Shown here: positions 1-64,000 of the stretch, one piece after another | Position numbering within the stretch: position 1 is the stretch's first letter | Layout of the letters: each line of letters begins with the position of its first letter | DNA from: Deltaproteobacteria bacterium | GTDB lineage: Bacteria > Desulfobacterota > Syntrophobacteria > BM002 | Assembly: GCA_019309045.1 (NCBI GenBank) | Contig: JAFDGZ010000004.1 | Span: 5,178-69,177 of the forward strand | Length of the DNA stretch: 64,000 bases | Direction: 5' to 3' | Notes under the pieces: model-generated | Databases searched by the model: none | Seen by the model: only the letters and a program-made list of their open reading frames with translations | What the model was told of the DNA's origin: nothing | Position numbers and translations under genes: made by a program

Positions 1-102
1 CCCCACAAGAGAATGGAAAAAAGATTACCAGGCCAGAAGTGGCCACCCCAGGAAAAAAATGGAAAATATCTGCATCCCCACATGATCTCACCTTGAGTCG
101 AA

Positions 103-128
103 GGGGGAGGGGTGGGCTCTCCTCCCCC
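103..128 (-). terminator. GC-rich hairpin (GGGGGAGG ... CCTCCCCC, 8-bp stem) 13 nt downstream of the ZraP-like gene stop. No clear U-tract follows, so it is a possible terminator or RNA-stability hairpin only
   Basis: Perfect 8-bp inverted repeat read directly in the sequence. The position after the minus-strand stop at 141-143 fits a terminator, but the weak T-run lowers confidence. Confidence 0.3.
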
Positions 129-140
129 AGAGTCAGTTAA

Positions 141-542
141 CTAGCGCCAGCAGTAGCCGCCTGCATACGGTCCCATGTGATGTCCTCCATGATAACCATG
201 AGCACCACCACCCCAGCTCTGCAGTCCATGCTCCTGCGCCTTGAGCCGGAGCTGCTCCTGAAGTTGAAAGATTTCTCGAGAAAGCTCGGCAGTTCTCCTG
301 GGGTCAGGATTGGGCTGGGCCATGAGCGCAACGTACTCCGCCCTCTTGGCAGCCAGATCGCTTCTCAGTTTTGCAGTGTCATTGAGAAACTGCTGTTGAA
401 CGGTTGGATTGGTATTGGCATAGTAGCCACATCCCGGGCCCCATGCGCCCCAGCCTCCACCAGGACCCCACCAGGCCAGGGCCTGGGAGCCAACAAAACC
501 CAATGCTGCCACTGTGACCAGTACGATAATTAACTTTTTCAT
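141..542 (-). CDS. Periplasmic Spy/CpxP/ZraP-family protein (zinc-resistance-associated-protein-like), 133 aa, with a signal peptide and Gly/His/Trp-rich N- and C-terminal segments
   Basis: The true start is the internal MKKLIIVLVTVAALGFVG signal peptide, preceded by an AAGGAGG RBS. The central helical region carries LTxxQ-like repeats (QQQFLNDTAKLRSDL ... REIFQLQEQLRL). The termini are Gly/His-rich (WWGPGGGWGAWGPGCGYY; GGGAHGYHGGHHMGPYAGGYCW), as in ZraP. The gene is divergent from a ZraS/ZraR-like two-component pair. Confidence 0.6.
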   Translation of the reverse strand: MKKLIIVLVTVAALGFVGSQALAWWGPGGGWGAWGPGCGYYANTNPTVQQQFLNDTAKLRSDLAAKRAEYVALMAQPNPDPRRTAELSREIFQLQEQLRLKAQEHGLQSWGGGAHGYHGGHHMGPYAGGYCWR

Positions 543-613
543 CTCTACCTCCTTATCGTGTTGTTTTATTAGTCTTGGAGCCAAAACCAGGGCTCTTTGC
601 CCAGCGGTATAGC

Positions 614-629
614 GCAAGAGGCGTGCCAC
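614..629 (-). promoter_or_regulatory. Sigma-54 (RpoN) -24/-12 promoter, TGGCACGcctcTTGCG on the minus strand, driving the ZraP-like gene
   Basis: The minus-strand sequence gTGGCACGcctcTTGCGc matches the TGGCACG-N4-TTGCW consensus with exact GG-N10-GC spacing. It sits about 70 nt upstream of the ZraP-like start. A sigma-54-dependent activator is encoded divergently at 2752-4149. Confidence 0.55.
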
Positions 630-961
630 AGGCGGGAGATAATTTGTAACTATTTGATTATATAGCATAAGCTTTAATATCTGGATGTCAGGTCAGCGGC
701 AGGGCAGCCACGACAGGGGATAGGGTGAGTAAAAAATACACACTTTCTGCATCCGGAAGTGTTTACAAAGTATCCAGGTCAGGTTATCTAAGAGGGGGGC
801 AGGGACAGGAGGCTGGGAGGTTTGCATGGTAGGAAGTTCTGAGAAGACGACGCTTTGCGCTGCGAACCCTTAGCCTCTCACTCAAAATTAGCTTGAATGG
901 AGTTAATTCTTGACGGACCGGGCTAGGGGCAACGCCCAGACGAGGCAACAAGAGACTTCAA

Positions 962-2755
962 ATGAAGTTCGAGACTATTAGAAAAAAGCGGCTAGGAATG
1001 TACCTTTCTCCCTGGGTAATTGTGGGAGGAGTGGTCATTTTGCTCACGGTGGTCATGACGCTGGCGGTGAGAAATATTAATCGGGAAAAGCGCTACATGT
1101 CTCAGCTCCTTCTGGAAAAAGGCGCCGCCCTGATCAGGTCGTTTGAGGCTGGAGCCCGCACCGGCATGATGGCCATGATGTGGGGTGGTGATCAGGTCCA
1201 GAATCTGTTGGAAGAGACGGCGCGGCAGCCAGACATTGTCTACCTGGCAGTGACTGATGAAACGGGCTTGGTCCTGGCCCACAGTGACACGAGTCAGATT
1301 GGTCGCAGACTCATGGAGCCGAGCACACTTGCAGCACTGCATCCCAGTGCAGTTGTCCAGTGGAGGCTGACTGATTCGCAGAGAGTCCGTCGGGTTTTCG
1401 AAGTTTACAAGTATTTCCAACCGCTGGCAAATTGCGGCCATGAGAGGCTGGGAAGACGGCGCGGCCACATGGCTGCTCCAATGATGAAGCGCTGGAAAAA
1501 CGACTGGTGTTTCCCGGATGAAAAGAGCAAGCAACAGAGGATTATATTCGCTGCCTTTGATACCACACCATTCTTGGAGGCGCGCAGGGAGGACATACGC
1601 AATACCATGGTGCTGTCAGCGGTGCTGCTGCTCCTCGGTTTTGCCGGGTTCGTCTCCCTTTTCATAGCCGAGAGTTACCGGGCCACGAACCGGGCGTTGC
1701 AGGACACCAGCGCCTTTGCCAACGAGGTGGTGCGGAGTCTTCCCGTGGGTCTGATCGCTACGGACAGAGACGGCCGCATTGCCTTTCTCAATGAAGCGGC
1801 TGAAAAAATAACTGGCTCGACCCTGGCTCAAGTCCGAGGCAAACCTCCTGAAGAGGTATTTTCCAAACAGTGGTGCAACTTCAAGGAGATCCTGGAAAGT
1901 GGCCAGGCAGTACTCGAACGGGAGATGGAGTGCTTTTTCTCAGCAGAAGCACCTATGCCTCTGAGTGTGAGTGGCTCGAAGATCATCAATGAAGAAGGAG
2001 AATTTGTCGGTAATATCCTCATACTTAGAGACCTGGGCGAAGTCAAGAGGCTGCAGGCTGAAATTCGCCGCCAGGAAAAGCTGGCCGCCCTCGGTAATCT
2101 GGCAGCAGGCGTGGCCCACGAGATCAGGAACCCTCTCAGTTCCATCAAGGGACTGGCTGGCTATTTTGGGGACAAATTCGATGAGGGCAGCGAAGACAGA
2201 GAGGCAGCTGCAGTAATGGTACGTGAGGTTGACCGTTTGAACAGGGTAATCAGTGAGTTGCTGGAATTTGCCAGGCCTTCGGAGCTGCGACTCCGAGAGA
2301 TGAATGTCAATGAGGTCTTGCAGCACTCGGTGCGGCTCATTCAAGAAGATGCCAGGGCCAGTGGTGTGAAGCTGGAGGTGGCCTTGGCAGACGACCTGCC
2401 GTCGGTGTTCATTGATCCTGATCGTTTTTCTCAGGCCATACTCAATCTCTGCCTCAATGGGATTCAGGCCATGACCGAGGGGGGAATTCTGTCAATAAGC
2501 AGTATGCTGACCCGCAATCGCCGAGTGGCCGTTGAGATTGCTGATACTGGGCCTGGCATTCGAACTGAGGAGCTCTCAAAGGTGTTCGATCCGTATTTCA
2601 CCACAAAAACCAAAGGAACAGGATTGGGTCTGGCCATTGTGCACAAGATAGTGGAGGCTCACGGCGGAAACATCAAAGTAAAGAGCGAAGTTGGCAAAGG
2701 TGCGCTCTTTACCATTTATCTGCCTGCCTCGGCTGGTGGAATCGAGAGGAATTGA
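962..2755 (+). CDS. Sensor histidine kinase, ZraS-like: two TM helices flanking a periplasmic sensor domain, then PAS, HisKA and HATPase domains
   Basis: The N-terminal TM helix, a ~170-aa periplasmic segment and a second TM helix are visible. The H-box is AAGVAHEIRNPL. G-boxes DTGPGI and GTGLGLAIV are present. The stop overlaps the downstream regulator start (ATGA). Confidence 0.85.
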   Translation: MKFETIRKKRLGMYLSPWVIVGGVVILLTVVMTLAVRNINREKRYMSQLLLEKGAALIRSFEAGARTGMMAMMWGGDQVQNLLEETARQPDIVYLAVTDETGLVLAHSDTSQIGRRLMEPSTLAALHPSAVVQWRLTDSQRVRRVFEVYKYFQPLANCGHERLGRRRGHMAAPMMKRWKNDWCFPDEKSKQQRIIFAAFDTTPFLEARREDIRNTMVLSAVLLLLGFAGFVSLFIAESYRATNRALQDTSAFANEVVRSLPVGLIATDRDGRIAFLNEAAEKITGSTLAQVRGKPPEEVFSKQWCNFKEILESGQAVLEREMECFFSAEAPMPLSVSGSKIINEEGEFVGNILILRDLGEVKRLQAEIRRQEKLAALGNLAAGVAHEIRNPLSSIKGLAGYFGDKFDEGSEDREAAAVMVREVDRLNRVISELLEFARPSELRLREMNVNEVLQHSVRLIQEDARASGVKLEVALADDLPSVFIDPDRFSQAILNLCLNGIQAMTEGGILSISSMLTRNRRVAVEIADTGPGIRTEELSKVFDPYFTTKTKGTGLGLAIVHKIVEAHGGNIKVKSEVGKGALFTIYLPASAGGIERN

Positions 2756-4149
2756 CTATGAACCAGAAAGCCCAGGCACGAATTCTGGTGGTTGATGACG
2801 ATGCCTCGCATCTCACTGTGCTGCTTACTATCATCAAGAACTGGGGCTATCGGGTAGAAGGAGCAGATGACGGCAGTATGGCAGTGGACAAGGTCAAGGA
2901 TAATCCCTTCGACCTGGTGCTGATGGACGTTCGCATGGCGGAGATGAGCGGCATCGAAGCCTTGAAACTGATCAAGGAATATAATCCGGCAATTCCCATT
3001 CTCATCATGACGGCCTACTCCTCTATAGAGTCGGCGGTGGAGGCGCTCAAGGCAGGAGCCTACGATTATCTTACCAAGCCCCTGGACTTCGACGTCCTGA
3101 AATTGACTCTGGAGAGGGCCCTGGAGCACACCAACCTCAAGGAGGAAATTCGCACCCTTAAACAAAGGCTTGTTTCCGATTTCAAACTGGACAAGATTAT
3201 TGGCAAGAGCCCGGCAATGAAGGAGCTGCTGGAGATGGTGGCCATGGTGGCTCCATCCGAGGCCACTGCTCTGATTACCGGCGAAAGCGGCACCGGCAAG
3301 GAGCTGATCGCCAGGTCCATTCACTACAACAGTGGCCGCCAGGAGGGTCCGTTGGTTATCGTCAATTGTGCTGCTCTGACTGAAACTCTGCTGGAGTCGG
3401 AACTGTTCGGCCACGAGAAGGGAGCCTTTACCGGTGCAGACAGAAGACGGGAAGGACGGTTCATGCAAGCCAACAAGGGGACCATCTTTCTCGATGAGAT
3501 CGGCGAGATGTCGCCAATGATGCAGGCCAAACTGCTCCGGGTCATCCAGGAAAGGGAGATACAACGGGTGGGCAGTGATGAGAGTCTCAAGGTTGATGTT
3601 CGCATCCTGGCAGCCACCAACAGGGACCTTCAGGATGAGGTCTCGGCAGGCAGGTTCAGAGAAGATCTCTATTACCGTTTGAATGTGGTTACTTTGCGAG
3701 TGCCGCCATTGAGGGAGCGACGCGAGGATATCCCTCTGCTGGCGCAACACTTTCTGGAAATATACAGCAAGAAAAACAGGAGACAGCTCAAAGGCTTCAG
3801 CCCTGTGGCTATGGACATGCTCCTCAAGTACGAGTGGCCTGGTAATGTGCGCGAACTGGAGAATGCAGTGGAAAGGGCAGTCATACTCTCCCTCGGCGAC
3901 TACATAACCGAAACAGAATTGCCTATGAGTATAACCAAGGGGTACTCGCCCGTCCAAATGGTCCCCTTGATGGCCCAGGGAGCAACTTCTGGGCGCTCAC
4001 TCGAGGAGATCGAAAAAGAGGCAGTGTTGGCCACTCTCGAGGCAGTGGGCGGCAACAAGAGCGAGGCGGCCAGAAGGCTGGGGATTACCAGAAAGACGCT
4101 GCACAAGAAGCTGCAGAAGTATGAAAAAGAAAGAAAGCCAAGAGGCTGA
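2752..4149 (+). CDS. Sigma-54-dependent response regulator (NtrC/ZraR/AtoC family): receiver domain, AAA+ sigma-54 activator domain, Fis-type HTH
   Basis: Receiver-domain start ILVVDDD with the conserved Asp. Walker A is GESGTGKE. The GAFTGA sigma-54 contact motif is present. A C-terminal HTH (GNKSEAARRLGITRKTLHKKL) closes the protein. Confidence 0.9.
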   Translation: MTMNQKAQARILVVDDDASHLTVLLTIIKNWGYRVEGADDGSMAVDKVKDNPFDLVLMDVRMAEMSGIEALKLIKEYNPAIPILIMTAYSSIESAVEALKAGAYDYLTKPLDFDVLKLTLERALEHTNLKEEIRTLKQRLVSDFKLDKIIGKSPAMKELLEMVAMVAPSEATALITGESGTGKELIARSIHYNSGRQEGPLVIVNCAALTETLLESELFGHEKGAFTGADRRREGRFMQANKGTIFLDEIGEMSPMMQAKLLRVIQEREIQRVGSDESLKVDVRILAATNRDLQDEVSAGRFREDLYYRLNVVTLRVPPLRERREDIPLLAQHFLEIYSKKNRRQLKGFSPVAMDMLLKYEWPGNVRELENAVERAVILSLGDYITETELPMSITKGYSPVQMVPLMAQGATSGRSLEEIEKEAVLATLEAVGGNKSEAARRLGITRKTLHKKLQKYEKERKPRG

Positions 4150-4546
4150 GCGGGGCTCCGGCTATCCCAGTTGTGCTCTTGTGGGCAGGGTATGTTTGTC
4201 GCTTTTGATGATCTGGAGTTTTAGAGCAGAAGACAATGTCTTCACATATAGATAGTGCCGCGATGGTTCTCGTCTTATACACAGAGTCACTTGTTTCTAT
4301 TGCAATGCCGCCAAGCTCCCGATACGTTGGAGCAAGGGTGATGCTAAGGGCGGCCAGGGCTATGTACCATACTATGTACTCGGTGATTTTCCCATCCGGA
4401 AAGACGTGCCGCCACCCAAAGGAGCTCGCAGCCTCTTGAAACTCAACGTCTGGACCTCGGATCCCAATTATGTCTGGACCAACGGTCAGAAAATCCTGGA
4501 CTTCTGGGTATCTCACCTCAAGTAAGTTGTTGACTCCATCCCGGGC

Positions 4547-6415
4547 GTGCTCCTCCGGGTGCCACCCGGGTTTTCTGAAGATGATTCATTGGAAGCCGTT
4601 TTCTCTCCCACAAAAGAATCGTTGGCAGTTACCTTCAGCAAGATTCGCAACTACCTTCGTCAACCTCATGTCATAATATCTCTGATCCTTCTGGCCCTCC
4701 TCCTCATCATTGTAATCATACCTTTTTTAAAGATGATAAAAGACACCTTTGTCTGGCATTTTGCCGACGTACGGTTGTTTAGAAGCGCCAGTCCGGGGGA
4801 GTTTACTCTTTTTCACTGGAGAAGGATCTTTGCCAGCAGCCTTACCAGGAACATCCTGGTGCGTCCTCTGTGGAATTCCCTTGCTACTGCTTTGAGCGTC
4901 TCCTTGTTTGCCATGCTTATTGGCTCGGTGCTTGCCTGGCTGGCGGTCAGAACCGACCTGCCGCTACGCGGCTTTGTTGCCACCGCCGTGGTACTGCCAT
5001 ACGTCATTCCCTCCTACATTCATGCCCTGGCCTGGTTGAGTCTCTTCAAGAACGACCGGGTAGGGGGAGTAGCCGGCCTTTTTCAATTCTTCACCGGCAT
5101 CAGCCCACCCAACTGGCTGTCTTACGGCTACTTTCCAATTGTTTTGACTCTGTAGGTGCATTATTTCCCCTTTACCTTTCTGTTGGTGTCTGCTGCCCTG
5201 ACAAGCATTGACTCGAGCCTGGAAGAATCTGGAGAGATCTTTGAGGCAACGAGAGTGCACATCTTGCGCAAAATTACCTTTCCCCTGGTGCTGCCTGCCT
5301 TGATGTCTAGCTTTATTCTCACTTTTTCCAGGGTGGTGGGCACCTTTGGCACTCCCTATTTCCTCGGGACCCCAGTGCGCTATTACACGCTGGCAACGCA
5401 GATATATGCAAATATTATGAACAGGGTGCCTTCAGTGGGCTACATTCTTGCCTTTATCCTGATTGCGATTTCTTCGAGCATCATTCACTTCAACCAGCGT
5501 ATAATCGGCAAAAGAAAAAGCTTCGTCACTATCGCCGGCAAAGGCTTCAGGGTCGTGCGCACCCCCCTGGGAAAGATGCGTTACCCTCTACTGGCGGCCG
5601 TTGGCATGCTCCTGATAATCTCAGTTGTGATGCCCTTTCTTCTCATACTCTGGCAGACGTTTGCTTTATATAGCAGCGACTATTCCCTCGAGCATCTGAC
5701 GCTGCTCTTCTGGATAGGCAAGGGTGGTACAGCCTTTGCTGAAGGTGAGGCGGGTCTGCTGCGCAACCGTGCCATCATCAAGGCTGCCTGGAACAGTATC
5801 AAGCTTGCCCTGGTGGCATCCTGCTTTGCTGGCTTTTTTGGCATTTTCATAGGATACGCAGTGGTCAAAGGTCGCAACACCAGGCTTGCTCATCTGGTTG
5901 AACAGACTTCTTTTCTACCCTACCTGGTTCCAGGCATCGCTTTCGGGGCGCTCTATCTGTCCCTCTTTACGCACAAGATCGGCCCCATACCGGCTCTCTA
6001 TGGCAGTTTCTTGCTGTTGGCCCTGGTCTGCATTGCCAAGAATCTTCCCTTTACCGGCAGGGTAGGCATTACCTCCATGATGCAGATCGGCGGAGAACTG
6101 GAGGAGGCCTCGGAGACCCTGGGAGCAAGCTGGTTCTATCGCTTCAGAAAAATTATCCTGCCGCTTTCGTTTCAGGGGGCACTTTCTGGCTTTATTCTGG
6201 TGTTCATTACTGTAATGCGGGAGCTTTCGCTTATTATTCTGCTGGTGAACCCTGGTACCAGGACGCTTACTACCATGACTTTCCGCTATGAAGAACAGGG
6301 ATACACCCAGTTTTCCAGTGCTATCAGCGTCATGATTATCATCATTGTCGTGGTTGGCGAACTTCTGTCCAAGAGATTAGCGAAAGAGAAGGTAATCCAG
6401 AGATTGAGCGAGTAG
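4547..6415 (+). pseudogene. Fused two-domain ABC importer permease of the FbpB/ThiP iron(III)/thiamine type, interrupted by a single in-frame TAG at 5153-5155. It is either a pseudogene, a sequencing error or a read-through site
   Basis: ORFs 4547-5155 and 5156-6415 are in the same frame, separated only by the TAG. The stop falls inside the first transmembrane domain (...PIVLTL*VHYFPF...). Two EAA permease loops are present (EESGEIFEATRVHILRKITFPLVLPAL and LEEASETLGASWFYRFRKIILPLS). No substrate-binding protein gene is adjacent. Confidence 0.65.
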
Positions 6416-6420
6416 AGCAG

Positions 6421-7536
6421 ATGTCTGCACCTATTGTGGAAGTGAGAAACCTTACCAAGAAGTATGGTGATGTGGTGGCAGTAGATGATGTTTCATTTGT
6501 CATCGAGGAGAAAGAGTTTCTAGTGTTGCTCGGTCCCTCGGGGTGCGGCAAGACTACAATGCTGCGGATGATAGCAGGTCTAGAGGTTCCTACTTCTGGG
6601 GAGATCTATCTGAAGAATTCCCTGGTTTTCTCGAGCAAGAAAGGGGTCTTCATCCCTGCCCGGGAGCGGGACGTTGGTCTGGTGTTTCAAAGCTATGCCC
6701 TCTGGCCCCACATGACTGTATTCGACAACATAGCCTTCGGCCTGCGAGTAAAGAAAAAGGATAGAGAGACCATCAGCAAGAGTGTGGCCCATGTGCTGGG
6801 GTACATGCAGCTGGCAGGCATGGAGCAGCGATATCCCCAGGAGATGAGCGGTGGCCAGCAGCAAAGGGTTGCTCTGGCAAGAATGCTAGTGAGTGAGCCC
6901 CATATCTTCCTCATGGACGAGCCCCTGTCCAATTTAGATGCAAAACTGCGGCTGGAAATGCGGGCTGAGATCAAAAATTTGCATCTACAGACGAATGCAA
7001 CTACGGTTTATGTGACCCACGACCAGGTTGAAGCCCAGACCATGGCTGATCGGATTGCCGTTATAAACAGAGGACGGGTAGAGCAGCTGGACACGCCGAA
7101 GAATGTTTATCATCAGCCCCGGACGCTTTTTGTGGCAGATTTCATCGGCAGTCCACCCATCAACCAGCTGCTTGGCAGAGTGCAGCAGTCGACCGATACC
7201 GACGCTGCGGGCCTGCAAGTGAAAACCGCGTTTTCATGTTGGCAAACGGCATACCACGGCCTGAAAGACGGCCACCAGGTGGTACTGGCAATACGCCCGG
7301 AAAATGTGGCCCTGGTGTCAGAGCATGGCCTGAATACAATCGAGGCCAGAGTTCAAACGGTTCTGCCCTCAGGCCCGGAGACAGTATTGAAGGTTGCGCA
7401 TGAGAAAGAACTCTTCAACGTCCTGGTTATGAGGGAGGTGGAAGTGCGACTGGGAGAGACCATTCTCGTACATCTTCCTGTAGAACACATCTTGCTTTTC
7501 GACTATAACTCTGGGGAACTCCTGCCATCAAGGTGA
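6421..7536 (+). CDS. ABC transporter ATP-binding protein (FbpC/PotA/MalK type) with a C-terminal TOBE-like domain
   Basis: Walker A LLGPSGCGKTT, ABC signature LSGGQQQRVALAR and Walker B FLMDEPLSNLD are all present. Confidence 0.9.
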   Translation: MSAPIVEVRNLTKKYGDVVAVDDVSFVIEEKEFLVLLGPSGCGKTTMLRMIAGLEVPTSGEIYLKNSLVFSSKKGVFIPARERDVGLVFQSYALWPHMTVFDNIAFGLRVKKKDRETISKSVAHVLGYMQLAGMEQRYPQEMSGGQQQRVALARMLVSEPHIFLMDEPLSNLDAKLRLEMRAEIKNLHLQTNATTVYVTHDQVEAQTMADRIAVINRGRVEQLDTPKNVYHQPRTLFVADFIGSPPINQLLGRVQQSTDTDAAGLQVKTAFSCWQTAYHGLKDGHQVVLAIRPENVALVSEHGLNTIEARVQTVLPSGPETVLKVAHEKELFNVLVMREVEVRLGETILVHLPVEHILLFDYNSGELLPSR

Positions 7537-8792
7537 AGTCCATGGTGAACGCGAAACTTGAAGTGTTCAAAAAAGAAATCATTGAGGCAGCGGCTTCGGT
7601 TCTCGCCGCCATTGAACATAATCCTCAGACAACCACAGTGGTGCATCACAATGATGCTGACGGTCTATGTGCCGCAGCCGCTCTGCTCAGGGTATTCAAA
7701 ACCCTGTCACTTCCCTGTTGTCTCTTGCCAGTAGAAAAGATTCACGAACTCATCGTTGAAAAAATCCATGACCGCCACCAGGGTGTAGTTTTCTATGCCG
7801 ACCTGGGAGGGCAGTCTTCTCACCTCATCGGTAGACATGCCGCTGGCAACAGGCTTGTGGTCATTGTGGATCACCATTTGCCGGGTGGAAAGACGCCGGC
7901 CCAGGTGGTTCACCTCAACCCGGAACATTTTGGCATAGACGGCGATACGGAAGCTTCGGGGGCCGCCGTCTCTGCTTATTTCGCAGAGCAGCTGCTGAGG
8001 CGGTCAGGGGTGGAATCGGCGGCTGTTCAGGGCGAACTGGCCCTGTTTGCAGTACTCGGTGCCTATGGGGATGGACAATTCCAGGAAATGGAGTTGCTCG
8101 GACTCAATAAGAAGCTGCTGGCTGCAGCAATTGCCAACGGTTACTTGCGCAGCGCTGAGCGGACTCTTGTTGTGCCCACTATGGGGGCCAGGACAGTGGC
8201 AGAGATCACTGACATACTGAACCTCCTCGGTTCCGTCGGCTTTCAGGAGAGCGGCCCGCAAGTTGCCGTGCGCTTCCTTCTTGGAGAAGACCAGGGGTTG
8301 GCGCTGCAGAAAGCTGCCAACCTGGCCGCCCTCAGGGAGCAAAGCTTCGAGGCTGAGTTGCAACGAATTCGCCAGGGAGCACTGCAGCAAAGCGTCCATG
8401 TTCAATGGTTGGATGTCAGAGACCGATTTCTACCCATGGGTGTCAAGGCAATCGGTCTGTTTCTGGAGAGACTCATTGCCGAGCAGCTCGTAAAGCCGGA
8501 CAAATATCTCGTTGGTTTCCAGCACTTTCCTGAATCCGTACCAGGCGTGGGGGAAATAGGCCTGGTGCTGACAAAGGTTTCCGCCCGAGTACCTCCTGCC
8601 CTCAAGAGGCGGATAATCGAGGGGCTGCAGCCAGATCTTATGCATTTGCTGCCTGAGGCGACCAGGATCGTGGGTGGGACTGCTGACGGTTGTCACAGAT
8701 TTTCAGCAGCATCGCTTGTTGAACGGGGCAAGGAGGAAGCATTCGTGGCAGCCTTGGAACAGGCTCTAATTCTGGAAGTCACTGGCAGGTGA
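7533..8792 (+). CDS. DHH-family phosphoesterase (DHH plus DHHA1-like, NrnA/RecJ-like)
   Basis: Motifs HHNDADG, VIVDHH, GAYGDG and a C-terminal GGTADGCH (the DHHA1 GGGH-like motif). The GTG/ATG start overlaps the stop of the upstream ABC ATPase. Confidence 0.65.
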   Translation: MKSMVNAKLEVFKKEIIEAAASVLAAIEHNPQTTTVVHHNDADGLCAAAALLRVFKTLSLPCCLLPVEKIHELIVEKIHDRHQGVVFYADLGGQSSHLIGRHAAGNRLVVIVDHHLPGGKTPAQVVHLNPEHFGIDGDTEASGAAVSAYFAEQLLRRSGVESAAVQGELALFAVLGAYGDGQFQEMELLGLNKKLLAAAIANGYLRSAERTLVVPTMGARTVAEITDILNLLGSVGFQESGPQVAVRFLLGEDQGLALQKAANLAALREQSFEAELQRIRQGALQQSVHVQWLDVRDRFLPMGVKAIGLFLERLIAEQLVKPDKYLVGFQHFPESVPGVGEIGLVLTKVSARVPPALKRRIIEGLQPDLMHLLPEATRIVGGTADGCHRFSAASLVERGKEEAFVAALEQALILEVTGR

Positions 8793-8847
8793 ACAATAAA
8801 GAAAAATTTATTTGCCTCCGTCGAGAGCGAGAGAGAAGGAATCCTGC

Positions 8848-9663
8848 CTACTCCTGTCTTCGGTAATACTTCATAGCTTCTGGAATCAACTCCTCTATCT
8901 TCCTGATGCGGGTCTCGTCCGAGGGGTGTGTGCTGAGGAATTCGGGGGGGGCCTTGCCTTTTTTTTCTGCAGCCATCCTGCGCCAGAAGGGTACAGCCTC
9001 TCGGGGGTCATAGCCAGCCATGGCCATGAGAATGAGGCCCAAGTGGTCCGCTTCTTCTTCCTGCAAGCGGCTGTATGGCAGCAAAATGCCCACCTGAGCG
9101 CCCAGGCCGTAGGCTGCCATAAATAGTTGATTGGTTTGTGACGGATGCGTATCCAGGGCCACGGCCAGAGCGATTCCTCCCATCTGGTAGAGCAAGCCCT
9201 GGCTCATCCTTTCGTTGCCGTGCTTTGCTATGGCGTGGCCTATTTCATGGCCCATTACCACGGCGAGTCCGGTTTCATCCTTGGTGATGGGCAGTATGCC
9301 CGTATATACTACCACCTTGCCGCCAGGCATGGCCCAGGCGTTGACTTCGTCGCTCTCCACCAGGTTGAACTCCCAGTCATAGCCCTTCAGTTCCTGCGTG
9401 AGGCCGTGTTGGCTGAAATATTCCTCCACAGCCTTCTGGATGCGTTTGCCTACTCTTTTGACCATGGCCACCTGTTCTTTATTCTCGCTCAGTTTATGGC
9501 TGCTGAGGAACTTGTCGTACTCTTGGAAGCTCAATGCCAACATGGTGGAATCCGGCACCAGATCGAGCTGTGACCTGCCAGTAATCGGTACAGTGCTGCA
9601 GGCCCAGACAAGCGAGAACAGAATCAGAACCGCTAGCAAAAGGGCGGACGCTCTTTTTCGCAT
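8848..9663 (-). CDS. M48-family zinc metallopeptidase lipoprotein (LoiP/YggG-like)
   Basis: HEIGHAIAKH is an HExxH motif. A downstream glutamate is present (EEEADHLGLILMAMAGY). A lipoprotein signal (LLAVLILFSLVWAC) follows the start. The start was chosen at MRKRAS, which has a GAGGTGG RBS. Confidence 0.8.
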   Translation of the reverse strand: MRKRASALLLAVLILFSLVWACSTVPITGRSQLDLVPDSTMLALSFQEYDKFLSSHKLSENKEQVAMVKRVGKRIQKAVEEYFSQHGLTQELKGYDWEFNLVESDEVNAWAMPGGKVVVYTGILPITKDETGLAVVMGHEIGHAIAKHGNERMSQGLLYQMGGIALAVALDTHPSQTNQLFMAAYGLGAQVGILLPYSRLQEEEADHLGLILMAMAGYDPREAVPFWRRMAAEKKGKAPPEFLSTHPSDETRIRKIEELIPEAMKYYRRQE

Positions 9664-9819
9664 GGGAGCCACCTCATATACATGTGGGTAACTGTATGGC
9701 CATCTGCAAAGACTTTTGTTGCTGTATTTTAGCTTTTTCCTCCACATTTGTCACCATTGACTGCTCCAAGCCGGAACAGTTGACTGGATGCCCTTCTCCA
9801 GAGCGAGATTTTTTGGCGT

Positions 9820-10596
9820 TCAAGTCAAGGAGGTGGCCTGGGGCAGGGCTCCTATCTGACGGAGTAATTTCAGGGACTTCAGATCCTTCTCCAGGTGGTG
9901 GCGGAGGAGATCGATGAGCAGGGGGCGGCATTCCTCCCGCGAGCGTGGATGAAATCTGAGTCGCCACATTCGGGCTACCGGAAACAGTTGGGCCTGGCGG
10001 AGGAGCAGGATTGTTCCCAATGAAACGGCATAGCTGTCAGTGCTCCGGCTGTGCTCAGGGCAGCAAAGTGAGCCTGCTGCAACTGAAAAAGACCATCCCG
10101 CAGCAGCGTCTGGCTGGCGATGGCACTGAATACAACCTTGTAGATTTGGGGCAAAGCCGCTCAGACTGAGGACGCGTATCTGAAAAAGCAGGGAGATGCT
10201 TTCAGGATCACGACCCTTTTCCAGTTGCAGCAGATATTGCAGCAGCAAGTCAAACAGAGGGGGATTGGCCTGACGCTCAGGTGCAATGCCAAGGATCACC
10301 TCACAACCGAGGCTGCCGTAGCCCAGCCGTTCAATATCTGCTCGCAGCGAGGTGAAGGGATTTCTCAATTCGCTGGCATCGATGCGCACCAAGCCAGAAG
10401 CAGAGCGCTCAGCGTAGGTGATGCTTGCGTAGCAGAGAGGCTCCAGGGAATGGACAAACCTCTTCTTGCTGCGGCGCGCTCCCTTGGCAATGCCCTTCAA
10501 GAGCCCCGTTCGTCTGCTGAAAAAAGTAATCAGACGGTCTGATTCGCCGTAATCAGTTGTTCTGAGGATGATCGATCTGCTGCGGCGGATAATCAT
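9820..10596 (-). CDS. recO: DNA repair protein RecO
   Basis: The N-terminal OB-fold signature IILRTTDYGESDRLITFFSRRTGLLKGIAKGAR is present, with a C-terminal Cys cluster (CIQCH...CCPEH). The exact start is uncertain. Confidence 0.8.
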   Translation of the reverse strand: MIIRRSRSIILRTTDYGESDRLITFFSRRTGLLKGIAKGARRSKKRFVHSLEPLCYASITYAERSASGLVRIDASELRNPFTSLRADIERLGYGSLGCEVILGIAPERQANPPLFDLLLQYLLQLEKGRDPESISLLFQIRVLSLSGFAPNLQGCIQCHRQPDAAAGWSFSVAAGSLCCPEHSRSTDSYAVSLGTILLLRQAQLFPVARMWRLRFHPRSREECRPLLIDLLRHHLEKDLKSLKLLRQIGALPQATSLT

Positions 10597-10683
10597 CTGC
10601 ATTCCCTGCAGCCAAAATAGGCCCCACAGTTGCTGAGCAACCAACTTGACACAGAGTATTGTTGGCCTCCACTGCCGAGCTTG

Positions 10684-12042
10684 TCAACTCACAATGTACT
10701 TCAAAAAGATGGTGGATATGGAGAGATAGATGAGAATGCCGGTAATATCATTGGCTGTTGTCACGAAGGGGCCAGAGGCCACCGCTGGATCTATGCCAAA
10801 GCGCTTGAACATGATGGGCACCACTGTGCCCATGAATGATGCCACTGTGATGGCGCCAGCCATGGCTGAGCCCACAGTAAGCCCTAGAGCCGCATTGTGG
10901 TGCCACAATTCTGCACAGATGCCCACAGTGAGACCGCAGGCCGCGGCCATGATCAGACCCACCTTGACTTCCTTGAACACGGCGCGGCCGACGCTGCGCA
11001 AATCGACCTGACCCGTTGCCAACCCTCTCACCGTAATGGATGAGGACTGCAGCCCCACATTGCCGCCCATGGCTGTAATGACCGGCACAAAGGTGACCAG
11101 GACAATGGCATCAGCAAGGGTAACCTTGAAGAGCCAGAGCAAATATCCGGTCAGCAAGCCGCCGAAGAGGTTGGTGATGAGCCAGGGAAGACGCACGCGG
11201 GAAATCTTCCAGATCTGATCCCCATACACCAGTTCATCCTCATGGGTGCCTGCCATGCGCAGGACGTCCTCAGAGACCTCTTCTTCGATAATATCGACAA
11301 TATCATCTATGGTTATCCGTCCTATGAGGCAGCCGTTATGATCCACCACCGGCGCGGAAATGAGATCGTACTTCTGGAACATCCTTGCCACATCCTCCTG
11401 GTCCATATCCACAGGAATAGGATGAATAGCAGTGTCCATGACCTCCGAGACTTTGTCCTCTGGCTTTGCCAGAATGAGCTTTCGCAGGCTCAACTGGCCC
11501 ACCACCTTGTCGCTTTGATCTACCACGAAGATGTTGGCGAGCCCCTCCAGTTCGGCGCCATGCTCTCTGACGTGGTTGATGGCGTCTGCCACCGTGGACT
11601 CCAAGGGTACGGCCAGATACTCTGCCTGCATGATGCCGCCGGCAGTCTCTTCGCCATAAGCGAGAAGTCGGCGCACCCTGCGGGAGTCCCTGATGTCAAC
11701 GTGCGCCAGTACTTCTTCCACCATTTCTTGTGGTCTGCCGGCAAGCAGATCGGCAGCATCGTCAGAGTCCAATTCATCAACAATTTCACCCAGTTGACGG
11801 TGGGAAAGATGGGCGACAATCTGATCTCTTGAGTACTCGGAGAGCTCTGAGATTACCTCGGAAGCGGTGTCTGTATCGAGCCTCTGAAACAATAACTTTT
11901 TTTCTGCTTCATCGAGTTGTTCGAAAAGATCAGCAATGTCTGCAGGGTGGAGTTGGGCGAGCAACTTGGTGGCCTCCGCCACCTTCTGTTCGTTGAGAAG
12001 TGATTTCAGCTTGTCGAGAAGAGTTTTGTTATCAATGCTCAT
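10684..12042 (-). CDS. mgtE: Magnesium transporter MgtE
   Basis: MgtE N-domain, tandem CBS domains and a C-terminal five-TM MgtE channel region are all recognisable. Confidence 0.9.
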   Translation of the reverse strand: MSIDNKTLLDKLKSLLNEQKVAEATKLLAQLHPADIADLFEQLDEAEKKLLFQRLDTDTASEVISELSEYSRDQIVAHLSHRQLGEIVDELDSDDAADLLAGRPQEMVEEVLAHVDIRDSRRVRRLLAYGEETAGGIMQAEYLAVPLESTVADAINHVREHGAELEGLANIFVVDQSDKVVGQLSLRKLILAKPEDKVSEVMDTAIHPIPVDMDQEDVARMFQKYDLISAPVVDHNGCLIGRITIDDIVDIIEEEVSEDVLRMAGTHEDELVYGDQIWKISRVRLPWLITNLFGGLLTGYLLWLFKVTLADAIVLVTFVPVITAMGGNVGLQSSSITVRGLATGQVDLRSVGRAVFKEVKVGLIMAAACGLTVGICAELWHHNAALGLTVGSAMAGAITVASFMGTVVPIMFKRFGIDPAVASGPFVTTANDITGILIYLSISTIFLKYIVS

Positions 12043-12049
12043 GGGATTG

Positions 12050-13054
12050 TCAGGGGGACGGAGTTTCGGAATAGCTCTCCTGCATCAAGGCTGGATCTGG
12101 CAGGAGCAACTGGACAACCTGGCCGCTGGCCCCGAGAGGTTTTAGGGGCTTGCTGTTCAGAAATAGCTTTACTCCAGCAGCATTTCCTATGCGAAGCTTG
12201 AACTTGGATTTGGCTTGCCACTTCATAACCTCTCCTGATTTAAGGATATATTCAGACGGCTTCCTGTCATCGATGATAATTTTCAGCCAGGTCGGCTCGA
12301 CTGCTTCAGCCCTGAGTTCATATGGCGCCGTCAGCGTGGGCTCCGGGGGAGTTCGGCTACCAGCGGCGAGCTGGAGTTTGACTGCAGGCTCTTCTTTCGG
12401 GGCGGCGGGCTTTTCTGCGGCAGATTGGGGCTGGGCCACAACCTTTGCGGTGGTGCTGCTCGGCTGCTCTTCTGGAGCTGGGGCTGCTACTTCCTCTTCT
12501 GCTGCAGCTGGAGAAGGCTCTGAACCAGGAGCTTTCACCGCCGAAACTGTCGAACCAGCTGCTGCTTCAGCACCGGGGCTGGATTTGGAGGACGGCTGTT
12601 TTTCAACAGCTGCAGAAGGTGCAGCAGTTTCTTGCGGGCCGACCTGAGGCAGGCCACCTGAGGGCAGCTGGGGCTGGAAGTGCAGAATCAACCAGAGGAT
12701 TACCCCGGCGACGCCCAGGATGGCCGCTGCCCCTGCGCCCAGCAGGAGTCCTTTTCTCGTTCTCGAGCTGCGAATTTGTCGCTCATGAAACTTCACCAGG
12801 GCCTCGTCGCCTGTGCTTTCCTCTTCAATGAGATCCTGGTACCTGAGAACCACAGCCTCAGGATCCAGACCCACCCGCTCCGCATAGGCGCGCAAGAAGC
12901 CCTTCACCAGTACAGGTGCGGGCAGTTGCGTGGTGTTGCCTGCTTCCAGGGCATTGAGCATCAACAGACTGATTTTGGTATCGGCGACAATCTCTTCCAA
13001 ACTAATGCCGCGCGCTTCTCGTTCCGACCTGAGATATTCTCCGAGACTTTTCAT
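12050..13054 (-). CDS. RodZ-like cytoskeleton protein: XRE-type HTH, single TM helix, Pro/Ala-rich linker, C-terminal DUF4115-like domain
   Basis: The N-terminal HTH is MKSLGEYLRSEREARGISLEEI. A TM helix (LLLGAGAAAILGVAGVILWLIL) follows. A long AP/E-rich linker leads to a conserved C-terminal beta domain. Confidence 0.65.
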   Translation of the reverse strand: MKSLGEYLRSEREARGISLEEIVADTKISLLMLNALEAGNTTQLPAPVLVKGFLRAYAERVGLDPEAVVLRYQDLIEEESTGDEALVKFHERQIRSSRTRKGLLLGAGAAAILGVAGVILWLILHFQPQLPSGGLPQVGPQETAAPSAAVEKQPSSKSSPGAEAAAGSTVSAVKAPGSEPSPAAAEEEVAAPAPEEQPSSTTAKVVAQPQSAAEKPAAPKEEPAVKLQLAAGSRTPPEPTLTAPYELRAEAVEPTWLKIIIDDRKPSEYILKSGEVMKWQAKSKFKLRIGNAAGVKLFLNSKPLKPLGASGQVVQLLLPDPALMQESYSETPSP

Positions 13055-13097
13055 GGCCTCATTTCCCATTTTGTGGCGAGTTGCGGCGTTGAGTCCG

Positions 13098-14078
13098 TCA
13101 ATAGACAATCTTTATATACGAACGTTCTCTGAGCCCCTTGAGCCATTGTCTAAACTTGCGATTCATTTCTTCCCTGTATAGCTTTGCGCGTATCCTGTCT
13201 CGCACCTCATCGAGAGACTTGGCAGCTGTTCTGTCTACCTCGACTATTCGAATGATGTGAACACCCCGGCTCGTTTCGATTACTGGACTCAGGTCACCAG
13301 GGCCGAGATCCTTGATGGCCTCTTCGATAACAGGATCCAGTTCGCCCTTGGAAAAGTAGCCCAATTCTCCACCCTCCGCCGCACCCGGACCTCTGCTGTA
13401 ACGGCGAGCAAGGGCAGCAAAATCCTGACCTTGCTTGAGTTGCTGGAGTATATGGTGTGCCTGGGCGAGAACCTGCGAGCGCTCTTGTGCTGACATCTCC
13501 GGAGATAAGGGCAGGAAAATATCCTGGAGACGCTGTCTTGCCTTTTCCTGGAATTCTTGCAGATGTGCTTTGTAGTACTTGTCGATTTGCTCGTCTGTGA
13601 TGACCGTTTTTCTTCTAACCTGCAGGTTGATTAGGCGGCTTCGCTTCAAATTGCTCTTGATGGTCTCCCTCAATTCCTCGATGGTCTTTCCTTCTTTACG
13701 AAGCTGTGCCTCGAGGGCTGCCTGGCTCATATGGTTTTCTCGACGTATCTTGTCCACAGCCTGGTCAATCTCGGCCTCGCTCACCGTGATTTTCAAGCGG
13801 CTGATCTCCTGCTGTGCCAGTCGTTCGTCGATCATGTTCTCTAATATTGTGCGGCGGATCTGGTCCAGAGATTCCTTGTTGTTTTTCACCAGGGGGTTCA
13901 GTCTTCTGAGGGCGATATACTGATCCACATTTTCTTCGAGCTCGCTCAGGGTAATAATGTCGTCATTTACGTAAGCAACGATGCGATCCACAATCTGCAC
14001 AGCAGGTGCTGCTCGGGCCAGGAAAGCTCCCAATAAAATCATGAGAGTCAGGCAAAATGGAAGACGCTTGCCGTACAT
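13098..14078 (-). CDS. SurA-family periplasmic chaperone/peptidyl-prolyl isomerase: SurA_N domain plus one parvulin domain
   Basis: Signal peptide, a SurA N-terminal helical domain, and a parvulin PPIase core (GGELGYFSKGELDPVIEEAIKDLGPGDLSPVIETSRGVHIIRI). Confidence 0.75.
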   Translation of the reverse strand: MYGKRLPFCLTLMILLGAFLARAAPAVQIVDRIVAYVNDDIITLSELEENVDQYIALRRLNPLVKNNKESLDQIRRTILENMIDERLAQQEISRLKITVSEAEIDQAVDKIRRENHMSQAALEAQLRKEGKTIEELRETIKSNLKRSRLINLQVRRKTVITDEQIDKYYKAHLQEFQEKARQRLQDIFLPLSPEMSAQERSQVLAQAHHILQQLKQGQDFAALARRYSRGPGAAEGGELGYFSKGELDPVIEEAIKDLGPGDLSPVIETSRGVHIIRIVEVDRTAAKSLDEVRDRIRAKLYREEMNRKFRQWLKGLRERSYIKIVY

Positions 14079-14160
14079 GAGCCATCCTAGAATATGCCGA
14101 GCGTCAAGATCTAACTGCCCGTACTCAAAACAAAAACGCGTAAATAAGTTTGATAACACG

Positions 14161-17100
14161 TTACTGTAACTTCTGCAAGAGCTTTTTCAGCTCCGCCAGG
14201 GATTGCTCTACTTCTCCGCAAGAGGTTTTCACCCGGAGGCGGAAGTCTGTAGATAACCTGAAACGTTCCGGCTCAGTGGCGGCCAGCTGCACCAGTTTTC
14301 CCACATCAATGTCCGGGTCTTCCACAAAACTGAGGGTAAAGAAGCCATCAGCTGCATCCAACCGTTTCACCCAGAGCTTCCGCAGTAACACTTTGAGCTC
14401 CAGAACCGCCAGCAGGTGCTTCGCCTCCTGGGGAAGCGGCCCGAATCGATCTACAAGTTCTTCCTGCATGCTTTGCAGACTCGCTTCATCATGAGCTGCA
14501 GCCAACCGCCTGTACATAAGGAGCCGTTGCCGGCCATCCTCTATATAGCTTGCTGGCAAATGAGCTGAAATATTGAGGTGAATTTCAGGCTCCACTGGTT
14601 CAATCAGCTGTTCACCTTTGAGTTCAGCTATGGTCTTTTCCATCAAGTGAACATACATTTCATAGCCTACAGCGGCGATGTGTCCGGATTGGGCTGCGCC
14701 GAGTATGTTGCCGGCGCCGCGGATTTGCAGGTCATTGAGAGCGATCTTGAAACCGGAGCCCAATTCAGTAAAATCCATCAACGCGGTCAAACGACGTTGA
14801 GCCTGGCGGGTGAGGAGATGTTCCCCTGGCACGAGCAGGTAAGCATAGGCCTGTTCTGATGAGCGTCCCACTCGCCCCCTGAGCTGGTATATTTGCGCCA
14901 GGCCGAACTTGTCAGCCCGATTGATGAATATGGTATTGGCTGCCGGGATATCCAGTCCTGACTCGATGATGGTGGTGCAGACAAGGACGTCGAGCCGCTG
15001 GCGGACGAAATCCAGCATGACTCTTTCCAGATCACGTTCCCGCATCTGGCCGTGAGCTACAGCCACTGTTGCTTCAGGAACCAGTTCCTTGATATGGTTG
15101 GCCATCCGGTATATTGTCTTCACATTATTATGGACAAAAAATACCTGCCCTCCACGTTTTTTTTCATGGAGGATGCCGTCTCTGATCACCGCATCGTCGA
15201 AGGCGCATATTCGCGTCACAATAGCGCGCCTATCTTCGGGTGCCGTGTCAATGGTGCTCAAGTTCCTAATGCCTACCAGGGACATGTGCAGGGTGCGAGG
15301 GATGGGCGTAGCGGTCAGGGTAAGCACATCCACCTGGGAACGCAACTTTTTCAGCTTCTCCTTGTGCCTGACGCCGAAACGGTGTTCCTCATCGATAATC
15401 AGCAGGCCAAGATCCCTGAAAAGCACATCATCTTGCAGCAGCCGGTGTGTGCCTATAATGATGTCTATACGACCTTGTCGTAGATCTGCCAGAATTTTCT
15501 GTTGAGCTGCCCGGCTCTTGAAACGACTGAGCACATCCAGAAATACAGGATAACCGTCGAGCCTTTCTTTGAAAGTAAGAAAATGCTGCTCGGCCAAAAC
15601 CGTGGTGGGCACGAGCAAGGCGACCTGTTTGCCATCCATCACAGCTTTGAAAGCAGCCCGTAGGGCCACCTCAGTTTTGCCGAAGCCCACATCACCGCAT
15701 ATGAGCCGGTCCATGCACTGGCTGGACTGCATGTCGGCAAGCACATCGTTGATGGCTGCAGCCTGATCCGCTGTTTCCTCATGTGGAAAAGAGGCTTCGA
15801 ATTCCCTGAAAATAGTGTCCGGCGGGGAAAACCGGGTCCCTTCCTTGAGCTGGCGTTCAGCGTAAATCTGCAGGAGTTCGCGGGCCATCTCCTGGATGGA
15901 TTTCTGAACCTTCTTTCTGGTGGCAGTCCAACGTCTGTCCCCAAGTTTATCGACTCTGACGTGGTGCCCGTCGATGCCGATGTAGCGGTGCACCCTGTTG
16001 AGGCGATCAACAGGCAGGTAGAGTCGGTCGCCGTCCTGATACTCGAGAAAGAGGAAATCATTTGCCAGCCCATCGACTTTGAGATGGACCAGTCCCTGAT
16101 ATACGCCAATGCCGTGGTCGAGGTGAACCACGTAATCCCCTGGCTGCAGTTCGGCAAAGGAGTCAACTGGCCGTCCTGCTGCAGGGTGGCTCAAACGTCT
16201 TCTTCGCTGTTTGTCCCCGTATAGTTCCGTTTCGGTGACCACGGCCAGTCCCTCGTCAGCCCACAGGAATCCTCGCGGGAAATCTCCCAGAAGGATCTTT
16301 GTCACCGGGGCGTGGAAGGAAAGTTCCGTGAACTTGTGGCTGCTGAAGGTTGCATCCACACCATAGTCGGTAAGTAATTCCTGGACACGACGCGCCTGCT
16401 CAGCGGTGCGGCAGATGAGAAACGGGCTTATCCCTGACTTTTGCCACAGGAGCAGTCGGCGCGCCAGTGGTTCGAGCAGCCTTTGGCGCTCTGAATGGCT
16501 GGCGATTTCCTGTCGAAGACTGTCATGATCTTCCACGAGAAATCGGAGGGTTTTTCTCCTGGGCTGAGGAGAATGATCTTCCACTGGCAGACCACCCTGA
16601 CGGATTTGTGGATAGCGCTCGCAGAACTCATGCAGTTCCTCAGGTTTGAGGAGATGGCTGTCGGCAGGGAGCAGCCAGCCTCCCTGGAAGAGGTCTTCGT
16701 CGTGTTTGCGCTCTGCCTCTGCGAATCGATCTCTCACCTCTCTGGCAATTGCCCCAGGGTTGGAGAGAACAACTACGGCGGACCCTGGCAGATAATGGAA
16801 GAGAGACTCCAGCTGCTGGTAGTACAGGGGCAGCAGCCGATCAATGCCAGGATAGTGCTGGCCACGGACCGCCCGGCTCAACCATGAGTCCAGTCTGCTT
16901 CGACCCTCGGCTGCCTCTCTCTGAATTCTGCTCAGTTGTGGGCGGGCCCGCTGCTCATTCTCTGCTGTGAGAATAACCTCATGGGCAGGTATGAGGATGA
17001 CATCTTCCAGCACAGCCAGGGAACGCTGACTGCCAGGGTTGAAAAGCCTGATGGACTCCAGTGTTTCATCGAAGAACTCGAGGCGGATTGGCTGATGATA

Positions 17101-17739
17101 AAGAGGTGTGAAGAGATCGATGATATCTCCCCTGACACTGAAATCGCCCACTGCCTCCACCAGTTCAGTGCGATAATAGCCGCAGGTTACAAGGTGGGAG
17201 ATGAGGTCTTGACGATCAACAGACTCACCAAGCACCAGATATCGACTGGCTGCCATGCAGTCCTGTTTGGGCAAAACTTTTTCCATGACTGCGGCGGCTG
17301 GGGCTACAAGGATCTTGGCAGCGCCACTTGCTGCTGAGACATATAGGGCTGCCAGTCGTTGGGCCTGAATAGCAGGTGCAACCATAGGTTCTCTGGCCAT
17401 CAGCTGACGCGCTGCAGGAAAATGCCAGAGGGGGCACTCCAGTGGGTCTGCAGACCACTGTTCAGGCAGTCCGAGAAAAAAAGAGAGACTCTGGTGTATT
17501 TGCGATGCCTGTCTGCTTGTAGAGGTGAGCAGGAGAATGGTGCGCTTGATGCGGGCAAGTAGCCTGCTCAGAACATAGGCGAGACTCCACTCTGTCAGAC
17601 CCTGGAGATCGATCTGCCTGGCGCCGCCTTCTATGAGGGTGTACAGGTCGTGGAGGCGCGCCCCTCCTACCAGAGGCTTCCACTCCTGCTCTTCTTGTCT
17701 ACGGGTGGGCAAGCTCAAGGATTCCACTCCACAAACCAC
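14161..17739 (-). CDS. mfd: Transcription-repair coupling factor Mfd
   Basis: 1192 aa with a UvrB-homology N-terminus and an RNAP-interacting domain. The DEAD-like helicase motifs are LICGDVGFGKTEVALRAAF and DEEHRFG, and a TRCF C-terminal domain follows. Confidence 0.95.
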   Translation of the reverse strand: MVCGVESLSLPTRRQEEQEWKPLVGGARLHDLYTLIEGGARQIDLQGLTEWSLAYVLSRLLARIKRTILLLTSTSRQASQIHQSLSFFLGLPEQWSADPLECPLWHFPAARQLMAREPMVAPAIQAQRLAALYVSAASGAAKILVAPAAAVMEKVLPKQDCMAASRYLVLGESVDRQDLISHLVTCGYYRTELVEAVGDFSVRGDIIDLFTPLYHQPIRLEFFDETLESIRLFNPGSQRSLAVLEDVILIPAHEVILTAENEQRARPQLSRIQREAAEGRSRLDSWLSRAVRGQHYPGIDRLLPLYYQQLESLFHYLPGSAVVVLSNPGAIAREVRDRFAEAERKHDEDLFQGGWLLPADSHLLKPEELHEFCERYPQIRQGGLPVEDHSPQPRRKTLRFLVEDHDSLRQEIASHSERQRLLEPLARRLLLWQKSGISPFLICRTAEQARRVQELLTDYGVDATFSSHKFTELSFHAPVTKILLGDFPRGFLWADEGLAVVTETELYGDKQRRRRLSHPAAGRPVDSFAELQPGDYVVHLDHGIGVYQGLVHLKVDGLANDFLFLEYQDGDRLYLPVDRLNRVHRYIGIDGHHVRVDKLGDRRWTATRKKVQKSIQEMARELLQIYAERQLKEGTRFSPPDTIFREFEASFPHEETADQAAAINDVLADMQSSQCMDRLICGDVGFGKTEVALRAAFKAVMDGKQVALLVPTTVLAEQHFLTFKERLDGYPVFLDVLSRFKSRAAQQKILADLRQGRIDIIIGTHRLLQDDVLFRDLGLLIIDEEHRFGVRHKEKLKKLRSQVDVLTLTATPIPRTLHMSLVGIRNLSTIDTAPEDRRAIVTRICAFDDAVIRDGILHEKKRGGQVFFVHNNVKTIYRMANHIKELVPEATVAVAHGQMRERDLERVMLDFVRQRLDVLVCTTIIESGLDIPAANTIFINRADKFGLAQIYQLRGRVGRSSEQAYAYLLVPGEHLLTRQAQRRLTALMDFTELGSGFKIALNDLQIRGAGNILGAAQSGHIAAVGYEMYVHLMEKTIAELKGEQLIEPVEPEIHLNISAHLPASYIEDGRQRLLMYRRLAAAHDEASLQSMQEELVDRFGPLPQEAKHLLAVLELKVLLRKLWVKRLDAADGFFTLSFVEDPDIDVGKLVQLAATEPERFRLSTDFRLRVKTSCGEVEQSLAELKKLLQKLQ

Positions 17740-18207
17740 GGTTCATCTGAAAAGATAATAGTTGCCGGCATCTATTAGTGTAACTACTCTCCCGGCATTT
17801 ATAGCATGATTTGCCTGGCGAAAAGAGCTTTGCAGAGGTTGACAGCATGGGGGTTGCAGCTTTTCCAGTCTGCCACCTGCTAAGCATCTTCAGGGCGCGA
17901 AAAAACTAACGTATCTCTCGGCAGATTGCAAGAGAATGGAGTTGTGCAAAGAGTTCGACAATGCAGTGACGACACCCATAAGATGGAGCTGGAGCACTGG
18001 CTGGATTCATGCCGGCTGCAGCAGGCTGTTCAGGCAAAAACCTTGCCATCTTGCGGGGATTCGTGTAGTAGAAAAGCTGCAGGGGTGGAGGGCAGCAACT
18101 GACTGCTGATGTGGAAAGCAGTTCATATCCGGCAATCCATCTCAGGGGGTACGGTTTATTGCAGCAACCTGCTGCTTGTTTCATGCCGATTTCAAGGGGA
18201 TTGGCTC

Positions 18208-19620
18208 ATGAATGATGTAAGCGTCCAAGAATTATTGCGATCCTTGCCAGCAGTGGACGAACTGCTTCGCCACCAGCAGATAGAGAAGCTCCTGCAGCAA
18301 CAGCCGCGATCTCTGGTGGTCATGGTTGTGCGACAGGTTTTGAGTCGCTACCGGAGTGAGATCCTGGAGGGAGTGTCCACCTCCAAGAGGGCTGTACCAG
18401 AGATTGAACAACTGGTTCAGAATGTGATCAGAGACACTGAAAAACGGGCCGCTTTTACCCTGCGCAGCCTCGTCAATGGCACTGGCATTATTGTGCACAC
18501 CAACTTGGGGCGCTCGCTTCTCTGTGAAGCTGCCCTGGAGCGGCTGCAACTTATTGGCAGCCATTATACAAACCTGGAATACGATCTCGAGGCCGGGGCC
18601 AGAGGATCACGCTACGTTCATGCCGAGGAGATTCTTTGCGAGATCACCGGGGCAGAAGGGGCTCTGGTGGTCAACAATAATGCCGGTGCAGTTCTCCTCG
18701 TGCTGAACACTCTTGCCCAGGGTCTGGAGGTTATTGTCTCGAGGGGAGAGTTGGTGGAGATTGGCGGGGCGTTTCGCATTCCTGATGTGATGGCAAAAAG
18801 CGGCGCTCGATTGCACGAGGTGGGCTGCACCAATCGTACCCATCTACATGATTATGAGAGAAGTATCGGGCCTGAAACCGGCTTGCTGCTCAAGGCGCAT
18901 ACGAGCAACTATCAAATTGTCGGCTTTACCGCCAGTGTGGATTTGCAATCCCTGGTGGGACTTGGCAGGAAGCACGGGCTGCCGGTAATGGAAGATCTCG
19001 GCAGCGGCTGTTTTGTTGATCTGTCTCGTTTTGGGCTCCAGGGAGAGCCAACAGTGCAGGATTCAGTCGCCACTGGGGTGGATGTGGTTACTTTCAGCGG
19101 GGACAAGCTTCTCGGAGGCCCTCAGGCTGGCATCATTCTCGCCCGCAAGGACATCATAGCCCGACTGCGGCAGAATCCTCTCACCAGAGCCCTGCGGATC
19201 GACAAGCTGACCCTGGCAGCCCTGGAGGCAACCTTGCGCCTCTACCGGGATGAGGAGACTGCCGTCCGCTCTATCCCTACGCTGAAAATGATTGCTGCAG
19301 ATGAGGAGGAACTGCAGAGGAGGGCGGCTGCAGTTGTGGCCCAGATCCGCGCCGCAGCGGGCAGCACTCTGGAAGCGGAAATTATTGCAGGCTTTTCCAA
19401 AGTGGGCGGCGGCGCCCTGCCTGTGCAGACGTTGCCCTCCAAATTAGTGGCTCTGCACTCTAGAAAATTTTCGGCATCCCAGCTGGAAAAACTTTTCAGA
19501 AGGCACCAGCCACCTGTTATCGGCAGGATTGAACAGGATATTTTTGTTCTGGACGTCAGAACCTTGCAATCTGGAGACGAAGACATCATTGCTGCTGCTG
19601 CCAGCCTGCAGGCAAGCTGA
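18208..19620 (+). CDS. selA: L-seryl-tRNA(Sec) selenium transferase SelA
   Basis: The PLP-lysine motif FSGDKLLGGPQAGI is present, with a SelA N-terminal domain. The start was set at MNDVSVQELLRSL. Confidence 0.9.
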   Translation: MNDVSVQELLRSLPAVDELLRHQQIEKLLQQQPRSLVVMVVRQVLSRYRSEILEGVSTSKRAVPEIEQLVQNVIRDTEKRAAFTLRSLVNGTGIIVHTNLGRSLLCEAALERLQLIGSHYTNLEYDLEAGARGSRYVHAEEILCEITGAEGALVVNNNAGAVLLVLNTLAQGLEVIVSRGELVEIGGAFRIPDVMAKSGARLHEVGCTNRTHLHDYERSIGPETGLLLKAHTSNYQIVGFTASVDLQSLVGLGRKHGLPVMEDLGSGCFVDLSRFGLQGEPTVQDSVATGVDVVTFSGDKLLGGPQAGIILARKDIIARLRQNPLTRALRIDKLTLAALEATLRLYRDEETAVRSIPTLKMIAADEEELQRRAAAVVAQIRAAAGSTLEAEIIAGFSKVGGGALPVQTLPSKLVALHSRKFSASQLEKLFRRHQPPVIGRIEQDIFVLDVRTLQSGDEDIIAAAASLQAS

Positions 19621-19678
19621 AAGAGGGCTTTCCCGGATCAGGACTTCAATGGCAGATTAGTGGAGGTGGGATCAAAGC

Positions 19679-21850
19679 ATGGATGTGAGGAGCATTGCGT
19701 TGACGGCCGCAGACCTGATGAGTGCTGAAGAAATTTTCCAGCAACAACTTAGCGACCTTCTCCACTGTGAACAGATCACAGTACTGCCGCCTTTTCCCGA
19801 CTATGACCTTCTCGGACGCAGTCGAGCCCCTAAGTTGCTGTTAAAGGCTGCAAATAAGGCCATTCTCACCCGAAAACCCACATATGATGAGAACCAGCAG
19901 TGGGCAGTCTTTCCCCTCATGCAAGAAGATAAAGTGCTCGGGCTGTTGCTTGCAGAAGATCTCGAGAGGAAGCTAGAAAATCCAGAAGAGCTCTCAGCCC
20001 TGGAAAGACTTGTAGCTCTCTGTCTCCATACATTGCAACTGGAGAAGCAGAGTGTCAGCGACAGTGAAACTGGCTTGTGGCGCCGGCAGACGCTCATGGC
20101 CGAACTTAGCCGCCTCATTGACCAGGCAGAAAGTGGCAGCAGGTTGACACCTAGAAGAATGCTCAGTGAGGAGTACTTTGCACCACACTTTACCCTGATA
20201 TGTTTGCATGCAAGTCCAACACCTGAACCCTGGGCAGGTGCCGGCCCTTTTTGGACAAGAATGGGACCCAGACTGGCGCAAGCATTGCCTGCAGGAGCCA
20301 TGGCAGCCCACCTCGGTGGAGGGTATGTGGCCATTCTCTGGCGCCAGGCCGGGGCGAGTGCTGTGCAAGCATGGACCCATGAGATTATTGAACACCTGCA
20401 GGAGGATGACTGCCAACCTAGGCGAGCTGATAGTGACTGGGCTGTGCATGCTGGCAGTGCTGAATTTCCTCAAGATTTCTATGACCTTGGCCCTATTCTC
20501 CCTTGGGAAAAAAATGACGGGGATAGAACAGCTGCAGCCTCTGAGGAAATAATCCACCGGGCGGTACTGGCGGTAGAAACTGCCTGCAAGACCCCGGGAG
20601 AGGTGGCTGTAACCTATCGCTCCATGCAAGAAAAAGGACTGGCGCCTCGGCCTGAAGAAATCGTTGAACAACGTCTGTCTGGCTTTCTGCAGGACGATGG
20701 GCCCTGCAGTCTGCTCCTGGTCAAACTTGACCAGTGGGAGGAATGGCAGCATCAGAAAGGAACTGCAGAGGCTGCTCGCAGAGCCAGAGAGGTACTCGAG
20801 AACTGTCGAAGTCCTGCTGTGGGGGGAACATTCTTCGAATGGCTCGGCGTGGATCGCTTCGTGGTGTTCTTTGACGGTCTGATTGAAAAAGATGCCTGCA
20901 CCAGAGCTGAGGCATTGCGCCGGATAGCGAAGACTACCCTGAACACCAGCGTGACTGTGGGGATAAGCGGCCATCCTTGTCCAGGATTTCCAAAGAGCGC
21001 CTTGTTGAAAAATGGACAAAAGGCGCTGGTGCACGCGGGTTACCTGGGTCCAGACGCTCAGGTGGTGTTCGATGCAGTGAGTTTGAACATCAGTGGAGAC
21101 AGGCTTTTTGAGACGGGCAGATTCGAACAAGCGCTGGCAGAGTTCCGGCAGGCTCTAATGCTTGACCCGGCAAACATCAATGTGAGAAACAGCCTTGCCG
21201 TGTGTCTGGCTCAAATGGGAAACATGGAAGAGGCTGTCAGGGAATTTGCCATAATCACTGCCTCTGATGAGGCTGACTTCATGCCGCACTACAACCTGGG
21301 GCGCGCTCTCTGGAGCCTGGGCCGTGAAAGAGAAGCCGAGGAGGCCTTGAAACGAGCCGCTGAACTGGCACCGCAAGAGCCTGGTACATGGTTCCAGCTG
21401 GCAACGCTTCAGGAACAGCAGGGCAGACTGGCCGAAGCCCTGCGCAACCTCGAGAAGGCAGTTGAACTGAAACCTCGCTGGCCAAAGGCATATCGACTGC
21501 TGGGGGAATGGTTGCTCCGCAAAGGAGCCCATGACAGAGCACTGCTCGCCTTCAAAAAGGCGCTGAAGCTCCACAGTGATGATGCCAGGGCGCTCAGCGG
21601 CCTGGCACTCATATACAGCGGACGGCAGGCGAATATGGAGGTAGCGCTCTCTCTCGCCAGGCGAAGCGTTGAACTGGAGCCGGACAATATCCTCATGTTG
21701 AAAAGGTTTGCAGGCTTGCTGCTGGAAAACCAGCAATGGGACGAAGCAGCACGGCAGTGCCGCCGGGCAGCCAAACTGGCGCCGGAGGACCGGGAGATCC
21801 AGCGGTTAATGGCACGCATCGAGGAGGGTCAACGGATGTCTACCGAATAG
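19679..21850 (+). CDS. Multidomain regulatory protein: N-terminal GAF-like region, two degenerate GGDEF-like domains, C-terminal TPR repeats (about 7)
   Basis: The first GGDEF-like domain has ETGLWRRQTLMAELSR, FTLICLHAS and AHLGGGYVAILW, i.e. GGGYV in place of GGDEF. The second has CSLLLVKLDQWEEW and FEWLGVDRFVVFF. TPR repeats run from about aa 470 to the C-terminus. Confidence 0.55.
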   Translation: MDVRSIALTAADLMSAEEIFQQQLSDLLHCEQITVLPPFPDYDLLGRSRAPKLLLKAANKAILTRKPTYDENQQWAVFPLMQEDKVLGLLLAEDLERKLENPEELSALERLVALCLHTLQLEKQSVSDSETGLWRRQTLMAELSRLIDQAESGSRLTPRRMLSEEYFAPHFTLICLHASPTPEPWAGAGPFWTRMGPRLAQALPAGAMAAHLGGGYVAILWRQAGASAVQAWTHEIIEHLQEDDCQPRRADSDWAVHAGSAEFPQDFYDLGPILPWEKNDGDRTAAASEEIIHRAVLAVETACKTPGEVAVTYRSMQEKGLAPRPEEIVEQRLSGFLQDDGPCSLLLVKLDQWEEWQHQKGTAEAARRAREVLENCRSPAVGGTFFEWLGVDRFVVFFDGLIEKDACTRAEALRRIAKTTLNTSVTVGISGHPCPGFPKSALLKNGQKALVHAGYLGPDAQVVFDAVSLNISGDRLFETGRFEQALAEFRQALMLDPANINVRNSLAVCLAQMGNMEEAVREFAIITASDEADFMPHYNLGRALWSLGREREAEEALKRAAELAPQEPGTWFQLATLQEQQGRLAEALRNLEKAVELKPRWPKAYRLLGEWLLRKGAHDRALLAFKKALKLHSDDARALSGLALIYSGRQANMEVALSLARRSVELEPDNILMLKRFAGLLLENQQWDEAARQCRRAAKLAPEDREIQRLMARIEEGQRMSTE

Positions 21851-23076
21851 TCTTTGGCAGCGAGGACTTCCAGGATGGCGCTTGTATGGTCTGCGCCGCG
21901 AGTCTCCAGCTCCAGTTCCACGCGGCTGACACCCAGGGGCAGGTGACGCCCCATCCGATCGTGGAAGATATGGATGATATTGCCGCCCTGCTGCGCAATA
22001 ATGTCCAGGAGATCCGCAAGAGATCCAGGTACGTCGGCGAGTTCTACTGAGAATCTGAGAATTCGGCCGCTTCTGAACAATCCCTGTCTGAGGATCTTGC
22101 CGAGCAAATGGCTATCGACATTGCCGCCGCTGACAACCAGGACCACCGATTTATTCTGAAGTTGGCGCAGTCTCTTGCCGAGCAGCGCCGCCAGGGGTAC
22201 TGCCCCGGAGCCTTCGGCAAGAACTTTTTTTCTTTCCAACAACTCCAGAATGGCAGCTGCTATTTGCTCTTCCTCTACTTCCACGAGTTCGTCTACCAAC
22301 TGTTCAATAATGGGAAAGGTCAGCTGGCCGATTTGTCTGACATTGATGCCATCGGCAATGGTTCGGGCTGCCGGCACTGCTACTGGTTGGCCGTGGCGCC
22401 GGGCTGCCAGCGCTGCAGGGCAGGCTGCTGTTTGCACCCCGATAATGGAGACCCGGGGACGCCTGGACTTCACTGCGGTGGCTATACCGGCGATCAGACC
22501 GCCGCCACCCACAGGGACCAGTATGGCATCCACTTCGGGGAGTTGCTCGAGGATTTCCAGACCAATGCTGCCCTGACCAGCAATGACCTCCTCGTCATCG
22601 TAGGGATGAATGAATCGGCGGCCCTCTTTTTCCAAGCGGCGAGCTATAGCCAGGCTCTCTGCAATTGTCTTGCCCGAGAGGATGACCTCACCGCCGTAGG
22701 ATCTGGTGGCGATCTGTTTGCTTATTGAGGCCCACTGGGGCATGACAATGGTTGCCGGGATACGCATGAGTTGTGCTGCAAGGGCCACACCCTGGGCATG
22801 ATTACCAGCGGAGGCAGCTACCACTCCCAGGGGCCCCAGCTCATCCTTGATGTTGACGAGCTTGTGATAGGCGCCGCGGAATTTAAAGGAGCCTGTCTTC
22901 TGGAGATTCTCCAGTTTGAGGTAGATCCGGGCACCAGATTGTCGACTCAATGAATTGGAGTAGACCAGAGGCGTCTTGCTTGCCACCTGGCTGAGTACGG
23001 CAGACGCTTGTTCAACCGCTTGCAGAGATACCATGGATGGCTGCTCCCGTGGAGAAGTGATAGCCTGCTTGCTCAT
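21829..23076 (-). CDS. ilvA: Threonine ammonia-lyase (threonine dehydratase), PLP-dependent, with a C-terminal ACT-like regulatory domain
   Basis: The PLP lysine motif is LENLQKTGSFKFRGA. The glycine-rich loop is VPVGGGGLIAG. Confidence 0.85.
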   Translation of the reverse strand: MSKQAITSPREQPSMVSLQAVEQASAVLSQVASKTPLVYSNSLSRQSGARIYLKLENLQKTGSFKFRGAYHKLVNIKDELGPLGVVAASAGNHAQGVALAAQLMRIPATIVMPQWASISKQIATRSYGGEVILSGKTIAESLAIARRLEKEGRRFIHPYDDEEVIAGQGSIGLEILEQLPEVDAILVPVGGGGLIAGIATAVKSRRPRVSIIGVQTAACPAALAARRHGQPVAVPAARTIADGINVRQIGQLTFPIIEQLVDELVEVEEEQIAAAILELLERKKVLAEGSGAVPLAALLGKRLRQLQNKSVVLVVSGGNVDSHLLGKILRQGLFRSGRILRFSVELADVPGSLADLLDIIAQQGGNIIHIFHDRMGRHLPLGVSRVELELETRGADHTSAILEVLAAKDYSVDIR

Positions 23077-23245
23077 AGCAGATCAGACAGCAGTCGTCAA
23101 ACTTGATTGTCTACCAGAGGAACAAGGTGGCAGACTCATTGGATCCTCTGCTCGACAAGGCGAGATTTTGGCCCAGTCGTGATCACGCTTTGCCACTCTT
23201 AACATATTGTTGGGGATTGTTCCGAATCAGAGAAAGGAGATGTGC

Positions 23246-24238
23246 ATGCAGCTGCGACATGCCAGAAGAAAGAGTGTACTGGGACTGTGGTTGGTATGTT
23301 TCGTTTTCCTTGGCAGTGGCTGTACTCTTGTAAATGTGAGTCTTTATCAGCCAGCCAGGCCTCTGGAAGAAAAAGTTGTCGAGGGGAAGGGACCAGGCAA
23401 GATTGTGCTGATTGACGTGAGTGGCATTCTCACCAGTAGGGAGAGTAGCAGCCTCGATCTCTTCCGGGAACGGGCCAGCGTGGTTGCCAGGGTCAAAGAA
23501 GAGCTCGATAAGGCGGCCGAGGATGAGGCGGTGAAAGTTGTGGTGCTCCGCATTCACACTCCTGGGGGCACAGTAACGGCCAGTGACCTGCTGCATCACG
23601 AAATCATAGAGTTCAAGAGAAAAACTAAGGCCAAAGTGGCTGCCCATCTCATGGGCGTGGCCACTTCAGGAGGGTACTACGTGGCTACTGCCGCCGACTA
23701 TATTGCGGCCCAGCCCACGAGCATCACAGGAAGCATAGGAGTGATAGCCCTGCAGTTCAATATCCAGGGATTGCTGGAAAAGATTGGCGTCGAAGGACAG
23801 TCAATAAAGTCAGGTGACAAAAAGGACATGTGGTCGCCGTTTCGTCGCCTGACTCCGGAGGAGAGAAAGATCCTCCAAGACATCATCAATGGCTACAAGG
23901 ACGCCTTTTTGGAGGTTGTCCGCAATGGAAGGCCGAGCATGACTTCGCAGGACCTGGCAACAGTGGCAGACGGCCGGCTAGTCTCGGCAAAGCAGGCTTT
24001 AGAACTCCATCTAGTGGACAAGTTGGCCTATTTGGAAGATACTCTCAACTGGGCTCGCAGTGCAGCAGCTGTGCCTGAGGCAAAAATTGTCCTTTATCGA
24101 CGACCAGGCACCTATGTCGATAACATCTATTCCCTGTCAACCATGGCTGAAGAGTCCTGGCTGCGACGGTTGCAACAGGAAGCGCCCTGGCAACAGCAAG
24201 CAGATACTCCTCTGTTTATGTACGTATGGCTGCCCTAG
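23246..24238 (+). CDS. sppA: Signal peptide peptidase SppA (36K type, S49 family)
   Basis: The S49 motifs are VVLRIHTPGGTVTASD and HLMGVATSGGYYVATAAD...GSIGV. An N-terminal TM anchor is present. Confidence 0.8.
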   Translation: MQLRHARRKSVLGLWLVCFVFLGSGCTLVNVSLYQPARPLEEKVVEGKGPGKIVLIDVSGILTSRESSSLDLFRERASVVARVKEELDKAAEDEAVKVVVLRIHTPGGTVTASDLLHHEIIEFKRKTKAKVAAHLMGVATSGGYYVATAADYIAAQPTSITGSIGVIALQFNIQGLLEKIGVEGQSIKSGDKKDMWSPFRRLTPEERKILQDIINGYKDAFLEVVRNGRPSMTSQDLATVADGRLVSAKQALELHLVDKLAYLEDTLNWARSAAAVPEAKIVLYRRPGTYVDNIYSLSTMAEESWLRRLQQEAPWQQQADTPLFMYVWLP

Positions 24239-24562
24239 ACGTGCAAAGACAGACAGGCTGCAGCAATGGCAAATGAACCGTGGTCATGGCGGCCGCCAGC
24301 CCTGAATCTGCAGGGAGTACCTGGCTGGCGCGAGGTACTATCATGTTATTGCCGAGCACTCGGAGGGAAATATTGCCGGGAGAACTACCACTTCTCAAGG
24401 TGGCAGAACACGCCGACCAAGTCCTTCGATTCAGAAGTTCAATGACGAACTTATTCACTCAGTTAGTGCTGAGTGAGCAATTGCCTTGAGGTAAATCAGC
24501 AGCATACGTCACTGTGTTTGCGAATCGAAGCACTGAGCCAACTCCCGAGAAAGGAGTCGAAT

Positions 24563-25543
24563 ATGACCTTGCCTCATTTCGGTATAGAGGATTGTCGTAG
24601 TCTGGCAGAGTCATACGTCAAACCTTATCATGAGAATTATTTTGCCATGTACAGCAGTGTGCTGGGTGGGGTGGTTACTCATCCCTTTCTCATGACGGTT
24701 CCCATGGATGATCATATTGTCCATCGCGGCGACGGTGTTTTTGAAGTGTTCAAGTGCGTGGATGGTAAGTTGTACAATCTCCACCGTCACCTGGAGCGTC
24801 TTGAGCGCTCTGCCCGGGCTCTCTATTTAAGGCTGCCTGTTGGTCACGACGAGATGGTCAACTTGATTGTGGAGACCATTCGCATAGCAGCGGTGAAGGA
24901 TTGTCTGGTCAGGTTGTTCGTCTCTCGAGGCCCGGGTGGGTTTACTACCAATCCGTACGAGTGTCCACGTTCCCAGCTCTACATAGTAGCTTGCAGTCTA
25001 ATATCCCCTGCCGAAGAGGTGTACAGGACGGGAGTGAGTGCAAAGAGCAGTAGCATCCCCTCAAAGAAATCTTACTTTGCCAATATCAAGAGCTGTAACT
25101 ACCTGCCGAACGTCCTCATGAAAAAGGAGGCCGTGGATATGGGCGTGGATTTCACCATCTCTCTGGACGACAATGGCTTTCTCGGCGAGGGGTCCACGGA
25201 GAATATTGGTGTGGTGAGCAGGGATGGCCGGCTGAGATTTCCCAAATTTTCCCGCATCCTTCAAGGAACCACTGTAACGAGGGTTGCTGAACTGGCACAG
25301 CCTCTGGTAGAGCAGGGTGCTCTGAAGGAGGTGTTGTTTGAGGATATCACCCTCAGTGAGGCATACAGCAGTTCCGAGATGCTTCTTTTTGGCACTACCT
25401 TTGATATTCTTGCCATAACCACCTTTGATGGACACACGGTGGGTACTGGTAAACCAGGGCCGGTGTTTCATCTGCTCAAAGATCGGCTGGACCTGGATAT
25501 TCAGCACAACTCAGCTCTCCACACTGTGGTGTATCCAGAATGA
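24563..25543 (+). CDS. Aminotransferase class IV family protein (branched-chain/D-amino-acid aminotransferase or aminodeoxychorismate-lyase-like)
   Basis: Fold-type IV signatures: RHLERLERSARAL, LVRLFVSRGPGG, and an E...TENIG motif. The start at MTLPHFG has an AAAGGAG RBS. Confidence 0.75.
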   Translation: MTLPHFGIEDCRSLAESYVKPYHENYFAMYSSVLGGVVTHPFLMTVPMDDHIVHRGDGVFEVFKCVDGKLYNLHRHLERLERSARALYLRLPVGHDEMVNLIVETIRIAAVKDCLVRLFVSRGPGGFTTNPYECPRSQLYIVACSLISPAEEVYRTGVSAKSSSIPSKKSYFANIKSCNYLPNVLMKKEAVDMGVDFTISLDDNGFLGEGSTENIGVVSRDGRLRFPKFSRILQGTTVTRVAELAQPLVEQGALKEVLFEDITLSEAYSSSEMLLFGTTFDILAITTFDGHTVGTGKPGPVFHLLKDRLDLDIQHNSALHTVVYPE

Positions 25544-25603
25544 CAGCAGCAGAAAGGCTGGCAGATGAATGCTGGCAGCTCCCCGTCTTTGCCGGCAATT
25601 GAT

Positions 25604-25631
25604 TGACAAGGCCACGCCTGTGAGATAGTAA
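25604..25631 (+). promoter_or_regulatory. Candidate sigma-70 promoter (TTGACA -16/17- TAGTAA) upstream of gmhA
   Basis: A -35 TTGACA at 25604-25609 and a -10-like TAGTAA at about 25626-25631, some 90 nt upstream of the gmhA start. Confidence 0.35.
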
Positions 25632-25720
25632 CATGTTGGCTGCCATATCCTGAGTCAAACACTGCCTGGCCGCCGGCTGCCTGAATATGCCGCCATGAGA
25701 AGAGGGCCTACTGAAGCGCC

Positions 25721-26311
25721 ATGGATGAAATGACAGATATTGCCAGAAGAAGTCTCCTCGAGAGCATCCAGGCGAAAAAGCGATGTCTGGAACGAGGGCC
25801 GGCATCCCTGGTCCAGGCTGCTGCCGTAATTGTCGAGGCCTTTTATGAAGAGAATAAACTGATGATTTTCGGCAATGGGGGCTCGGCAGCAGACGCCCAG
25901 CACATCGCCGCTGAACTTGTCAACAGGTTCATGATTGAACGGCCGCCCCTGCCTGCCATGGCTCTTACCACTGACACTTCAATTCTGACGAGTGTTGGCA
26001 ACGACTATGACTTCAAAGACATCTTCGCCAAGCAGGTGAAGGCCCTGGGGGTAGCAGGGGATGTGGCCTGGGGCATCAGCACCAGTGGAACGTCTGCTAA
26101 CATTGTCGAAGCCCTGGTGGCAGCAAGGGAGAGGGGGCTGCGCACCATTGGCATGACCGGGCCTGAGGGCGGCAAGGTAGCAGAAGTTGTCGACGTTCTT
26201 ATCCAAGGAGAGGGCAGCAGTACTGCCAGAATTCAAGAGTGCCACATAACCTTCGGTCACATTATCTGCGAGCTGGTTGACTATCGACTATTTCAGAGAT
26301 TGGAAAGATGA
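25721..26311 (+). CDS. gmhA: Phosphoheptose isomerase (D-sedoheptulose-7-phosphate isomerase), SIS domain
   Basis: Strong collinear similarity to E. coli GmhA (FGNGGSAADAQHIAAEL; SVGNDYDFKDIFAKQV; GISTSGTSANIVEAL). Confidence 0.85.
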   Translation: MDEMTDIARRSLLESIQAKKRCLERGPASLVQAAAVIVEAFYEENKLMIFGNGGSAADAQHIAAELVNRFMIERPPLPAMALTTDTSILTSVGNDYDFKDIFAKQVKALGVAGDVAWGISTSGTSANIVEALVAARERGLRTIGMTGPEGGKVAEVVDVLIQGEGSSTARIQECHITFGHIICELVDYRLFQRLER

Positions 26312-27285
26312 TGAGCAAGCACGGCTCACCCCTGGATCCCATATCACTCGATGGAGTGCGAACCAGCCGACTCGAGAAGCGGCATTCAAAGGTATCTTTA
26401 CAGGCAGCTGGCCGACCCTGGACTGCAGGGGGCACCTTCAGAGAATTCCTGGCGCGACTGCCGCATATTCTTGCCGCTGAGAGTTTTCGCCAGGTTGTAG
26501 AGCGAGTTGTGCAGGCCAAGAGGCGCGGCGCTAGAGTGCTGCTGGGTATGGGGGCTCATCCTATCAAGGTAGGCCTGGGGCCAGTGATTGTAGATCTCAT
26601 GGAGCGCCGCCTGTTGGACGGGGTGGCACTGAATGGGGCGGGCATCATCCACGATGCCGAACTGGCGCTGGCCGGCCATACTTCAGAGGATGTGGCTGCT
26701 GCTCTGGTTGATGGCAGCTTTGGCATGACCGCTGATACTGCTGATTTTCTTAATGCAGCAATAAAGGGGGCCCGGGCAGTTGATGGCCTCGGCGCTGCAG
26801 TGGGCAGGGCCTTGTTGGCATCTGGTGCTCCTCATCTGGCGCAGAGTATTGTGGCTGCAGGTGCGCGACTGAACCTGCCAGTGACCGTTCATGTTGCGCT
26901 CGGTACGGACACCATCCACCTGCATCCCAGTGTGGATCCTGCTGCAACTGGAGCGGCCAGCCATCTTGACTTTCGAATCTTCGCCAGAGCTGTGTCCGGG
27001 CTCCAGGGGGGCGTCTACCTCAATGTTGGTTCTGCGGTGCTGTTACCCGAGGTCTTTCTCAAAGCGGTTACCCTGGTGAGAAATCTTGGCTATCAGCTTG
27101 ATGATCTTACCACAGTGAACATGGATTTCCACAGGCACTATCGTCCACGGGTAAACGTCTTGCAGAGACCCACCAGAGTGGGGGGCAGAGGAATAGAGCT
27201 CATAGGCCACCATGAGATTATGATTCCTCTGCTGGCAGCTGCTATCGTAGAGAGGATGGCCGGCGAGAACATGGCAGGCGGTTGA
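26308..27285 (+). CDS. Conserved enzyme-like protein with resemblance to the deoxyhypusine synthase (DHS/homospermidine-synthase-like) family; function unknown
   Basis: LDGVALNGAGIIHDAELALAG resembles DHS [20 protein letters not shown], and GGVYLNVGSAV resembles DHS MIILGGGVVKHH. The start overlaps the gmhA stop (ATGA). This assignment rests on memory-based motif comparison only. Confidence 0.4.
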   Translation: MMSKHGSPLDPISLDGVRTSRLEKRHSKVSLQAAGRPWTAGGTFREFLARLPHILAAESFRQVVERVVQAKRRGARVLLGMGAHPIKVGLGPVIVDLMERRLLDGVALNGAGIIHDAELALAGHTSEDVAAALVDGSFGMTADTADFLNAAIKGARAVDGLGAAVGRALLASGAPHLAQSIVAAGARLNLPVTVHVALGTDTIHLHPSVDPAATGAASHLDFRIFARAVSGLQGGVYLNVGSAVLLPEVFLKAVTLVRNLGYQLDDLTTVNMDFHRHYRPRVNVLQRPTRVGGRGIELIGHHEIMIPLLAAAIVERMAGENMAGG

Positions 27286-27411
27286 GACCATTTGAGCACT
27301 TGGTGCCAGAGATGAGGCCACCCTGTTTGATGGTAGACGGCGCAGGAAAGGTTGTTTTCTAGACTCTGGCAGGAAAAGTCAGCACAGGGAAGCTTGATGG
27401 GGGGCAGGGTA

Positions 27412-27789
27412 ATGAAAAAAATTGTTATCAGAACTGCTGATGTGGAGGCTGAGGCCGAATTGAACGACTCTCTGACTGCTGAGGCGGTCTGGCAGGCTCT
27501 CCCCATTGAGGCTACAGTCAATACTTGGGGTGAAGAAATATATTTCAAGATTCCTGTGGAGTGTGAACTGGAGGCGGATGCTCGTGAACTCGTGGAAAAG
27601 GGCGATCTCGGTTATTGGCCAACGGGGCAAGCATTCTGCATCTTTTTTGGCTCTACTCCTATAAGCTCTCCAGGAGAGATACGGCCGGCAAGCCCCGTCA
27701 ACGTCATCGGCCGGGTCTTGGACGATCCGGAGAAATTCCTCAACGTCGCAACCGGGAGCGCCATCCGGGTCGAAAGAGGAAATTCATGA
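27412..27789 (+). CDS. Cyclophilin-like superfamily small protein (PF04126-like), 125 aa, function unknown
   Basis: The N-terminus MKKIVIRTADVEAEAELNDSLTAEAVWQALPIEATVNTWGEEIYF matches the conserved pattern of cyclophilin-like proteins of unknown function. Confidence 0.5.
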   Translation: MKKIVIRTADVEAEAELNDSLTAEAVWQALPIEATVNTWGEEIYFKIPVECELEADARELVEKGDLGYWPTGQAFCIFFGSTPISSPGEIRPASPVNVIGRVLDDPEKFLNVATGSAIRVERGNS

Positions 27790-28000
27790 AATTCATGTCC
27801 ACTTGTTGCTCGGTGGCAGTTATGATAGAAGAAAAGACTGCCGATTTGTGGCCCTGTTCTTGGTGTGGGGTTGTGAACAGTTGAGCATCGAGGAAGAGGT
27901 CTTCGCTTTGAGCCGGTTTTTGCTTTGCCTTGCCCGGATCAGGGCAGGTAGCATCGCAGGTAGCATCTCAGCTGATACTTTGCTGTTTTAGGAGAAGGGC

Positions 28001-28234
28001 ATGCCTATTTATGAATATTATTGCAAGGGGTGTGACAGCCAGTTCGAGATTCTCGTCTTCCGATCCTCAGATCCAGTGGTCTGTCCTGGGTGCGGCACAG
28101 ACAAGGTGAATCGTCTCCTTTCTGTCTGCGGCTTCAAGAGTGGCGGGGACAAAGGTGCCGCCAGCAGCAGAATGGGCTCCAGCGCTGGCAGCTGCAGTGG
28201 TTGCACTGCCAGTAATTGCAGCAGTTGTCACTGA
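28001..28234 (+). CDS. FmdB-family zinc-ribbon protein with a Cys/Ser/Gly-rich C-terminal tail
   Basis: The start MPIYEYYCKGCDSQFE and a second CPGCG pair give the CxxC...CxxC zinc ribbon. The tail is SCSGCTASNCSSCH. A GGAGAAGGG RBS precedes the start. Confidence 0.8.
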   Translation: MPIYEYYCKGCDSQFEILVFRSSDPVVCPGCGTDKVNRLLSVCGFKSGGDKGAASSRMGSSAGSCSGCTASNCSSCH

Positions 28235-28259
28235 GAAGAGAGCCTTGGAGTCTAGGCCA

Positions 28260-29216
28260 ATGAGTGAATACCGGCGGCTGCGAATCGGCACCAGGGGCAG
28301 CGTACTCGCTCTGTGGCAGGCAAACTGGGTAAAGGCAGAACTGCTCGCTGCCCATGACGGCCTCACAGTAGATCTCGTTGCCATTAAGACCAAAGGTGAC
28401 AAGATAGTTGACGTTCCTCTGGCTCGGGTGGGCGGCAAGGGATTGTTTGTCAAAGAGATCGAAGAAGCTCTGCTGGACGGCAGGATTGATCTGGCTGTCC
28501 ACAGTGTCAAAGACATGCCGGCCGAATTGCCCCCCGGATTGCATCTGGCCGCTACTCCGACGAGAGACGACTGCCGTGACGCTCTTCTTTGCAAGAAAGG
28601 ATCTTGCCTGGCGGATCTGCCGCCCGGAGCTGTGGTGGGAACGAGCAGTCTACGACGAGCTGCCCAGCTATTGCACCAGCGGCCTGATTTCCATATCCAA
28701 ACCTTGAGGGGTAATGTGGACACCAGGCTGCGGAAGCTCGAAACAGAGGGATACGACGCCATTATTCTGGCAGCAGCTGGACTCCACCGCCTCGGTCTGC
28801 AAAGGGTCATTACGGAATACCTCGGGCCAGAGACAATGCTGCCGGCTGTGGGGCAGGGAGCCCTGGGCATCGAGACGAGGATAGATGATGCTGCCACCAA
28901 TGATATGGTGCAAGCGCTGGTCCACCAGCCAACCATGGCGGCGGTGAAAGCAGAACGCTCCTTTCTGCACAGACTGCAGGGGGGCTGCCAGGTGCCTATC
29001 GGCGCCCTGGCTTTGCTGGAGAACGGCAGGCTGGCACTTACTGGGATGGTTGCCGACTTGCAGGGTCGCCGTCTCATCCGCAGGAAACTGCAGGGTGAGG
29101 TTGCCGAAGCAGAACTCCTGGGAGCACAACTGGCAACAGAGATACTTGCTGGCGGAGGAGAAGAAATCCTTAAAGAGATATACGGTCAGGAGCAGAATTG
29201 CTCTGGAGCAAATTGA
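28260..29216 (+). CDS. hemC: Hydroxymethylbilane synthase (porphobilinogen deaminase)
   Basis: RIGTRGSVLALWQANWV, the K(T)KGDK motif, and GLFVKEIEEALLDGRIDLAVHSVKDMP are present. The start was set at MSEYRRLRIG. Confidence 0.9.
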   Translation: MSEYRRLRIGTRGSVLALWQANWVKAELLAAHDGLTVDLVAIKTKGDKIVDVPLARVGGKGLFVKEIEEALLDGRIDLAVHSVKDMPAELPPGLHLAATPTRDDCRDALLCKKGSCLADLPPGAVVGTSSLRRAAQLLHQRPDFHIQTLRGNVDTRLRKLETEGYDAIILAAAGLHRLGLQRVITEYLGPETMLPAVGQGALGIETRIDDAATNDMVQALVHQPTMAAVKAERSFLHRLQGGCQVPIGALALLENGRLALTGMVADLQGRRLIRRKLQGEVAEAELLGAQLATEILAGGGEEILKEIYGQEQNCSGAN

Positions 29217-29247
29217 GGACGACTGCAACGTTTTTGTGGACGCTTAG

Positions 29248-30813
29248 ATGAGGTTGTTCGGGTCCACACAGAGGAGTGCAAGAATCTTGAGTGTGCAGAA
29301 AGGCAAAGTCTATCTTGTGGGGGCCGGACCCGGCGATCCGGCCCTTATTACTTTAAAAGGTGTGGAGTGTCTGCGACAGGCTCAGTGCATTATTTACGAT
29401 TACCTGGCCAGCAAGGAGCTCCTGGAACACGCTGCCGATAATGCAGAAATAATTTATGTAGGCAAGCAGGCAGGGAGCCATGCCATGAGTCAGGAGGATA
29501 TCAATGCTCTGCTCATTGACAGGGGGCGCCATCAGGTAGTGGTGCGACTCAAGGGCGGCGATCCTTTTATGTTTGGCCGTGGAGGAGAGGAGGCCCAGGC
29601 GTTGGCTCGGGCAGGCATCAGCTTCGAAGTGGTCCCGGGGGTGACTTCTGCCATAGCGGTGCCTGCATATGCAGGCATTCCTCTGACCCATCGCCGGCAC
29701 AGTTCGTCAGTAGCCTTTGTTACCGGCCATGAAATGGCTGGCAAGGAGGATTCTGACATTCACTGGCCTGAACTCGCTACTGGTGTAGGGACTCTGGTGT
29801 TCCTCATGGGAGTGAAAAACCTGGAACATATTGCAGCCAGATTGCTGGCTGGCGGCAGAGAGCCCGGCACCCCCGTTGCGGTCATACGCTGGGGCAGCAC
29901 CGGTAAGCAGCAGACAGTCACCGGGTCCCTGGCTGACATCAGCGAGATTGCCTCTGCCAGTGGCATAAGACCGCCAGCCATCATTGTGGTGGGCGAGGTG
30001 GTGCAGCTGCGCTCTGAGTTGAACTGGTTCGAACAGCGCCCCCTGTATGGCAGGACCCTGGTGATCACCCGGGCGAGAGAGCAGGCAAGCGAATTCAAGA
30101 GACTGCTCGAGAACCTCGGGGCTCAGTGTGTGGAGTTTCCTACAATCAAGGTGGTGCCGCCTGACACTTGGGCGCCAGTCGATGAAGCAATCAAGGCGTT
30201 GCCACAACATCACTGGGTGTTGTTTACCAGTGTGAACGGGGTGGGCTATTTTTTTGAACGGCTCAGCCAACTGGGCGAGGATGTTCGGGCCCTTTACAGA
30301 AGAAAAATCGGGGCCATTGGTCCGAAAACAGCGGCAGCACTCAGTTCGCGAGGCCTTAGACTCGATCTGGTACCTGCAGAGTATCGCGCTGAGGCAGTGG
30401 TCGAAGAGCTGGGAGAAGAAGAGATTCGTGGGCGAAGGTTCCTCTTGCCTCGTGCTGCCAGAGCTCGAGAGGTCTTGCCTGAAAGGTTGCGGCAGCTGGG
30501 GGGCCAGGTAACGGTGGTGCCGGTGTATCAAACGATTCGTCCCGGACAGCAGGTGGCTGAAGTTCGCCAACTGCTCAGAGAGGGAACTGTTGACTGCCTT
30601 ACTTTTACCAGCTCTTCCACGGTGGAGAACTTTGCGGCCATGTTCCCAGGGGAGAACATGGCCGCCCTTGTCGGGGAGACGATGGTGGCCTGTATCGGCC
30701 CTATTACCGCTGAAACAGCAAGAAAACATGGCCTACAGGCAGGCGTCGTTCCTGATGACTACACTATTGAAGGACTTGCTGGCGCCATAGTCGACTATTT
30801 CAGCAAGAGCTGA
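29248..30813 (+). CDS. cobA-hemD: Bifunctional uroporphyrinogen-III C-methyltransferase / uroporphyrinogen-III synthase (CobA/HemD fusion)
   Basis: The N-terminal SAM-MTase is VYLVGAGPGDPALITLKG...GGDPFMFGRGGEE. The C-terminal HemD domain starts at about aa 255 (RTLVITRAREQASEF...). Confidence 0.85.
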   Translation: MRLFGSTQRSARILSVQKGKVYLVGAGPGDPALITLKGVECLRQAQCIIYDYLASKELLEHAADNAEIIYVGKQAGSHAMSQEDINALLIDRGRHQVVVRLKGGDPFMFGRGGEEAQALARAGISFEVVPGVTSAIAVPAYAGIPLTHRRHSSSVAFVTGHEMAGKEDSDIHWPELATGVGTLVFLMGVKNLEHIAARLLAGGREPGTPVAVIRWGSTGKQQTVTGSLADISEIASASGIRPPAIIVVGEVVQLRSELNWFEQRPLYGRTLVITRAREQASEFKRLLENLGAQCVEFPTIKVVPPDTWAPVDEAIKALPQHHWVLFTSVNGVGYFFERLSQLGEDVRALYRRKIGAIGPKTAAALSSRGLRLDLVPAEYRAEAVVEELGEEEIRGRRFLLPRAARAREVLPERLRQLGGQVTVVPVYQTIRPGQQVAEVRQLLREGTVDCLTFTSSSTVENFAAMFPGENMAALVGETMVACIGPITAETARKHGLQAGVVPDDYTIEGLAGAIVDYFSKS

Positions 30814-30888
30814 AGGGGCTGTTTCATGAATTGTCCTGCTGAAGTCATATGGTTTTCGGGCTGCTACGGGACTAGCTGACTCGGGTCT

Positions 30889-33021
30889 ATGCGAATTGAC
30901 TACGAACGACAATTGAACCCAGCCCAATATGCGGCGGTAACTGCGCCGGACGGCCCGGTGCTGATCGTGGCCGGCGCTGGCAGCGGCAAGACCAGAACCC
31001 TCATTTATCGGGTGGCCTGGCTGGTTGACCAGGGCGTAGATCCATCTACCATTCTGCTGTTGACCTTCACCCGCAGAGCTGCGGATGAAATGCTCAGCAG
31101 AGCTGCAGCCATCCTGGACGACCGCTGTCGCCAGGTAAGGGGCGGTACTTTTCACTCCGTGGCCAACCATATTCTGCATCGTTACTGTGGGAGATTTTCA
31201 TACTCTGCCGACTTCACCATTCTCGACCGGGGTGATGCCGAGGATGTGGTCAGTTTTCTCATGGGTAAGATGGATCTGCGGGACCGCTCCCTGCGCTTTC
31301 CCAAGAAGCGCACGGTGGTGGACATCTTCAGCAAAGCAGTGAACAGAGATCAATCCCTGGAGGAACTCCTGGAGCGCGACTACGGCCAGTTCCTCCATCA
31401 CAGAGACAGACTGACAGCGCTGCAGAACGCTTATGAAACTTACAAGCGACAGAATCAGGTGATGGATTTCGACGACCTTCTGGTCTATCTGCGGAAGCTT
31501 CTCCGGGAACACCCGGATGTCTGTCAGGAGCTTTCCCGGCAATATCTCTACATACTGGTGGACGAGTACCAGGATACCAACCGGCTCCAGGCAGATATTG
31601 TCAAAGATCTGGCCAGAGTCCATGGCAACATCATGGTGGTGGGCGACGACAGCCAGGCGATCTATGCTTTCCGAGGAGCAGACTACGGCAACATCCTCGA
31701 ATTCCCCAGGGTGTATCCCGGGGCGAGAATTTACAAGCTCGAACAGAACTACCGCAGCAGCCAGCCCATTCTGGATGTGGCCAATACGGTAATTCAATGG
31801 GCTAAAGAGAAATATACCAAGTGTCTTTTCACTGTGCGGCAAGAAGGAGTCGATCCTGTACTGGCGCGGCCCCTTGATGAGGGGGCGCAATCAACATATG
31901 TCTGTGAGAAAATAGTCCAGTTGCAGCAGCGTGGCGTACCTCTGCGGCAAATGGCGGTTTTGTTCAGGGCGAGCTATCATTCCTTTGACCTGGAAGTGGA
32001 GCTCGGGCGGCTCGGCATCCCTTTTGTGAAATATGGCGGCTTCAAGTTTATCGAATCAGCTCATGTAAAGGACCTGCTGGCGCACCTCAAGGTCCTGATC
32101 AATCCCCTGGATAGTATGAGCTGGACTCGCCTGCTCCAGCTTGTTGACCAGGTGGGAGCCAAGCGAAGCCAGGAAATACTGGCGGCTATGGGCAGAGCTG
32201 ATTCCAGCTGGGATGCTCTGGCAGACTTTGCTCGCAGACTACCAGCCCATCATGGTTTGCACCGACTCGTTGATCTTTACCGACAACTCAATCAACCCGG
32301 GCTGACTGTAAGCCAGCAAGTGCGGCTGGTGCGGGACTACTATCAACCCATGCTGGTGGCCCGCTACGACAACTATCCAAAGCGTTTGCAGGAACTGGAC
32401 TACTTGCAAGACTGGACCACAAAATACCAGCGCTTGTCAGACTTCCTGGCTGATGTGACCCTGGAGCCGCTCACTGCTGCTGTGCTGGAAAACTCCCCAG
32501 AGCAAAGCGAGGACCGCTTGGTGCTTTCCACCATTCATTCGGCCAAGGGACTGGAATGGCAGGCGGTCTTCGTCATTTCGGTGGTGGAAGGCAGGCTGCC
32601 ACCATACCAGGCATACAGCGATGAAAGAGCGTTGGAGGAAGAGAGAAGGCTGCTCTATGTGGCGGTCACCCGCGCCAAGGATCACCTCTGTCTATGTGCT
32701 CCCCAGCAGGTCTATGACCGGGCTACCGGAAAGAGAATCGCCAGGCTGTCTCCATTTCTGAATCATCTGCCTGCATCTGTTCGGCTGGAGACGGCCCCTG
32801 GTTCCGAAAGCCGTCTCGAGTCCTGGCGGGGTGAGAGCCTGGCAGACGGCAACGAGTTCGCCCCGGGCGACGCAGTGCGTCATCCCTATTTCGGCAGAGG
32901 ACGAGTGCTGGCATCGCTGGAGAGATCCAAGGTGCGAGTCCGCTTTGAAGACGGCCGCACCAGGCTGCTGCATCTGCAATATGCACCTCTGCAGCGCTTG
33001 CTTCCCCAGCCAGGGGACTAG
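30889..33021 (+). CDS. uvrD: ATP-dependent DNA helicase, UvrD/PcrA/Rep family
   Basis: Helicase motifs AGAGSGKTRTL, LLTFTRRAADEM, VDEYQDTN and GDDSQAIYAFRGA, plus a Tudor-like C-terminal domain. Confidence 0.9.
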   Translation: MRIDYERQLNPAQYAAVTAPDGPVLIVAGAGSGKTRTLIYRVAWLVDQGVDPSTILLLTFTRRAADEMLSRAAAILDDRCRQVRGGTFHSVANHILHRYCGRFSYSADFTILDRGDAEDVVSFLMGKMDLRDRSLRFPKKRTVVDIFSKAVNRDQSLEELLERDYGQFLHHRDRLTALQNAYETYKRQNQVMDFDDLLVYLRKLLREHPDVCQELSRQYLYILVDEYQDTNRLQADIVKDLARVHGNIMVVGDDSQAIYAFRGADYGNILEFPRVYPGARIYKLEQNYRSSQPILDVANTVIQWAKEKYTKCLFTVRQEGVDPVLARPLDEGAQSTYVCEKIVQLQQRGVPLRQMAVLFRASYHSFDLEVELGRLGIPFVKYGGFKFIESAHVKDLLAHLKVLINPLDSMSWTRLLQLVDQVGAKRSQEILAAMGRADSSWDALADFARRLPAHHGLHRLVDLYRQLNQPGLTVSQQVRLVRDYYQPMLVARYDNYPKRLQELDYLQDWTTKYQRLSDFLADVTLEPLTAAVLENSPEQSEDRLVLSTIHSAKGLEWQAVFVISVVEGRLPPYQAYSDERALEEERRLLYVAVTRAKDHLCLCAPQQVYDRATGKRIARLSPFLNHLPASVRLETAPGSESRLESWRGESLADGNEFAPGDAVRHPYFGRGRVLASLERSKVRVRFEDGRTRLLHLQYAPLQRLLPQPGD

Positions 33022-33085
33022 AGCTGGTGGCTTGTCCCGGGTAGAGTAAGGGCGTGCCCCTTGCAACCGAAGAGGCAATAGCTTC

Positions 33086-34390
33086 ATGGGCCAGACTACC
33101 TACCAGAAGAATCTTTCCTACCTTTACGATTTGCAGAAGTACGGCATCAAATTTGGCCTGTCGAGCACCAGGAATCTGCTGCACCGCCTGGGAAACCCCC
33201 ACGAACAGTTGAAAGTCATCCACATTGCCGGCACCAATGGCAAGGGCTCCACAGCAGCGATGATATCAGCGGTTCTCCACCAGGCCGGCTACCGAGTTGG
33301 TCTCTACACCTCACCACACCTGGTTCGCTTCAATGAGCGCTTTCGCCTGAATGAAAAAGATGTGACCGACCAGGAGATAATGAGCTGTTTTCAGCGGGTG
33401 CGCGCTGTTGTTGATGATCAGGAGCCTCCCACTTTTTTCGAAATGACCACGGCAATGGCGCTCAGCCTTTTTGCCGAAAAGGGTGTGGACTGGGCCATCC
33501 TGGAGGTGGGGATGGGCGGCAGACTCGACGCTACCAATGTGCTGCGCCCCCAGGTTGCGGTCATAACCAATGTGTCCCTGGAGCACCAGGAATTTCTCGG
33601 CAGCAGCCTGACTGAAATTGCCAGAGAAAAAGCAGGGATCATCAAGGAAGGGGTGCCGTTGGTTACTGCTGCCAGGCAGCCAGCGGTGCTGGCCGTGATC
33701 GAGCAGAAATGCCAGGAGGCAGAGGCGGCTTGTTACCGGATCGGCCGCCACATCAGGGTCAGGTCGCTGCCTAGAGGCGGCTTTTCCTACCGGGGCCTCC
33801 GCTGGCGGTTGAAGCCGCTCCACATACCGCTGGCAGGGAGACATCAGATGGTGAATGCGGCCACAGCCCTGGGAGCCCTCGAAGTCCTGCAAGAACAGGG
33901 CAAGGTAGAGCTGGCGCCCGGAGACATCATGCAGGGATTGGCGAAGGTCCGCTGGCCCGGAAGGCTGGAGTGGCTCAGTCGTCAACCGCAGGTGCTGTTG
34001 GACGGCGCCCACAACCCTGCAGGCATGTCTTGCCTCAGTCGCAGCCTGAGAGAACAGTTTCGCTACCGCAGGCTCATTGTAGTGCTCGGGGTTATGGAGG
34101 ACAAGGATGTCTCTGCCATGCTCCGCTATATTGCACCGCTGGCTGCCCACCTGATTGTGACCAAACCTCGCTATGAAAGAGGCGCCCGGCCAGAGGCGAT
34201 CCTGGCGGCTGCCAGGAAGTTCGCCGGGCGGCTGGAGGTGGTGCAGGAAGCAGCGCCAGCTCTGGCGAGGGCTGCCGAGCTGGCCGACCAGGAAGACCTC
34301 GTACTGGTAACCGGCTCTCTTTATTTTCTGGGAGAGGTGAAGGAAATCAACGAGCGTCGGAGCTTCACAGGCAATGAGGACCAGACCTAG
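33086..34390 (+). CDS. folC: Bifunctional folylpolyglutamate synthase / dihydrofolate synthase (Mur ligase family)
   Basis: The P-loop is IHIAGTNGKGST. Mur ligase middle and C-terminal domains are present. Confidence 0.9.
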   Translation: MGQTTYQKNLSYLYDLQKYGIKFGLSSTRNLLHRLGNPHEQLKVIHIAGTNGKGSTAAMISAVLHQAGYRVGLYTSPHLVRFNERFRLNEKDVTDQEIMSCFQRVRAVVDDQEPPTFFEMTTAMALSLFAEKGVDWAILEVGMGGRLDATNVLRPQVAVITNVSLEHQEFLGSSLTEIAREKAGIIKEGVPLVTAARQPAVLAVIEQKCQEAEAACYRIGRHIRVRSLPRGGFSYRGLRWRLKPLHIPLAGRHQMVNAATALGALEVLQEQGKVELAPGDIMQGLAKVRWPGRLEWLSRQPQVLLDGAHNPAGMSCLSRSLREQFRYRRLIVVLGVMEDKDVSAMLRYIAPLAAHLIVTKPRYERGARPEAILAAARKFAGRLEVVQEAAPALARAAELADQEDLVLVTGSLYFLGEVKEINERRSFTGNEDQT

Positions 34391-36632
34391 TTGGATTGCG
34401 CTCCTGTTGTTCTCTATGCTGGCGATGCTGGCCAGGGGTGAGCTGGAGGTGCGGGCGGCAGGCAAAGACGGCGCCGCGCAGCAGGGCAGCATTGTACCCT
34501 GGCATCTGCAGGCGGCCAAGCTCAGCTATGACAGTCGCAGCGAGGTTTATACCGCCGAGGGTTCTGTACGCCTCACTTCGGGGGACTGGCTGATCAGCGC
34601 TGACCGCATCCGGTTGGACAGCCGCAACATGGAGGCTGTACTGGAAGGAAACGTCCGGCTGCAGCAGGGAGACAACTGGTTGGAGGGGGAGCGGGCCATT
34701 ATCCATCTCGACAGTGAGACCGGCAGCATCGAAGAGGCCAGGGGATTTGCCGCCAGGAACCACTTTTACTTCAGCGGCCATCTCATTGAGAAAGTTGGAG
34801 ACAAGAAGTACCATCTCGAAAAGGCCACCCTTACCTCTTGTGATGGAGATCACCCGAGCTGGCGTTTTCGAGGTCGAGACGTATTCGTCCAGACTGACGG
34901 CTCCAGTACGGCCAAGCATGTGCGCTTCTATATCGGCAAAGTGCCGGTTTTCTATACCCCCTATGTATCCTATCCTGCAGGCAAAGACAGGCAAACAGGA
35001 CTGCTGCCGCCCAGACTGGCCGACTCGAGCCTTTTAGGAAAAGAGTTTGATCTCCCCTTTTTCTGGGCAATCAGTGACAGTGCTGACGCCACTTACTATG
35101 CTCACTATATGAGCAAACGGGGATTGATGTCAGGGGGCGAGTTTCGCTATGTGCGAAGCGCCCGGAGCCAGGGAATTATGCGCTTCGACTACCTGAACGA
35201 TCAGGAGAAGCCGAAAAATTTGCGCAACAAAGGGTTCAGAGAAGTGGCACCAGGTTTGGACGGCAACTATCGCCGCCGCTGGTGGTGGAGATCGAAGCAG
35301 GACGCCTCCCTGCCCTGGGGTATAAACGGTAAAATGGATCTAGACTTTGCCAGTGATGTGGATTATCTGAGGGAATTCAAGACAGGCTTCAGTAGTTACA
35401 AAGTATCCAGCAAGATCTTCGAAGATACCTTTCACCGAGACATTGTCAGCGACAAGAATTCCATTATCAGGGAGTCCTTCCTGTTAATGAACAAGACCTG
35501 GACCTCTGCTGCCCTGAACGGTCAACTCAATTACAATCAAAACCTCAACGACAATGAAGACAAATACACCCTGCAGCAATTCCCCTTGCTCACCTTTCAA
35601 GCAGACCGTCAGCACCTGTTCAGCACTCCCCTGTTTTATCAGGCCGAGGCCAGTTATGTGAACTACTGGCGGCAGAAGGGCACTCGCGGCCATCGCTTCG
35701 ATCTGGCGCCGCGGCTTTCCTGGCCGCTCTACTGGGAGAGATACCTGGAAGTGGAGCCGTCTGTTTCCTGGCAAGAGACCATCTATCTGATAGACCGTTT
35801 TGACGAATCTGAGGACAGCAAGGTGACCGAGAGCACCCTGCAGAGTCGGCAGCTGGTCAACGCCCGCCTGAAAACTTCGACTGACATCAGCCGGGTCTTC
35901 GATACTGGGCTGCTCGGCTGGTCGAAACTGCGTCATACTTTCAGACCAGAAATAGTCTACGACTATATACCTCCAGTGAATCAAAAAGATCTGCCCCTCT
36001 TTGATGCCACTGACCGGATTAGCAAAAGAAATAGGCTCACTTACAGCGTGACCAACTTTTTTGTGGCGCGGATGCCTGGCAAGAAGCCGGGAGAAACGGT
36101 GTTCAAGGACGTGGGCAGGCTGAAACTGGCCCAGTCCTATAGTTTCGTCAGGCCGCAGAAGGGAGTAGTTCCCGAAGTCAGAGAAAGAAGGAGGCTGTCT
36201 AATCTGTTTGCCCAGTTGGATCTCACCCCGGGAGGCTATCTGGAGAATCTCACCTACATAGGCGAATGGTCTCCCCATGACGGCGACTTCAAACGCCATG
36301 AACTGCTCAGCACTCTTGCCGATGAGAGAGGCGACAAGCTGGAGGTGAACTACCGGCGGATACTCGACAAGGACGGCCATGTATTCGTCCACCAGATTTA
36401 CGGCAAGATGCTTGTGCAGCTCTGGGACGGCCTCTCTTTCAGCATTGCCAGCAACTACTCTTTCGACCGCAAGGAGAACCTGCAGACCGAATACCTGGTA
36501 CGCTTGCAGCGGCAGTGCTGGGGCATCTCCCTGGGGTATGTGGATGAGCCCAACAATTCCAGGGTATTGCTGGGATTCAGCCTGGGAGGTATCGGTGAAT
36601 TGCACACCCCCGCCATTGGCCTGGGTGATTGA
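34374..36632 (+). CDS. lptD: LPS-assembly outer membrane protein LptD (OstA family)
   Basis: Signal peptide, an N-terminal OstA-like beta-jellyroll, and a large C-terminal beta-barrel, 752 aa in all. The start overlaps the folC end. Confidence 0.75.
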   Translation: MRTRPSWIALLLFSMLAMLARGELEVRAAGKDGAAQQGSIVPWHLQAAKLSYDSRSEVYTAEGSVRLTSGDWLISADRIRLDSRNMEAVLEGNVRLQQGDNWLEGERAIIHLDSETGSIEEARGFAARNHFYFSGHLIEKVGDKKYHLEKATLTSCDGDHPSWRFRGRDVFVQTDGSSTAKHVRFYIGKVPVFYTPYVSYPAGKDRQTGLLPPRLADSSLLGKEFDLPFFWAISDSADATYYAHYMSKRGLMSGGEFRYVRSARSQGIMRFDYLNDQEKPKNLRNKGFREVAPGLDGNYRRRWWWRSKQDASLPWGINGKMDLDFASDVDYLREFKTGFSSYKVSSKIFEDTFHRDIVSDKNSIIRESFLLMNKTWTSAALNGQLNYNQNLNDNEDKYTLQQFPLLTFQADRQHLFSTPLFYQAEASYVNYWRQKGTRGHRFDLAPRLSWPLYWERYLEVEPSVSWQETIYLIDRFDESEDSKVTESTLQSRQLVNARLKTSTDISRVFDTGLLGWSKLRHTFRPEIVYDYIPPVNQKDLPLFDATDRISKRNRLTYSVTNFFVARMPGKKPGETVFKDVGRLKLAQSYSFVRPQKGVVPEVRERRRLSNLFAQLDLTPGGYLENLTYIGEWSPHDGDFKRHELLSTLADERGDKLEVNYRRILDKDGHVFVHQIYGKMLVQLWDGLSFSIASNYSFDRKENLQTEYLVRLQRQCWGISLGYVDEPNNSRVLLGFSLGGIGELHTPAIGLGD

Positions 36633-36676
36633 TATGAAGGTTTATGAGAAAAGATGCATTTTATTGCTGCTTTTTC

Positions 36677-36706
36677 TTGACAAGCGGGAGCACTTGCTAG
36701 TATAAG
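36677..36706 (+). promoter_or_regulatory. Sigma-70 promoter for rplM-rpsI: TTGACA -18- TATAAG, with an AT-rich upstream tract
   Basis: Consensus -35 TTGACA at 36677-36682, TATAAG at 36701-36706, and the rplM start codon 35 nt downstream. Confidence 0.5.
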
Positions 36707-36740
36707 AACTGATTCTAAACCAGTACCTGGGAGAAAGCTA

Positions 36741-37175
36741 ATGAAAACGGTCAGTGCCAAGACCATCCCGGAGAACCGAGTCTGGTATGTGGTGGACGCT
36801 AGTGATCGAGTACTGGGTCGCCTGGCAAGCCAATTGGCCTCGAGATTGAGAGGCAAGCACCAGCCCATGTACACCCCACATGCAGACACAGGTGATTTTA
36901 TTGTGGTGGTGAATGCCGACAAGATTAGATTGACCGGGAGAAAGTGGGACAAGAAGGTCTATTACAGACATTCAGGCTACATAGGGGGGTTGAAGTCCAT
37001 TACTGCCAAGAAGCTCCTGGAGAAGCGGCCCGAGGATCTGATTCGCTTTGCAGTGTGGGGCATGCTGCCGAAGAACCGACTCGGCCGCAAGCTCTACAAG
37101 AAGCTGAAGGTGTATGCTGGTCCGGAGCATCCTCATGAAGCTCAACAGCCGCGGCCACTGGAGCTACCTTATTGA
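36741..37175 (+). CDS. rplM: 50S ribosomal protein L13
   Basis: Full-length and collinear with bacterial L13 ([20 protein letters not shown]...). Confidence 0.95.
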
Positions 37176-37199
37176 TCTGCAGTGCTACGGAGAAATTTC

Positions 37200-37592
37200 A
37201 TGGCTGAGGAACGCTATTACGCTACAGGAAAGAGAAAGAGTGCCATTGCCCGCGTGTGGATGTGGCCAGGCGAAGGGAATATAACCATCAACAAGCGGCC
37301 CATAGATGAGTACATCAAGAGAGAAACTGCAAAGATGGTCGTGCGTCAGCCCCTGGAACTCACCGGCACGCTCGGAAAGTTTGATCTTTATGTGAATGTC
37401 AGGGGCGGCGGGATTTCAGGGCAGGCCGGCGCCATCAAACACGGCATCAGCAAGGCTTTGCTGGAGGTGAACCCCGAGTTTCGCAAGGTACTCAAAAAGG
37501 CGGGCTTCCTTACCCGAGACTCCAGGGTGAAAGAGCGCAAGAAGTACGGACAACCCGGGGCGCGGGCAAGATTTCAATATTCTAAACGATAA
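37200..37592 (+). CDS. rpsI: 30S ribosomal protein S9
   Basis: Starts [15 protein letters not shown] and ends ARFQYSKR, both typical of S9. Confidence 0.95.
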
Positions 37593-37614
37593 AGCATCAC
37601 TACAAGGGCAGCGG

Positions 37615-37643
37615 AGAGGAGGGTTTCAGGCCCTCCTTTTTTT
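37615..37643 (+). terminator. Rho-independent terminator after rpsI (AGGAGGG-tttcagg-CCCTCCT followed by T7)
   Basis: A 7-bp GC stem, a 7-nt loop and TTTTTTT immediately after it, 25 nt past the rpsI stop. Confidence 0.65.
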
Positions 37644-37758
37644 GTGGCGGGATCTATTGCTGAGGTTCTTCAGCCCCTGGCTGCGGCTGCTCCTGTTACA
37701 CCTGCAAAAGCGCCTTCAGGCGTGCCAGGAAAAACAGGAGTGCCAGAAAGGTGACATA

Positions 37759-38799
37759 ATGCAACTACGGGTGGCAGTGGTTGGCAGTACAGGTTATACG
37801 GGCTTTGAACTGGTCTCACTGCTGCAGCAGCATCCTCAGGTGCAGCTTGTGGCGTTGACATCTCAAAGTTATGCTGGCAAGCCCATAGCCACGGTGTTTC
37901 CTGCATTGCAGGGTGTATGTTCTCTGGTGTGTGAACCTCTGGATGTGGAGACCCTGGCGCAGAAGGCTGATTTTGTTTTTGTGGCGCTTCCCCACAAAAA
38001 GGCCATGGAAGTGGTGGCTCCTCTGGTTTCTGCGGGCAAGCGGGTGGTAGACTTGAGTGCTGATTTCCGTTTTCGCCGTGCCTCTACATATGAACAGTGG
38101 TATCAAGAACATACAGCCAGGGAGCTGTTGGCAGAGGCTGTTTATGGCCTTCCAGAACTGCACGGCAAGACTATTCGTACTGCGAGGATTGTAGGCAATC
38201 CTGGCTGTTATCCCACCGGGGTGATCCTGGCGGCAGCGCCACTGGTGGCTCACGGATTCATAGCACTCGACAGCATAATTGCTGATTGTAAATCAGGAGT
38301 AAGTGGGGCGGGGCGGGCCGCCACCCTGACAACTCATTACTGCGAGGCCAATGAAGGATTCAAGGCGTACAAGGTGGGAGAGCACCGCCACACTCCTGAG
38401 ATAGAACAGGAATTGAGCGCTGTTGCAGGAGAGGAACTGCGGGTAGTCTTCACGCCGCACCTGGTGCCCATGTCCAGGGGTATTCTTTCTACGGTGTACG
38501 GCAGGTTGACTGCCGAGGTGACAGAGGCGGAGGTCCGGCAAGCCTTTGAGCAGGCATACGGCCGTGCCAGGTTCGTCAGGATAATGGAAGGAGGCCAGCT
38601 CCCTGCAACTCTCCAGGTACGGGGCACCAATTTTTGTGACATCGGCTGGCGTCTGGACCGTCGCACCGGACGCATCATCGTCATCAGTGCAATCGACAAT
38701 CTCACCAGGGGAGCTTCAGGCCAGGCAGTATGCAATATGAATCTCATGTGTGGCTTCCCAGAAGACAGCGGCCTTGACTTGCGAGTGTGGCAGCCGTGA
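37759..38799 (+). CDS. argC: N-acetyl-gamma-glutamyl-phosphate reductase
   Basis: Rossmann start VAVVGSTGYTGFELV and the active-site Cys motif GNPGCYPTG. Confidence 0.9.
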   Translation: MQLRVAVVGSTGYTGFELVSLLQQHPQVQLVALTSQSYAGKPIATVFPALQGVCSLVCEPLDVETLAQKADFVFVALPHKKAMEVVAPLVSAGKRVVDLSADFRFRRASTYEQWYQEHTARELLAEAVYGLPELHGKTIRTARIVGNPGCYPTGVILAAAPLVAHGFIALDSIIADCKSGVSGAGRAATLTTHYCEANEGFKAYKVGEHRHTPEIEQELSAVAGEELRVVFTPHLVPMSRGILSTVYGRLTAEVTEAEVRQAFEQAYGRARFVRIMEGGQLPATLQVRGTNFCDIGWRLDRRTGRIIVISAIDNLTRGASGQAVCNMNLMCGFPEDSGLDLRVWQP

Positions 38800-39653
38800 G
38801 AGAAGCACCATGGCAGAAAGCAAGTTCAACTTGCGGGCGTGTTGTGGTCGTGGGGAGAGACGAGCTGAAATCATCCCAGGTGGGCCGGAGAATCCCCCGG
38901 CGGGCTGCGGGTGCCAAGAAAAATTACAAGGTTACCCTCGAGTATGATGGTTCCCTTTATCATGGCTGGCAACGACAACGCGGGGTTCTCACTATCCAGG
39001 AGGTGGTAGAGACTTGCCTGGAGACCATTACTTGCGAGCCAGTCCGCTTGCACGCAGCAGGACGCACTGATGCTGGGGTGCACGCCTGCGGTCAAGTGGC
39101 GAACTTTCACACTCGAAGCCGGATTCCTGCAGGGGGGCTGTTTCATGGTTTGAACAGTCTCCTCCCGAGTGATATAGTAGCTCTGAAACTGGAGGAAGTC
39201 CCCCTCGATTTCCATGCCCGTTTCAAGGCGCGCAGTAAGCTCTATCAGTACAGGGTACACAATGGTTCAGTTGCCCCTGCCCTGGGGCGCCAGTATGCCT
39301 GGCACATTCGGCAGCCGCTCGACTGGCAGCGAATCGAAGAGTGCCTGCAACTGCTCGTGGGCAGGCATGATTTTGCCTCGTTCAAGGCTGCAGGCAGCAG
39401 AGTGAGCCAAACAGAGAGGACCATTATCGATGCCAGAATCAGCAAAGCGGGGGGCGATATCTGGATAATTTCCTTGCAGGCAGACGGCTTTCTCCGCCAT
39501 ATGGTGCGCACAATCGTGGGCACTCTGATGGAGGCAGGCAGGGGAAAGCTTACTGGGGAGGACTTTGCTGAAATTGTGGCGGCGAGAGATCGTCGCCAGG
39601 CTGGCATGACAGCGCCGGCGCGCGGTTTGTTTTTGCGGCGGGTATTCTATTGA
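38787..39653 (+). CDS. truA: tRNA pseudouridine(38-40) synthase TruA, with an Arg/Lys-rich N-terminal extension; the true start is uncertain
   Basis: YKVTLEYDGSLYHGWQRQ and the catalytic-Asp region AAGRTDAGVHACGQV are present. The annotated ATG overlaps the argC end by 13 nt and adds about 45 aa ahead of the conserved core. Confidence 0.8.
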   Translation: MAAVREAPWQKASSTCGRVVVVGRDELKSSQVGRRIPRRAAGAKKNYKVTLEYDGSLYHGWQRQRGVLTIQEVVETCLETITCEPVRLHAAGRTDAGVHACGQVANFHTRSRIPAGGLFHGLNSLLPSDIVALKLEEVPLDFHARFKARSKLYQYRVHNGSVAPALGRQYAWHIRQPLDWQRIEECLQLLVGRHDFASFKAAGSRVSQTERTIIDARISKAGGDIWIISLQADGFLRHMVRTIVGTLMEAGRGKLTGEDFAEIVAARDRRQAGMTAPARGLFLRRVFY

Positions 39654-39794
39654 CAGAGCCGGACTGCCGTTGAGCAGCAAGACTCCAGAGGAGTGAATCT
39701 CCCTGGAAACCTCGCCGCTTCATGCCCGGTGAGAAGCACTTCTGCAGTCGTACCTGGCAGGCGGAGAACCGGTGTGGCAAAAGGAGAATTCACG

Positions 39795-40988
39795 ATGCAA
39801 CTTGCTGAACGGATGAGCAAGATCAAACCCTCGGCCACCTTTGCTATCAGCAGCAGGGCCAGAGAGTTGCGTGCTCAGGGGTTGGAAGTGATAAATTTTT
39901 CCATTGGCGAACCTGACTTCCACACCCCCGAACACGTGTGCCAGGCAGCTATTGAGGCAATTCGCCAGGGCTTTACCAAGTATACGCCTGTTGGCGGCAT
40001 CGAAGAGTTGAAAGATGCCATAATTGCAGAATTTGAAAAATATTATGGCCTCTCCTACGAGCGTTCACAGGTCATTGTCTCCTGCGGTGCCAAGCACAGT
40101 TTATACAATCTAGCTCAGGTTCTCTTTAATCCAGGCGACCAGGTTATCGTGCCAGCTCCTTACTGGGTGAGTTACCCGGACATAGTCAGGCTGGCAGGAG
40201 CAGAGCCTGTGGTGGTCCCCACCCTCGAGGAAAATGATTTCAAGCTGACCGCGGCAATTCTGGAAGACCACCTAACGGAGCGCTGCCGCGGCCTGATCCT
40301 CAACAGTCCCAGCAATCCCACGGGTACTGTGTACAGCAGTGAGGAGCTTGCAGAGCTGGCGGAGGTGGTACTGCAGCACCGCTTGCTGGTCATATCAGAT
40401 GATATCTATTACAGAATACTGTTTGACGGTCTAAACTGGAACAGCCTTGCCATGCTGGACGATGAGCTCAGACAGTATACTATTGTGGTGAACGGTGTAT
40501 CCAAGACGTATGCCATGACGGGCTGGCGCATAGGCTATCTGGCTGCACCCGCAGAGATAGCCGCCGCAGTAAACAAGATTCAGGGCCAGAACACTTCCAA
40601 CCCCAATTCCATCGCCCAGAAAGCGGCGCTGGCTGCCCTGACCGGTCCCCAGGAGGCAGTGCAGTACATGGTGGACAAGTATGAACAGCGGCGCCAGCTC
40701 ATGCTGAGCCTTCTGGAGAAAATTCCGGGTGTTCGGGCCTTTCGACCTGCCGGAGCTTTCTATGTATTTGTGAATTGCAGTGCATTTTACGGTCGCTCCT
40801 TTGCCAGCGACACCATAGAAAACTCGGTTGATCTTGCCTCTTACCTGTTGGAAAAGGCTCAGATTGCCACTGTTCCCGGCATCGCCTTTGGTGAGGACGG
40901 TTATCTGCGCTTTTCTTTTGCTACTTCGGTGCAAGTAATAGAACGGGGCCTCGAACTGCTGAGTACCGCTCTGTCTCAGCTGCATTAG
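39795..40988 (+). CDS. Class I pyridoxal-phosphate aminotransferase (aspartate aminotransferase-like)
   Basis: The PLP-lysine motif is SKTYAMTGWRIGY. Fold type I is evident. An AAAGGAG RBS precedes the start. Confidence 0.85.
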   Translation: MQLAERMSKIKPSATFAISSRARELRAQGLEVINFSIGEPDFHTPEHVCQAAIEAIRQGFTKYTPVGGIEELKDAIIAEFEKYYGLSYERSQVIVSCGAKHSLYNLAQVLFNPGDQVIVPAPYWVSYPDIVRLAGAEPVVVPTLEENDFKLTAAILEDHLTERCRGLILNSPSNPTGTVYSSEELAELAEVVLQHRLLVISDDIYYRILFDGLNWNSLAMLDDELRQYTIVVNGVSKTYAMTGWRIGYLAAPAEIAAAVNKIQGQNTSNPNSIAQKAALAALTGPQEAVQYMVDKYEQRRQLMLSLLEKIPGVRAFRPAGAFYVFVNCSAFYGRSFASDTIENSVDLASYLLEKAQIATVPGIAFGEDGYLRFSFATSVQVIERGLELLSTALSQLH

Positions 40989-41154
40989 CAACGAGATGCC
41001 TGGTATTGAAGAAGAAGAGCACAGCTCAGCCAGGTGGCTGCCGACATTGCCGGCTGTGGGGCGAACTGTGATGCAGTCCTTTGCAGTGCCGAGCAATTGG
41101 CGGAACCTGCTGATGGAATGAAGCCTTTTTGCTGCCTGGAGAAACCCCTGCTTC

Positions 41155-41170
41155 TGGTCCACATTTTGCA
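41155..41170 (+). promoter_or_regulatory. Sigma-54-type promoter candidate, TGGTCCacattTTGCA, upstream of pilB
   Basis: GG-N10-GC spacing is exact and the -12 TTGCA is consensus. The -24 element is TGGTCC against TGGCAC. It lies about 60 nt upstream of the pilB ATG. Confidence 0.4.
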
Positions 41171-41228
41171 TAACTGACCCAGAGAATTTATCAATCTGAA
41201 GCGACCATTAAGCCACTAGGGGTCAGGC

Positions 41229-42920
41229 ATGGTAAAGAAGCTGGGCGAACTTCTTGTCCGCGAAACACTCATCACTGAGGAGCAGTTGGAGAACGCACTC
41301 CAGGAGCAGAAGAACAACGGCGGCGTCCTGGGGACCCATCTGGTCAAGATGGGCTACCTGGAAGAGGGAGAACTGCTGGAATTTCTGAGCAAGCAATATG
41401 GGGTGCCGGTTACTGATCCTTCCAAATTGGACGTGGATCCTGAAGTCATCGACATGATCCCCTCCAACATTGTGCAGAAGTACAAAATTGTGCCCATATC
41501 CCTGGAGGGTCAGACTCTGACCATAGCCATGGTGGATCCCTCCAACATATTCATCATTGATGACATCAGGTTTCTCACCAGAAAAAATGTGAGGGTGACG
41601 GTTGCCACCGAAAGCGCCATCAAACAGGCTATGGACAGGTTCTATGACGCCGGTGCCAACCTGGAAGACGTGATCAGCGAGTTTGCCGACGATGGCGTCG
41701 ATGTGATCAGTTCTACTGAAGAACTCGACATCAGTGAACTGGAAAGCGCTGCTGAACAGGCTCCGGTAGTAAAACTGGTGAACCTCATACTGGTGGACGC
41801 CATCAAGAAAATGGCAAGTGACATCCATATCGAACCATATGAAAAGAGTTTCAGGGTGCGCTTCAGAATAGACGGTGTGCTCTATGAGATAATGAGGCCG
41901 CCTCTGCGCTTGAAAAATGCTCTGATTTCACGTATCAAAATCATGTCCAGACTCGATATAGCCGAGCGCCGCCTGCCTCAGGATGGCCGCATAAAGTTAA
42001 AGACAAAAGGCAAGGAGATGGATTTCCGTGTCTCCGTGCTGCCCACGCTGTTCGGCGAGAAAGTGGTGCTGCGGCTTCTGGACAAATCCAATCTGCAGTT
42101 GGATATGACCAAGCTCGGCTTCCAGGAGAAGCAGCTGAAAGAGTTCAAAGAAGCGATCCATAAGCCCTTTGGCATGGTCCTGGTTACCGGTCCCACAGGG
42201 AGCGGCAAAACCACCACTCTTTACAGCGCTCTGTCCGAGCTGAACAAGACCACTGAAAACATATCAACAGCAGAAGATCCTGTGGAGTTCAATCTCAGTG
42301 GCATCAATCAGGTGCAGATCCACGAGTCCATCGGCCTCACATTTGCGGCAGCATTGCGTTCTTTTCTCCGCCAGGACCCTGATATTATCATGGTGGGAGA
42401 GATCCGAGATTTCGAAACTGCTGAAATAGCAATCAAAGCGGCCCTAACAGGGCACCTGGTTCTCAGCACCCTGCACACCAATGACGCCCCCAGTACAGTC
42501 AACCGTCTGCTCAATATGGGTGTGGAACCTTTTCTGGTGGCCTCGGCCGTCAATCTCATTCTAGCCCAGAGACTGGCGCGGATGATTTGTGAGGACTGCA
42601 AGCAGGAGATGGAAGTACCGCAGGAGACCTTGCTGGATCTCGGCGTTCCAGAAGAAGAAGTGGGCAGCATTACCTGCTACCGTGGTGCTGGTTGTGCCTC
42701 GTGCAACCAGACCGGTTACAAGGGCAGAATTGCCCTGTACGAGGTCATGCCCCTCTATGATGAGATCAAAGAGTTGGTCCTGGTAGGGGCTTCTACCACC
42801 GAGATCAAACGGGAGGCAATGAGGCTCGGCATGTTGACCTTGCGGCAATCAGGAATCAACAAGTTGAAGGCTGGAATCACTACAGTTGAAGAGGTGGTAC
42901 GCTGCTCCGTGAAGGACTAA
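41229..42920 (+). CDS. pilB: Type IV pilus assembly ATPase PilB (GspE-family secretion ATPase)
   Basis: T2SSE_N domain, Walker A VTGPTGSGKTTTLYSAL, and a tetracysteine Zn motif (CEDCK...CYRGAGCASC). Confidence 0.85.
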   Translation: MVKKLGELLVRETLITEEQLENALQEQKNNGGVLGTHLVKMGYLEEGELLEFLSKQYGVPVTDPSKLDVDPEVIDMIPSNIVQKYKIVPISLEGQTLTIAMVDPSNIFIIDDIRFLTRKNVRVTVATESAIKQAMDRFYDAGANLEDVISEFADDGVDVISSTEELDISELESAAEQAPVVKLVNLILVDAIKKMASDIHIEPYEKSFRVRFRIDGVLYEIMRPPLRLKNALISRIKIMSRLDIAERRLPQDGRIKLKTKGKEMDFRVSVLPTLFGEKVVLRLLDKSNLQLDMTKLGFQEKQLKEFKEAIHKPFGMVLVTGPTGSGKTTTLYSALSELNKTTENISTAEDPVEFNLSGINQVQIHESIGLTFAAALRSFLRQDPDIIMVGEIRDFETAEIAIKAALTGHLVLSTLHTNDAPSTVNRLLNMGVEPFLVASAVNLILAQRLARMICEDCKQEMEVPQETLLDLGVPEEEVGSITCYRGAGCASCNQTGYKGRIALYEVMPLYDEIKELVLVGASTTEIKREAMRLGMLTLRQSGINKLKAGITTVEEVVRCSVKD

Positions 42921-43009
42921 CCCTTGAAAAAAGGGTAAAGATAACATGCGATCAGGGGCAGCAATTGTAAGGCGAAGATGCTGCCAAGAAATATGACAAG
43001 GAGCACGGT

Positions 43010-44221
43010 ATGGCGGAATACGTGTGGGTAGGAATCAATCGGAAGGGAAAAAAGAAAAAGGGTGAACTGGACGCGGAAAATGAGAATATGGTCCGCCTCA
43101 CCCTCAGACGACAGGGCATCGAACCCAAAAAAATCAAACCCAAGCCGAAAGACATCTTCGCAAACGTCAAGGCCTTTCAGCCCAAAGTGACCGAAAAGGA
43201 TATTGTGGTCATGACGCGGCAATTTGCCACCATGATTGATGCAGGCCTTCCCCTGGTACAGTGTCTTGATATTCTGTACAGTCAGCAGGACAACCGCACC
43301 TTCAAACGCATTCTCAAACAGGTAAAAGAAGATGTGGAAGAAGGCTCGACCTTTGCCGATGCACTCAAGAAGCACCCGCAAGTCTTCGACGAACTCTTTG
43401 TCAACCTGGTGGCAGCAGGGGAGGTAGGCGGCATCCTAGATATCATTCTCAATCGCCTGGCGAATTACATTGAGAAGGCGGCGAAGCTCAAGAAGAAAGT
43501 CAAGAGCGCCATGACCTATCCTATTGTGGTCACGGCAATTGCCGTCCTGGTGGTGGCAGTAATCCTGGTGTTTGTAATCCCGGTGTTTCAGACCATGTTT
43601 GCAGATTTTGGCCGCGCTCTGCCGCTTCCTACCCAGATCGTGGTAAACTTGAGCAATTTTGTCAAAGGTAATATTCTTTATATGATTGTGGGGCTGGCTA
43701 TTCTGGTATTTGCTTTCAGAAGGTTCTATCGTACTGAAAAGGGCAGAGCTCTGGTGGACAGACTCATACTCCGGGTGCCTATTTTTGGCGTGCTCATTCG
43801 CAAGGTGGCGGTGGCCAAGTTTACCCGCACACTGGGAACCATGATCGGCAGTGGGGTGCCTATCCTGGACAGCCTTGAAATTGTGGCGGCCACAGCAGGC
43901 AACCGGACCATTGAGGAGGCAATCAGAGAGACCAGGCAGAGTATCAGCGAGGGGCGTACTATTGCTGAGCCTCTTGCTGACAGTGAAGTATTTCCCTCCA
44001 TGGTGGTGCAGATGATCTCTGTGGGGGAGGCTACGGGAGCTCTTGACACCATGCTGGGTAAGATTGCCGATTTTTATGATGATGAGGTAGATGCTGCTGT
44101 GGAGGCGCTCACCTCCATGTTGGAGCCCTTCATGATGGTGTTTCTCGGCGGCACTATCGGTGCTCTGGTGATATCCATGTATTTGCCGATATTTCAGATG
44201 GCCGGAGCTGTGGGCGGCTAA
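43010..44221 (+). CDS. pilC: Type IV pilus inner-membrane platform protein PilC (GspF family)
   Basis: Two T2SSF repeats with three TM segments. Confidence 0.85.
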   Translation: MAEYVWVGINRKGKKKKGELDAENENMVRLTLRRQGIEPKKIKPKPKDIFANVKAFQPKVTEKDIVVMTRQFATMIDAGLPLVQCLDILYSQQDNRTFKRILKQVKEDVEEGSTFADALKKHPQVFDELFVNLVAAGEVGGILDIILNRLANYIEKAAKLKKKVKSAMTYPIVVTAIAVLVVAVILVFVIPVFQTMFADFGRALPLPTQIVVNLSNFVKGNILYMIVGLAILVFAFRRFYRTEKGRALVDRLILRVPIFGVLIRKVAVAKFTRTLGTMIGSGVPILDSLEIVAATAGNRTIEEAIRETRQSISEGRTIAEPLADSEVFPSMVVQMISVGEATGALDTMLGKIADFYDDEVDAAVEALTSMLEPFMMVFLGGTIGALVISMYLPIFQMAGAVGG

Positions 44222-44346
44222 GTACTACGATTCGCAAATACAGTGACGTATTCTGCTAATTTATCTCGAAGCAATTGCTCACCCAGCACTAGGTCCTGAG
44301 GAAATAAGTTCGTCATTGAACTTATGAATCGAAGGACTAAGCGAAG

Positions 44347-46098
44347 ATGTCTGTGAATGAAGATCCTGTCAAGGGTGCTACAGCTGAGCTCTTGAGGAAA
44401 CTCAAGAGGCTGATGTTCCTCAGGGTGCTCTTTGCCACCTTTCTGCTCGCAGTTACGGCAGTAGTCCAGGCAAAGGCCTACCAGTTCTTTATCAATGCCT
44501 CACCGATCTCCCTCTACACAGTGGCTGTGCTGATCTATTTTGCCACTGGCTGCTACGTCCTGCTCTTGAGACGGTTGCACAGGGCAAACAGGGTAAAACT
44601 GCTGGCCTACATCCAGCTCGTCCTGGATGTGGTCTTCGTCACTGCCCTCATTTATGTCACCGGCGGCATCGAAAGTATTTTTTCCTTCATGTACATCCTG
44701 GTAATAATAAATGCTGCCATCATGCTGTATCGTCGAGGAGGACTGTTCATTGCTTCAGCTAGCAGCATTTTCTATGGCGTGCTTCTCGATATGCAGTATT
44801 TCGGTCTTGCTCATCCCTTCTACACCCGCTCTTCGACTGCCATGCATTACAGTAGTGGCTACTATTTTTACACTGTTCTCATGAATATTATGGCTTTCTA
44901 CGCGGTGGCTTTTTTGAGCAGTTATCTCGCCGAGGAACTTCGCCGCAGCGGCGCAAAGTTGGAAGAGAAGCAGTATGATCTCGATCAACTGGAGTTGCTC
45001 AATCGCAATATAGTGCAGAGCATCAACAGTGGACTGATCACCCTGGATAATGCACTGAGAATAACCTATGTAAATCGGGCTGCTGAAAGCATCTCAGGAT
45101 TCAAGCTGGCAGAGATGCAGGGAAAACACATCAGTGCCATTTTCCCCGAGATAGCTCCCCGGCTGATAGGAGGCAAGCAGTCCAGGGGAGATGGGGCAAG
45201 ACGGCGACCGGAGCGCAACGACTTTAGTTTTACCCGCAAGGATGGCACCACAGTGCATCTGGGTTTCTCTCAGTCAGTACTTTCTGACCCGCGCGGCCAT
45301 GAATTTGGTCTCATTCTTATTTTTCAAGATTTAACTGAAATTCGCCGCATGGAAGAACAGATTCGCCGGATGGACCGTCTCGCTGTAGTGGGCGAGCTCG
45401 CAGCTGGGATTGCCCATGAAATAAAGAACCCCCTGGCATCTCTCAGTGGATCTCTGCAAATGATGAGAGATGAATTGACTCTAGAGGATGAATACCAGCG
45501 TCTCATGGATATAACCTTGCGTGAGGCTGAACGGCTCAATGCCCTGGTCAATGAGTTCCTTCTCTTTTCCAAGCCAGCAAGGAAGGCAGAGGAGTCTGTG
45601 GAGATACACCAGGTGATAAACGATACCCTGGAAATCCTGGGTAACAGCCCTGAACTGCCGAGGCTCGTACGGATCCGCAAGAATTTTGCCGACAATCTCT
45701 GGGTAAATATTGATTCTCAACAGCTAGAACAGGTGATCTGGAACCTGATGCTGAATGCCCTGCACAGCATGAATGACGGTGGGGAAATATGCATATCTAC
45801 CGGAATCCATTATGAAAATGGTACAGGAAACAGCAGGAAGAACTTTGCCAAGATCTCCATTTTGGACACTGGTCCAGGGATTCCCCAGGAAATTCAGGAC
45901 AAGATATTCAATCCCTTCTTTACTACCAAAGAAAGCGGTACCGGGCTTGGTTTGACAATTGTCCACAGAATCATTGAGAATTATGGCGGCAGGATCTTTT
46001 TCAAAAGCGACGGCCGTTCAGGAACCACCTTCACCATTTATCTGCCTCTGGCTAGTACAGATCACTCTCCAGAAAATGGTTCTCTCGAAAGTGAATAG
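44347..46098 (+). CDS. pilS: PilS-like sensor histidine kinase: six-TM N-terminal domain, PAS, HisKA, HATPase
   Basis: A polytopic N-terminus, H-box AAGIAHEIKNPL and G-boxes DTGPGI and GTGLGL. It lies directly after pilB-pilC. No partner regulator gene follows. Confidence 0.7.
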   Translation: MSVNEDPVKGATAELLRKLKRLMFLRVLFATFLLAVTAVVQAKAYQFFINASPISLYTVAVLIYFATGCYVLLLRRLHRANRVKLLAYIQLVLDVVFVTALIYVTGGIESIFSFMYILVIINAAIMLYRRGGLFIASASSIFYGVLLDMQYFGLAHPFYTRSSTAMHYSSGYYFYTVLMNIMAFYAVAFLSSYLAEELRRSGAKLEEKQYDLDQLELLNRNIVQSINSGLITLDNALRITYVNRAAESISGFKLAEMQGKHISAIFPEIAPRLIGGKQSRGDGARRRPERNDFSFTRKDGTTVHLGFSQSVLSDPRGHEFGLILIFQDLTEIRRMEEQIRRMDRLAVVGELAAGIAHEIKNPLASLSGSLQMMRDELTLEDEYQRLMDITLREAERLNALVNEFLLFSKPARKAEESVEIHQVINDTLEILGNSPELPRLVRIRKNFADNLWVNIDSQQLEQVIWNLMLNALHSMNDGGEICISTGIHYENGTGNSRKNFAKISILDTGPGIPQEIQDKIFNPFFTTKESGTGLGLTIVHRIIENYGGRIFFKSDGRSGTTFTIYLPLASTDHSPENGSLESE

Positions 46099-46407
46099 AA
46101 AGTGGCCAGGTCTGGGGCCCGCTGCAGCCCTCTGGTGACAAACAGACAACCTGTCAACATAACTTGAAAATATGAAATGTCTCCCCTCTGTTAGAGCTTG
46201 ACTCCTGCCGGCAAATCGTTTATCGTAACGCCCCTTGAGATACATGCCACAACCCAGTGAGAGGAGGAGCCACCGCTACTGCCCAGATGGAGTGTTTGGC
46301 AGCAGATGTATGTGCTGTTATGTTGCCGAATATACAGCGGCCATTTTTTGCAGGAGTCGCCTTGCAGCCAGTGGGTTCAGCAGTGAAGGGCTCGCCTCAA
46401 AGGATTC

Positions 46408-47901
46408 ATGAAAATGGCCACAGATGAATTGAGCCAACTGCTGAGACAACGCCGGCAGAAAGCGGAGAGACTCAGGCAGGCAGGGGTTGACATCTACTGT
46501 AACGACTTTGCTGTCCAGGATAGATTTGCCAACATCAAGGCTAGCTACCAGGATTTAGACGACGATAAGTTGGCACAACAGAGGCGGGTATTTGTTTGCG
46601 CCGGCCGCATCATGGCGATACGCTCCTTTGGACGAGCATCATTCGTGACTCTACAGGATGCCACCGGCAGGCTGCAAATCTACGTCAAAAAAGAGGAGGT
46701 GGGCCAGGACAGTTATGGCCTCTTCCGAAAGTTTGACATAGGTGATCTGGTTGGCGTCAAAGGAACCCTGTTTCGCACCCGGACAGGTGAATTGACCCTG
46801 CTCTGCCAGGAAATTCGTTTACTGACCAAGAGCCTCAGGCCGCTGCCAGAAAAATACCATGGCTTTCGAGATGTGGAGGCAAGGTATCGGCAGCGCTATG
46901 TGGACCTCATTGTCAACGAAGAGGTGCGCCAACTGTTTGTCAGGCGAGCGGTTATCATTGAGAAGCTCCGGGAATTCCTTCAGACCAGAGGCTTTTTGGA
47001 AGTCGAGACGCCCATGATGCAGCCCATTCCCGGAGGTGCTACTGCCAAACCGTTTACCACATTCCATAATGCCCTGGGCATCGAACTCTATCTGCGGGTT
47101 GCTCCTGAACTCTATCTCAAGAGGTTGCTGGTGGGAGGATTCGAGAAGGTATTCGAATTGAATCGAAACTTTCGCAACGAAGGCATCTCCTTTGAACACA
47201 ACCCCGAGTTCACCATGCTGGAGTTTTATCAGGCATATGCCACCTATGAGGATTTGATGCGCTTGAGTGAAGAAATGTTTTGCTTCCTCGCTTCGCAGCT
47301 CAACGGGGATCTCCGCTTTTCCTATCAGGGAATGGACATTGATCTCACCCCACCCTGGCGAAAACTGCCCCTGTACGAAGCGCTCGTCGATATTGGTGGT
47401 CTGGGCCGAGATGAGATCGAAGACAGCAGCAAGCTCATGGCCCGGGCAGAGAGTCTGGGTATTGCCACTGCAAAACAAGGACCGGCCAAAATCATAACCA
47501 AACTCTTTGATGTACTGGTTGAGCCCAAGTTGATACAACCCACTTTCATCACTCATTATCCTGTGGAAGTTTCACCTTTGGCGCGGCGGAATGTGGCCGA
47601 TCCTTCTGTGGTGGACAGATTTGAGCTGTTCATAGGCGGCCGAGAAATTGCCAATGGTTTTTCCGAGCTGAATGACCCTGATGATCAAAGGACGAGATTC
47701 ATGCAGCAGGTGGCCGAGCGGGAAGCAGGCGACGAAGAAGCTCATTTCATGGATGAGGACTACCTCAGGGCCCTGGAGTATGGCATGCCTCCTGCGGCTG
47801 GTGAAGGAGTCGGCATCGATAGGGTGATAATGCTTTTCACCAACAGAGCTTCCATAAGGGAGGTAATTCTGTTCCCGCACATGAGGCCCGAGCGCAGCTG
47901 A
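46408..47901 (+). CDS. lysS: Lysine--tRNA ligase (class II)
   Basis: Class II motifs FRNEGIS... and GGREIANGFSELNDP...GIDRV, with an OB-fold anticodon-binding N-terminus. Confidence 0.95.
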   Translation: MKMATDELSQLLRQRRQKAERLRQAGVDIYCNDFAVQDRFANIKASYQDLDDDKLAQQRRVFVCAGRIMAIRSFGRASFVTLQDATGRLQIYVKKEEVGQDSYGLFRKFDIGDLVGVKGTLFRTRTGELTLLCQEIRLLTKSLRPLPEKYHGFRDVEARYRQRYVDLIVNEEVRQLFVRRAVIIEKLREFLQTRGFLEVETPMMQPIPGGATAKPFTTFHNALGIELYLRVAPELYLKRLLVGGFEKVFELNRNFRNEGISFEHNPEFTMLEFYQAYATYEDLMRLSEEMFCFLASQLNGDLRFSYQGMDIDLTPPWRKLPLYEALVDIGGLGRDEIEDSSKLMARAESLGIATAKQGPAKIITKLFDVLVEPKLIQPTFITHYPVEVSPLARRNVADPSVVDRFELFIGGREIANGFSELNDPDDQRTRFMQQVAEREAGDEEAHFMDEDYLRALEYGMPPAAGEGVGIDRVIMLFTNRASIREVILFPHMRPERS

Positions 47902-48054
47902 GTGGCGGTGTGGATGGAAATCTGCTATAAGATCTCAGCAAGGTGATCCCCGATTGGCTCGATTTGCTCTCTGCCATGCTCGCTAGAGCTGCGCTGCTGG
48001 GGTCTGCGGAGATATGGGCTGGTCGTTACTACCCACCCCTAAACATAAATAGCT

Positions 48055-49299
48055 ATGCCCTACGAACTGTTTATCGGTCTTCGCTATCTGAAAGCGAAAC
48101 GCAAACAGACCTTCATTTCCTTGATCACTTTTATATCTGTTGCCGGCGTCATGGTGGGGGTAACAGCCCTCATAATTGTCCTGGCGGTGATGAACGGCTT
48201 CAAGGAAGATCTGCGTCAAAAGATACTGGGGGTTACCTCACACGTGGTGGTCTCGAGTTATACTGGTGCCCTAGCCAACTATCAACAGTTGACCTCTCGA
48301 ATAGAAGCAGTCCCGGGTGTTGTGGCAGCCACTCCTTTCATTTATTCTCAGGTGATGCTCAGCACTGGACAGACTACCTCCGGTGCTGTGCTCAGGGGGA
48401 TAGATCCGCAGACAGCTGGTAAGGTGTTGAGCCTGGGAAGAAACCTGAGGCAGGGAAGTCTGGCTGACCTGGCCAGGCAAGACATCCCTGTGGCAGGCAG
48501 TGCTTTGCCTGGAATCATCCTGGGCAACGAGTTGGCCAGGAATCTAGGTGTAGTGAAAGGGCAGGTGATTACAGTGCTTTCACCCGTAGGCCGCTTGACA
48601 CCATTTGGCCAAATGCCTCGAGCACAAGCATTCAAGATGGTGGGAGTCTTTGAATCTGGCATGTATGAGTATGACAGCACACTGGCCTACGTCTCACTCC
48701 CAGCGGCCCAGCGCTTCCTTGGCATGAAAGGAAAAATCACCGGCATCGAGGTAAGGGTCGAGGATATTTACAGGGCTGACATTGTGGCGCGACATATCAA
48801 GAAGCTACTGGGAGGGTTTCCTTTCTACTGTCGGGACTGGATGCGAATGAATAAAAACCTTTTTTCTGCCTTGAAGCTGGAAAAGATAGTCATGTTCATC
48901 ATTCTTGCTCTCATAATATTGGTGGCAGCATTTAATATTATCAGTACTCTCATTATGGTGGTGATGGAGAAGACAAGAGATATAGCCATTCTGAAATCTA
49001 TGGGGGCGACCAGCCGAAGCATCATGAAAATATTCATGATCGAAGGTCTGGTCATTGGGGTAGTTGGTACCATGCTCGGACTTGCCGGCGGCTATGCTGT
49101 GTGCAAACTGCTGGCGAAATACAAATTCATCGAGCTGCCCAAGGATGTGTACTACATTTCCACCCTCCCGGTAAAGATGGATCCAATAGACGTCGCCGTC
49201 ATAGCCTTGGCTGCAATGGCCATAACCCTTGCTGCCACACTGTATCCCGCCTGGCAGGCTTCGCGGCTCGATCCGGCAGAGGCCATTCGTTATGAGTAG
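48055..49299 (+). CDS. lolE: Lipoprotein-releasing system permease (LolC/LolE family)
   Basis: Start [29 protein letters not shown], MacB-like periplasmic domain, and an FtsX C-terminal four-TM region. Confidence 0.85.
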
Positions 49300-50008
49300 A
49301 GCAGAACCCCTTGTGCAGGTGTCTGAGTTGTACAAACACTTCGGCAGTGACGAGCGCCGTGTGGAGGTGTTGCGTGGGGTCAATCTCAGCATAAAAAGAG
49401 GCCAGAGTGTGGCAGTGGTGGGAGCTTCAGGAGTAGGCAAATCCACCTTACTCCACATCCTCGGGACGCTGGAACGTCCAAGTTCAGGTACGGTGCAGTA
49501 CGAGGGGGAGGACGTATTCAGTTTGCCTGAAGAAGCCCTGGCAATGTTCCGCAACCAGACCATCGGCTTTGTGTTTCAGTTTCATCATCTGCTTGCCGAA
49601 TTCACCGCACTAGAAAACACCATGATGCCAGCTTTAATTGCCCGCAAAGGCAAGAGAGAGTCCAGAGAAATGGCAGAAGAGGTGCTGGCTCAGGTTGGCT
49701 TGAGCCATCGGTTGGCACATCGTGTTGGAGAACTGTCTGGGGGCGAGCAGCAACGGGTTGCTGTGGCGCGCGCCCTGGTGCTCAGACCAAAAGTACTTCT
49801 TGCAGATGAGCCCACGGGAAATCTGGACACGAGAACTGGAGGCGATATTCATGAACTGTTGTTACGCCTTAATCGTGAACACAATGTGAGTATGGTGGTG
49901 GTCACTCATAATATGGAGTTGGCCGGTATGATGGAGTTCAGACTGCAGTTGAAAGACGGTACTTTGCGGCAAGTTTCGGAGGACGTCAAGGGGGCGTCAG
50001 CAAGTTGA
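49292..50008 (+). CDS. lolD: Lipoprotein-releasing system ATP-binding protein LolD
   Basis: ABC motifs [26 protein letters not shown] and [11 protein letters not shown]. The start overlaps the lolE end. Confidence 0.85.
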
Positions 50009-52638
50009 GAAAGTGCTTCTATCTGATTCCGTTTCTCTTTTGTCTCGTCTGGGTCCAGTCGCTTTATGGGCAGGCCGTACGGATAGCCATCGTGCCATTC
50101 ACCTTTCATAGTGTGGAGGATCTCAGCGGTCTGCAGGGACCGCTGTTGAACCTGTTCATGAAAAGCTTGCGAAAGCAAGGATTTCAGCCCATCTCTGCCA
50201 AAGACGCCCTTCAGGGTGAAGCAATACAGGTGGGCACCGCAATGACTGACGCCCTGGCGAGAGCCATTGGTCGGTCCTTGGAGTGCGACTTCGTTTTGTA
50301 CGGAAGTTTGAGCAAGTTTGCCGAGCAAATCAGCCTCGATGTTCGCCTGGTAGATGTGAAGGGCGCCAGGCCAACTGCCTCCATATACGCGGTGAAGGTG
50401 GGTCTGGAAAATCTTGCCAGTGCCGTGGCCGATGTGGTTGCAGAGATCAGTATTCGTGTCTACCGCAAGAAGAAGATCTATGAGATAGTTATCCGCGGCA
50501 ATCGCCGGGTAGAAGACGAGGCAATAAAGCTAGTAATTCACAGCAAGCCAGGTCAACTATTGGACCAGGCACAATTACGCAAGGATCTCACAGCCATTTA
50601 TAAGATGGGCTATTTTACGGATGTGCGGATAGAGACTGAAGATACCCCCCAGGGGCAGAAGGTTATTTTCGTTGTGGTGGAAAAGCCGACCATCAACAAG
50701 GTGGTAATTCATGGCGCCCATGCAGTGAAGGAGGATGACATCCGGGGTGCCATTGCCACCAAGCCCTATACCATCCTGAAGCAGGCTACCATCACTGAAG
50801 ATATGGAAAGAATACGGGCGCTCTATCGAGACAAAGGATACTACAATGCCAAGGTAACCTACGAAGTGCAGCCTTTGAAAGGCAATGCCGTGGTGGTGAA
50901 ATTCAACATCAAAGAACACCAGAAGCTCTACATAAGGAAGATTATCTTTACTGGAAACCACGAATTTAGCGACAAAGAACTCAAGAAGAAGATCAAGACT
51001 TCAGAGAAAGGATTCTTTTTCTGGCTCACAGAGTCCGGCATCCTCAAGCAAGAACAGCTGGACATTGACGTGGATCGACTGGCGGCATTCTATCACAACC
51101 AGGGGTTTGTGGACGCCAAGGTGGGAAGTCCGGTGATTACCTACGATGACAAGGGAATTAATATTGAATTTCCCATCTTTGAAGGGAAGCGCTTTAGGGT
51201 GGGCAAGGTGAAGGTCACGGGGATCGAGCCGGAGGATGAAAAAAAACTGCAGAGTTCCTTAAAGTTACCAGAGACAGAATACTTTAGCAGAGAAGTTCTG
51301 GCGCGGGACATTGAAGCGATTACCAATTACTACACGGACAAGGGTTATGCCTTTGCAGAGGTGATTCCTCGCATTCGTGAAAATCCTGCTGAACAGCTGG
51401 TTGATGTTGACTACGAGGTAAACAAAGGCCAGCTGGTATACTTTGGCAGGATAACAATCAGCGGCAACACCAAGACACGCGACAAGGTGATCAGGCGCGA
51501 GCTGCGAGTAGTAGAGCAGGGACGCTACGACAAGGCCAAACTGCAGCGAAGCGTTCAAAATCTCCGTAGGTTGGATTATTTTGAAGGTGTGGCCGTAGAC
51601 ACCATGAAGGGGAAAAAGCCGAATGAAATGGATCTCAATGTCAAGGTGAAGGAAAAACCTACCAGTTTTGTTTCTCTGGGGGCTGGCTACAGCTCTGCAG
51701 ACAAAGTTTTTGTGGCCGGCCAAATCGCCGAGCGCAATCTTTTCGGGAGAGGTCAGCAGCTACAGTTTCAGGGGCAATTCGGCAAAGACTCCAACAGATT
51801 TATGCTGCAGTTCACCGAACCCTGGCTGTTTGACATGCCCCTCTCTACAAGTGTTTCTGCCTATAGATGGTTCCGGGATTACGACGAGTACAGCAAGGAA
51901 AGTTATGGCGGCAAGTTGGGCTTTGGCTACCCGGTGTGGGATTACACCAGGCTGTATATGTCCTATGGCTATGACCACTCCGCAGTGCAGAATGTATCTA
52001 GTTCGGCAGCTGACTTTATCAAGGATCAGAAGGGCACCATCATCTCCAGCGTAATCAGCACTATTCTGCGCCGGGACAGCAGAGATCACCCGTTCTTCAC
52101 CACCAGAGGCTCCGACAATAGTCTCACTCTGGACTTTGCCGGCCTGGGAGGAGATGCGGGGTACATCAAAGCCATATTTAACAGCGGCTGGTACTATCCT
52201 CTGTTCTGGAAATTCGTCGGCTTTCTTCATGGAAAGATCGGCTTTATAGAGGAGGTGGATGGCATGGTGCCCATCTATGAACGCTTCTTTCTAGGTGGCA
52301 TAAACTCAATTCGCTCTTTTGGTTCAGGTGACGTGAGTCCACGTGACCGGAAGACGGGTGACCGGATAGGCGGCAACAAGATGGCGCTTTTCAACGCAGA
52401 ACTCCTCTTTCCTCTCATAGAGTCCCAGGGTTTGAGGGGTGTAATATTCTTTGACGCCGGCAACAGCTACGATAACGGTGAAAACATAGATATCAGCAAG
52501 TTCAAGTTGGCGGTAGGTGGGGGATTTCGTTGGCAATCACCCATGGGACCTCTCAGACTTGAATGGGGTCTAAACCCAAGTCCCAGCAAGGATGAATCTC
52601 GCACAAAGTGGCAGTTTTCCATGGGGGTCTATTTCTAA
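50005..52638 (+). CDS. bamA: Outer membrane protein assembly factor BamA (five POTRA domains plus a beta-barrel) with an extra ~135-aa N-terminal domain between the signal peptide and POTRA1
   Basis: POTRA1 begins at about aa 163 ([17 protein letters not shown]). The C-terminal Omp85 barrel ends ...WQFSMGVYF. The TTG start overlaps the lolD stop. The extra domain begins [12 protein letters not shown]... Confidence 0.85.
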
Positions 52639-52901
52639 AACATACTGAAGATGAAGGGTCTGGCACTCCGGAGTTGCTTGCCACTGTGTTGGTGGTGATC
52701 AAAGAGTTTTCAAGGGGAGGGCCAGAAGGAAGACCTGGAGATAGCTGAAATGCTTGCAACCTGAGAGCTACTAGATTATTCTGGTGCCAGTTTGTGGTCC
52801 CACTGTGACCCTGATGAAATGAAGCCTCCCTTCTTACAACGAACGAGTCGAGTAAGTGAGGAATGGGCTGCGACGATAATGATTGAACTAGGAGTCCTGC
52901 G

Positions 52902-53432
52902 ATGAAAAAGTACGCTGCTTTTTTGACGATCTTTCTGTTGTTTTATGGAGTGGGCATTGCCTCTGCCGCAGAGGTGGTGAAGCTGGGTTACTTCGATATG
53001 CAAACCATTATAGAACGCTCTGAAATAGGCAAGCAGGGTGCAGAGAAGTTTCAGCAGCAAAAGGAAAAAGTTCGGCAAGAGTTGTCTGGCAAATTGAAAG
53101 AAATCAAAGCACTCGATGAAGAGTTCAAGAAAAAGGAACAAATATGGAGTGCTGAAGTGAAAAAGCAAAAAGCTCAAGAGATCATGGCCAAAAGGATGGA
53201 ATATGACCGCCTCGCCTACGACGCTAACCGTCAGCTCGACAAGCTGCAGCAAGAATTGCTCAATCCTATAAGGGATAAAATCTTCGACATTATAACCCGT
53301 ATTGGCAAGGAAGAGGGCTACACCATGATCTGGGAAATGCGCCGGGCAGGCTTGGCCTATGCCCCAGCCTCTCTGGAACTCACAGACAGGATTATCAAAG
53401 AACTCAACGAGAGAGTGAAAAAGAGCAAATAG
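52902..53432 (+). CDS. skp: Periplasmic chaperone Skp (OmpH family)
   Basis: Signal peptide and a coiled-coil-rich OmpH pattern (FQQQKEKVRQELSGKLKEIKALDEEFKKKEQ...). Confidence 0.85.
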   Translation: MKKYAAFLTIFLLFYGVGIASAAEVVKLGYFDMQTIIERSEIGKQGAEKFQQQKEKVRQELSGKLKEIKALDEEFKKKEQIWSAEVKKQKAQEIMAKRMEYDRLAYDANRQLDKLQQELLNPIRDKIFDIITRIGKEEGYTMIWEMRRAGLAYAPASLELTDRIIKELNERVKKSK

Positions 53433-53618
53433 TAGAAATGGCTGGTCCGGAAATGTTTGTCGACAAGACAACGCCCTTTTCCTGGATTGGCATCCACTGA
53501 CTTCGGGGGAGGATAACAACCGATTAATCCGGGTAGGTGTTTTCCCGAAGCGGGCTTACCTTGCCGATTGGCGAGATATCCCGAGAGAGCCACACCGTTT
53601 GGGAGGAGCAGAGGTCGG

Positions 53619-54680
53619 ATGGACGGCAAGATGGAAACAACCCTGGGCGACCTGCAGCGAATGGTTGGCGGTGAACTGCATGGGGACCCGGAGTTGAGAA
53701 TCTCCGGGGTTGCTCCTCTGGAGAGTGCCTCAGCTGGTGACATCTCTTTTGTTATATCTCCCAAATACAGTAGTGCAGCCAGGTCATCAAAGGCTGCTGC
53801 TTTCGTCGTTCCTCGAGGTATGGAAGATTTCCAAAAACCGCGGGTTGTTCACGGTAATCCCTATCTAGCCCTTGCCAAGATTCTTGCTCTGTTCAGTCAC
53901 GATGTTGTTCAGGCCGCCGGAGTGAGCTCCGCAGCTCATCTGGATCCTGGGGTAAAGTTGGGCAAGGACGTTTCTGTACATCCAGGGGTCTATGTTGGCG
54001 AGGCAGCAGTCTTGGGTGATCGGGTAATCTTGTTGCCAGGGGTTTATATTGGTGCCGGTGTTCACATTGGGGAAGACTGTCTAATTTACCCGAATGCCAC
54101 CATTCTCGAGCGGTGCCGCCTTGGCAAGAGAGTAATAGTCCATAGCGGCACGGTAATAGGCAGTGACGGCTTCGGTTATGCCCAGGAAGACGGCCGCCAT
54201 GTGAAGATTCCCCATCTCGGCATAGTGCAAATCGATGATGATGTGGAAATAGGGGCTAACTGCACTGTTGATCGAGGGACGCTGGGGAGAACCTGGATCA
54301 AGCGCGGAGTCAAGATAGATAACCTTGTGCAGATAGCCCATAATGTGGTTATCGGTGAGAACAGCATTATTGTTGCCCAGGTGGGAATCTCAGGCAGTAC
54401 TCGCCTTGGAAAGCACGTGGTGCTGGCGGGCCAGGTGGGGGTGGCGGGACACCTCGAGATAGGTGATGGAGTGCGAGTGGGAGGACAATCTGGAGTTGCC
54501 AAGTCTATTGCACCTGGGGAAACCGTGTCGGGCAGCCCTGCCATTCGTCATCAGGACTGGTTGCGCAACTGCGGCATCATGAAGAGGCTGCCAGACCTCT
54601 ACAGAGAGATGCGAGAACTGGAGCAAAGGCTGAACCATATCGAACAAATAGTTGGTGCTCGTGGCAAGGGGTTGGAGTGA
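53619..54680 (+). CDS. lpxD: UDP-3-O-(3-hydroxyacyl)glucosamine N-acyltransferase LpxD
   Basis: N-terminal LpxD domain and left-handed beta-helix hexapeptide repeats. Confidence 0.9.
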   Translation: MDGKMETTLGDLQRMVGGELHGDPELRISGVAPLESASAGDISFVISPKYSSAARSSKAAAFVVPRGMEDFQKPRVVHGNPYLALAKILALFSHDVVQAAGVSSAAHLDPGVKLGKDVSVHPGVYVGEAAVLGDRVILLPGVYIGAGVHIGEDCLIYPNATILERCRLGKRVIVHSGTVIGSDGFGYAQEDGRHVKIPHLGIVQIDDDVEIGANCTVDRGTLGRTWIKRGVKIDNLVQIAHNVVIGENSIIVAQVGISGSTRLGKHVVLAGQVGVAGHLEIGDGVRVGGQSGVAKSIAPGETVSGSPAIRHQDWLRNCGIMKRLPDLYREMRELEQRLNHIEQIVGARGKGLE

Positions 54681-55141
54681 TGATAGAAATAGGAGAAATT
54701 CTCAGAATCATGCCTCATCGGTACCCTTTCCTTCTCGTCGATCGGATAGAGAAGTTGGACAAGGGCAGTGAAATCGTAGGCTTGAAAAACGTAACCATAA
54801 ATGAACCTTTTTTTATCGGACATTTTCCTGGCAAGCCGATCATGCCGGGAGTGCTTATTGTGGAAGCAATGGCCCAGGTGGGCGGCGTTCTTGCTTTTGT
54901 TTCCTCCCAGGCGGAACTGTCAGGCAGCCTTGTCTATTTCATGGGTATGGACAAGGTCCGCTTTCGAAAGCCTGTGGTCCCGGGCGACCAGTTGCGTCTG
55001 CACTTGAAAATGCTTCGGCAAAAGAGGAAGGTTTTCAAGATGCGAGGGGAGGCGTACGTTGGTGATTCCCTGGTGGCTGAGGCTGAACTGATGGCTGCAA
55101 TTGAAGATACTCCAAAGAAGGCAGAAGCAAGTGAGAGCTGA
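54677..55141 (+). CDS. fabZ: 3-hydroxyacyl-ACP dehydratase FabZ
   Basis: [14 protein letters not shown] and [19 protein letters not shown] are present. Confidence 0.95.
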
Positions 55142-55925
55142 ACAGAGAGCTGTCAGAATTCATCCGACGGCTATTATTCACACCAGCGTCAAACTGGAAC
55201 CTCCGGTCGAAATCGGGCCATACTCGGTGGTCGACGCGGAGGTTACTATCGGCAAGAACTGTAAGATTCATGCCCACGTCCATATTGCTTCATACACCGC
55301 AATTGGACCTCGCTGCGAGATCTATCCTTTTGCCTCTGTAGGTACACCGCCACAGGATCTCAAGTACGATGGTCGCCGTACGGGTACAGTCATCGGTGCT
55401 GACAACGTGATCAGGGAGTTCGTTACCATCAACCGGGGCAGCGTAGGGGGGCAAGAGATAACGAGGATCGGCGACCATAACTTGCTGATGGCCTATAGCC
55501 ATGTGGCGCATGATTGTGTTCTCGGCAATCATGTCATAATGGCCAATGCCGCGACTCTCGCCGGCCATGTCAATGTGGAAGATTTTGCCGTTCTTGGCGG
55601 CCTGACCGCAGTGCACCAGTACGTGCGCATAGGCACCCATGCCTTCGTAGGCGGCAAAACAGGAGTTTCCAAAGACATCCCGCCATATGCACTTGCTGCT
55701 GGCGACCGGGCTCGTCTCTATGGCATCAACACCATCGGTCTGAAAAGAAAGAATTTTAGCGAAGAAGTACTGCGGGCTCTGAAGGATTGTTACCGGATTT
55801 TGTTTCGCAGCCACAAACCGCTTCGCCAGGCACTTGCAGAGGCCGAGCGCAAGTGGGGCAATTTTGCCGAGGTGAGAATCCTGCTGGATTTTATTCTCGG
55901 CTCCCAGCGAGGCATAACCCGTTAG
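55131..55925 (+). CDS. lpxA: Acyl-ACP--UDP-N-acetylglucosamine O-acyltransferase LpxA
   Basis: IHPTAIIH, hexapeptide repeats and a C-terminal helical domain. A GTG start at 55131 is preferred over the ATG at 55101 because it gives an N-terminus collinear with LpxA. Confidence 0.85.
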   Translation: MRAEQRAVRIHPTAIIHTSVKLEPPVEIGPYSVVDAEVTIGKNCKIHAHVHIASYTAIGPRCEIYPFASVGTPPQDLKYDGRRTGTVIGADNVIREFVTINRGSVGGQEITRIGDHNLLMAYSHVAHDCVLGNHVIMANAATLAGHVNVEDFAVLGGLTAVHQYVRIGTHAFVGGKTGVSKDIPPYALAAGDRARLYGINTIGLKRKNFSEEVLRALKDCYRILFRSHKPLRQALAEAERKWGNFAEVRILLDFILGSQRGITR

Positions 55926-56065
55926 TGTCTTCTAAAGCTGTCAACAGTTGGGCCGTTGAGAGGTATAGATTAGATTGCTGCGGAAAGCCCTGCCTTCAAA
56001 GCTGAGTATGTTGACCTGTGAAACTTTGCCGGTCTTTCCCTCGTCGAGTTCTTGGTGGCACTGTG

Positions 56066-57964
56066 AATAGAATAGGACTAATTGCAGGGAGCGGCCAGTT
56101 TCCTCTCCTCTTCGCCCGGGCTGCCAGAAGCGCCAATTATACAGTAATAGCTGTAGCGCTAGAGGGTGAGACCGATGTGCGTTTGCAGGAAGAGGTGGAC
56201 CAGTGTACCTGGGTGAAACTGGGTCAACTGGGTCGCATGATAGAGACCTTGCAGCAGGCGAGGGTCTCTGAAGCTGTGATGGCGGGTTCAGTTGAAAAGA
56301 CCAAGCTTTTCCGGAAAATACGACCGGACTGGAAGGCGCTGAACCTGCTGGCGCGGATGTTTCACAAACAAGATGACGCCCTCCTGCGAGCACTGGCCCA
56401 GGAAATGGAACGGCATGGTATCAAAATTAGAGCCTCCACCATGTTTCTGCCCGATCTCCTCGCTCCCAGGGGCATCCTTGGTCGTCGCACCCCGAACAGA
56501 CGTGAGCGGCGAGATATCGAATTCGGCTGGCATCTGGCCAAAGAGATCGGCAGGTTGGATATAGGTCAGTGTATAGTTGTCAAAGACCAGGCTGTGCTGG
56601 CTGTTGAGGCAATTGAGGGAACCGACCAGACCATACTCAGGGGAGGCAGACTAGGTCAAGAAGGCTCTGTGGTCATCAAGGTCAGCAAACCAGGACAGGA
56701 TCTGCGTTTTGATGTCCCTGCAGTGGGTTTGCAGACCATAGTCAATATGGAGCGGGCAGGGGCAAAGGTTCTGGTCCTCGAAGCTGGTAAGACATTGATG
56801 TTTGACCGGCAGGAAATGATTCATGCTGCTGACCGGGCAGGCATTGCCATTGTCTGCAAAGAGGAACAGGGAGATTTTCTTGAACGGCAATTCCCTGTCG
56901 CTCCTGCGTGTCGGCGAGCGTCCTCCCGAGGAGAAGAACAAGCCGGCAATGGTTTGCCTCCCCGGATTGTTTCAGGAGGGCAGCAAGAGAAGATTAGTGT
57001 GGCTGTGGTGGGAGTGGGCTATCTGGGAAAGTTTCACACTGAAAAATACGCCAGCTTGCCTGACGCGGAGCTGGTTGCTGTGGTGGACATCGACGAGGCC
57101 AGAGCTTGCCAGGTAGCGAAGAAATTCTCTTGTCAGCCTTATTTTTCTCACCAGGACATCATTGGTAGGGTTGAAGCGGTAAGTGTGGTGACTCCCACGA
57201 AAGAGCACTATCATATTGCCCGGGATTTGCTGGAAGCTGGCATCCATGTGCTCGTGGAAAAACCCATGACAGTGACTCTGCCGGAGGCAGACATTCTCAT
57301 CGAGTTGGCCAGAGAGAGAGATCTTACTTTGCAAGTAGGACACCTGGAACGGTTCAACCCTGCAGTGGTGACCGCGCGGGAGCACGTGCAGCAGCCGTTG
57401 TTTGTGGAATCGCATCGCCTGGCTTCTTTTACTGAACGGGGAACCGAGGTCAACGTCATACTGGATCTTATGATCCATGACATTGACATTATTCTCAGCC
57501 TGCTGTCTTCTTCTTTGAAAGACCTGCATGCTGTGGGAGTTAGGGTTCTCACGCGCCATATTGATATTGCCAGCGTACGGCTGGAGTTTACCGACGGCTG
57601 CATTGCCAACCTGACAGCGAGTAGGATATCTGCCAAGAAAATGAGAAAGATAAGAATATTTCAACCGGACAGCTATATATCTCTGGACTATGCTGCCAGG
57701 AAGGTGGAGCTGTTTCGTAAGCTGAACCAGACGGGTTCTGACGGATTGCCGGAGATAGAATACCAACGTCTGCAGGTGGCCGATGTGGATCCCTTGCAGG
57801 AGGAGCTCCGTGCCTTCCTGCACTCCGTACGCAGCGGCGAGCCCCCAGTGGTGAGCGGCAAGGCCGGCAGAGACGCCCTGGAGCTTGCTACCCTGGTGAG
57901 CGATGAAATTCAGCAGAGGACGAAGGAGCTCAGCAGAGTCCTCGGCCTGGCCGGGGAGGGCTAG
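56066..57964 (+). CDS. lpxI: Fusion protein: N-terminal LpxI (UDP-2,3-diacylglucosamine pyrophosphatase, DUF1009) joined by a ~40-aa linker to a C-terminal Gfo/Idh/MocA-family NAD(P)-dependent oxidoreductase (GnnA-like)
   Basis: The LpxI part runs aa 1-280 (VNRIGLIAGSGQFPLL...AIVCKEE). The Rossmann start ISVAVVGVGYLGKFH opens a Gfo/Idh/MocA domain that continues to the end. One continuous frame; no internal stop. Confidence 0.7.
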   Translation, partial: NRIGLIAGSGQFPLLFARAARSANYTVIAVALEGETDVRLQEEVDQCTWVKLGQLGRMIETLQQARVSEAVMAGSVEKTKLFRKIRPDWKALNLLARMFHKQDDALLRALAQEMERHGIKIRASTMFLPDLLAPRGILGRRTPNRRERRDIEFGWHLAKEIGRLDIGQCIVVKDQAVLAVEAIEGTDQTILRGGRLGQEGSVVIKVSKPGQDLRFDVPAVGLQTIVNMERAGAKVLVLEAGKTLMFDRQEMIHAADRAGIAIVCKEEQGDFLERQFPVAPACRRASSRGEEQAGNGLPPRIVSGGQQEKISVAVVGVGYLGKFHTEKYASLPDAELVAVVDIDEARACQVAKKFSCQPYFSHQDIIGRVEAVSVVTPTKEHYHIARDLLEAGIHVLVEKPMTVTLPEADILIELARERDLTLQVGHLERFNPAVVTAREHVQQPLFVESHRLASFTERGTEVNVILDLMIHDIDIILSLLSSSLKDLHAVGVRVLTRHIDIASVRLEFTDGCIANLTASRISAKKMRKIRIFQPDSYISLDYAARKVELFRKLNQTGSDGLPEIEYQRLQVADVDPLQEELRAFLHSVRSGEPPVVSGKAGRDALELATLVSDEIQQRTKELSRVLGLAGEG

Positions 57965-57979
57965 GGGTCTGGGAGGCCA

Positions 57980-59161
57980 GTGGTCAAAAAAGTCTTCATC
58001 ATAGCCGGGGAAGCTTCGGGGGATCTGCACGGCGCCAGCCTGGTAAAGGCTATGCGCTCATTGGATCCCTCCATTACTTTCCGCGGTGTAGGTGGAGACC
58101 GTATGCAGCGGGCAGGTGTAGTGCTGTGCGGCAGTGCGGCTTCCATGGCAGTGGTGGGAGCCACTGAGGTTGCCTGGCATCTCGGGACCATCGCCTCAAC
58201 TTTCCACAAGTGCATTGTCACCCTGCGCACCTGGCGTCCAGACCTGGTCATCCTCATTGACTACCCCGAGTTCAATATGCTCATTGCCAGGCTTGCCAGG
58301 AAGTTTGCTCTCAAGGTCATGTATTATATTGGCCCCCAGGTGTGGGCTTGGCGCCCTGGCCGGGTGAATACTCTTTGCAGGTGTGTGGACAAGATGGTGG
58401 TTGTCCTGGACTTCGAGGAGGACATTTACCGCAGAGCCGGGCTTGACGTTGCCTATGTGGGTCACCCCCTTCTCGATGTGGTAATACCGCGGAGCAGCGG
58501 TGATATGCTTGAGCAGCTGGGGTTCGCAGGGGAGCAAAAGAGATTCATTGGCCTGCTTCCCGGCAGTCGGCGAGGCGAGATCAAGTCATTGCTGCCCCTC
58601 ATGTTGGCCAGCGCTGAAATTCTGGCAACTAAAGTCGATGGGCTCCATTTTGTTGTCCCACTGGCTCCGACCATTCAAAAGAGAGAGCTCTCTGACTTTT
58701 TACAGGGACGAAATCTGCCTTTGACACTGATCGAGGGACGAACCCACCAGGTTATGCAAATATGCAAGGTGTTGCTGGCGGCCTCCGGCACGGTGACACT
58801 GGAGGCTGCTATCCTGGGCACCCCATTTGTGGTAGTCTACAAAGTGAACCCCCTGACTTACAAGCTGGGCAGAGCACTGGTCAGGGTGGACCACCTGGCC
58901 CTGACTAACATTATAGCTGGTGCTGCCGTTGTTCCGGAGCTGCTGCAGCACGAGGCCCATCCTGGAGCGATAGCGGAGGAAGTTCTGCGGCTGTTGGAAA
59001 ATTCATCCTACCAGGAAGGCATGAGAGAGGCGCTTGCTCGGGTACGTCAGCGCCTGGGAACTCCCGGGGCATCCGAGAGGGCCGCTGCTATAGCTGTGGA
59101 GATGCTTGCAGGCGGGAAGTCTACCTGCAGGGCTGCAGCAGCTGCCAGGCGGGCCCCTTGA
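57980..59161 (+). CDS. lpxB: Lipid-A-disaccharide synthase LpxB
   Basis: Start MVKKVFIIAGEASGDLHGA and a GT-B fold, collinear with LpxB. Confidence 0.9.
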   Translation: MVKKVFIIAGEASGDLHGASLVKAMRSLDPSITFRGVGGDRMQRAGVVLCGSAASMAVVGATEVAWHLGTIASTFHKCIVTLRTWRPDLVILIDYPEFNMLIARLARKFALKVMYYIGPQVWAWRPGRVNTLCRCVDKMVVVLDFEEDIYRRAGLDVAYVGHPLLDVVIPRSSGDMLEQLGFAGEQKRFIGLLPGSRRGEIKSLLPLMLASAEILATKVDGLHFVVPLAPTIQKRELSDFLQGRNLPLTLIEGRTHQVMQICKVLLAASGTVTLEAAILGTPFVVVYKVNPLTYKLGRALVRVDHLALTNIIAGAAVVPELLQHEAHPGAIAEEVLRLLENSSYQEGMREALARVRQRLGTPGASERAAAIAVEMLAGGKSTCRAAAAARRAP

Positions 59162-59200
59162 AGCGGCCAACTGCAGAGCTGAGCCAGGAAAGAGAAACTG

Positions 59201-60979
59201 GTGCAGGATAGAGCAATATACAGACGGTTGTTGGCTCTGGTCAGACCCTTCTGGCGGCCACTGGTGCTGGCCATGGCCTGTATGACCGGTGTTGCTGTCT
59301 GTACAGCGCTTTCAGCTTACCTCGTCAAGCCGGTACTGGACGATATATTCATCAACAAAGATGTGGGAATGTTGAAGATTCTTCCTGTGCTGGTATTGCT
59401 TATTTTTGCCTTCAAGGGCTTGTGCGACTGGGGTCATGCCTACTTGATGAATTTTGTGGGGCAAAGAATAGTCGCCCAGCTGCGGCAGCAACTGTATGAC
59501 CACCTCCAGAGCCTGTCCCTTGCTTTTTTTGATAAGACCCCCACCGGGGTATTGATGTCAAGAATCACCAATGACGTAAATCTGATGCAAGGGGCGGTGT
59601 CGGGAGCGCTTACTGGCCTGCTGGTAGACACCTTCAGTGTTGTCGGACTCATCTTTGTAATCTTCTACCGTGACTGGCGGCTGGCGTGCATTTCGATGGT
59701 GGTGCTGCCCTTCGCCTTCCTGCCCATTGTCAAATTCGGCCGCATGCTGCGCCGGGTTAGCACCAAAAGGCAGCAGTCAATGGGCGATCTTTCGGTAATT
59801 CTCCATGAGACCATAGCAGGCAGCCGAATTGTCAAGGCATTCGGCATGGAAGAATACGAGAAAAGCCGCTTCGCCAGAGAGAATGAAAAATATTTCAATT
59901 ACCTGATGAAGGCAGTTGCGGTCCGTTCTCTTTCCTCACCAGTGATGGAATTTTTGGGCGGGGTCGGCATTGTCATCATCATCTGGTACGGGGGCTATTG
60001 TGTCATCCAGGGGATTTCCACTCCGGGAAACTTCTTTTCCTTCCTCGCTGCTTTACTGATGCTCTATAAACCAGTCAAGCGATTGAGCACCATAAACAAC
60101 GTGCTGCAAGAAGGAATTGCTGCAGCCTATCGAGTCTTTGAACTGCTCGATACTCCCGCGGAAACCAGGCAGGATCCGCAGGCAGCCGAACTGCCTCCAA
60201 TTCGTGAATTTCTCGAGTTTCGGCAGGTGTATTTCCATTATGGCGACGCCCCAGTTCTCGAGGATGTGAATCTCAGGGTGGCCGTGGGCGAGGTGGTGGC
60301 TCTGGTTGGAGCCAGTGGCGCGGGCAAGACTACGCTGGTGAACCTCATTCCTCGTTTCTATGAGGTGACCGGGGGGGCTATTGTCATCGATGGCATTGAC
60401 ATTCGCCGGGTGACCATCTCTTCGCTCAGATCCCAGATAGCAATGGTTACTCAGCAGACGATCCTATTCAATGACACTGTTCGCAACAACATCGCCTACG
60501 GCAGTCTGCAAAAGAGCATCGAGGAGATCATTGCGGCAGCCAAGGCTGCAAACGCCTATGATTTTATAATGAAAATGCCAAAAGGGCTCGACACCGTCAT
60601 AGGGGAGCAGGGAGTGCGGCTTTCCGGAGGACAACGACAGAGGTTGTGCATTGCCCGAGCTCTGCTGAAAGATGCTCCCATACTCATCCTGGACGAAGCC
60701 ACCTCTTCTCTGGACAGTGAGGCCGAGCTGGAAGTACAGAAGGCTCTGGAAAACCTTATGTCCGGGAGAACAACTCTGGTGATTGCCCATAGATTGTCTA
60801 CTATCAAGAATGCTGACCGCATTGTGGTGCTGGCCAATGGGCGTATTGTGGAAGAGGGACGACACGAGGACCTTCTCCGGGCCGGCGGAGAATACCATCG
60901 CCTGTATGAGCTCCAGTTCGCCCAGATGGAGTCGGCCGAATTGTCTGGCAGCAGATACTTTACTCAGGTGCGATGGTGA
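59201..60979 (+). CDS. msbA: ABC exporter (fused six-TM domain plus ATPase), lipid A flippase MsbA-like
   Basis: Walker A GASGAGKTT, signature LSGGQRQRLCIARAL and Walker B ILDEATSSLD. It sits between lpxB and waaA. Confidence 0.8.
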   Translation: MQDRAIYRRLLALVRPFWRPLVLAMACMTGVAVCTALSAYLVKPVLDDIFINKDVGMLKILPVLVLLIFAFKGLCDWGHAYLMNFVGQRIVAQLRQQLYDHLQSLSLAFFDKTPTGVLMSRITNDVNLMQGAVSGALTGLLVDTFSVVGLIFVIFYRDWRLACISMVVLPFAFLPIVKFGRMLRRVSTKRQQSMGDLSVILHETIAGSRIVKAFGMEEYEKSRFARENEKYFNYLMKAVAVRSLSSPVMEFLGGVGIVIIIWYGGYCVIQGISTPGNFFSFLAALLMLYKPVKRLSTINNVLQEGIAAAYRVFELLDTPAETRQDPQAAELPPIREFLEFRQVYFHYGDAPVLEDVNLRVAVGEVVALVGASGAGKTTLVNLIPRFYEVTGGAIVIDGIDIRRVTISSLRSQIAMVTQQTILFNDTVRNNIAYGSLQKSIEEIIAAAKAANAYDFIMKMPKGLDTVIGEQGVRLSGGQRQRLCIARALLKDAPILILDEATSSLDSEAELEVQKALENLMSGRTTLVIAHRLSTIKNADRIVVLANGRIVEEGRHEDLLRAGGEYHRLYELQFAQMESAELSGSRYFTQVRW

Positions 60980-62286
60980 TCCTTCTCTATAACCTCTTAT
61001 GGCTGGTGGCCCTCCCTGGCGTCATGGGCTATTTTCTTGTCAAGCGCTCCATTTCGGGCAAGTACCGCCAGAATTTCAAGCCTCGCCTCGCTCTGGGGAC
61101 AAGGAGCGTCAGGGAGCCTGGTGCACCACAGACAATCTGGATCCATGCCCTTTCAGTAGGAGAGGTGCTGGCAGCCATACCCCTGGTTTACCAGGTGCGG
61201 CAGCAGTATCCCCAGTATCGAATCGCCATCTCAACCACCACAGAAGCAGGACAACTAGTAGCGCGTCAGAAACTGGCTTCCCTGCACTGTTCATTTTTTT
61301 ATTTCCCCCTCGATCTGTGGTGGGTGATGCGCAGGATGGTGAGGGCGGTAAACGCCGCGCTTTTTATTCTGGTAGAGACTGATTTGTGGCCCAATCTATT
61401 TCACTGTCTTGCCAAGGAGGGAGTGCCAGCAGTCCTGGCAAACGGCAGGCTTTCGGATCGCTCATTTGCACGCTATGCCAAGCTGCACAAGTTTATTGCA
61501 CCTCAGCTCAACAAGATAGAGGTGTTATGTATGCAGAGCTCTGAGGATGCTTTCCGAATGCGCCAGCTGGGTGTGGATCCAGGGAGGATTCGGGTGACAG
61601 GAAACCTCAAGTTTGCTCAGCCCGCAGAGCAATGGCCAGACAGGGAAGAGGTGATTGCCACCCTTGGTTGGCAGCCACGGCGGCTCACCTGGATAGCTGG
61701 CAGTACTCATGCCGGAGAAGAAGAGATGATCTTCAGGGTCTATGCGCGCTTGCGAGCAGAGCACCCTGAGTGCGCCCTGGTGCTGGCGCCACGAAATCCT
61801 GAGCGTTTTCAGACAGTTGCCAGAATGGCACAGGAAAATTCCTGGGAGACTCTGCGGCGAAGTTGCCTGCAACGGCAGGATTCACAACCGGCAAGGAGTG
61901 ACATTCTCATCCTTGACAGTATTGGCGAACTGGCTCAGGTCTATCACCTTGGCACCTTTGCTTTTGTGGGCGGCAGCCTGGTGCCTAGGGGAGGGCACAA
62001 TCCTCTGGAAGCTGCCAGAGCAGGACTTCCAGTTCTTTTTGGTCCGCACATGGAGAATTTTAGAGACATTGCTCACTTTCTCCTGGAAAGTGGTGCCGGC
62101 ATCCAGGTAAATGATGAGACAGAACTCTACAGACAGGCAAGAACCCTGCTGTTGTCACCAGGCCTCTGTCGAATTATGGGAGAGAAGGCCAGAGAAGCTG
62201 TCCACCGGCATGGTGGGGCATTGCAAAGGCACATGGAGGCTATTGCTGCTGTTCTCAAGGCTGCTGCCGGTGACGCTCAACCATGA
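60973..62286 (+). CDS. waaA: 3-deoxy-D-manno-octulosonic acid (Kdo) transferase WaaA/KdtA
   Basis: IWIHALSVGEV, an N-terminal TM helix and a GT30 fold. Confidence 0.9.
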   Translation: MVILLYNLLWLVALPGVMGYFLVKRSISGKYRQNFKPRLALGTRSVREPGAPQTIWIHALSVGEVLAAIPLVYQVRQQYPQYRIAISTTTEAGQLVARQKLASLHCSFFYFPLDLWWVMRRMVRAVNAALFILVETDLWPNLFHCLAKEGVPAVLANGRLSDRSFARYAKLHKFIAPQLNKIEVLCMQSSEDAFRMRQLGVDPGRIRVTGNLKFAQPAEQWPDREEVIATLGWQPRRLTWIAGSTHAGEEEMIFRVYARLRAEHPECALVLAPRNPERFQTVARMAQENSWETLRRSCLQRQDSQPARSDILILDSIGELAQVYHLGTFAFVGGSLVPRGGHNPLEAARAGLPVLFGPHMENFRDIAHFLLESGAGIQVNDETELYRQARTLLLSPGLCRIMGEKAREAVHRHGGALQRHMEAIAAVLKAAAGDAQP

Positions 62287-62345
62287 TCTGAAAAAGGAAA
62301 CTTCCTCAAGTTGCTGCTGAGCCTGGGAAAAGCTTTTTTCAGCTG

Positions 62346-63512
62346 TTGGCCATGAAAGACATTTCCAGTATGAGGCGAATGTGGGAATGGAAAGCTTCCT
62401 CTGCACGAAGGACTCTGGCCACGCGAGTTTACCGACTCATCCTCGATGAACAGATAAACTCCCCGGGCGTACGCCTGCTGCGCCACCTGGCGGCCATTGC
62501 TGCGGTGGTATATAGCGCAGCAATGAGCTGCCGTGACCTGCTTTTCTGCCACGGCGTCCTGCCAAAGTGCAAGACAGAATGCCGAGTGGTCTGTGTGGGC
62601 AACATTACCCTGGGGGGAACCGGCAAGACGCCCATGGTCATGTGGTTGGCACGCTTTCTCCAGCAGGAGGGCTGGAAGGTGGCTGTGGTGAGCCGGGGTT
62701 ACCGGGGGCGCTATGGCGGCAAGGTTCTGGTGGTCAGTGACGGGCAAGCTATCAGGTGCGAGGCTGCTATTTCGGGGGACGAACCGCAGCTGCTTGCCAG
62801 AAGGCTGCCTGGAGTGGTGGTTCTTTGCGGGTCCAGGAGAAAGGAAGCGGTGCAAGTTGCCCTGCAGGACTTCCTTTGCCAGGTGGTGGTCCTGGATGAC
62901 GGTTTTCAACATCGGTACCTTGAACGTGATGTGGATATGGTTCTCCTCGACAGCAGCAGCCCTTACGGGAACGGCAGACTTTTCCCTCGGGGATTGTTGC
63001 GTGAGAAAATCACTGCCCTCGAGAGAGCCGATCTGCTGGTGCTCAGCAATTTTGATGGTACGCTTTCTGCCAGAAAGACCCTGGAGCAGTTGCAACAGGA
63101 CTGGCCGCAGAAACCTGTTTTCAAAGGAATACATCGGCCAGAGAGGTTGTTTCATGCCACAACAGGAGAGGAGAAGCCTCTTGCCTTTCTCCGCGGCAAG
63201 CGACTTGCCTGCTTTGCCGGCATTGCAAAGCCAGCAAGATTTTTTCAGACTGTCACTTCCCTGGGAGGGGTGCTGGCCTTCACTTTCTCCTTGCCTGATC
63301 ACAGCCCTTTGACGGCAGACCTCTTGCAAGACATGGTCGATGCTGCCAGACCCAGGCCAGCAGAACTCTGGCTGACGACCGAGAAGGATTGGGTGAGGTT
63401 GCCAGCGGTCTTACCCGAAGATTTGCAGCTCTGGGTGCTCGGCATAGAATTCGACCTGGGTGAAGATGATCAGCAGGTGGCGGCCATGGTCCTGAAGCGG
63501 TTGCGGGCCTGA
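62346..63512 (+). CDS. lpxK: Tetraacyldisaccharide 4'-kinase LpxK
   Basis: P-loop [15 protein letters not shown] followed by VVSRGYRG. The start is probably at an internal Met, since the N-terminus is long relative to E. coli LpxK. Confidence 0.85.
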
Positions 63513-63549
63513 GTGAGGTCCACAAGCGCTATTTTTGAGATGTGAAGCT

Positions 63550-64000
63550 GTGCTATCTCCGCAGAGCAATTCCAAGAAAAGCAGCGTTCTGGTGGTAGCT
63601 CCCAGTTGGATCGGGGATGCTGTTCTCAGCCTGCCCGCCATCGATGCCTGCGTGCAGCATTGGTCCGGGAGGCAGGTTACTGTACTGGCCCGCTCCTCCG
63701 TTGCCCAGGTTTTCAGACAGAGTGGCAGGCCAGTGGGGGTTATGGAGTATGAGCTCGAGGGTGGGTTGCGCAAGTTGGCCCAGAGATTATTACTGGCACG
63801 GATCCTGAGGTCCAGGGGATTTGCAGCGGCCCTGCTGCTGCCCAATTCCTTCGGGGCGGCGCTGTTGGTGTGGCTGGCCGCCATTCCAATCAGAATAGGC
63901 TATGCAACTGATGGGCGTGCCATGCTTCTCACGCACAGGCTGGCCTGCAGCCAGCCAGAGGACACTGGGCACCAGGTAGATTACTACCTGCATCTTGCGG
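63550..64000 (+). CDS. Glycosyltransferase family 9 (LPS heptosyltransferase, WaaC/WaaF-like), 5' part; continues past the window end
   Basis: Frame-1 translation gives KKSSVLVVAPSWIGDAVLSLPAIDA...LLPNSFGAALLVWLAAIPIRIGYATDG, the GT9 N-terminal signature. A GTG or TTG start is near 63535-63550. The ORF is open to 64000. Confidence 0.6.
   Translation, partial: MLSPQSNSKKSSVLVVAPSWIGDAVLSLPAIDACVQHWSGRQVTVLARSSVAQVFRQSGRPVGVMEYELEGGLRKLAQRLLLARILRSRGFAAALLLPNSFGAALLVWLAAIPIRIGYATDGRAMLLTHRLACSQPEDTGHQVDYYLHLA

Follow-up and report, generated by a model that had tools for sequence, protein, structure and literature searches.

Two inverted intergenic repeats in a deltaproteobacterial contig as probable old copies of an undescribed low-copy MITE family

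In the 64-kb window considered here, that is, the whole stretch of DNA that was analyzed, a palindrome-rich non-coding sequence occurs twice in opposite orientations, once ahead of a class IV aminotransferase gene (copy A) and once ahead of the sensor kinase gene pilS (copy B). What this sequence is, and whether it links the two genes, is the question raised by the locus. A preliminary description had proposed an operator shared by both genes, a small REP- or MITE-like repeat, or a duplicated cis-regulatory RNA structure. We re-examined the extent, anatomy, genomic distribution and insertion sites of the repeat, and conclude that both loci are very probably inserted mobile DNA, namely old copies of one new, low-copy MITE family.

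Extent and anatomy of the repeat

The 21-mer AATAAGTTCGTCATTGAACTT has exactly two matches in the 64 kb, one per strand, at 24435-24455 (minus) and 44303-44323 (plus), and none of 100 shuffles contained it, confirming that two inverted copies are present. The length of 64-67 nt initially assigned to the repeat was an underestimate. A repeat search of the window yielded two pairs of arms, 24464-24539/44216-44291 (76 nt, 87% identity) and 24420-24462/44296-44338 (43 nt, 93% identity), which together with pairwise alignment bring the total similarity between the copies to ~120 nt with a single 3-nt indel. This indel had already been noticed, as had the palindromes GCAATTGC, AAGTTC-N6-GAACTT and TCACTCAG-N6-CTGAGTGA, all of which were recovered. 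The whole repeat spans 24417-24537 in copy A, whose element strand is the minus strand, and 44218-44341 in copy B, on the plus strand. The sequence at 24522-24540, earlier taken for a third, partial, forward-oriented copy, belongs to copy A as its opposite terminal inverted repeat; the equivalent arm of copy B lies at 44221-44233. The motif AGTSCTWCGATTC has four matches in the window (24420, 24534 on the minus strand, 44221, and 44338 on the minus strand) against 0.17 expected. With nhmmer, the window copies were found at E-values of 8e-40 (copy B) and 2.4e-37 (copy A), both being included in the model, and the profile of all family members detected no third copy in the 64 kb.

The core of copy B, delimited by nhmmer, alignment and repeat search, covers 114 nt (44223-44336, plus strand) and is bounded by the terminal inverted repeats TACTACGATTC (44223-44233) and GAATCGAAGGA (44326-44336). 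It contains a first hairpin, CCCAG...CTGAG, at 44282-44300 and a second one, ATAAGTTC-N6-GAACTTAT, at 44304-44325. The core of copy A, delimited by the same three approaches, measures 111 nt (24422-24532, element on the minus strand); read on the plus strand, its terminal inverted repeats are TCCTTCGATTC (24422-24432) and GAATCGAAGCA (24522-24532), and its hairpins are AGAAGTTC-N6-GAACTT (24433-24452) and TCACTCAG-N6-CTGAGTGA (24455-24476). On the element strand, copy A is flanked on the 5' side by CTCAG (24533-24537) and on the 3' side by CTTGG (24417-24421), a degenerate counterpart of the pentamer CTWAG described below.

The terminal repeats are imperfect, with the consensus GTGCTTCGATTCG ... 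TGAATCGAAGGAC (the element ends may also be written GTGCTTCGATTCG...CGAATCGAAGGAC); their 11-nt cores agree at 10 of 11 positions in copy A and extend imperfectly to ~17 nt. Read on the strand of copy B, the consensus element consists of a left arm, CTWAG-TGCTTCGATTCGCAAATA, followed by the block GTGACGTAT and a 24-nt spacer (22 nt long in the locus L011, see below); then come the block TTGCTCACTCAGCACTAAGTCCTGAG, a hairpin of 5 bp whose loop is conserved, the other hairpin, ATAAGTTC-GTCATT-GAACTTAT, and a right arm, TGAATCGAAGGA-CTWAG. The element ends pair, and either strand is predicted to fold into a closed multi-hairpin structure. The predicted folding energy is -34.3 kcal/mol for copy B (z = -2.6 versus shuffles); for copy A, one strand gives -47.8 (z = -4.6) and the other -49.5 kcal/mol (z = -4.1). 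The GC content of the element in the window is 42-45%, versus 54% for the host.

No conserved reading frame was found in the element, the sole ORF being 15-32 amino acids long and on the reverse strand. This ORF, which starts with an ATG 22 nt from the end and reads MTNLF(T/P)QDLVL(S/G)EQ..., was considered as a possible coding remnant (the N-terminus of a transposase) and rejected, the frame being broken in other copies: stop codons cut it in copy A and L005, and insertions of a length not divisible by three break it in L005 and L061.

Family members and insertion sites

An exact 18-mer core was searched against one genome per species and against a metagenome collection. The 21 genome and 43 metagenome matches thus obtained are mostly due to chance, with only the 18-mer in common, and true members were recognized at six loci, a sample that is biased in that all members were found through this one exact 18-mer. 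These are L011, from Deltaproteobacteria bacterium RBG_13_61_14; L068, which is the same element as L011; L005, from a Methylomirabilales MAG (phylum Methylomirabilota); and the metagenome contigs L061, L038 and L063, the last one holding the 3' half only. A match in Chryseobacterium (L008) has 26 nt in common with the element but lies within an apparent coding sequence and was treated as unrelated. Distant blastn searches of a plasmid collection returned no match, and pattern scans of viral contigs returned chance anchors only and no family member. Each of the two species-representative genomes with a match has a single exact-core hit, and two copies are present in the 64-kb window.

Across the family loci, including those whose hosts belong to different phyla, identity within the conserved blocks is 90% or more, and the GC content of the element is 36-50% for hosts ranging from 40 to 70%. 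The window belongs to a MAG labelled Deltaproteobacteria, and proteins labelled Syntrophobacteria or Syntrophobacterales match its PilS and aminotransferase at 65-71% identity. The 24-nt spacer keeps its length from one lineage to another but has no sequence in common between them; the two window copies share it. Because they share this lineage-specific spacer, the window copies arose by transposition within this lineage; because they are ~10% diverged and have degenerate ends, they are not recent. L005 and L061 carry an extra palindromic module at an identical internal position, which brings their total length to ~165-171 nt. The genomic contexts are unrelated, the element separating two cytochrome c genes in L005 and mgtC from lysR in L061, and sitting at arsC in L011.

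At the arsC locus the insertion can be followed at nucleotide level. In L011 the element sits within arsC, after codon 3, between the ATG and the remainder of the arsenate reductase gene. Excision of 117 nt in silico yields MPKLRALFLCAGNAARSQMAEG..., and the restored ArsC aligns to positions 2-143 of the Pfam LMWPc profile and, from residue 3, to solved ArsC structures. A close relative, L091, encodes an intact ArsC of 137 amino acids that is 91% identical and has the same N-terminus; both loci share the upstream acyl-CoA dehydrogenase gene. The empty site in L091 reads AAAAAGC-ATG-C-CTAAG-CTAAG-AGCG and the filled site in L011 reads ATG-C-CTAAG-[112 nt]-CTAAG-CTAAG-AGCG. L011 and L091 are thus a filled/empty pair with a target duplication.

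Across the family, intact copies are flanked by direct repeats, with CTAAG on both sides of copy B and L061 and CTTAG on both sides of L011 and L038. Matching flanking pentamers are absent in copy A and L005, so that TTA/TAA direct repeats are present in four of the six copies. Wherever the flanks are intact (four of four copies), the two pentamers agree at their middle base; the flanks are therefore a duplication and not an extension of the palindrome, since a palindrome would give a complementary middle base. As a duplication of TA only would require the element ends to differ between copies, the duplicated target is either the central TWA (3 bp) or all five bp of CTWAG, and both fit equally. 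Three of the five mapped insertions fall on a stop codon (pilC in the window, a cytochrome c gene in L005 and the lysR gene in L061), because CTAAG and CTTAG contain TAA and TAG, and the duplication preserves the stop.

In the window, copy B lies at the junction between pilC (PilC-type T2SSF, 43010-44221, plus strand) and pilS (44347-46098, plus strand), both identified by Pfam. The order pilB-pilC-pilS-lysS followed by an FtsX/MacB-type permease gene (PF02687, PF12704) is kept in three related loci (L077, L079 and L080). From the pilC stop to the pilS ATG there are 6 nt in L077 and L080, where the junctions read GGCGGCTAA-TCGATC-ATG and AGCGGCTGA-TCAACC-ATG, respectively, and 125 nt in the window. 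Removal in silico of 44223-44341 (119 nt, the core plus one CTAAG) gives GGCGGCTAA-GCGAAG-ATG, which again has a 6-nt spacer. The left CTAAG of copy B (44218-44222) is host sequence, since the pilC stop codon (TAA, 44219-44221) lies in it; the right CTAAG (44337-44341, followed by CGAAG and the pilS ATG at 44347) is identical and is therefore the duplication of this target. In the third locus, L079, this junction is occupied by a decayed family member that is oriented the other way and lacks one terminal repeat. Both window copies had been placed in 5' leaders; this holds for copy A, whereas copy B fills what is a junction of 6 nt in relatives.

Such short junctions suggest that pilC and pilS are probably translationally coupled in relatives and were so in this lineage before the insertion. 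Copy B would now separate the two genes and add a predicted hairpin of ~115 nt to their transcript. The proposal that an arm of the element supplies the Shine-Dalgarno-like AAGGA of pilS was borne out insofar as the AAGGA nearest to the pilS ATG is in the right terminal repeat of copy B. This right arm, for which pairing with the left arm is predicted, would now provide the only Shine-Dalgarno-like AAGGA for pilS. The pilC-pilS junction has been pulled apart by a 119-nt insertion, and the putative ribosome-binding sequence of pilS is now supplied by the element.

Copy A occupies the leader of the class IV aminotransferase gene (24563-25543, plus strand; PF01063, E = 4.7e-43) and is adjoined on its other side by an S49 peptidase gene (23207-24238, Pfam). 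Upstream of the aminotransferase gene, an alignment with L082 and L081 (TTGACG-N17-TATGGT) delineates a promoter-like block, TTGCCG-N17-CAAGGT, at 24373-24401 on the plus strand. From this resemblance we infer that the block may act as a promoter; a consensus promoter scan did not call it. Copy A begins 15 nt after the -10-like hexamer and would therefore be inside the 5' leader. The ribosome-binding region of the aminotransferase gene also aligns with relatives, copy A lying between it and the promoter-like block. In L081-L083, the intergenic regions orthologous to that between the S49 peptidase and aminotransferase genes, and hence the leaders, lack the element. An exact empty site was sought for copy A and could not be delimited, the orthologous intergenic regions being too diverged, with just the promoter-like block and the ribosome-binding region aligning. 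The flanking pentamers of copy A, CTCAG and CTTGG on the element strand, are mismatched, which fits an old insertion. Copy A would add to the aminotransferase leader an antisense-oriented hairpin with a predicted energy of ~-48 kcal/mol. An inversion between the two inverted copies was also considered and rejected, the S49-aminotransferase and pilC-pilS adjacencies being the same as in relatives.

Nature of the element and alternative readings

Prokaryotic MITEs are shorter than 500 bp, AT-rich and bounded by terminal repeats of 4-30 bp, and give stable stem-loop transcripts; their direct repeats fade with age and their copy number can be as low as one per genome (PMC10969869). The element described here has cores of 111-114 nt in the window and a length of ~165-171 nt in L005 and L061, with AGTSCTWCGATTC at both ends of both window copies. 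It is flanked by CTAAG or CTTAG pairs, degenerate in copy A and L005, and encodes neither a transposase nor any other conserved product. It is also richer in AT than most of its hosts, and its predicted fold is stable. It is missing from orthologous sites at the pilC-pilS junction (L077 and L080), in arsC (L091) and in the aminotransferase leaders (L081-L083). Of the earlier suggestion of a REP/MITE-like family, the MITE part is upheld by the terminal repeats, direct repeats, empty sites, interrupted gene and unrelated contexts, whereas the idea of a high-copy REP does not agree with two copies in 64 kb. REPs are GC-rich palindromes of 20-40 nt, present in tens to hundreds of copies and associated with a RAYT transposase; the unit found here measures 115 nt, has a GC content of 42-45%, and no RAYT gene was found in the window, which also argues against a BIME. 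Integron attC sites end in R''/R' core sites (RYYYAAC ... GTTRRRY) and belong to cassette arrays adjoining an integrase. The element does not fit this type: its ends are GTGCTTCGATTC ... GAATCGAAGGAC, and neither an integrase nor a cassette array was found in the window.

We therefore regard the element as a MITE, which would make it a non-autonomous, non-coding DNA transposon with a core of ~112-114 bp. It arrived by insertion, with duplication of a short target that is either the central TWA or the whole of CTWAG; a DDE transposase supplied in trans would bind the terminal repeats and cut and paste the element. Duplication of TWA within CTWAG is the hallmark of the IS5/PIF-Harbinger superfamily, and for this reason, and in view of the terminal repeats, the likeliest partner would be a DDE enzyme of that superfamily, an assignment that we put forward as plausible but tentative. 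No transposase was found within the 64-kb window, which covers core chromosome from mfd to lpxK, and no transposase or related autonomous IS was found beside the other copies, in the plasmid collection or in the viral contigs.

The conservation of internal blocks around a spacer that is free to vary implies selection beyond the terminal repeats, either for transposition competence or for some other function. This leads to an extended version of the mobile-element interpretation, unlikely in our view, in which the element would be long-lived and horizontally spreading, with a Tourist/PIF-like habit of targeting CTWAG/TWA, and its internal blocks would be selected for a function of their own. 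They may constitute an RNA module that dampens the polar effects of insertion at stop codons within operons, by re-supplying a stop and a Shine-Dalgarno-like AAGGA, or alternatively a binding platform for a recombinase. If true, this would explain why blocks are at least 90% identical between Methylomirabilales and Deltaproteobacteria-labelled MAGs at one to two copies per genome.

We consider it improbable that the element functions, or has come to function, as a structured RNA, either as a cis-acting module in the pilS and aminotransferase mRNAs, with possible effects on mRNA stability, processing or translation, or as a mobile small RNA gene. Such a function would agree with predicted folds that are more stable than shuffles for copy B and for both strands of copy A, and with blocks that are conserved across distant hosts while the fixed-length spacer varies. 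It would also agree with two compensatory AT-to-GC pairs that extend the 3' hairpin in L038, with changes compatible with G-U pairing in L061 and L005, and with the terminator-like hairpin and T-run that trail the L011 element on its own strand; effects of MITE transcripts on mRNA are documented for ERIC and others (PMC3184786). Against it, the whole window has no match in Rfam 15 at the gathering score, and none that is relevant was found around copy B at E ≤ 10. The RNAalifold covariation term is +0.14 kcal/mol, effectively none, for a small and biased sample of six sequences. When the invariant G-U pair is excluded, four G-U-compatible cells on the element strand face four C-A/A-C mismatches, which would be G-U on the other strand; there is therefore no strand asymmetry. 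The closing stem of L005 is broken twice without compensation, insertion of the L011 copy has destroyed a gene's 5' end, and scans for promoters and terminators predicted none within or beside either window copy. The more specific suggestion of a cis-regulatory RNA in both leaders accordingly gained no positive support from the Rfam search or the covariation analysis, and the copies are oppositely oriented with respect to their downstream genes.

Another mobile-DNA model, which we consider quite improbable, is that the element moved as single-stranded DNA through an HUH/Y1 transposase, in the manner of the palindrome-associated IS200/IS605 elements. Insertion would then take place 3' of a CTWAG target, the element bringing its own CTWAG at its right end, with no true target duplication. 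The conserved subterminal hairpins and their loops (CTCAG-CACTAAGTC-CTGAG and AAGTTC-GTCATT-GAACTT) and the fixed pentanucleotide at the left flank and right end are in line with this model, and the L091/L011 empty/filled pair is equally compatible with it. However, the element has clear terminal inverted repeats, which the ends of IS200/IS605 are not known to carry. In four of four copies, the right pentamer has at its centre the base found in the left pentamer, which is host-derived, as expected of a duplication and not of an element-borne cleavage site, and no TnpA-like gene was seen near any copy.

Returning to the MITE interpretation, it leaves very little room for the shared operator first proposed, in which the palindromes would bind a dimeric transcription factor co-regulating the aminotransferase and pilS genes. 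Perfect and near-perfect palindromes do stand in front of these two genes, but what is conserved is the whole 115-nt unit with its terminal repeats, not a single 20-bp site. This unit recurs in other phyla beside unrelated genes (cytochrome c, arsC, mgtC/lysR), it is absent from the orthologous leaders and junctions of relatives, and the operon junction into which copy B is inserted measures 6 nt in relatives; we thus judge the operator highly improbable. A chance resemblance or a local segmental duplication without mobility, which the finding of just two copies in the window might suggest, has a next to negligible probability given that none of the 100 shuffles matched and that homologous elements exist in other organisms, with empty sites in their relatives.

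Relation to known elements and significance

Among described elements, ERIC is the closest known system in form, and Tourist/PIF-type MITEs are the closest in target duplication. ERIC (or IRU) is a MITE of ~127 bp that Enterobacteriaceae and Vibrionaceae carry in 30-700 copies per genome; it is flanked by TA and can alter mRNA stability (PMC3184786; PMC10969869). The present element resembles it in size, in its imperfect palindrome folding end to end, in the internal insertions of some copies, in its short TA-containing flanks and in its occurrence in transcribed intergenic regions in either orientation. It differs by the lack of sequence similarity, by a copy number of one to two per genome, by its CTWAG flanks and by its hosts, which are uncultured Deltaproteobacteria-labelled and Methylomirabilales MAGs.

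As regards the target, the C-TTA-G or C-TAA-G flanks of the element are reminiscent of maize PIF, which prefers a palindromic target with a CTTAG core, and bacterial IS5 subgroups with 3-bp TNA/TWA duplications are listed in ISfinder. Tourist-like MITEs and PIF-Harbinger have terminal repeats of 14-25 bp, a 3-bp TTA/TAA duplication and an IS5-related DDE transposase (PMC2213677). Unlike the present element, Tourist and PIF are eukaryotic; the duplication seen here may equally be of 5 bp, and no transposase was found at the element.

Chunjie, from Geobacter uraniireducens, measures 178-235 bp, with terminal repeats of 21 bp and direct repeats of 9 bp. A single genome carries 38 full copies and 57 partial ones, and the title of the 2008 paper reports that Chunjie is inserted in an operon whose structure is left undisturbed (PMC3184786; PMC10969869). 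Like the present element, it is an AT-rich delta-proteobacterial MITE with a stable fold, but every feature that can be measured marks it as a different family. Correia elements of Neisseria have a TA duplication and affect neighbouring transcripts. They measure 104-157 bp and are bounded by terminal repeats (PMC3184786). They share their small size and terminal-repeat boundaries with the present element but are unrelated in sequence, reach a high copy number and are restricted to one genus.

For the annotation of this genome, the consequence is that the sequence shared by the two loci is not evidence of co-regulation of pilS and the aminotransferase gene, which removes a false lead; more generally, it is a caution against reading intergenic palindromes as regulatory sites. 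The element probably represents an undescribed MITE family in uncultured anaerobes, for which a clear-cut filled/empty pair is available and which tends to insert at stop codons; it would serve as a marker for the traffic of mobile elements among distant lineages.

Internal architecture of the element

Two conserved blocks of the element, TGACGTAT and TTGCTCA, are separated by a spacer (positions 24477-24500 in the aminotransferase-leader copy A and 44256-44279 in copy B of the window; columns 63-86 of the family alignment A3) whose length is fixed at 24 nt, or 22 nt in the member at locus L011, and whose sequence shows no relation between lineages. Such a combination of conserved length and free sequence is not explained by neutral decay alone. 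An extra palindromic module starting GGGCTTCGACTGAG was found in two family members from different hosts, namely L005 (3036-3090), from a Methylomirabilales MAG, and L061 (3583-3610). Its internal position is identical in both, the L005 version being longer and nested, and the left arm of L061 bears an additional 18-nt insertion. The module may represent, for instance, a partial self-duplication or an optional helix.

Matches and features at other loci

A match anchored by an 18-mer in a Chryseobacterium genome (L008:3393-3418) proved identical to the 3' hairpin region of the element at 26 of 26 nt, exceeding what the anchor accounts for. It falls within apparent coding sequence (...FVQKFNDELIAHQLM...), and is probably unrelated to the element. 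At L091, a relative of L011 with an uninterrupted arsC site, the hairpin at 1416-1465, 3' of the acyl-CoA dehydrogenase gene, has a tandem duplication of ~21 nt (TTGAAAACCTGTGCCACT) relative to L011. Within the lpxD-fabZ-lpxA-lpxI-lpxB-msbA-kdtA-lpxK cluster of the window, the gene at 56018-57964 encodes a 648-aa protein in which LpxI (N- and C-terminal domains) is fused to a GFO_IDH_MocA-type NAD-binding oxidoreductase domain.

The aminotransferase region and its rearrangement

Upstream of the aminotransferase, a promoter-like block, TTGCCG-N17-CAAGGT (window 24373-24401), aligns with TTGACG-N17-TATGGT at the S49-aminotransferase loci of two relatives (L081 and L082); the promoter consensus scan made no call at the window block. 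The S49-aminotransferase intergenic region of L082 (2187-2400) also contains two short tandem-repeat runs, GGCATAGAG-like and TTTAGRCAT-like, neither of which is present in the window. L081 and the pil locus L080 both belong to the complete genome of a relative, CP070692.1, at 1006-1013 kb and 969-975 kb, respectively, and there the orientation of the S49-aminotransferase block with respect to the pil block is the reverse of that seen in the window. A rearrangement has occurred between the two blocks, and the two element copies are uninvolved in it.

The pilC-pilS junction as an insertion site

Downstream of copy B, pilS is followed by lysS and an FtsX/MacB-type permease gene (window 44347-47901) rather than by pilR, an order kept in three relatives (L077, L079 and L080); a pair formed by a sigma-54 response regulator and a PAS histidine kinase lies at 962-4149, distant from pilS. 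On the minus strand, a 32-codon ORF (MTNLFPQDLVLGEQLLRDKLAEYVTVFANRST; 44218-44316) spans copy B, its stop overlapping that of pilC. It was rejected as a gene because its frame is broken in other element copies, and could be a remnant of the transposase termini of a parent element.

The pilC-pilS junction of L079 likewise holds a family member (2288-2420; nhmmer E-value 2e-6), decayed, oriented opposite to copy B and missing one terminal repeat. Its presence there points to repeated targeting, by this element family, of the CTAA(G) that overlaps the stop codon of pilC.

Follow-up and report, generated by a model that had tools for sequence, protein, structure and literature searches.

The unit conserved at this locus is a translationally coupled pair consisting of gmhA and the gene directly downstream of it, here termed X, and not the cluster of four genes initially proposed. 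X is a member of the GSU2086 family, which is widespread and uncharacterised, and is very probably a component of nucleotide-heptose or LPS-core synthesis, because of its adjacency to gmhA, its fusions with enzymes of the pathway, its LPS-core neighbours and a phenotype in Geobacter. A fuller explanation, in which gmhA and X form a unit and X is dedicated to the synthesis of nucleotide-activated heptose for the LPS inner core, is given about even chances of being correct.

The gmhA–X pair and its neighbourhood

Within the window, i.e. the whole 64-kb stretch of DNA analysed, the four open reading frames described in the initial annotation were all present on the forward strand, encoding a fold-type IV PLP aminotransferase of 326 aa (24563–25543; Aminotran_4, E 5e-43), the 196-aa SIS-domain sedoheptulose-7-phosphate isomerase GmhA (25721–26311; SIS_2, E 4e-29), X (26308–27285; 325 aa, or 324 aa from the second ATG) and a cyclophilin-like protein of 125 aa (27412–27789; PF04126, E 4e-45). 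The reported overlap of the gmhA stop with the start of X was seen directly in the sequence, where the TGA at 26309–26311 overlaps the ATG at 26308–26310 within ATGATGA. This coupling junction, ATGATG(A), occupies 26308–26313 on the forward strand and includes a second in-frame ATG at 26311, which is the start of X in the source annotation. Overlaps of 4 nt or 1 nt between gmhA and X recur in relatives (e.g. loci L086 and L171 and several others), and X would be made together with GmhA by translational coupling.

As judged by sequence comparison, the 196-aa protein is a normal GmhA-type isomerase, closer to GmhA enzymes of established biochemistry and structure than to DiaA, a paralogue. Its best PDB match was P. 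aeruginosa GmhA (1x92; E 4e-51, 176 bits), as against E 3e-41 and 144 bits for DiaA (2yva), and the GmhA models of NCBIfam scored best, ahead of DiaA (157 bits), with scores below the equivalog cutoffs (TIGR00441, 190.2 vs 209.45; PRK13936, 221.2 vs 276). The GmhA beside X in M. ferrinatatus falls likewise just under the NCBIfam cutoff.

Conservation of the neighbourhood was assessed over 124 informative loci drawn from Desulfobacterota, Nitrospirota, NC10 and Zetaproteobacteria, with identity of X down to ~37%. In 78 of these loci gmhA lay directly upstream of X on the same strand (48 of 66 genome loci and 30 of 58 metagenome loci), an adjacency far beyond chance. The initial annotation had suggested that all four genes might constitute a module, in which the aminotransferase, GmhA, a deoxyhypusine synthase (DHS)-like aminoalkyl transferase and the cyclophilin-like protein would produce a polyamine or a sugar bearing an amino or aminobutyl group, and the shared orientation of the genes, the short gaps and the lack of convincing terminators between them are in keeping with this. 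A scan for promoters and terminators returned counts no better than in shuffled sequence, and an Rfam search of 23000–29500 returned no RNA element. Of 80 genome loci, however, only 6 carried the aminotransferase gene upstream of gmhA and 9 the cyclophilin-like gene downstream of X. The latter followed X at 1 of 80 metagenome loci, and both genes were essentially never present in the divergent set. These two neighbours are real in the window but lineage-specific, being restricted to close relatives, and these counts go most of the way to refuting the four-gene module.

The character of the aminotransferase also argues against such a module, as it is BCAT-like and its gene adjoins ilvA. The protein matched PF01063 (148 bits), its best PDB matches were the archaeal-type BCATs 5e25 and 5cm0 (E 2e-40), and all BCAT, DAAT and ADCL models of NCBIfam scored below cutoff (best BCAT subfamily, 176 vs 363). 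The assignment of the cyclophilin-like protein to PF04126 was borne out over its full length (152.9 bits vs a cutoff of 27; positions 1–120 of 120), and its sole PDB relatives are TM1367 and 2nnz, both uncharacterised.

Between X and hemC, the listing of open reading frames contains a 77-aa zinc-ribbon protein (CxxC...CxxC; 28001–28234, forward strand), whose family (cluster C2) occurs at position +1 or +2 relative to X in 30 of 80 loci; the frame itself is missing from the gene calls of the source annotation. It is followed by hemC and a cobA/hemD fusion (28257–30813, forward strand; Pfam Porphobil_deam, TP_methylase and HEM4), with HemC and CobA/HemD found downstream in 34 and 27 of 80 loci, respectively, a synteny that implies no functional link. 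Recurrent unknown neighbours were considered as functional partners and rejected as housekeeping synteny (SelA, a TPR protein, SprT-like, DinB, Mfd, IspF, CysS and UvrB), and the local context in the window (selA, hemC) is itself housekeeping synteny without functional information.

Family and fold of X

X matched the GSU2086 family model of NCBIfam (NF052581) over its full length (positions 1–301 of 301) with a score of 397.5 bits against a curated cutoff of 250, and shares with the Geobacter member its adjacency to gmhA. The family comprises ~2,600 clusters at 50% identity and is a separate branch of the DHS/LOR-SDH Rossmann superfamily. In the literature, no characterisation of GSU2086 was found, the only mention being in a Tn-seq table, and no paper linking heptose with deoxyhypusine synthase was found.

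The likeness to DHS put forward in the initial annotation held for the fold but not for family membership by sequence. The motifs quoted for the 325-aa protein are present in its translation, and X was found to have the three-dimensional fold of DHS. Against the Pfam DS profile (PF01916; EC 2.5.1.46), however, X scored 16.5 bits (cutoff 27; E 0.005), with residues 57–125 aligned to profile positions 13–82 of 288, and the best-scoring member of the GSU2086 family reached 33.4 bits but over profile positions 13–163 only. Searches of the PDB with X (phmmer) and with a 35-sequence profile returned nothing significant and no DHS match better than E 1.7, and an hhalign comparison of the family profile with human DHS (sequence verified as 1rlz_A) gave a probability of 0.1% over 40 columns. 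X is 12–16% identical to DHS and homospermidine synthase, lies below the DS cutoff, aligns only in its N-terminal part and has no significant DHS match, and was rejected as a deoxyhypusine synthase. In DHS, the catalytic lysine that forms the enzyme-imine intermediate (human Lys329) sits in the loop that precedes the final strand; in a manual mapping by motif and strand order, the corresponding segment of X (273–300) contains Y278, R279 and R287 and no conserved lysine, K87 and K252 being the only family-conserved lysines of the protein.

The fold of X is thus the point in favour of the aminobutyl or polyamine chemistry proposed for the four-gene module, and its exclusion from the DS family and the lack, by this manual mapping, of a conserved lysine at the DHS catalytic position are points against it. 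Further, no polyamine or amine enzyme was observed either fused to X or recurring beside it, and polyamine or eIF5A-related genes were absent from every neighbourhood, the context of X being heptose and LPS rather than eIF5A and polyamines. The module is considered very improbable, and the original interpretation is supported in part.

In contrast to DHS, the invariant residues of X are rich in His, Arg and Tyr. Conservation reaches at least 90% at approximately 39 positions in a family whose identity goes down to ~37%, and the invariant residues (His84, Lys87, His115, Asp116, Glu118, Thr125-Ser126-Glu127, His195, Asp221, Ser242, Glu248, Lys252, Asp273, Tyr278, Arg279, Arg287, His302 and Glu303) are mostly located in loops following predicted beta-strands. 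X appears to retain the putative dinucleotide-binding crevice of its fold. Sequence alignment with LOR/SDH-type domains, namely the C-terminal ornithine cyclodeaminase domain of AgrE/ArgZ (6lrf) and M. maripaludis 3c2q (PF21570, ArgZ-like_C_2nd), extends over only ~60 residues, and the protein of the window gave no PF21570 match at E ≤ 0.01 in the Pfam search; the context of these domains is arginine and ornithine, whereas that of X is sugar phosphate. There was also no SDR or Epimerase match to X in Pfam or NCBIfam.

Ligands resembling ADP-ribose bind in crevices of the DHS/sirtuin type, and ADP-heptose is itself a sugar linked to ADP, such that X could conceivably be a non-catalytic subunit that binds NAD or ADP-heptose and regulates or scaffolds GmhA and HldE. 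A scaffold would fit well with the co-translation of X and GmhA and with the fusions of X to several different pathway enzymes. The strongly conserved positions, many of them His, Asp, Glu, Tyr, Lys or Arg residues placed after beta-strands, are instead typical of an active site, and proteins consisting of two tandem copies of X occur, suggesting an obligate oligomeric enzyme like DHS. A non-catalytic role is accordingly judged unlikely, and a catalytic role in heptose synthesis is preferred.

Links to the heptose pathway

Natural fusions join X to GmhA (SIS), to a heptose kinase, to a heptose-1-phosphate adenylyltransferase, to full-length HldE and to a DUF89 phosphatase, and further neighbours of X include GmhB, WaaF, WaaA and LpxA. 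At the type locus (GSU2084–2087), the Geobacter operon has the order gmhA–GSU2086–hldE–gmhB, and in published Tn-seq data a defect is common to gmhA, GSU2086 and hldE and is not shared by gmhB. The pair in the window differs from this type locus in being detached from hldE and gmhB and in being embedded in selA...hemC synteny with lineage-specific neighbours. No hldE, gmhB or waaC/F was found within the 64 kb, which counts against the proposed explanation. That X replaces GmhB was also considered and discounted, since X occurs together with GmhB-like HAD phosphatases in Geobacter, at loci L087 and L158, and on a Chloroflexota plasmid.

The initial annotation had allowed that the linkage might be fortuitous, in which case X would have nothing to do with heptose and would share only synteny with gmhA, as the flanking of the pair by unrelated housekeeping genes (selA, a TPR protein gene, hemC and cobA/hemD) in the window and in most Desulfobacterota loci might suggest. 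This alternative is scarcely credible: it is contradicted by an adjacency maintained in four phyla whose neighbourhoods otherwise differ, by independent fusions with five distinct domains of the heptose pathway and by a Geobacter phenotype of X that matches those of gmhA and hldE.

The synthesis of ADP-heptose is treated as a closed pathway of four or five enzymes. It supplies the LPS inner core and is a target for antibiotic adjuvants, and its intermediates, like ADP-heptose itself, are innate-immune agonists. The GmhA of the window is of the normal type for the canonical GmhA–HldE–GmhB–HldD pathway and the partners of X are the enzymes of that pathway, but this scheme is considered to need no X, which would add a fifth component or take the place of one in Desulfobacterota, Nitrospirota, NC10, Zetaproteobacteria and other groups. 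Somewhat better than even confidence is placed in the GSU2086 family being an unrecognised nucleotide-heptose enzyme, either a non-orthologous replacement for HldD or a step outside the textbook scheme. That so large a family is co-translated with GmhA and repeatedly fused to kinase, phosphatase and adenylyltransferase implies that a step has been overlooked, or is carried out differently, in many phyla that dominate their environments. If the family is such an enzyme, the ADP-heptose pathway would run differently in the four lineages sampled here and in others, and sugar-phosphate or nucleotide-sugar chemistry would be added to a fold whose known chemistry has so far been amine oxidation (DHS, ornithine cyclodeaminase). 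The name ‘deoxyhypusine synthase’ would need correction where public records give it to these proteins.

Candidate reactions of X

X would probably catalyse a redox-neutral step with bound NAD(P)+ on a heptose phosphate or on ADP-heptose, and this step may be the C6 epimerisation of D,D- to L,D-heptose that is performed elsewhere by the SDR enzyme HldD. An NAD-dependent, epimerase-type role standing in for HldD is offered as the likeliest, though tentative, specific assignment, because isomerase, kinase, phosphatase and adenylyltransferase all co-occur or are fused with X, and HldD was never found beside it. A search with E. coli HldD as the probe returned only generic SDRs in the window and in the neighbourhoods (±8–10 kb) of ~165 loci, and an SDR encoded close to X in M. 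ferrinatatus resembles GalE. In the heptose clusters of H. pylori and C. jejuni, hldD lies between gmhA and hldE, and in E. coli it forms the operon hldD-waaF-waaC. X, lying between gmhA and hldE or next to waaF, occupies operon positions held elsewhere by hldD, and both would be NAD(P) enzymes. However, the fold of X is unrelated to that of HldD/RfaD (SDR, TIGR02197) and X does not belong to its family, the analogy being drawn by elimination and from the local absence of hldD. Organisms without HldD may simply use D,D-heptose, a consideration that counts against the epimerase role.

The synthesis of GDP-mannose proceeds by isomerase, mutase and nucleotidyltransferase, and a parallel route from GmhA through X to the adenylyltransferase can be envisaged in which X is a phosphomutase converting heptose 7-phosphate to the 1-phosphate. 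This would be in line with the adenylyltransferase domain alone being the commonest fusion partner of X, and with the nearby partner in NC10, Nitrospirota and Zetaproteobacteria being a stand-alone HldC-type adenylyltransferase without an adjacent kinase; X also has many conserved His, Arg and Lys residues that might interact with phosphate. A mutase would nevertheless be redundant wherever one operon or polypeptide combines X with both kinase and phosphatase (the Geobacter operon, L087, P0183, P0231, P0173 and the Chloroflexota cluster HAD–X–PfkB–SIS), and to our knowledge there is no phosphomutase with the DHS/LOR-SDH fold, such that this reaction is regarded as quite unlikely.

A further possibility, doubtful on present evidence, is that X is another heptose tailoring or redox enzyme (a dehydrogenase, a C2, C3 or C4 epimerase or an anomerase), forming a heptose variant or acting on sedoheptulose-7-phosphate or heptose-7-phosphate. 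X is also found beside the core LPS genes for LpxA, WaaA and WaaF, where only the standard heptose is expected. The Geobacter mutant phenotype equals loss of the whole pathway, a better fit to an obligatory step than to optional tailoring. On the side of a tailoring enzyme, X has an NAD-enzyme fold, and of all its links the one with GmhA (translational coupling and SIS fusions) is the closest and oldest. X also occurs in clusters that appear to serve non-LPS glycans or catabolism. On pDCAR1, its cluster includes nonulosonate genes and radical SAM enzymes. The HAD–X–PfkB–SIS cluster of the Chloroflexota plasmid, which is a point against the main explanation as well, is without a nucleotidyltransferase and stands beside sugar-uptake and catabolic genes, suggesting that ADP-heptose is not an obligatory substrate of X.

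Gene order and conservation of the gmhA pair

The four genes that the initial annotation had proposed as one module were all recovered on the forward strand: a fold-type IV aminotransferase (24563-25543; PF01063, E 5e-43), the SIS_2 (Pfam) protein gene gmhA (25721-26311), the 325-aa GSU2086-family protein X (26308-27285) and a cyclophilin-like protein (27412-27789) with the anticipated PF04126 match. The overlap of gmhA and X was confirmed, the TGA at 26309-26311 sharing bases with the first ATG of X in ATGATGA; from the second ATG, the start in the source annotation, the overlap is only 1 nt.

Among 80 GTDB genome loci of X (53-67% identity), gmhA was the commonest neighbour (52 loci, 49 at position -1), and it was again the main neighbour (40/80) in a set of divergent metagenome loci (36-42% identity to the Zetaproteobacterial sequence heading the search profile). 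By a uniform criterion, a same-strand gmhA lay immediately upstream of X at 48 of the 66 genome and 30 of the 58 metagenome loci with sufficient upstream sequence, and the coupling is thus conserved. Next in the metagenome set were stand-alone HldE-C-type adenylyltransferases (10), WaaF-type heptosyltransferases (5), the HldE kinase domain (3), full HldE (1) and GmhB (1). The other recurrent genome neighbours, namely HemC (34), a 77-aa zinc-ribbon ORF (30, lying between X and hemC), SelA (29), CobA/HemD (27) and a TPR protein (24), form a block of housekeeping synteny. The cyclophilin-like gene (9/80), aminotransferase (6), SppA (5) and IlvA (3) were restricted to the nearest relatives, which does not support the four-gene module.

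Gene order in the window is selA, TPR, ilvA, sppA, aminotransferase, gmhA, X, cyclophilin-like, zinc-ribbon, hemC and cobA/hemD, of which ilvA (21829-23076, reverse strand), sppA (23207-24238), the aminotransferase and the cyclophilin-like gene are lineage-specific insertions; the ilvA-sppA-aminotransferase block (region 19679-24238) splits the TPR gene from gmhA, unlike most Desulfobacterota loci. As the aminotransferase adjoins ilvA and resembles archaeal-type BCATs in the PDB (5e25/5cm0, E 2e-40), ordinary branched-chain amino-acid metabolism is its simplest reading. The 723-aa TPR ORF and ilvA are convergent, with a ~22-nt overlap (21829-21850). The FmdB-like zinc-ribbon ORF (28001-28234, forward; MPIYEYYCKGC...CPGC...) lacks a call in the source annotation. 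Two starts are possible for hemC: the longest ORF (28140-29216) begins with a GTG at 28140 and overlaps the zinc-ribbon ORF, whereas the source annotation places the start near 28260.

A recurring Nitrospirota-type order, gmhA-X-SprT-like-dinB-hldC-mfd (L089-L168, e.g. L102, L098, L129), places DNA-repair genes between the heptose adenylyltransferase and the pair. X-paired GmhAs score just under the NCBIfam GmhA equivalog cutoffs, both in the window (221/276 and 190/209) and in Mariprofundus ferrinatatus (L171, 9417-10004; 252/276 and 207/209), and may form their own subfamily.

Family membership and predicted fold of X

X is a full-coverage member of NCBIfam NF052581, "GSU2086 family protein" (397.5 bits vs a cutoff of 250), a named family with no assigned function, in agreement with the suggestion of an uncharacterised family. 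A word-indexed search gave >8,000 clusters at 90% identity, and an exhaustive search 2,590 representatives at 50% identity (E <= 1e-3), 512 of them at E <= 1e-30. Membership of the deoxyhypusine synthase (DHS)/homospermidine synthase family, as initially proposed, was not supported: the sole Pfam match, to the DS domain (residues 57-125), scored 16.5 bits vs a cutoff of 27, no solved structure was significant by sequence, and the family profile, compared by hhalign with human DHS (identical to 1rlz_A), aligned over 40 columns only, at 0.1% probability. Of 30 diverse members, 15 matched part of DS and 22 part of ArgZ-like_C_2nd, in every case at the first Rossmann beta-alpha-beta unit. These partial matches and the non-significant DHS alignment indicate that X is no DHS but forms its own branch within the DHS/LOR-SDH superfamily. 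The suggested DHS-like fold is supported, and the AlphaFold model from 35 homologues is confident (pLDDT 85, pTM 0.84). The same tests do not support the label 'deoxyhypusine synthase (family protein)' carried in NCBI/UniRef by the Zetaproteobacterial members P0377 (M. ferrinatatus, L171 10001-10954), P0376 and P0271, which looks like over-annotation from the partial DS match. P0130 (525 aa) joins X to a 205-aa N-terminal domain lacking a Pfam match; P0125 (679 aa) and P0175 (582 aa) appear to carry two copies of X in tandem, as would fit an obligate DHS-like oligomer.

Association with heptose and LPS synthesis

Natural fusions join X to all other enzyme classes of nucleotide-heptose synthesis: cytidylyltransferase-like domains (P0127, P0131, P0142, P0171, P0268), SIS domains in either order (P0144, P0228), PfkB (P0231), PfkB plus cytidylyltransferase, i.e. 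HldE (P0183), and a DUF89/ARMT1 phosphatase plus cytidylyltransferase preceding X (P0173). The P0131 partner exceeds the equivalog cutoff for D-glycero-beta-D-manno-heptose-1-phosphate adenylyltransferase (199 vs 181.5), and that of P0144 is GmhA-like. Individual loci read hisB-HAD(GmhB-like)-[X-adenylyltransferase]-PfkB-GT4, LpxA-X-HldE, X-HldA-WaaA, WaaF-X-HAD, [X-HldE fusion]-Glyco_transf_9 and, in the complete M. ferrinatatus genome, lpoA/rsmI/yraN-gmhA-X-BON-hldC. In Geobacter sulfurreducens, GSU2086 lies in an operon with gmhB (GSU2084), hldE (GSU2085) and gmhA (GSU2087), and transposon insertions gave equal electrode-growth defects in hldE (-3.1), GSU2086 (-3.2) and gmhA (-3.7), polar effects being largely removed by transposon read-through, as the authors show (PMC5585712). 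Together, the fusions, individual loci and Geobacter phenotype make X very probably a component of heptose/LPS-core synthesis.

Solidesulfovibrio carbinolicus pDCAR1 (L169, 10339-17944) carries [adenylyltransferase-PfkB]-X-SIS, with HldE in reversed order, in a glycan cluster, followed by three radical SAM proteins and flanked by a split transketolase, methyltransferases and nonulosonic-acid genes (pseF, neuB-like), which may be a modified heptose glycan pathway. A Chloroflexota plasmid (CP069395.1; L170, 11029-14459), from a phylum generally taken to lack LPS, carries HAD-X-PfkB-SIS (HAD hydrolase; heptose-kinase-like PfkB) with no nucleotidyltransferase in the cluster, in a catabolic-looking setting 3' of a GntR regulator, sugar ABC transporter, Gfo/Idh/MocA oxidoreductases and deoC.

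The X gene itself is not new, being already in NCBIfam, and Geobacter annotators had noted a "sugar biosynthesis operon" context. Apparently unreported in the literature searched are the spread of the heptose association over at least four phyla, the DHS/LOR-SDH fold and the Rosetta-stone fusions linking X to every other enzyme of the pathway.

Candidate functions of X

Conservation across 108 representatives (down to ~37% identity) reaches 90% or more at approximately 39 positions, including H84, K87, H115, D116, E118, T125-S126-E127, H195, D221, S242, E248, K252, D273, Y278, R279, R287, H302 and E303. Most directly follow predicted beta-strands in the model, as expected for an active-site crevice. 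In DHS and AgrE/LOR-SDH, the closest structural relatives, NAD+ is held in a crevice at the strand ends; X has small (G82-A83, N108-G109-A110-G111, G241-S242-A243) and acidic (D116, E118, E303) residues at the corresponding places. By manual mapping, X would differ from DHS in having no conserved lysine in the catalytic Lys329 loop, and the suggested aminobutyl-transfer chemistry was not supported. An additional His/Tyr/Lys/Arg set would suit acid-base catalysis and the binding of phosphate.

Since isomerase, kinase, phosphatase and adenylyltransferase co-occur with X in one operon or polypeptide, X replaces none of them. The one canonical activity never found adjoining X is the HldD 6-epimerase: an E. 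coli HldD probe found only generic SDRs across ~165 loci and no match in the window, and no SDR fusion occurred among the multidomain members examined. An SDR near X in M. ferrinatatus was rejected as HldD, being GalE-like (TIGR02197, 106 vs 275). X shares operon positions with hldD, within a four-gene heptose operon and, by comparison with E. coli, adjoining waaF; in H. pylori and C. jejuni hldD likewise lies in heptose operons. The absence of HldD beside X in these loci, these positions and the lack of a replaced partner lead us to prefer, tentatively, a model in which X is an NAD-dependent epimerase acting, with no net redox change, on a heptose phosphate or ADP-heptose. Of the rival models, another redox or tailoring step is rather unlikely, a nucleotide-binding regulator or scaffold is improbable, and a 7-P-to-1-P mutase is rated slightly lower still. 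Both the Chloroflexota cluster, which lacks a nucleotidyltransferase, and the very tight GmhA link hint at a heptose phosphate as the possible substrate in place of the nucleotide sugar.

Follow-up and report, generated by a model that had tools for sequence, protein, structure and literature searches.

The window, the whole 64-kb stretch of DNA analysed here, carries a complete lpx/lol/bamA cluster in which one gene, lpxI~gnnA, is flanked by lpxD, fabZ and lpxA upstream and by lpxB, msbA, waaA and lpxK downstream (Table 1). The list of open reading frames and the translation revealed a single continuous ORF on the + strand with no internal stop codon or frameshift, and the encoded protein contains four Pfam domains that all score above their gathering thresholds. 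The sequence-only reading had described a complete in-frame fusion of LpxI to a dehydrogenase, located between lpxA and lpxB. Both points hold, the second through Pfam assignments of the two neighbours, and the fused gene is real, encoding two complete enzymes in a modest variation on known ones. That reading had also set the start at 56066, one codon 3' of the likely GTG; the ORF itself stands. In its longest version the frame runs from GTG 56018, the first after a stop, to 57964 and encodes 648 aa. The likely start is GTG 56063, in agreement with the JGI gene call (P0401, 633 aa) and with the aligned N-termini of eight relatives. Amino acid positions of domains and residues below follow the 648-aa numbering.

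Table 1. Features of the fused gene and its immediate neighbours, in coordinates of the window.
Feature	Coordinates	Strand	Basis and remarks
lpxA, upstream neighbour	55101..55925	+	Pfam Hexapep and Acetyltransf_11; database gene call from 55131; gene table of L001 (this locus)
GGTGG, Shine-Dalgarno-like motif	56054..56058	+	Read from the sequence; 4 nt upstream of GTG 56063; putative function
Fused lpxI~gnnA	56063..57964	+	633 aa from GTG 56063; TAG stop 57962-57964
LpxI domain (UDP-2,3-diacylglucosamine diphosphatase)	56069..56854	+	Pfam LpxI_N and LpxI_C; PDB 4ggm
Asp232 codon, motif RFDVP	56711..56713	+	Aligned with Asp in RVDLP of 4ggm
Interdomain linker GDFLERQFPVAPACRRASSRGEEQAGNGLPPRIVSGGQ	56870..56983	+	~38 aa; AlphaFold2 pLDDT and alignment of 40 fusions
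AGGAGG in linker	56974..56979	+	Offset -37 from GxGYLG motif
GnnA-type Gfo/Idh/MocA dehydrogenase domain	56993..57937	+	Pfam, PDB 7bvj, NCBIfam
Lys415 codon, EKP motif	57260..57262	+	Aligned to EKP of 7bvj; invariant in fusion alignments
Asp483-His487, motif DLMIHD (D-x3-H)	57464..57478	+	Identical in 7bvj; invariant in fusions
lpxB, downstream neighbour	57980..59161	+	Pfam LpxB, E 9e-93; start 15 nt past fusion stop

The N-terminal half is homologous over its whole length to LpxI, the alternative to LpxH that was discovered in Caulobacter crescentus. LpxI_N (PF17930) covers aa 18-147 (E 7e-43, 146 bits against a cut-off of 25) and LpxI_C (PF06230) aa 150-279 (E 1e-52, 178 bits against a cut-off of 25), both with the profile fully covered. 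Likewise, the structure of C. crescentus LpxI, PDB 4ggm, was matched at E 5e-35 across the entire domain (query residues 1-265 against chain residues 4-276). The C. crescentus enzyme (PDB 4ggm and 4j6e) shares both Pfam domains, the KPxQDxRxDxPxxG motif with its key Asp and a gene position between lpxA and lpxB, but it lacks the roughly 360 additional C-terminal residues (linker and GnnA) that distinguish the window protein. The key Asp232 is invariant in alignments of 9 and of 40 fusion proteins and, given a 3-residue chain offset, would correspond to D225 in native C. crescentus numbering. D225 has a catalytic role in that enzyme, and 4j6e is its D225A mutant. The NCBIfam LpxI equivalog NF047836 scores 166.9 bits, under its cut-off of 400, which is why NCBI names relatives variously as "LpxI" or "LpxI domain-containing protein".

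By homology, the C-terminal half belongs to the GnnA-type UDP-GlcNAc 3-dehydrogenases. It contains a GFO_IDH_MocA Rossmann fold (PF01408; aa 326-442, E 2e-31, 110 bits against a cut-off of 24) and a GFO_IDH_MocA_C3 domain (PF22725; aa 467-547, 33 bits against 27), and its C-terminal alpha/beta domain extends to about aa 640. Its best PDB match is 7bvj from Acidithiobacillus ferrooxidans (E 1.3e-62, 215 bits over 301 query residues), far ahead of the second-best structure at E 2.4e-23. The 7bvj protein is GnnA (bioRxiv 10.1101/2024.11.05.622173). In A. ferrooxidans, the UDP-GlcNAc 3-dehydrogenase GnnA (PDB 7bvj/7bvk) and the aminotransferase GnnB together supply UDP-GlcNAc3N for lipid A. The window domain resembles this GnnA in fold, family and the EKP and DLMIHD motifs, and differs from it in being covalently joined to LpxI with no adjacent gnnB and in sharing just 37.5% identity with the characterised enzyme over 296 aligned residues. 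Both VEKP, whose lysine is catalytic across the Gfo/Idh/MocA family, and DLMIHD, the most conserved peptide of the family and our query for the genome scan, align with the 7bvj motifs and are unchanged throughout the fusion alignments. The top NCBIfam match, the archaeal UDP-GlcNAc 3-dehydrogenase NF040723 (213 bits, below its cut-off of 450), denotes a related activity, and the window protein lies outside that family.

Phylogeny points the same way. In a neighbour-joining (NJ) tree, the fused domain is placed among GnnAs from loci both with and without an adjacent gnnB. The fused clade lies amid unfused and gnnB-linked sequences that mostly track organismal groups, and it does not form a separate deep clade. 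With the gnnB-adjacent GnnAs of loci L007 and L121, the fused domain shares 52% identity. Thus the GnnA-like character proposed from the sequence alone is borne out, and the GnnA motifs are retained in the orthologous fusions.

To place the fusion in context, relatives with fused and with separate genes can be set side by side, a comparison that the sequence-only reading had suggested and that turned up both kinds. The LpxI-GnnA architecture occurs in at least 120 clusters at 90% identity among the matches listed, at 52-68% identity, and its carriers, a group of sulfate-reducing/syntrophic bacteria, include Desulfacinum infernum, Desulfosoma caldarium and Syntrophobacteraceae, isolates among them; synteny is identical to the window in L002, L005, L090 and L091. 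At 52 loci, lpxI and gnnA are separate neighbours (Nitrospirota, Desulfobacterales, Binatia, Acidobacteriota, Magnetococcales and others). These lpxA-lpxI-gnnA-lpxB operons, exemplified by L006 and L008 (Thermodesulfobacteriota MAGs), L085 and L086 (Nitrospira), L028 and L048 (Binatia) and L077 (Acidobacteriota), match the window in gene order and in their neighbours lolCD, bamA, skp, lpxD and fabZ. Their closest GnnA is 56% identical to the window domain, and most of them also have no gnnB in the cluster. They differ in the stop codon, often with a short spacer or an overlap, between lpxI and gnnA. Several unfused pairs lie in one reading frame parted by a single stop; in L101, according to the ORF listing, one stop and 3 nt lie between the two genes. 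The fusion is derived from this widespread operon: it arose when the stop codon separating two genes, adjacent to each other in many phyla, was lost.

This merger has occurred at least twice. A single origin of all fusions is rejected, because every one of 300 bootstraps placed the L089 fusion with unfused Desulfobacterales; monophyly of the six Syntrophobacter-type fusions is only weakly supported (148/300). GnnA was also seen fused to LpxB in two proteins of the representative search, P0275 (718 aa) and P0330 (679 aa), in which a dehydrogenase of the same family is joined to the other operon neighbour, likewise a late lipid A enzyme, but occupies the N-terminal position. These two are less well supported, since each is a single-member cluster. 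A looser parallel is offered by the bifunctional LpxC/FabZ proteins annotated in several phyla, which combine different domains but also unite two enzymes of one operon, acting at non-consecutive steps, in one polypeptide. As a clade-specific union of two genes that are widely paired, the LpxI-GnnA fusion is less unusual than one window suggests. Hundreds of database entries already contain it, labelled automatically as, for example, "DUF1009 family protein/predicted dehydrogenase" or "LpxI domain-containing protein". In the literature searched we found no paper on an LpxI-GnnA fusion, or naming both GnnA and LpxI, in line with the earlier suggestion that it is undescribed.

We then looked for a GnnB partner. 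The classical gnnA-gnnB pair also lies between lpxA and lpxB, as in L007, L023, L034, L036 and others. By tblastn with the GnnB of L007, no DegT-family gene was detected in the 64-kb window (best E 0.19), as had been claimed for the cluster, nor was a gnnB found in the 10 kb on either side of eight other fusion loci. Queries with the lpxK and waaA products of the window, aimed at sequence past its end, matched no record. When the window and about 170 loci were searched with the same query, matches were confined to loci of other lineages. A GnnB profile search gave E values below 1e-60 for 8000 of 8000 candidates; the best 120 of at least 8000 all scored about 640 bits, and none of these was tied to a fusion carrier. 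Among informative loci, gnnB is adjacent at 0/8 fused loci and 3/39 loci with separate lpxI and gnnA (3/47 lpxI-linked loci overall), compared with 31 of the 68 loci lacking lpxI, a difference (Fisher p 3e-6) that is confounded by lineage. The remaining 37/68 loci have a gnnA with no adjacent gnnB. The three lpxI-linked exceptions, L030, L121 and L122, carry lpxI, gnnA and gnnB contiguously. In Granulibacter, which makes GlcN3N lipid A, gnnA and gnnB candidates appear under widely separated protein accessions (PMC8036547), and C. crescentus is listed among the bacteria with GlcN3N lipid A (PMC8036547, PMC4624066). The sequence-only reading had left two options, a partner elsewhere or a different role for the dehydrogenase. 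A GnnB encoded elsewhere in the genome is most likely, because about half of the gnnA loci have no adjacent gnnB and three lpxI-gnnA loci carry one; the tree also favours this option over a different role.

The scarcity of gnnB next to lpxI-linked gnnA could instead mean that this GnnA-like dehydrogenase works without GnnB and has another role at the LpxI/LpxB steps, oxidising a lipid-linked or other sugar, for example, or partnering a non-DegT aminotransferase, with the fusion as a physical coupling to the late membrane-proximal enzymes. Fusion of the same dehydrogenase to LpxB, and the repeated fusion to LpxI, would fit such a role. We nevertheless consider it unlikely. The fused domain falls among gnnB-adjacent GnnAs and has retained the 7bvj motifs, and lpxI, gnnA and gnnB do occur in series. 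Moreover, gnnB is often unlinked, as already known for one GlcN3N producer, and adjacent genes can fuse without functional coupling. A broader version, in which the GnnA-like dehydrogenase accompanying lpxI in many phyla is tied physically and functionally, within a membrane-proximal complex, to the LpxI/LpxB stage, or else acts without a DegT-type GnnB, is suggested by the at least two LpxI fusions, the LpxB fusions in other lineages and the near absence of adjacent gnnB; we regard it as decidedly speculative. If true, these lineages would reach 3-modified lipid A by a variant route not described so far.

A partner elsewhere in the genome thus remains our preferred reading of the GnnA half, and we turn to how the two halves are joined. 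AlphaFold2 gave the linker a pLDDT of about 30 (residues 270-307 of the 633-aa protein) and both domains mostly 85-97, so that the linker is predicted to be disordered. Over 40 fusions, identity to the window protein is 65% for LpxI and 58% for GnnA but 12% for the linker, whose length ranges from 33 to 49 aa. It contains a strong AGGAGG. In the unfused L006 and L008, the gnnA Shine-Dalgarno sequence lies at -36/-37 and is followed by an ATG at -27, where the window has CAA. The AGGAGG is probably a relic Shine-Dalgarno of the once-separate gnnA.

Such a motif, in an unconserved linker with predicted disorder, might also be taken to mean that the continuous ORF yields two proteins, through internal initiation in the linker or proteolysis, and functions like the unfused operon. 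This, too, appears improbable: the AGGAGG has no usable start, with the nearest in-frame GTG 19 nt 3' and CAA in place of the ancestral ATG, and the motif is absent from L005, L002, L010 and L090. Moreover, the frame is open over 33-49 variable linker residues in 40 of 40 fusions, and this open frame through a variable linker points to selection for read-through.

That a sequencing or assembly error (a lost stop or a frameshift) merged two genes is hardly credible although the source is a MAG and the NCBI product is just 382 aa: an artefact is excluded because NCBI assembly GCA_019308175.1 also contains this DNA (100% identity across 9.8 kb) and the architecture recurs in the clusters listed above. 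Conservation of the ORF across relatives, isolate genomes as well as numerous independent assemblies, had already refuted it. The NCBI annotation of the window genome calls the last 382 aa only, from Met267 inside LpxI_C, and leaves lpxI uncalled; this is a gene-calling choice with no break in the DNA behind it. With lpxI left unannotated, pathway reconstructions would therefore report a lipid A step as missing. Several other genomes, apparently, are also annotated with a 338-382-aa oxidoreductase alone and no lpxI.

We propose, with a probability of roughly 70%, that the gene encodes one bifunctional LpxI/GnnA polypeptide, in which a disordered linker connects two independent enzymes, that GnnB is encoded elsewhere and that the cell makes GlcN3N lipid A. 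By homology and conserved catalytic residues, the N-terminal LpxI would hydrolyse UDP-2,3-diacyl-glucosamine, or the corresponding 3-amino compound, into lipid X and UMP, the step immediately preceding LpxB. The C-terminal GnnA would oxidise the 3-OH of UDP-GlcNAc with NAD+, and the putative GnnB aminotransferase would convert the keto-sugar to UDP-GlcNAc3N. By this route, lipid A is predicted to carry amide-linked acyl chains at position 3. Because the LpxI and GnnA steps are non-consecutive, we do not expect substrate channelling. The fusion would more likely ensure equal co-expression of both enzymes, and may perhaps also tether GnnA to the membrane-associated late enzymes.

That GnnA has repeatedly become fused to LpxI, and also to LpxB, is a weak hint of the "Rosetta stone" kind at an association of these enzymes. 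For the organisms themselves, the prediction is that Syntrophobacter-type bacteria build their lipid A on a 2,3-diaminoglucose backbone and, through the unfused operon, it would reach Nitrospirota, Desulfobacterales, Binatia and others. Such a backbone alters membrane stability and innate immune recognition.

Between lpxA and lpxB, a single open reading frame joins LpxI through a linker to a GnnA-type Gfo/Idh/MocA dehydrogenase and carries four Pfam domains (see table), within the gene order lolCE, lolD, bamA, skp, lpxD, fabZ, lpxA, fusion, lpxB, msbA, waaA and lpxK. The in-frame fusion proposed at this place by the sequence-only reading is thereby upheld: its extent and architecture were right, while its start (56066) lies one codon off GTG 56063, the position at which the N-termini of relatives begin in the alignment and which has GGTGG just upstream. 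The JGI gene call for the fusion has 633 aa (protein entry P0401).

Coordinates of the fusion ORF in the window and of its domains in the protein
Feature	Position	Strand	Basis
Fusion ORF, longest form	56018-57964	+	648 aa from first GTG (ORF list, translation)
LpxI_N	aa 18-147		Pfam, far over threshold
LpxI_C	aa 150-279		Pfam, far over threshold
GFO_IDH_MocA	aa 326-442		Pfam, far over threshold
GFO_IDH_MocA_C3	aa 467-547		Pfam, far over threshold

Judged by sequence similarity, each domain is a member of a characterised family. The N-terminal half matches C. crescentus LpxI (PDB 4ggm) over its whole length (E 5e-35), and the Asp of its RFDVP motif, invariant in the alignment of the fusions, corresponds to the RVDLP Asp of the 4ggm chain, which from the chain numbering we take to be D225, the residue mutated in 4j6e. 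The nearest solved relative of the C-terminal half is A. ferrooxidans GnnA (PDB 7bvj/7bvk, E 1.3e-62; next structure 2.4e-23), with which it is 37.5% identical and, for 7bvj, shares the EKP and DLMIHD motifs; its top NCBIfam match is the archaeal UDP-GlcNAc 3-dehydrogenase, under the equivalog cut-off of that family. Identity rises to 52% with the GnnAs adjoining gnnB in two fetched loci (L007 and L121), themselves 37-45% identical to 7bvj. Structure match, motifs and the 52% identity together bear out the earlier description of this half as GnnA-like. The 7bvj protein has been used as UDP-GlcNAc 3-dehydrogenase GnnA (bioRxiv 10.1101/2024.11.05.622173).

The aminotransferase partner is not nearby. 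Searching the 64-kb window by tblastn with the GnnB of the classical lpxA-gnnA-gnnB-lpxB locus L007 gave no homologue; the best match (E 0.19) was an unrelated class I aminotransferase. This agrees with the earlier statement that the cluster lacks gnnB. The only aminotransferase-like match in the window, a class I/II (AspC-like) ORF at 39693-40988, 15 kb upstream, is not a relative of DegT (E 0.19 by tblastn), shows no sign of membership in the lpx cluster and is separated from it by pilB-like, pilC-like, histidine kinase and lysS genes. Among informative loci, gnnB adjoins none of 8 fused lpxI-gnnA genes, 3 of 39 separate lpxI and gnnA pairs (L030, L121 and L122) and 31 of 68 gnnA genes without lpxI. 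The rarity of adjacent gnnB beside lpxI-linked gnnA (3/47 vs 31/68, Fisher p 3e-6), and the fusion of the dehydrogenase to LpxI and, elsewhere, apparently to LpxB, would favour a GnnA-like half that acts without GnnB or has a different role, which we consider unlikely; the contrast tracks lineage and may therefore reflect operon history, not function. In L030 (~10055-12974), L121 (1511-4615) and L122 (1507-3798), from one Nitrospirota MAG and two metagenome contigs, lpxA-lpxI-gnnA-gnnB are contiguous, the sole cases among the fetched loci that join an lpxI-type cluster directly to gnnB; the L030 gnnB is seemingly frameshifted in its assembly.

The GnnA tree shows no deep split: sequences linked to lpxI and those linked to gnnB intermingle, mostly by organismal group. 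Orthologues of GnnB, for their part, make up a tight family, with 45-82% identity across phyla. Together with the adjacency counts, these results indicate that an unlinked gnnB is ordinary; the GlcN3N producer Granulibacter provides a precedent (PMC8036547). LpxI was discovered in Caulobacter (PMC4624066), which is listed among bacteria with GlcN3N-lipid A (PMC8036547), and LpxI and GlcN3N are therefore compatible. We infer that the GnnB partner of the fusion is encoded elsewhere in the genome. A GnnB profile search returned thousands of equally good matches; the top one, P0402 (731 bits, 515 aa, on a 2.4-kb contig), is ~150 aa longer than all the others (362-378 aa), which could reflect an extension or a partial duplication of GnnB.

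We favour, with a probability of about 0.7, a bifunctional enzyme whose GnnA domain works with an unlinked GnnB and whose LpxI domain acts before LpxB. At the beginning of the pathway, the GnnA domain would hand UDP-3-keto-GlcNAc to GnnB, and the LpxI domain would split the UDP-diacyl sugar directly before LpxB. The two steps stand four reactions apart, which makes channelling unlikely; the merger could plausibly be of benefit through equal expression, perhaps also through membrane co-localisation, or it may be nearly neutral.

That the ORF yields two proteins is quite improbable: the linker holds no usable internal start and the frame is open in all 40 fusions, whose identity to the window is 65% in the LpxI part, 58% in the dehydrogenase part and only 12% in the linker of 33-49 residues. 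The AlphaFold2 model has two confidently folded domains; with a pLDDT near 30 at residues 270-307 and a pTM of 0.60, they are predicted to have no fixed mutual orientation. Conservation of the ORF across relatives rules out, to near certainty, an assembly error that merged two genes. A stretch of 9.8 kb of the window is identical to a contig of a 'Deltaproteobacteria bacterium' MAG (NCBI assembly GCA_019308175.1), and the gene order around the fusion is matched in four other contigs. The search of related genomes proposed earlier recovered the same fusion in at least 120 protein clusters (617-670 aa, all four domains, 52-68% identity), with Syntrophobacterales and Syntrophobacteraceae MAGs, Desulfacinum infernum DSM 9756 and Desulfosoma caldarium among the named sources. 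Clustering at 50% reduces these to about four clusters, so the fusion is limited to a small number of related lineages.

We scanned species-representative genomes and metagenome contigs and then checked the loci by tblastn and ORF analysis. True fusions lie at nine loci (the window, L002, L005, L009, L010, L089, L090, L091 and L092) and separate neighbouring lpxI and gnnA between lpxA and lpxB at 52, spanning Nitrospirota including Nitrospira, Desulfobacterales, Desulfatiglandales, Binatia, Acidobacteriota, Magnetococcales, Elusimicrobiota, Troglogloeales and others. In L012, L014, L015 and L101, the two genes share one reading frame with a single stop between them. Since separate pairs are widespread and some are in frame, we interpret the fusion as a read-through merger of this pair. 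The linker AGGAGG (56974-56979) is exactly as far from the GxGYLG motif as the gnnA Shine-Dalgarno is in the closest unfused relatives (L006 and L008), and the former gnnA ATG position now reads CAA. This AGGAGG, not conserved among other fusions, is likely a relic of the gnnA ribosome-binding site. In a bootstrapped NJ tree of concatenated LpxI and GnnA (300 replicates), the L089 fusion fell inside unfused Desulfobacterales in 300/300, the six Syntrophobacter-type fusions grouped in 148/300, and a single origin was rejected (all fusions monophyletic in 0/300), pointing to at least two independent fusion events.

Further fusion lineages, ~46% identical to the window, occur at L089 1559-3457 (P0239) and L090 10001-11875 (P0240 group, a 21-member cluster). 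GnnA-type dehydrogenases also appear fused to LpxB, there as the N-terminal part (P0275, 718 aa; P0330, 679 aa), and once to guanylate kinase (P0243, 504 aa), each a single-member cluster at 90% identity. At L101 2126-3919, the pair, one stop codon and 3 nt apart, lies outside any lpx operon, beside peptidyl-prolyl isomerase-like and TlyA-like methyltransferase ORFs and near recN-like and NAD kinase-like ORFs (read from translations); lpxI and gnnA thus travel together even away from lpxA/lpxB. At L053 10001-12863 (Elusimicrobiota MAG), ~1.2 kb between lpxI and gnnA suggests an inserted gene.

The literature searched yielded no account of the fused architecture, consistent with the sequence-only reading that it has not been described as a characterised enzyme; many database entries already contain it, named automatically. 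In the NCBI annotation of the window's genome, the gene call covers just the final 382 aa, from Met267 within LpxI_C, and is named 'Gfo/Idh/MocA family oxidoreductase' (MBW1982001.1, MBW2069986.1). The lpxI part (window 56018-56815; 1737-2628 of L001, the matching database locus) has no gene, and the genome therefore seems to miss this lipid A step. Short calls in relatives (P0124, P0130 and P0165 (Desulfacinum infernum), 338-366 aa, 56-69% identity) suggest the same annotation problem in other genomes. Unsurprising given the conserved lpxI-gnnA neighbourhood, the fusion is tidy, conserved and testable, with practical consequences for annotation.
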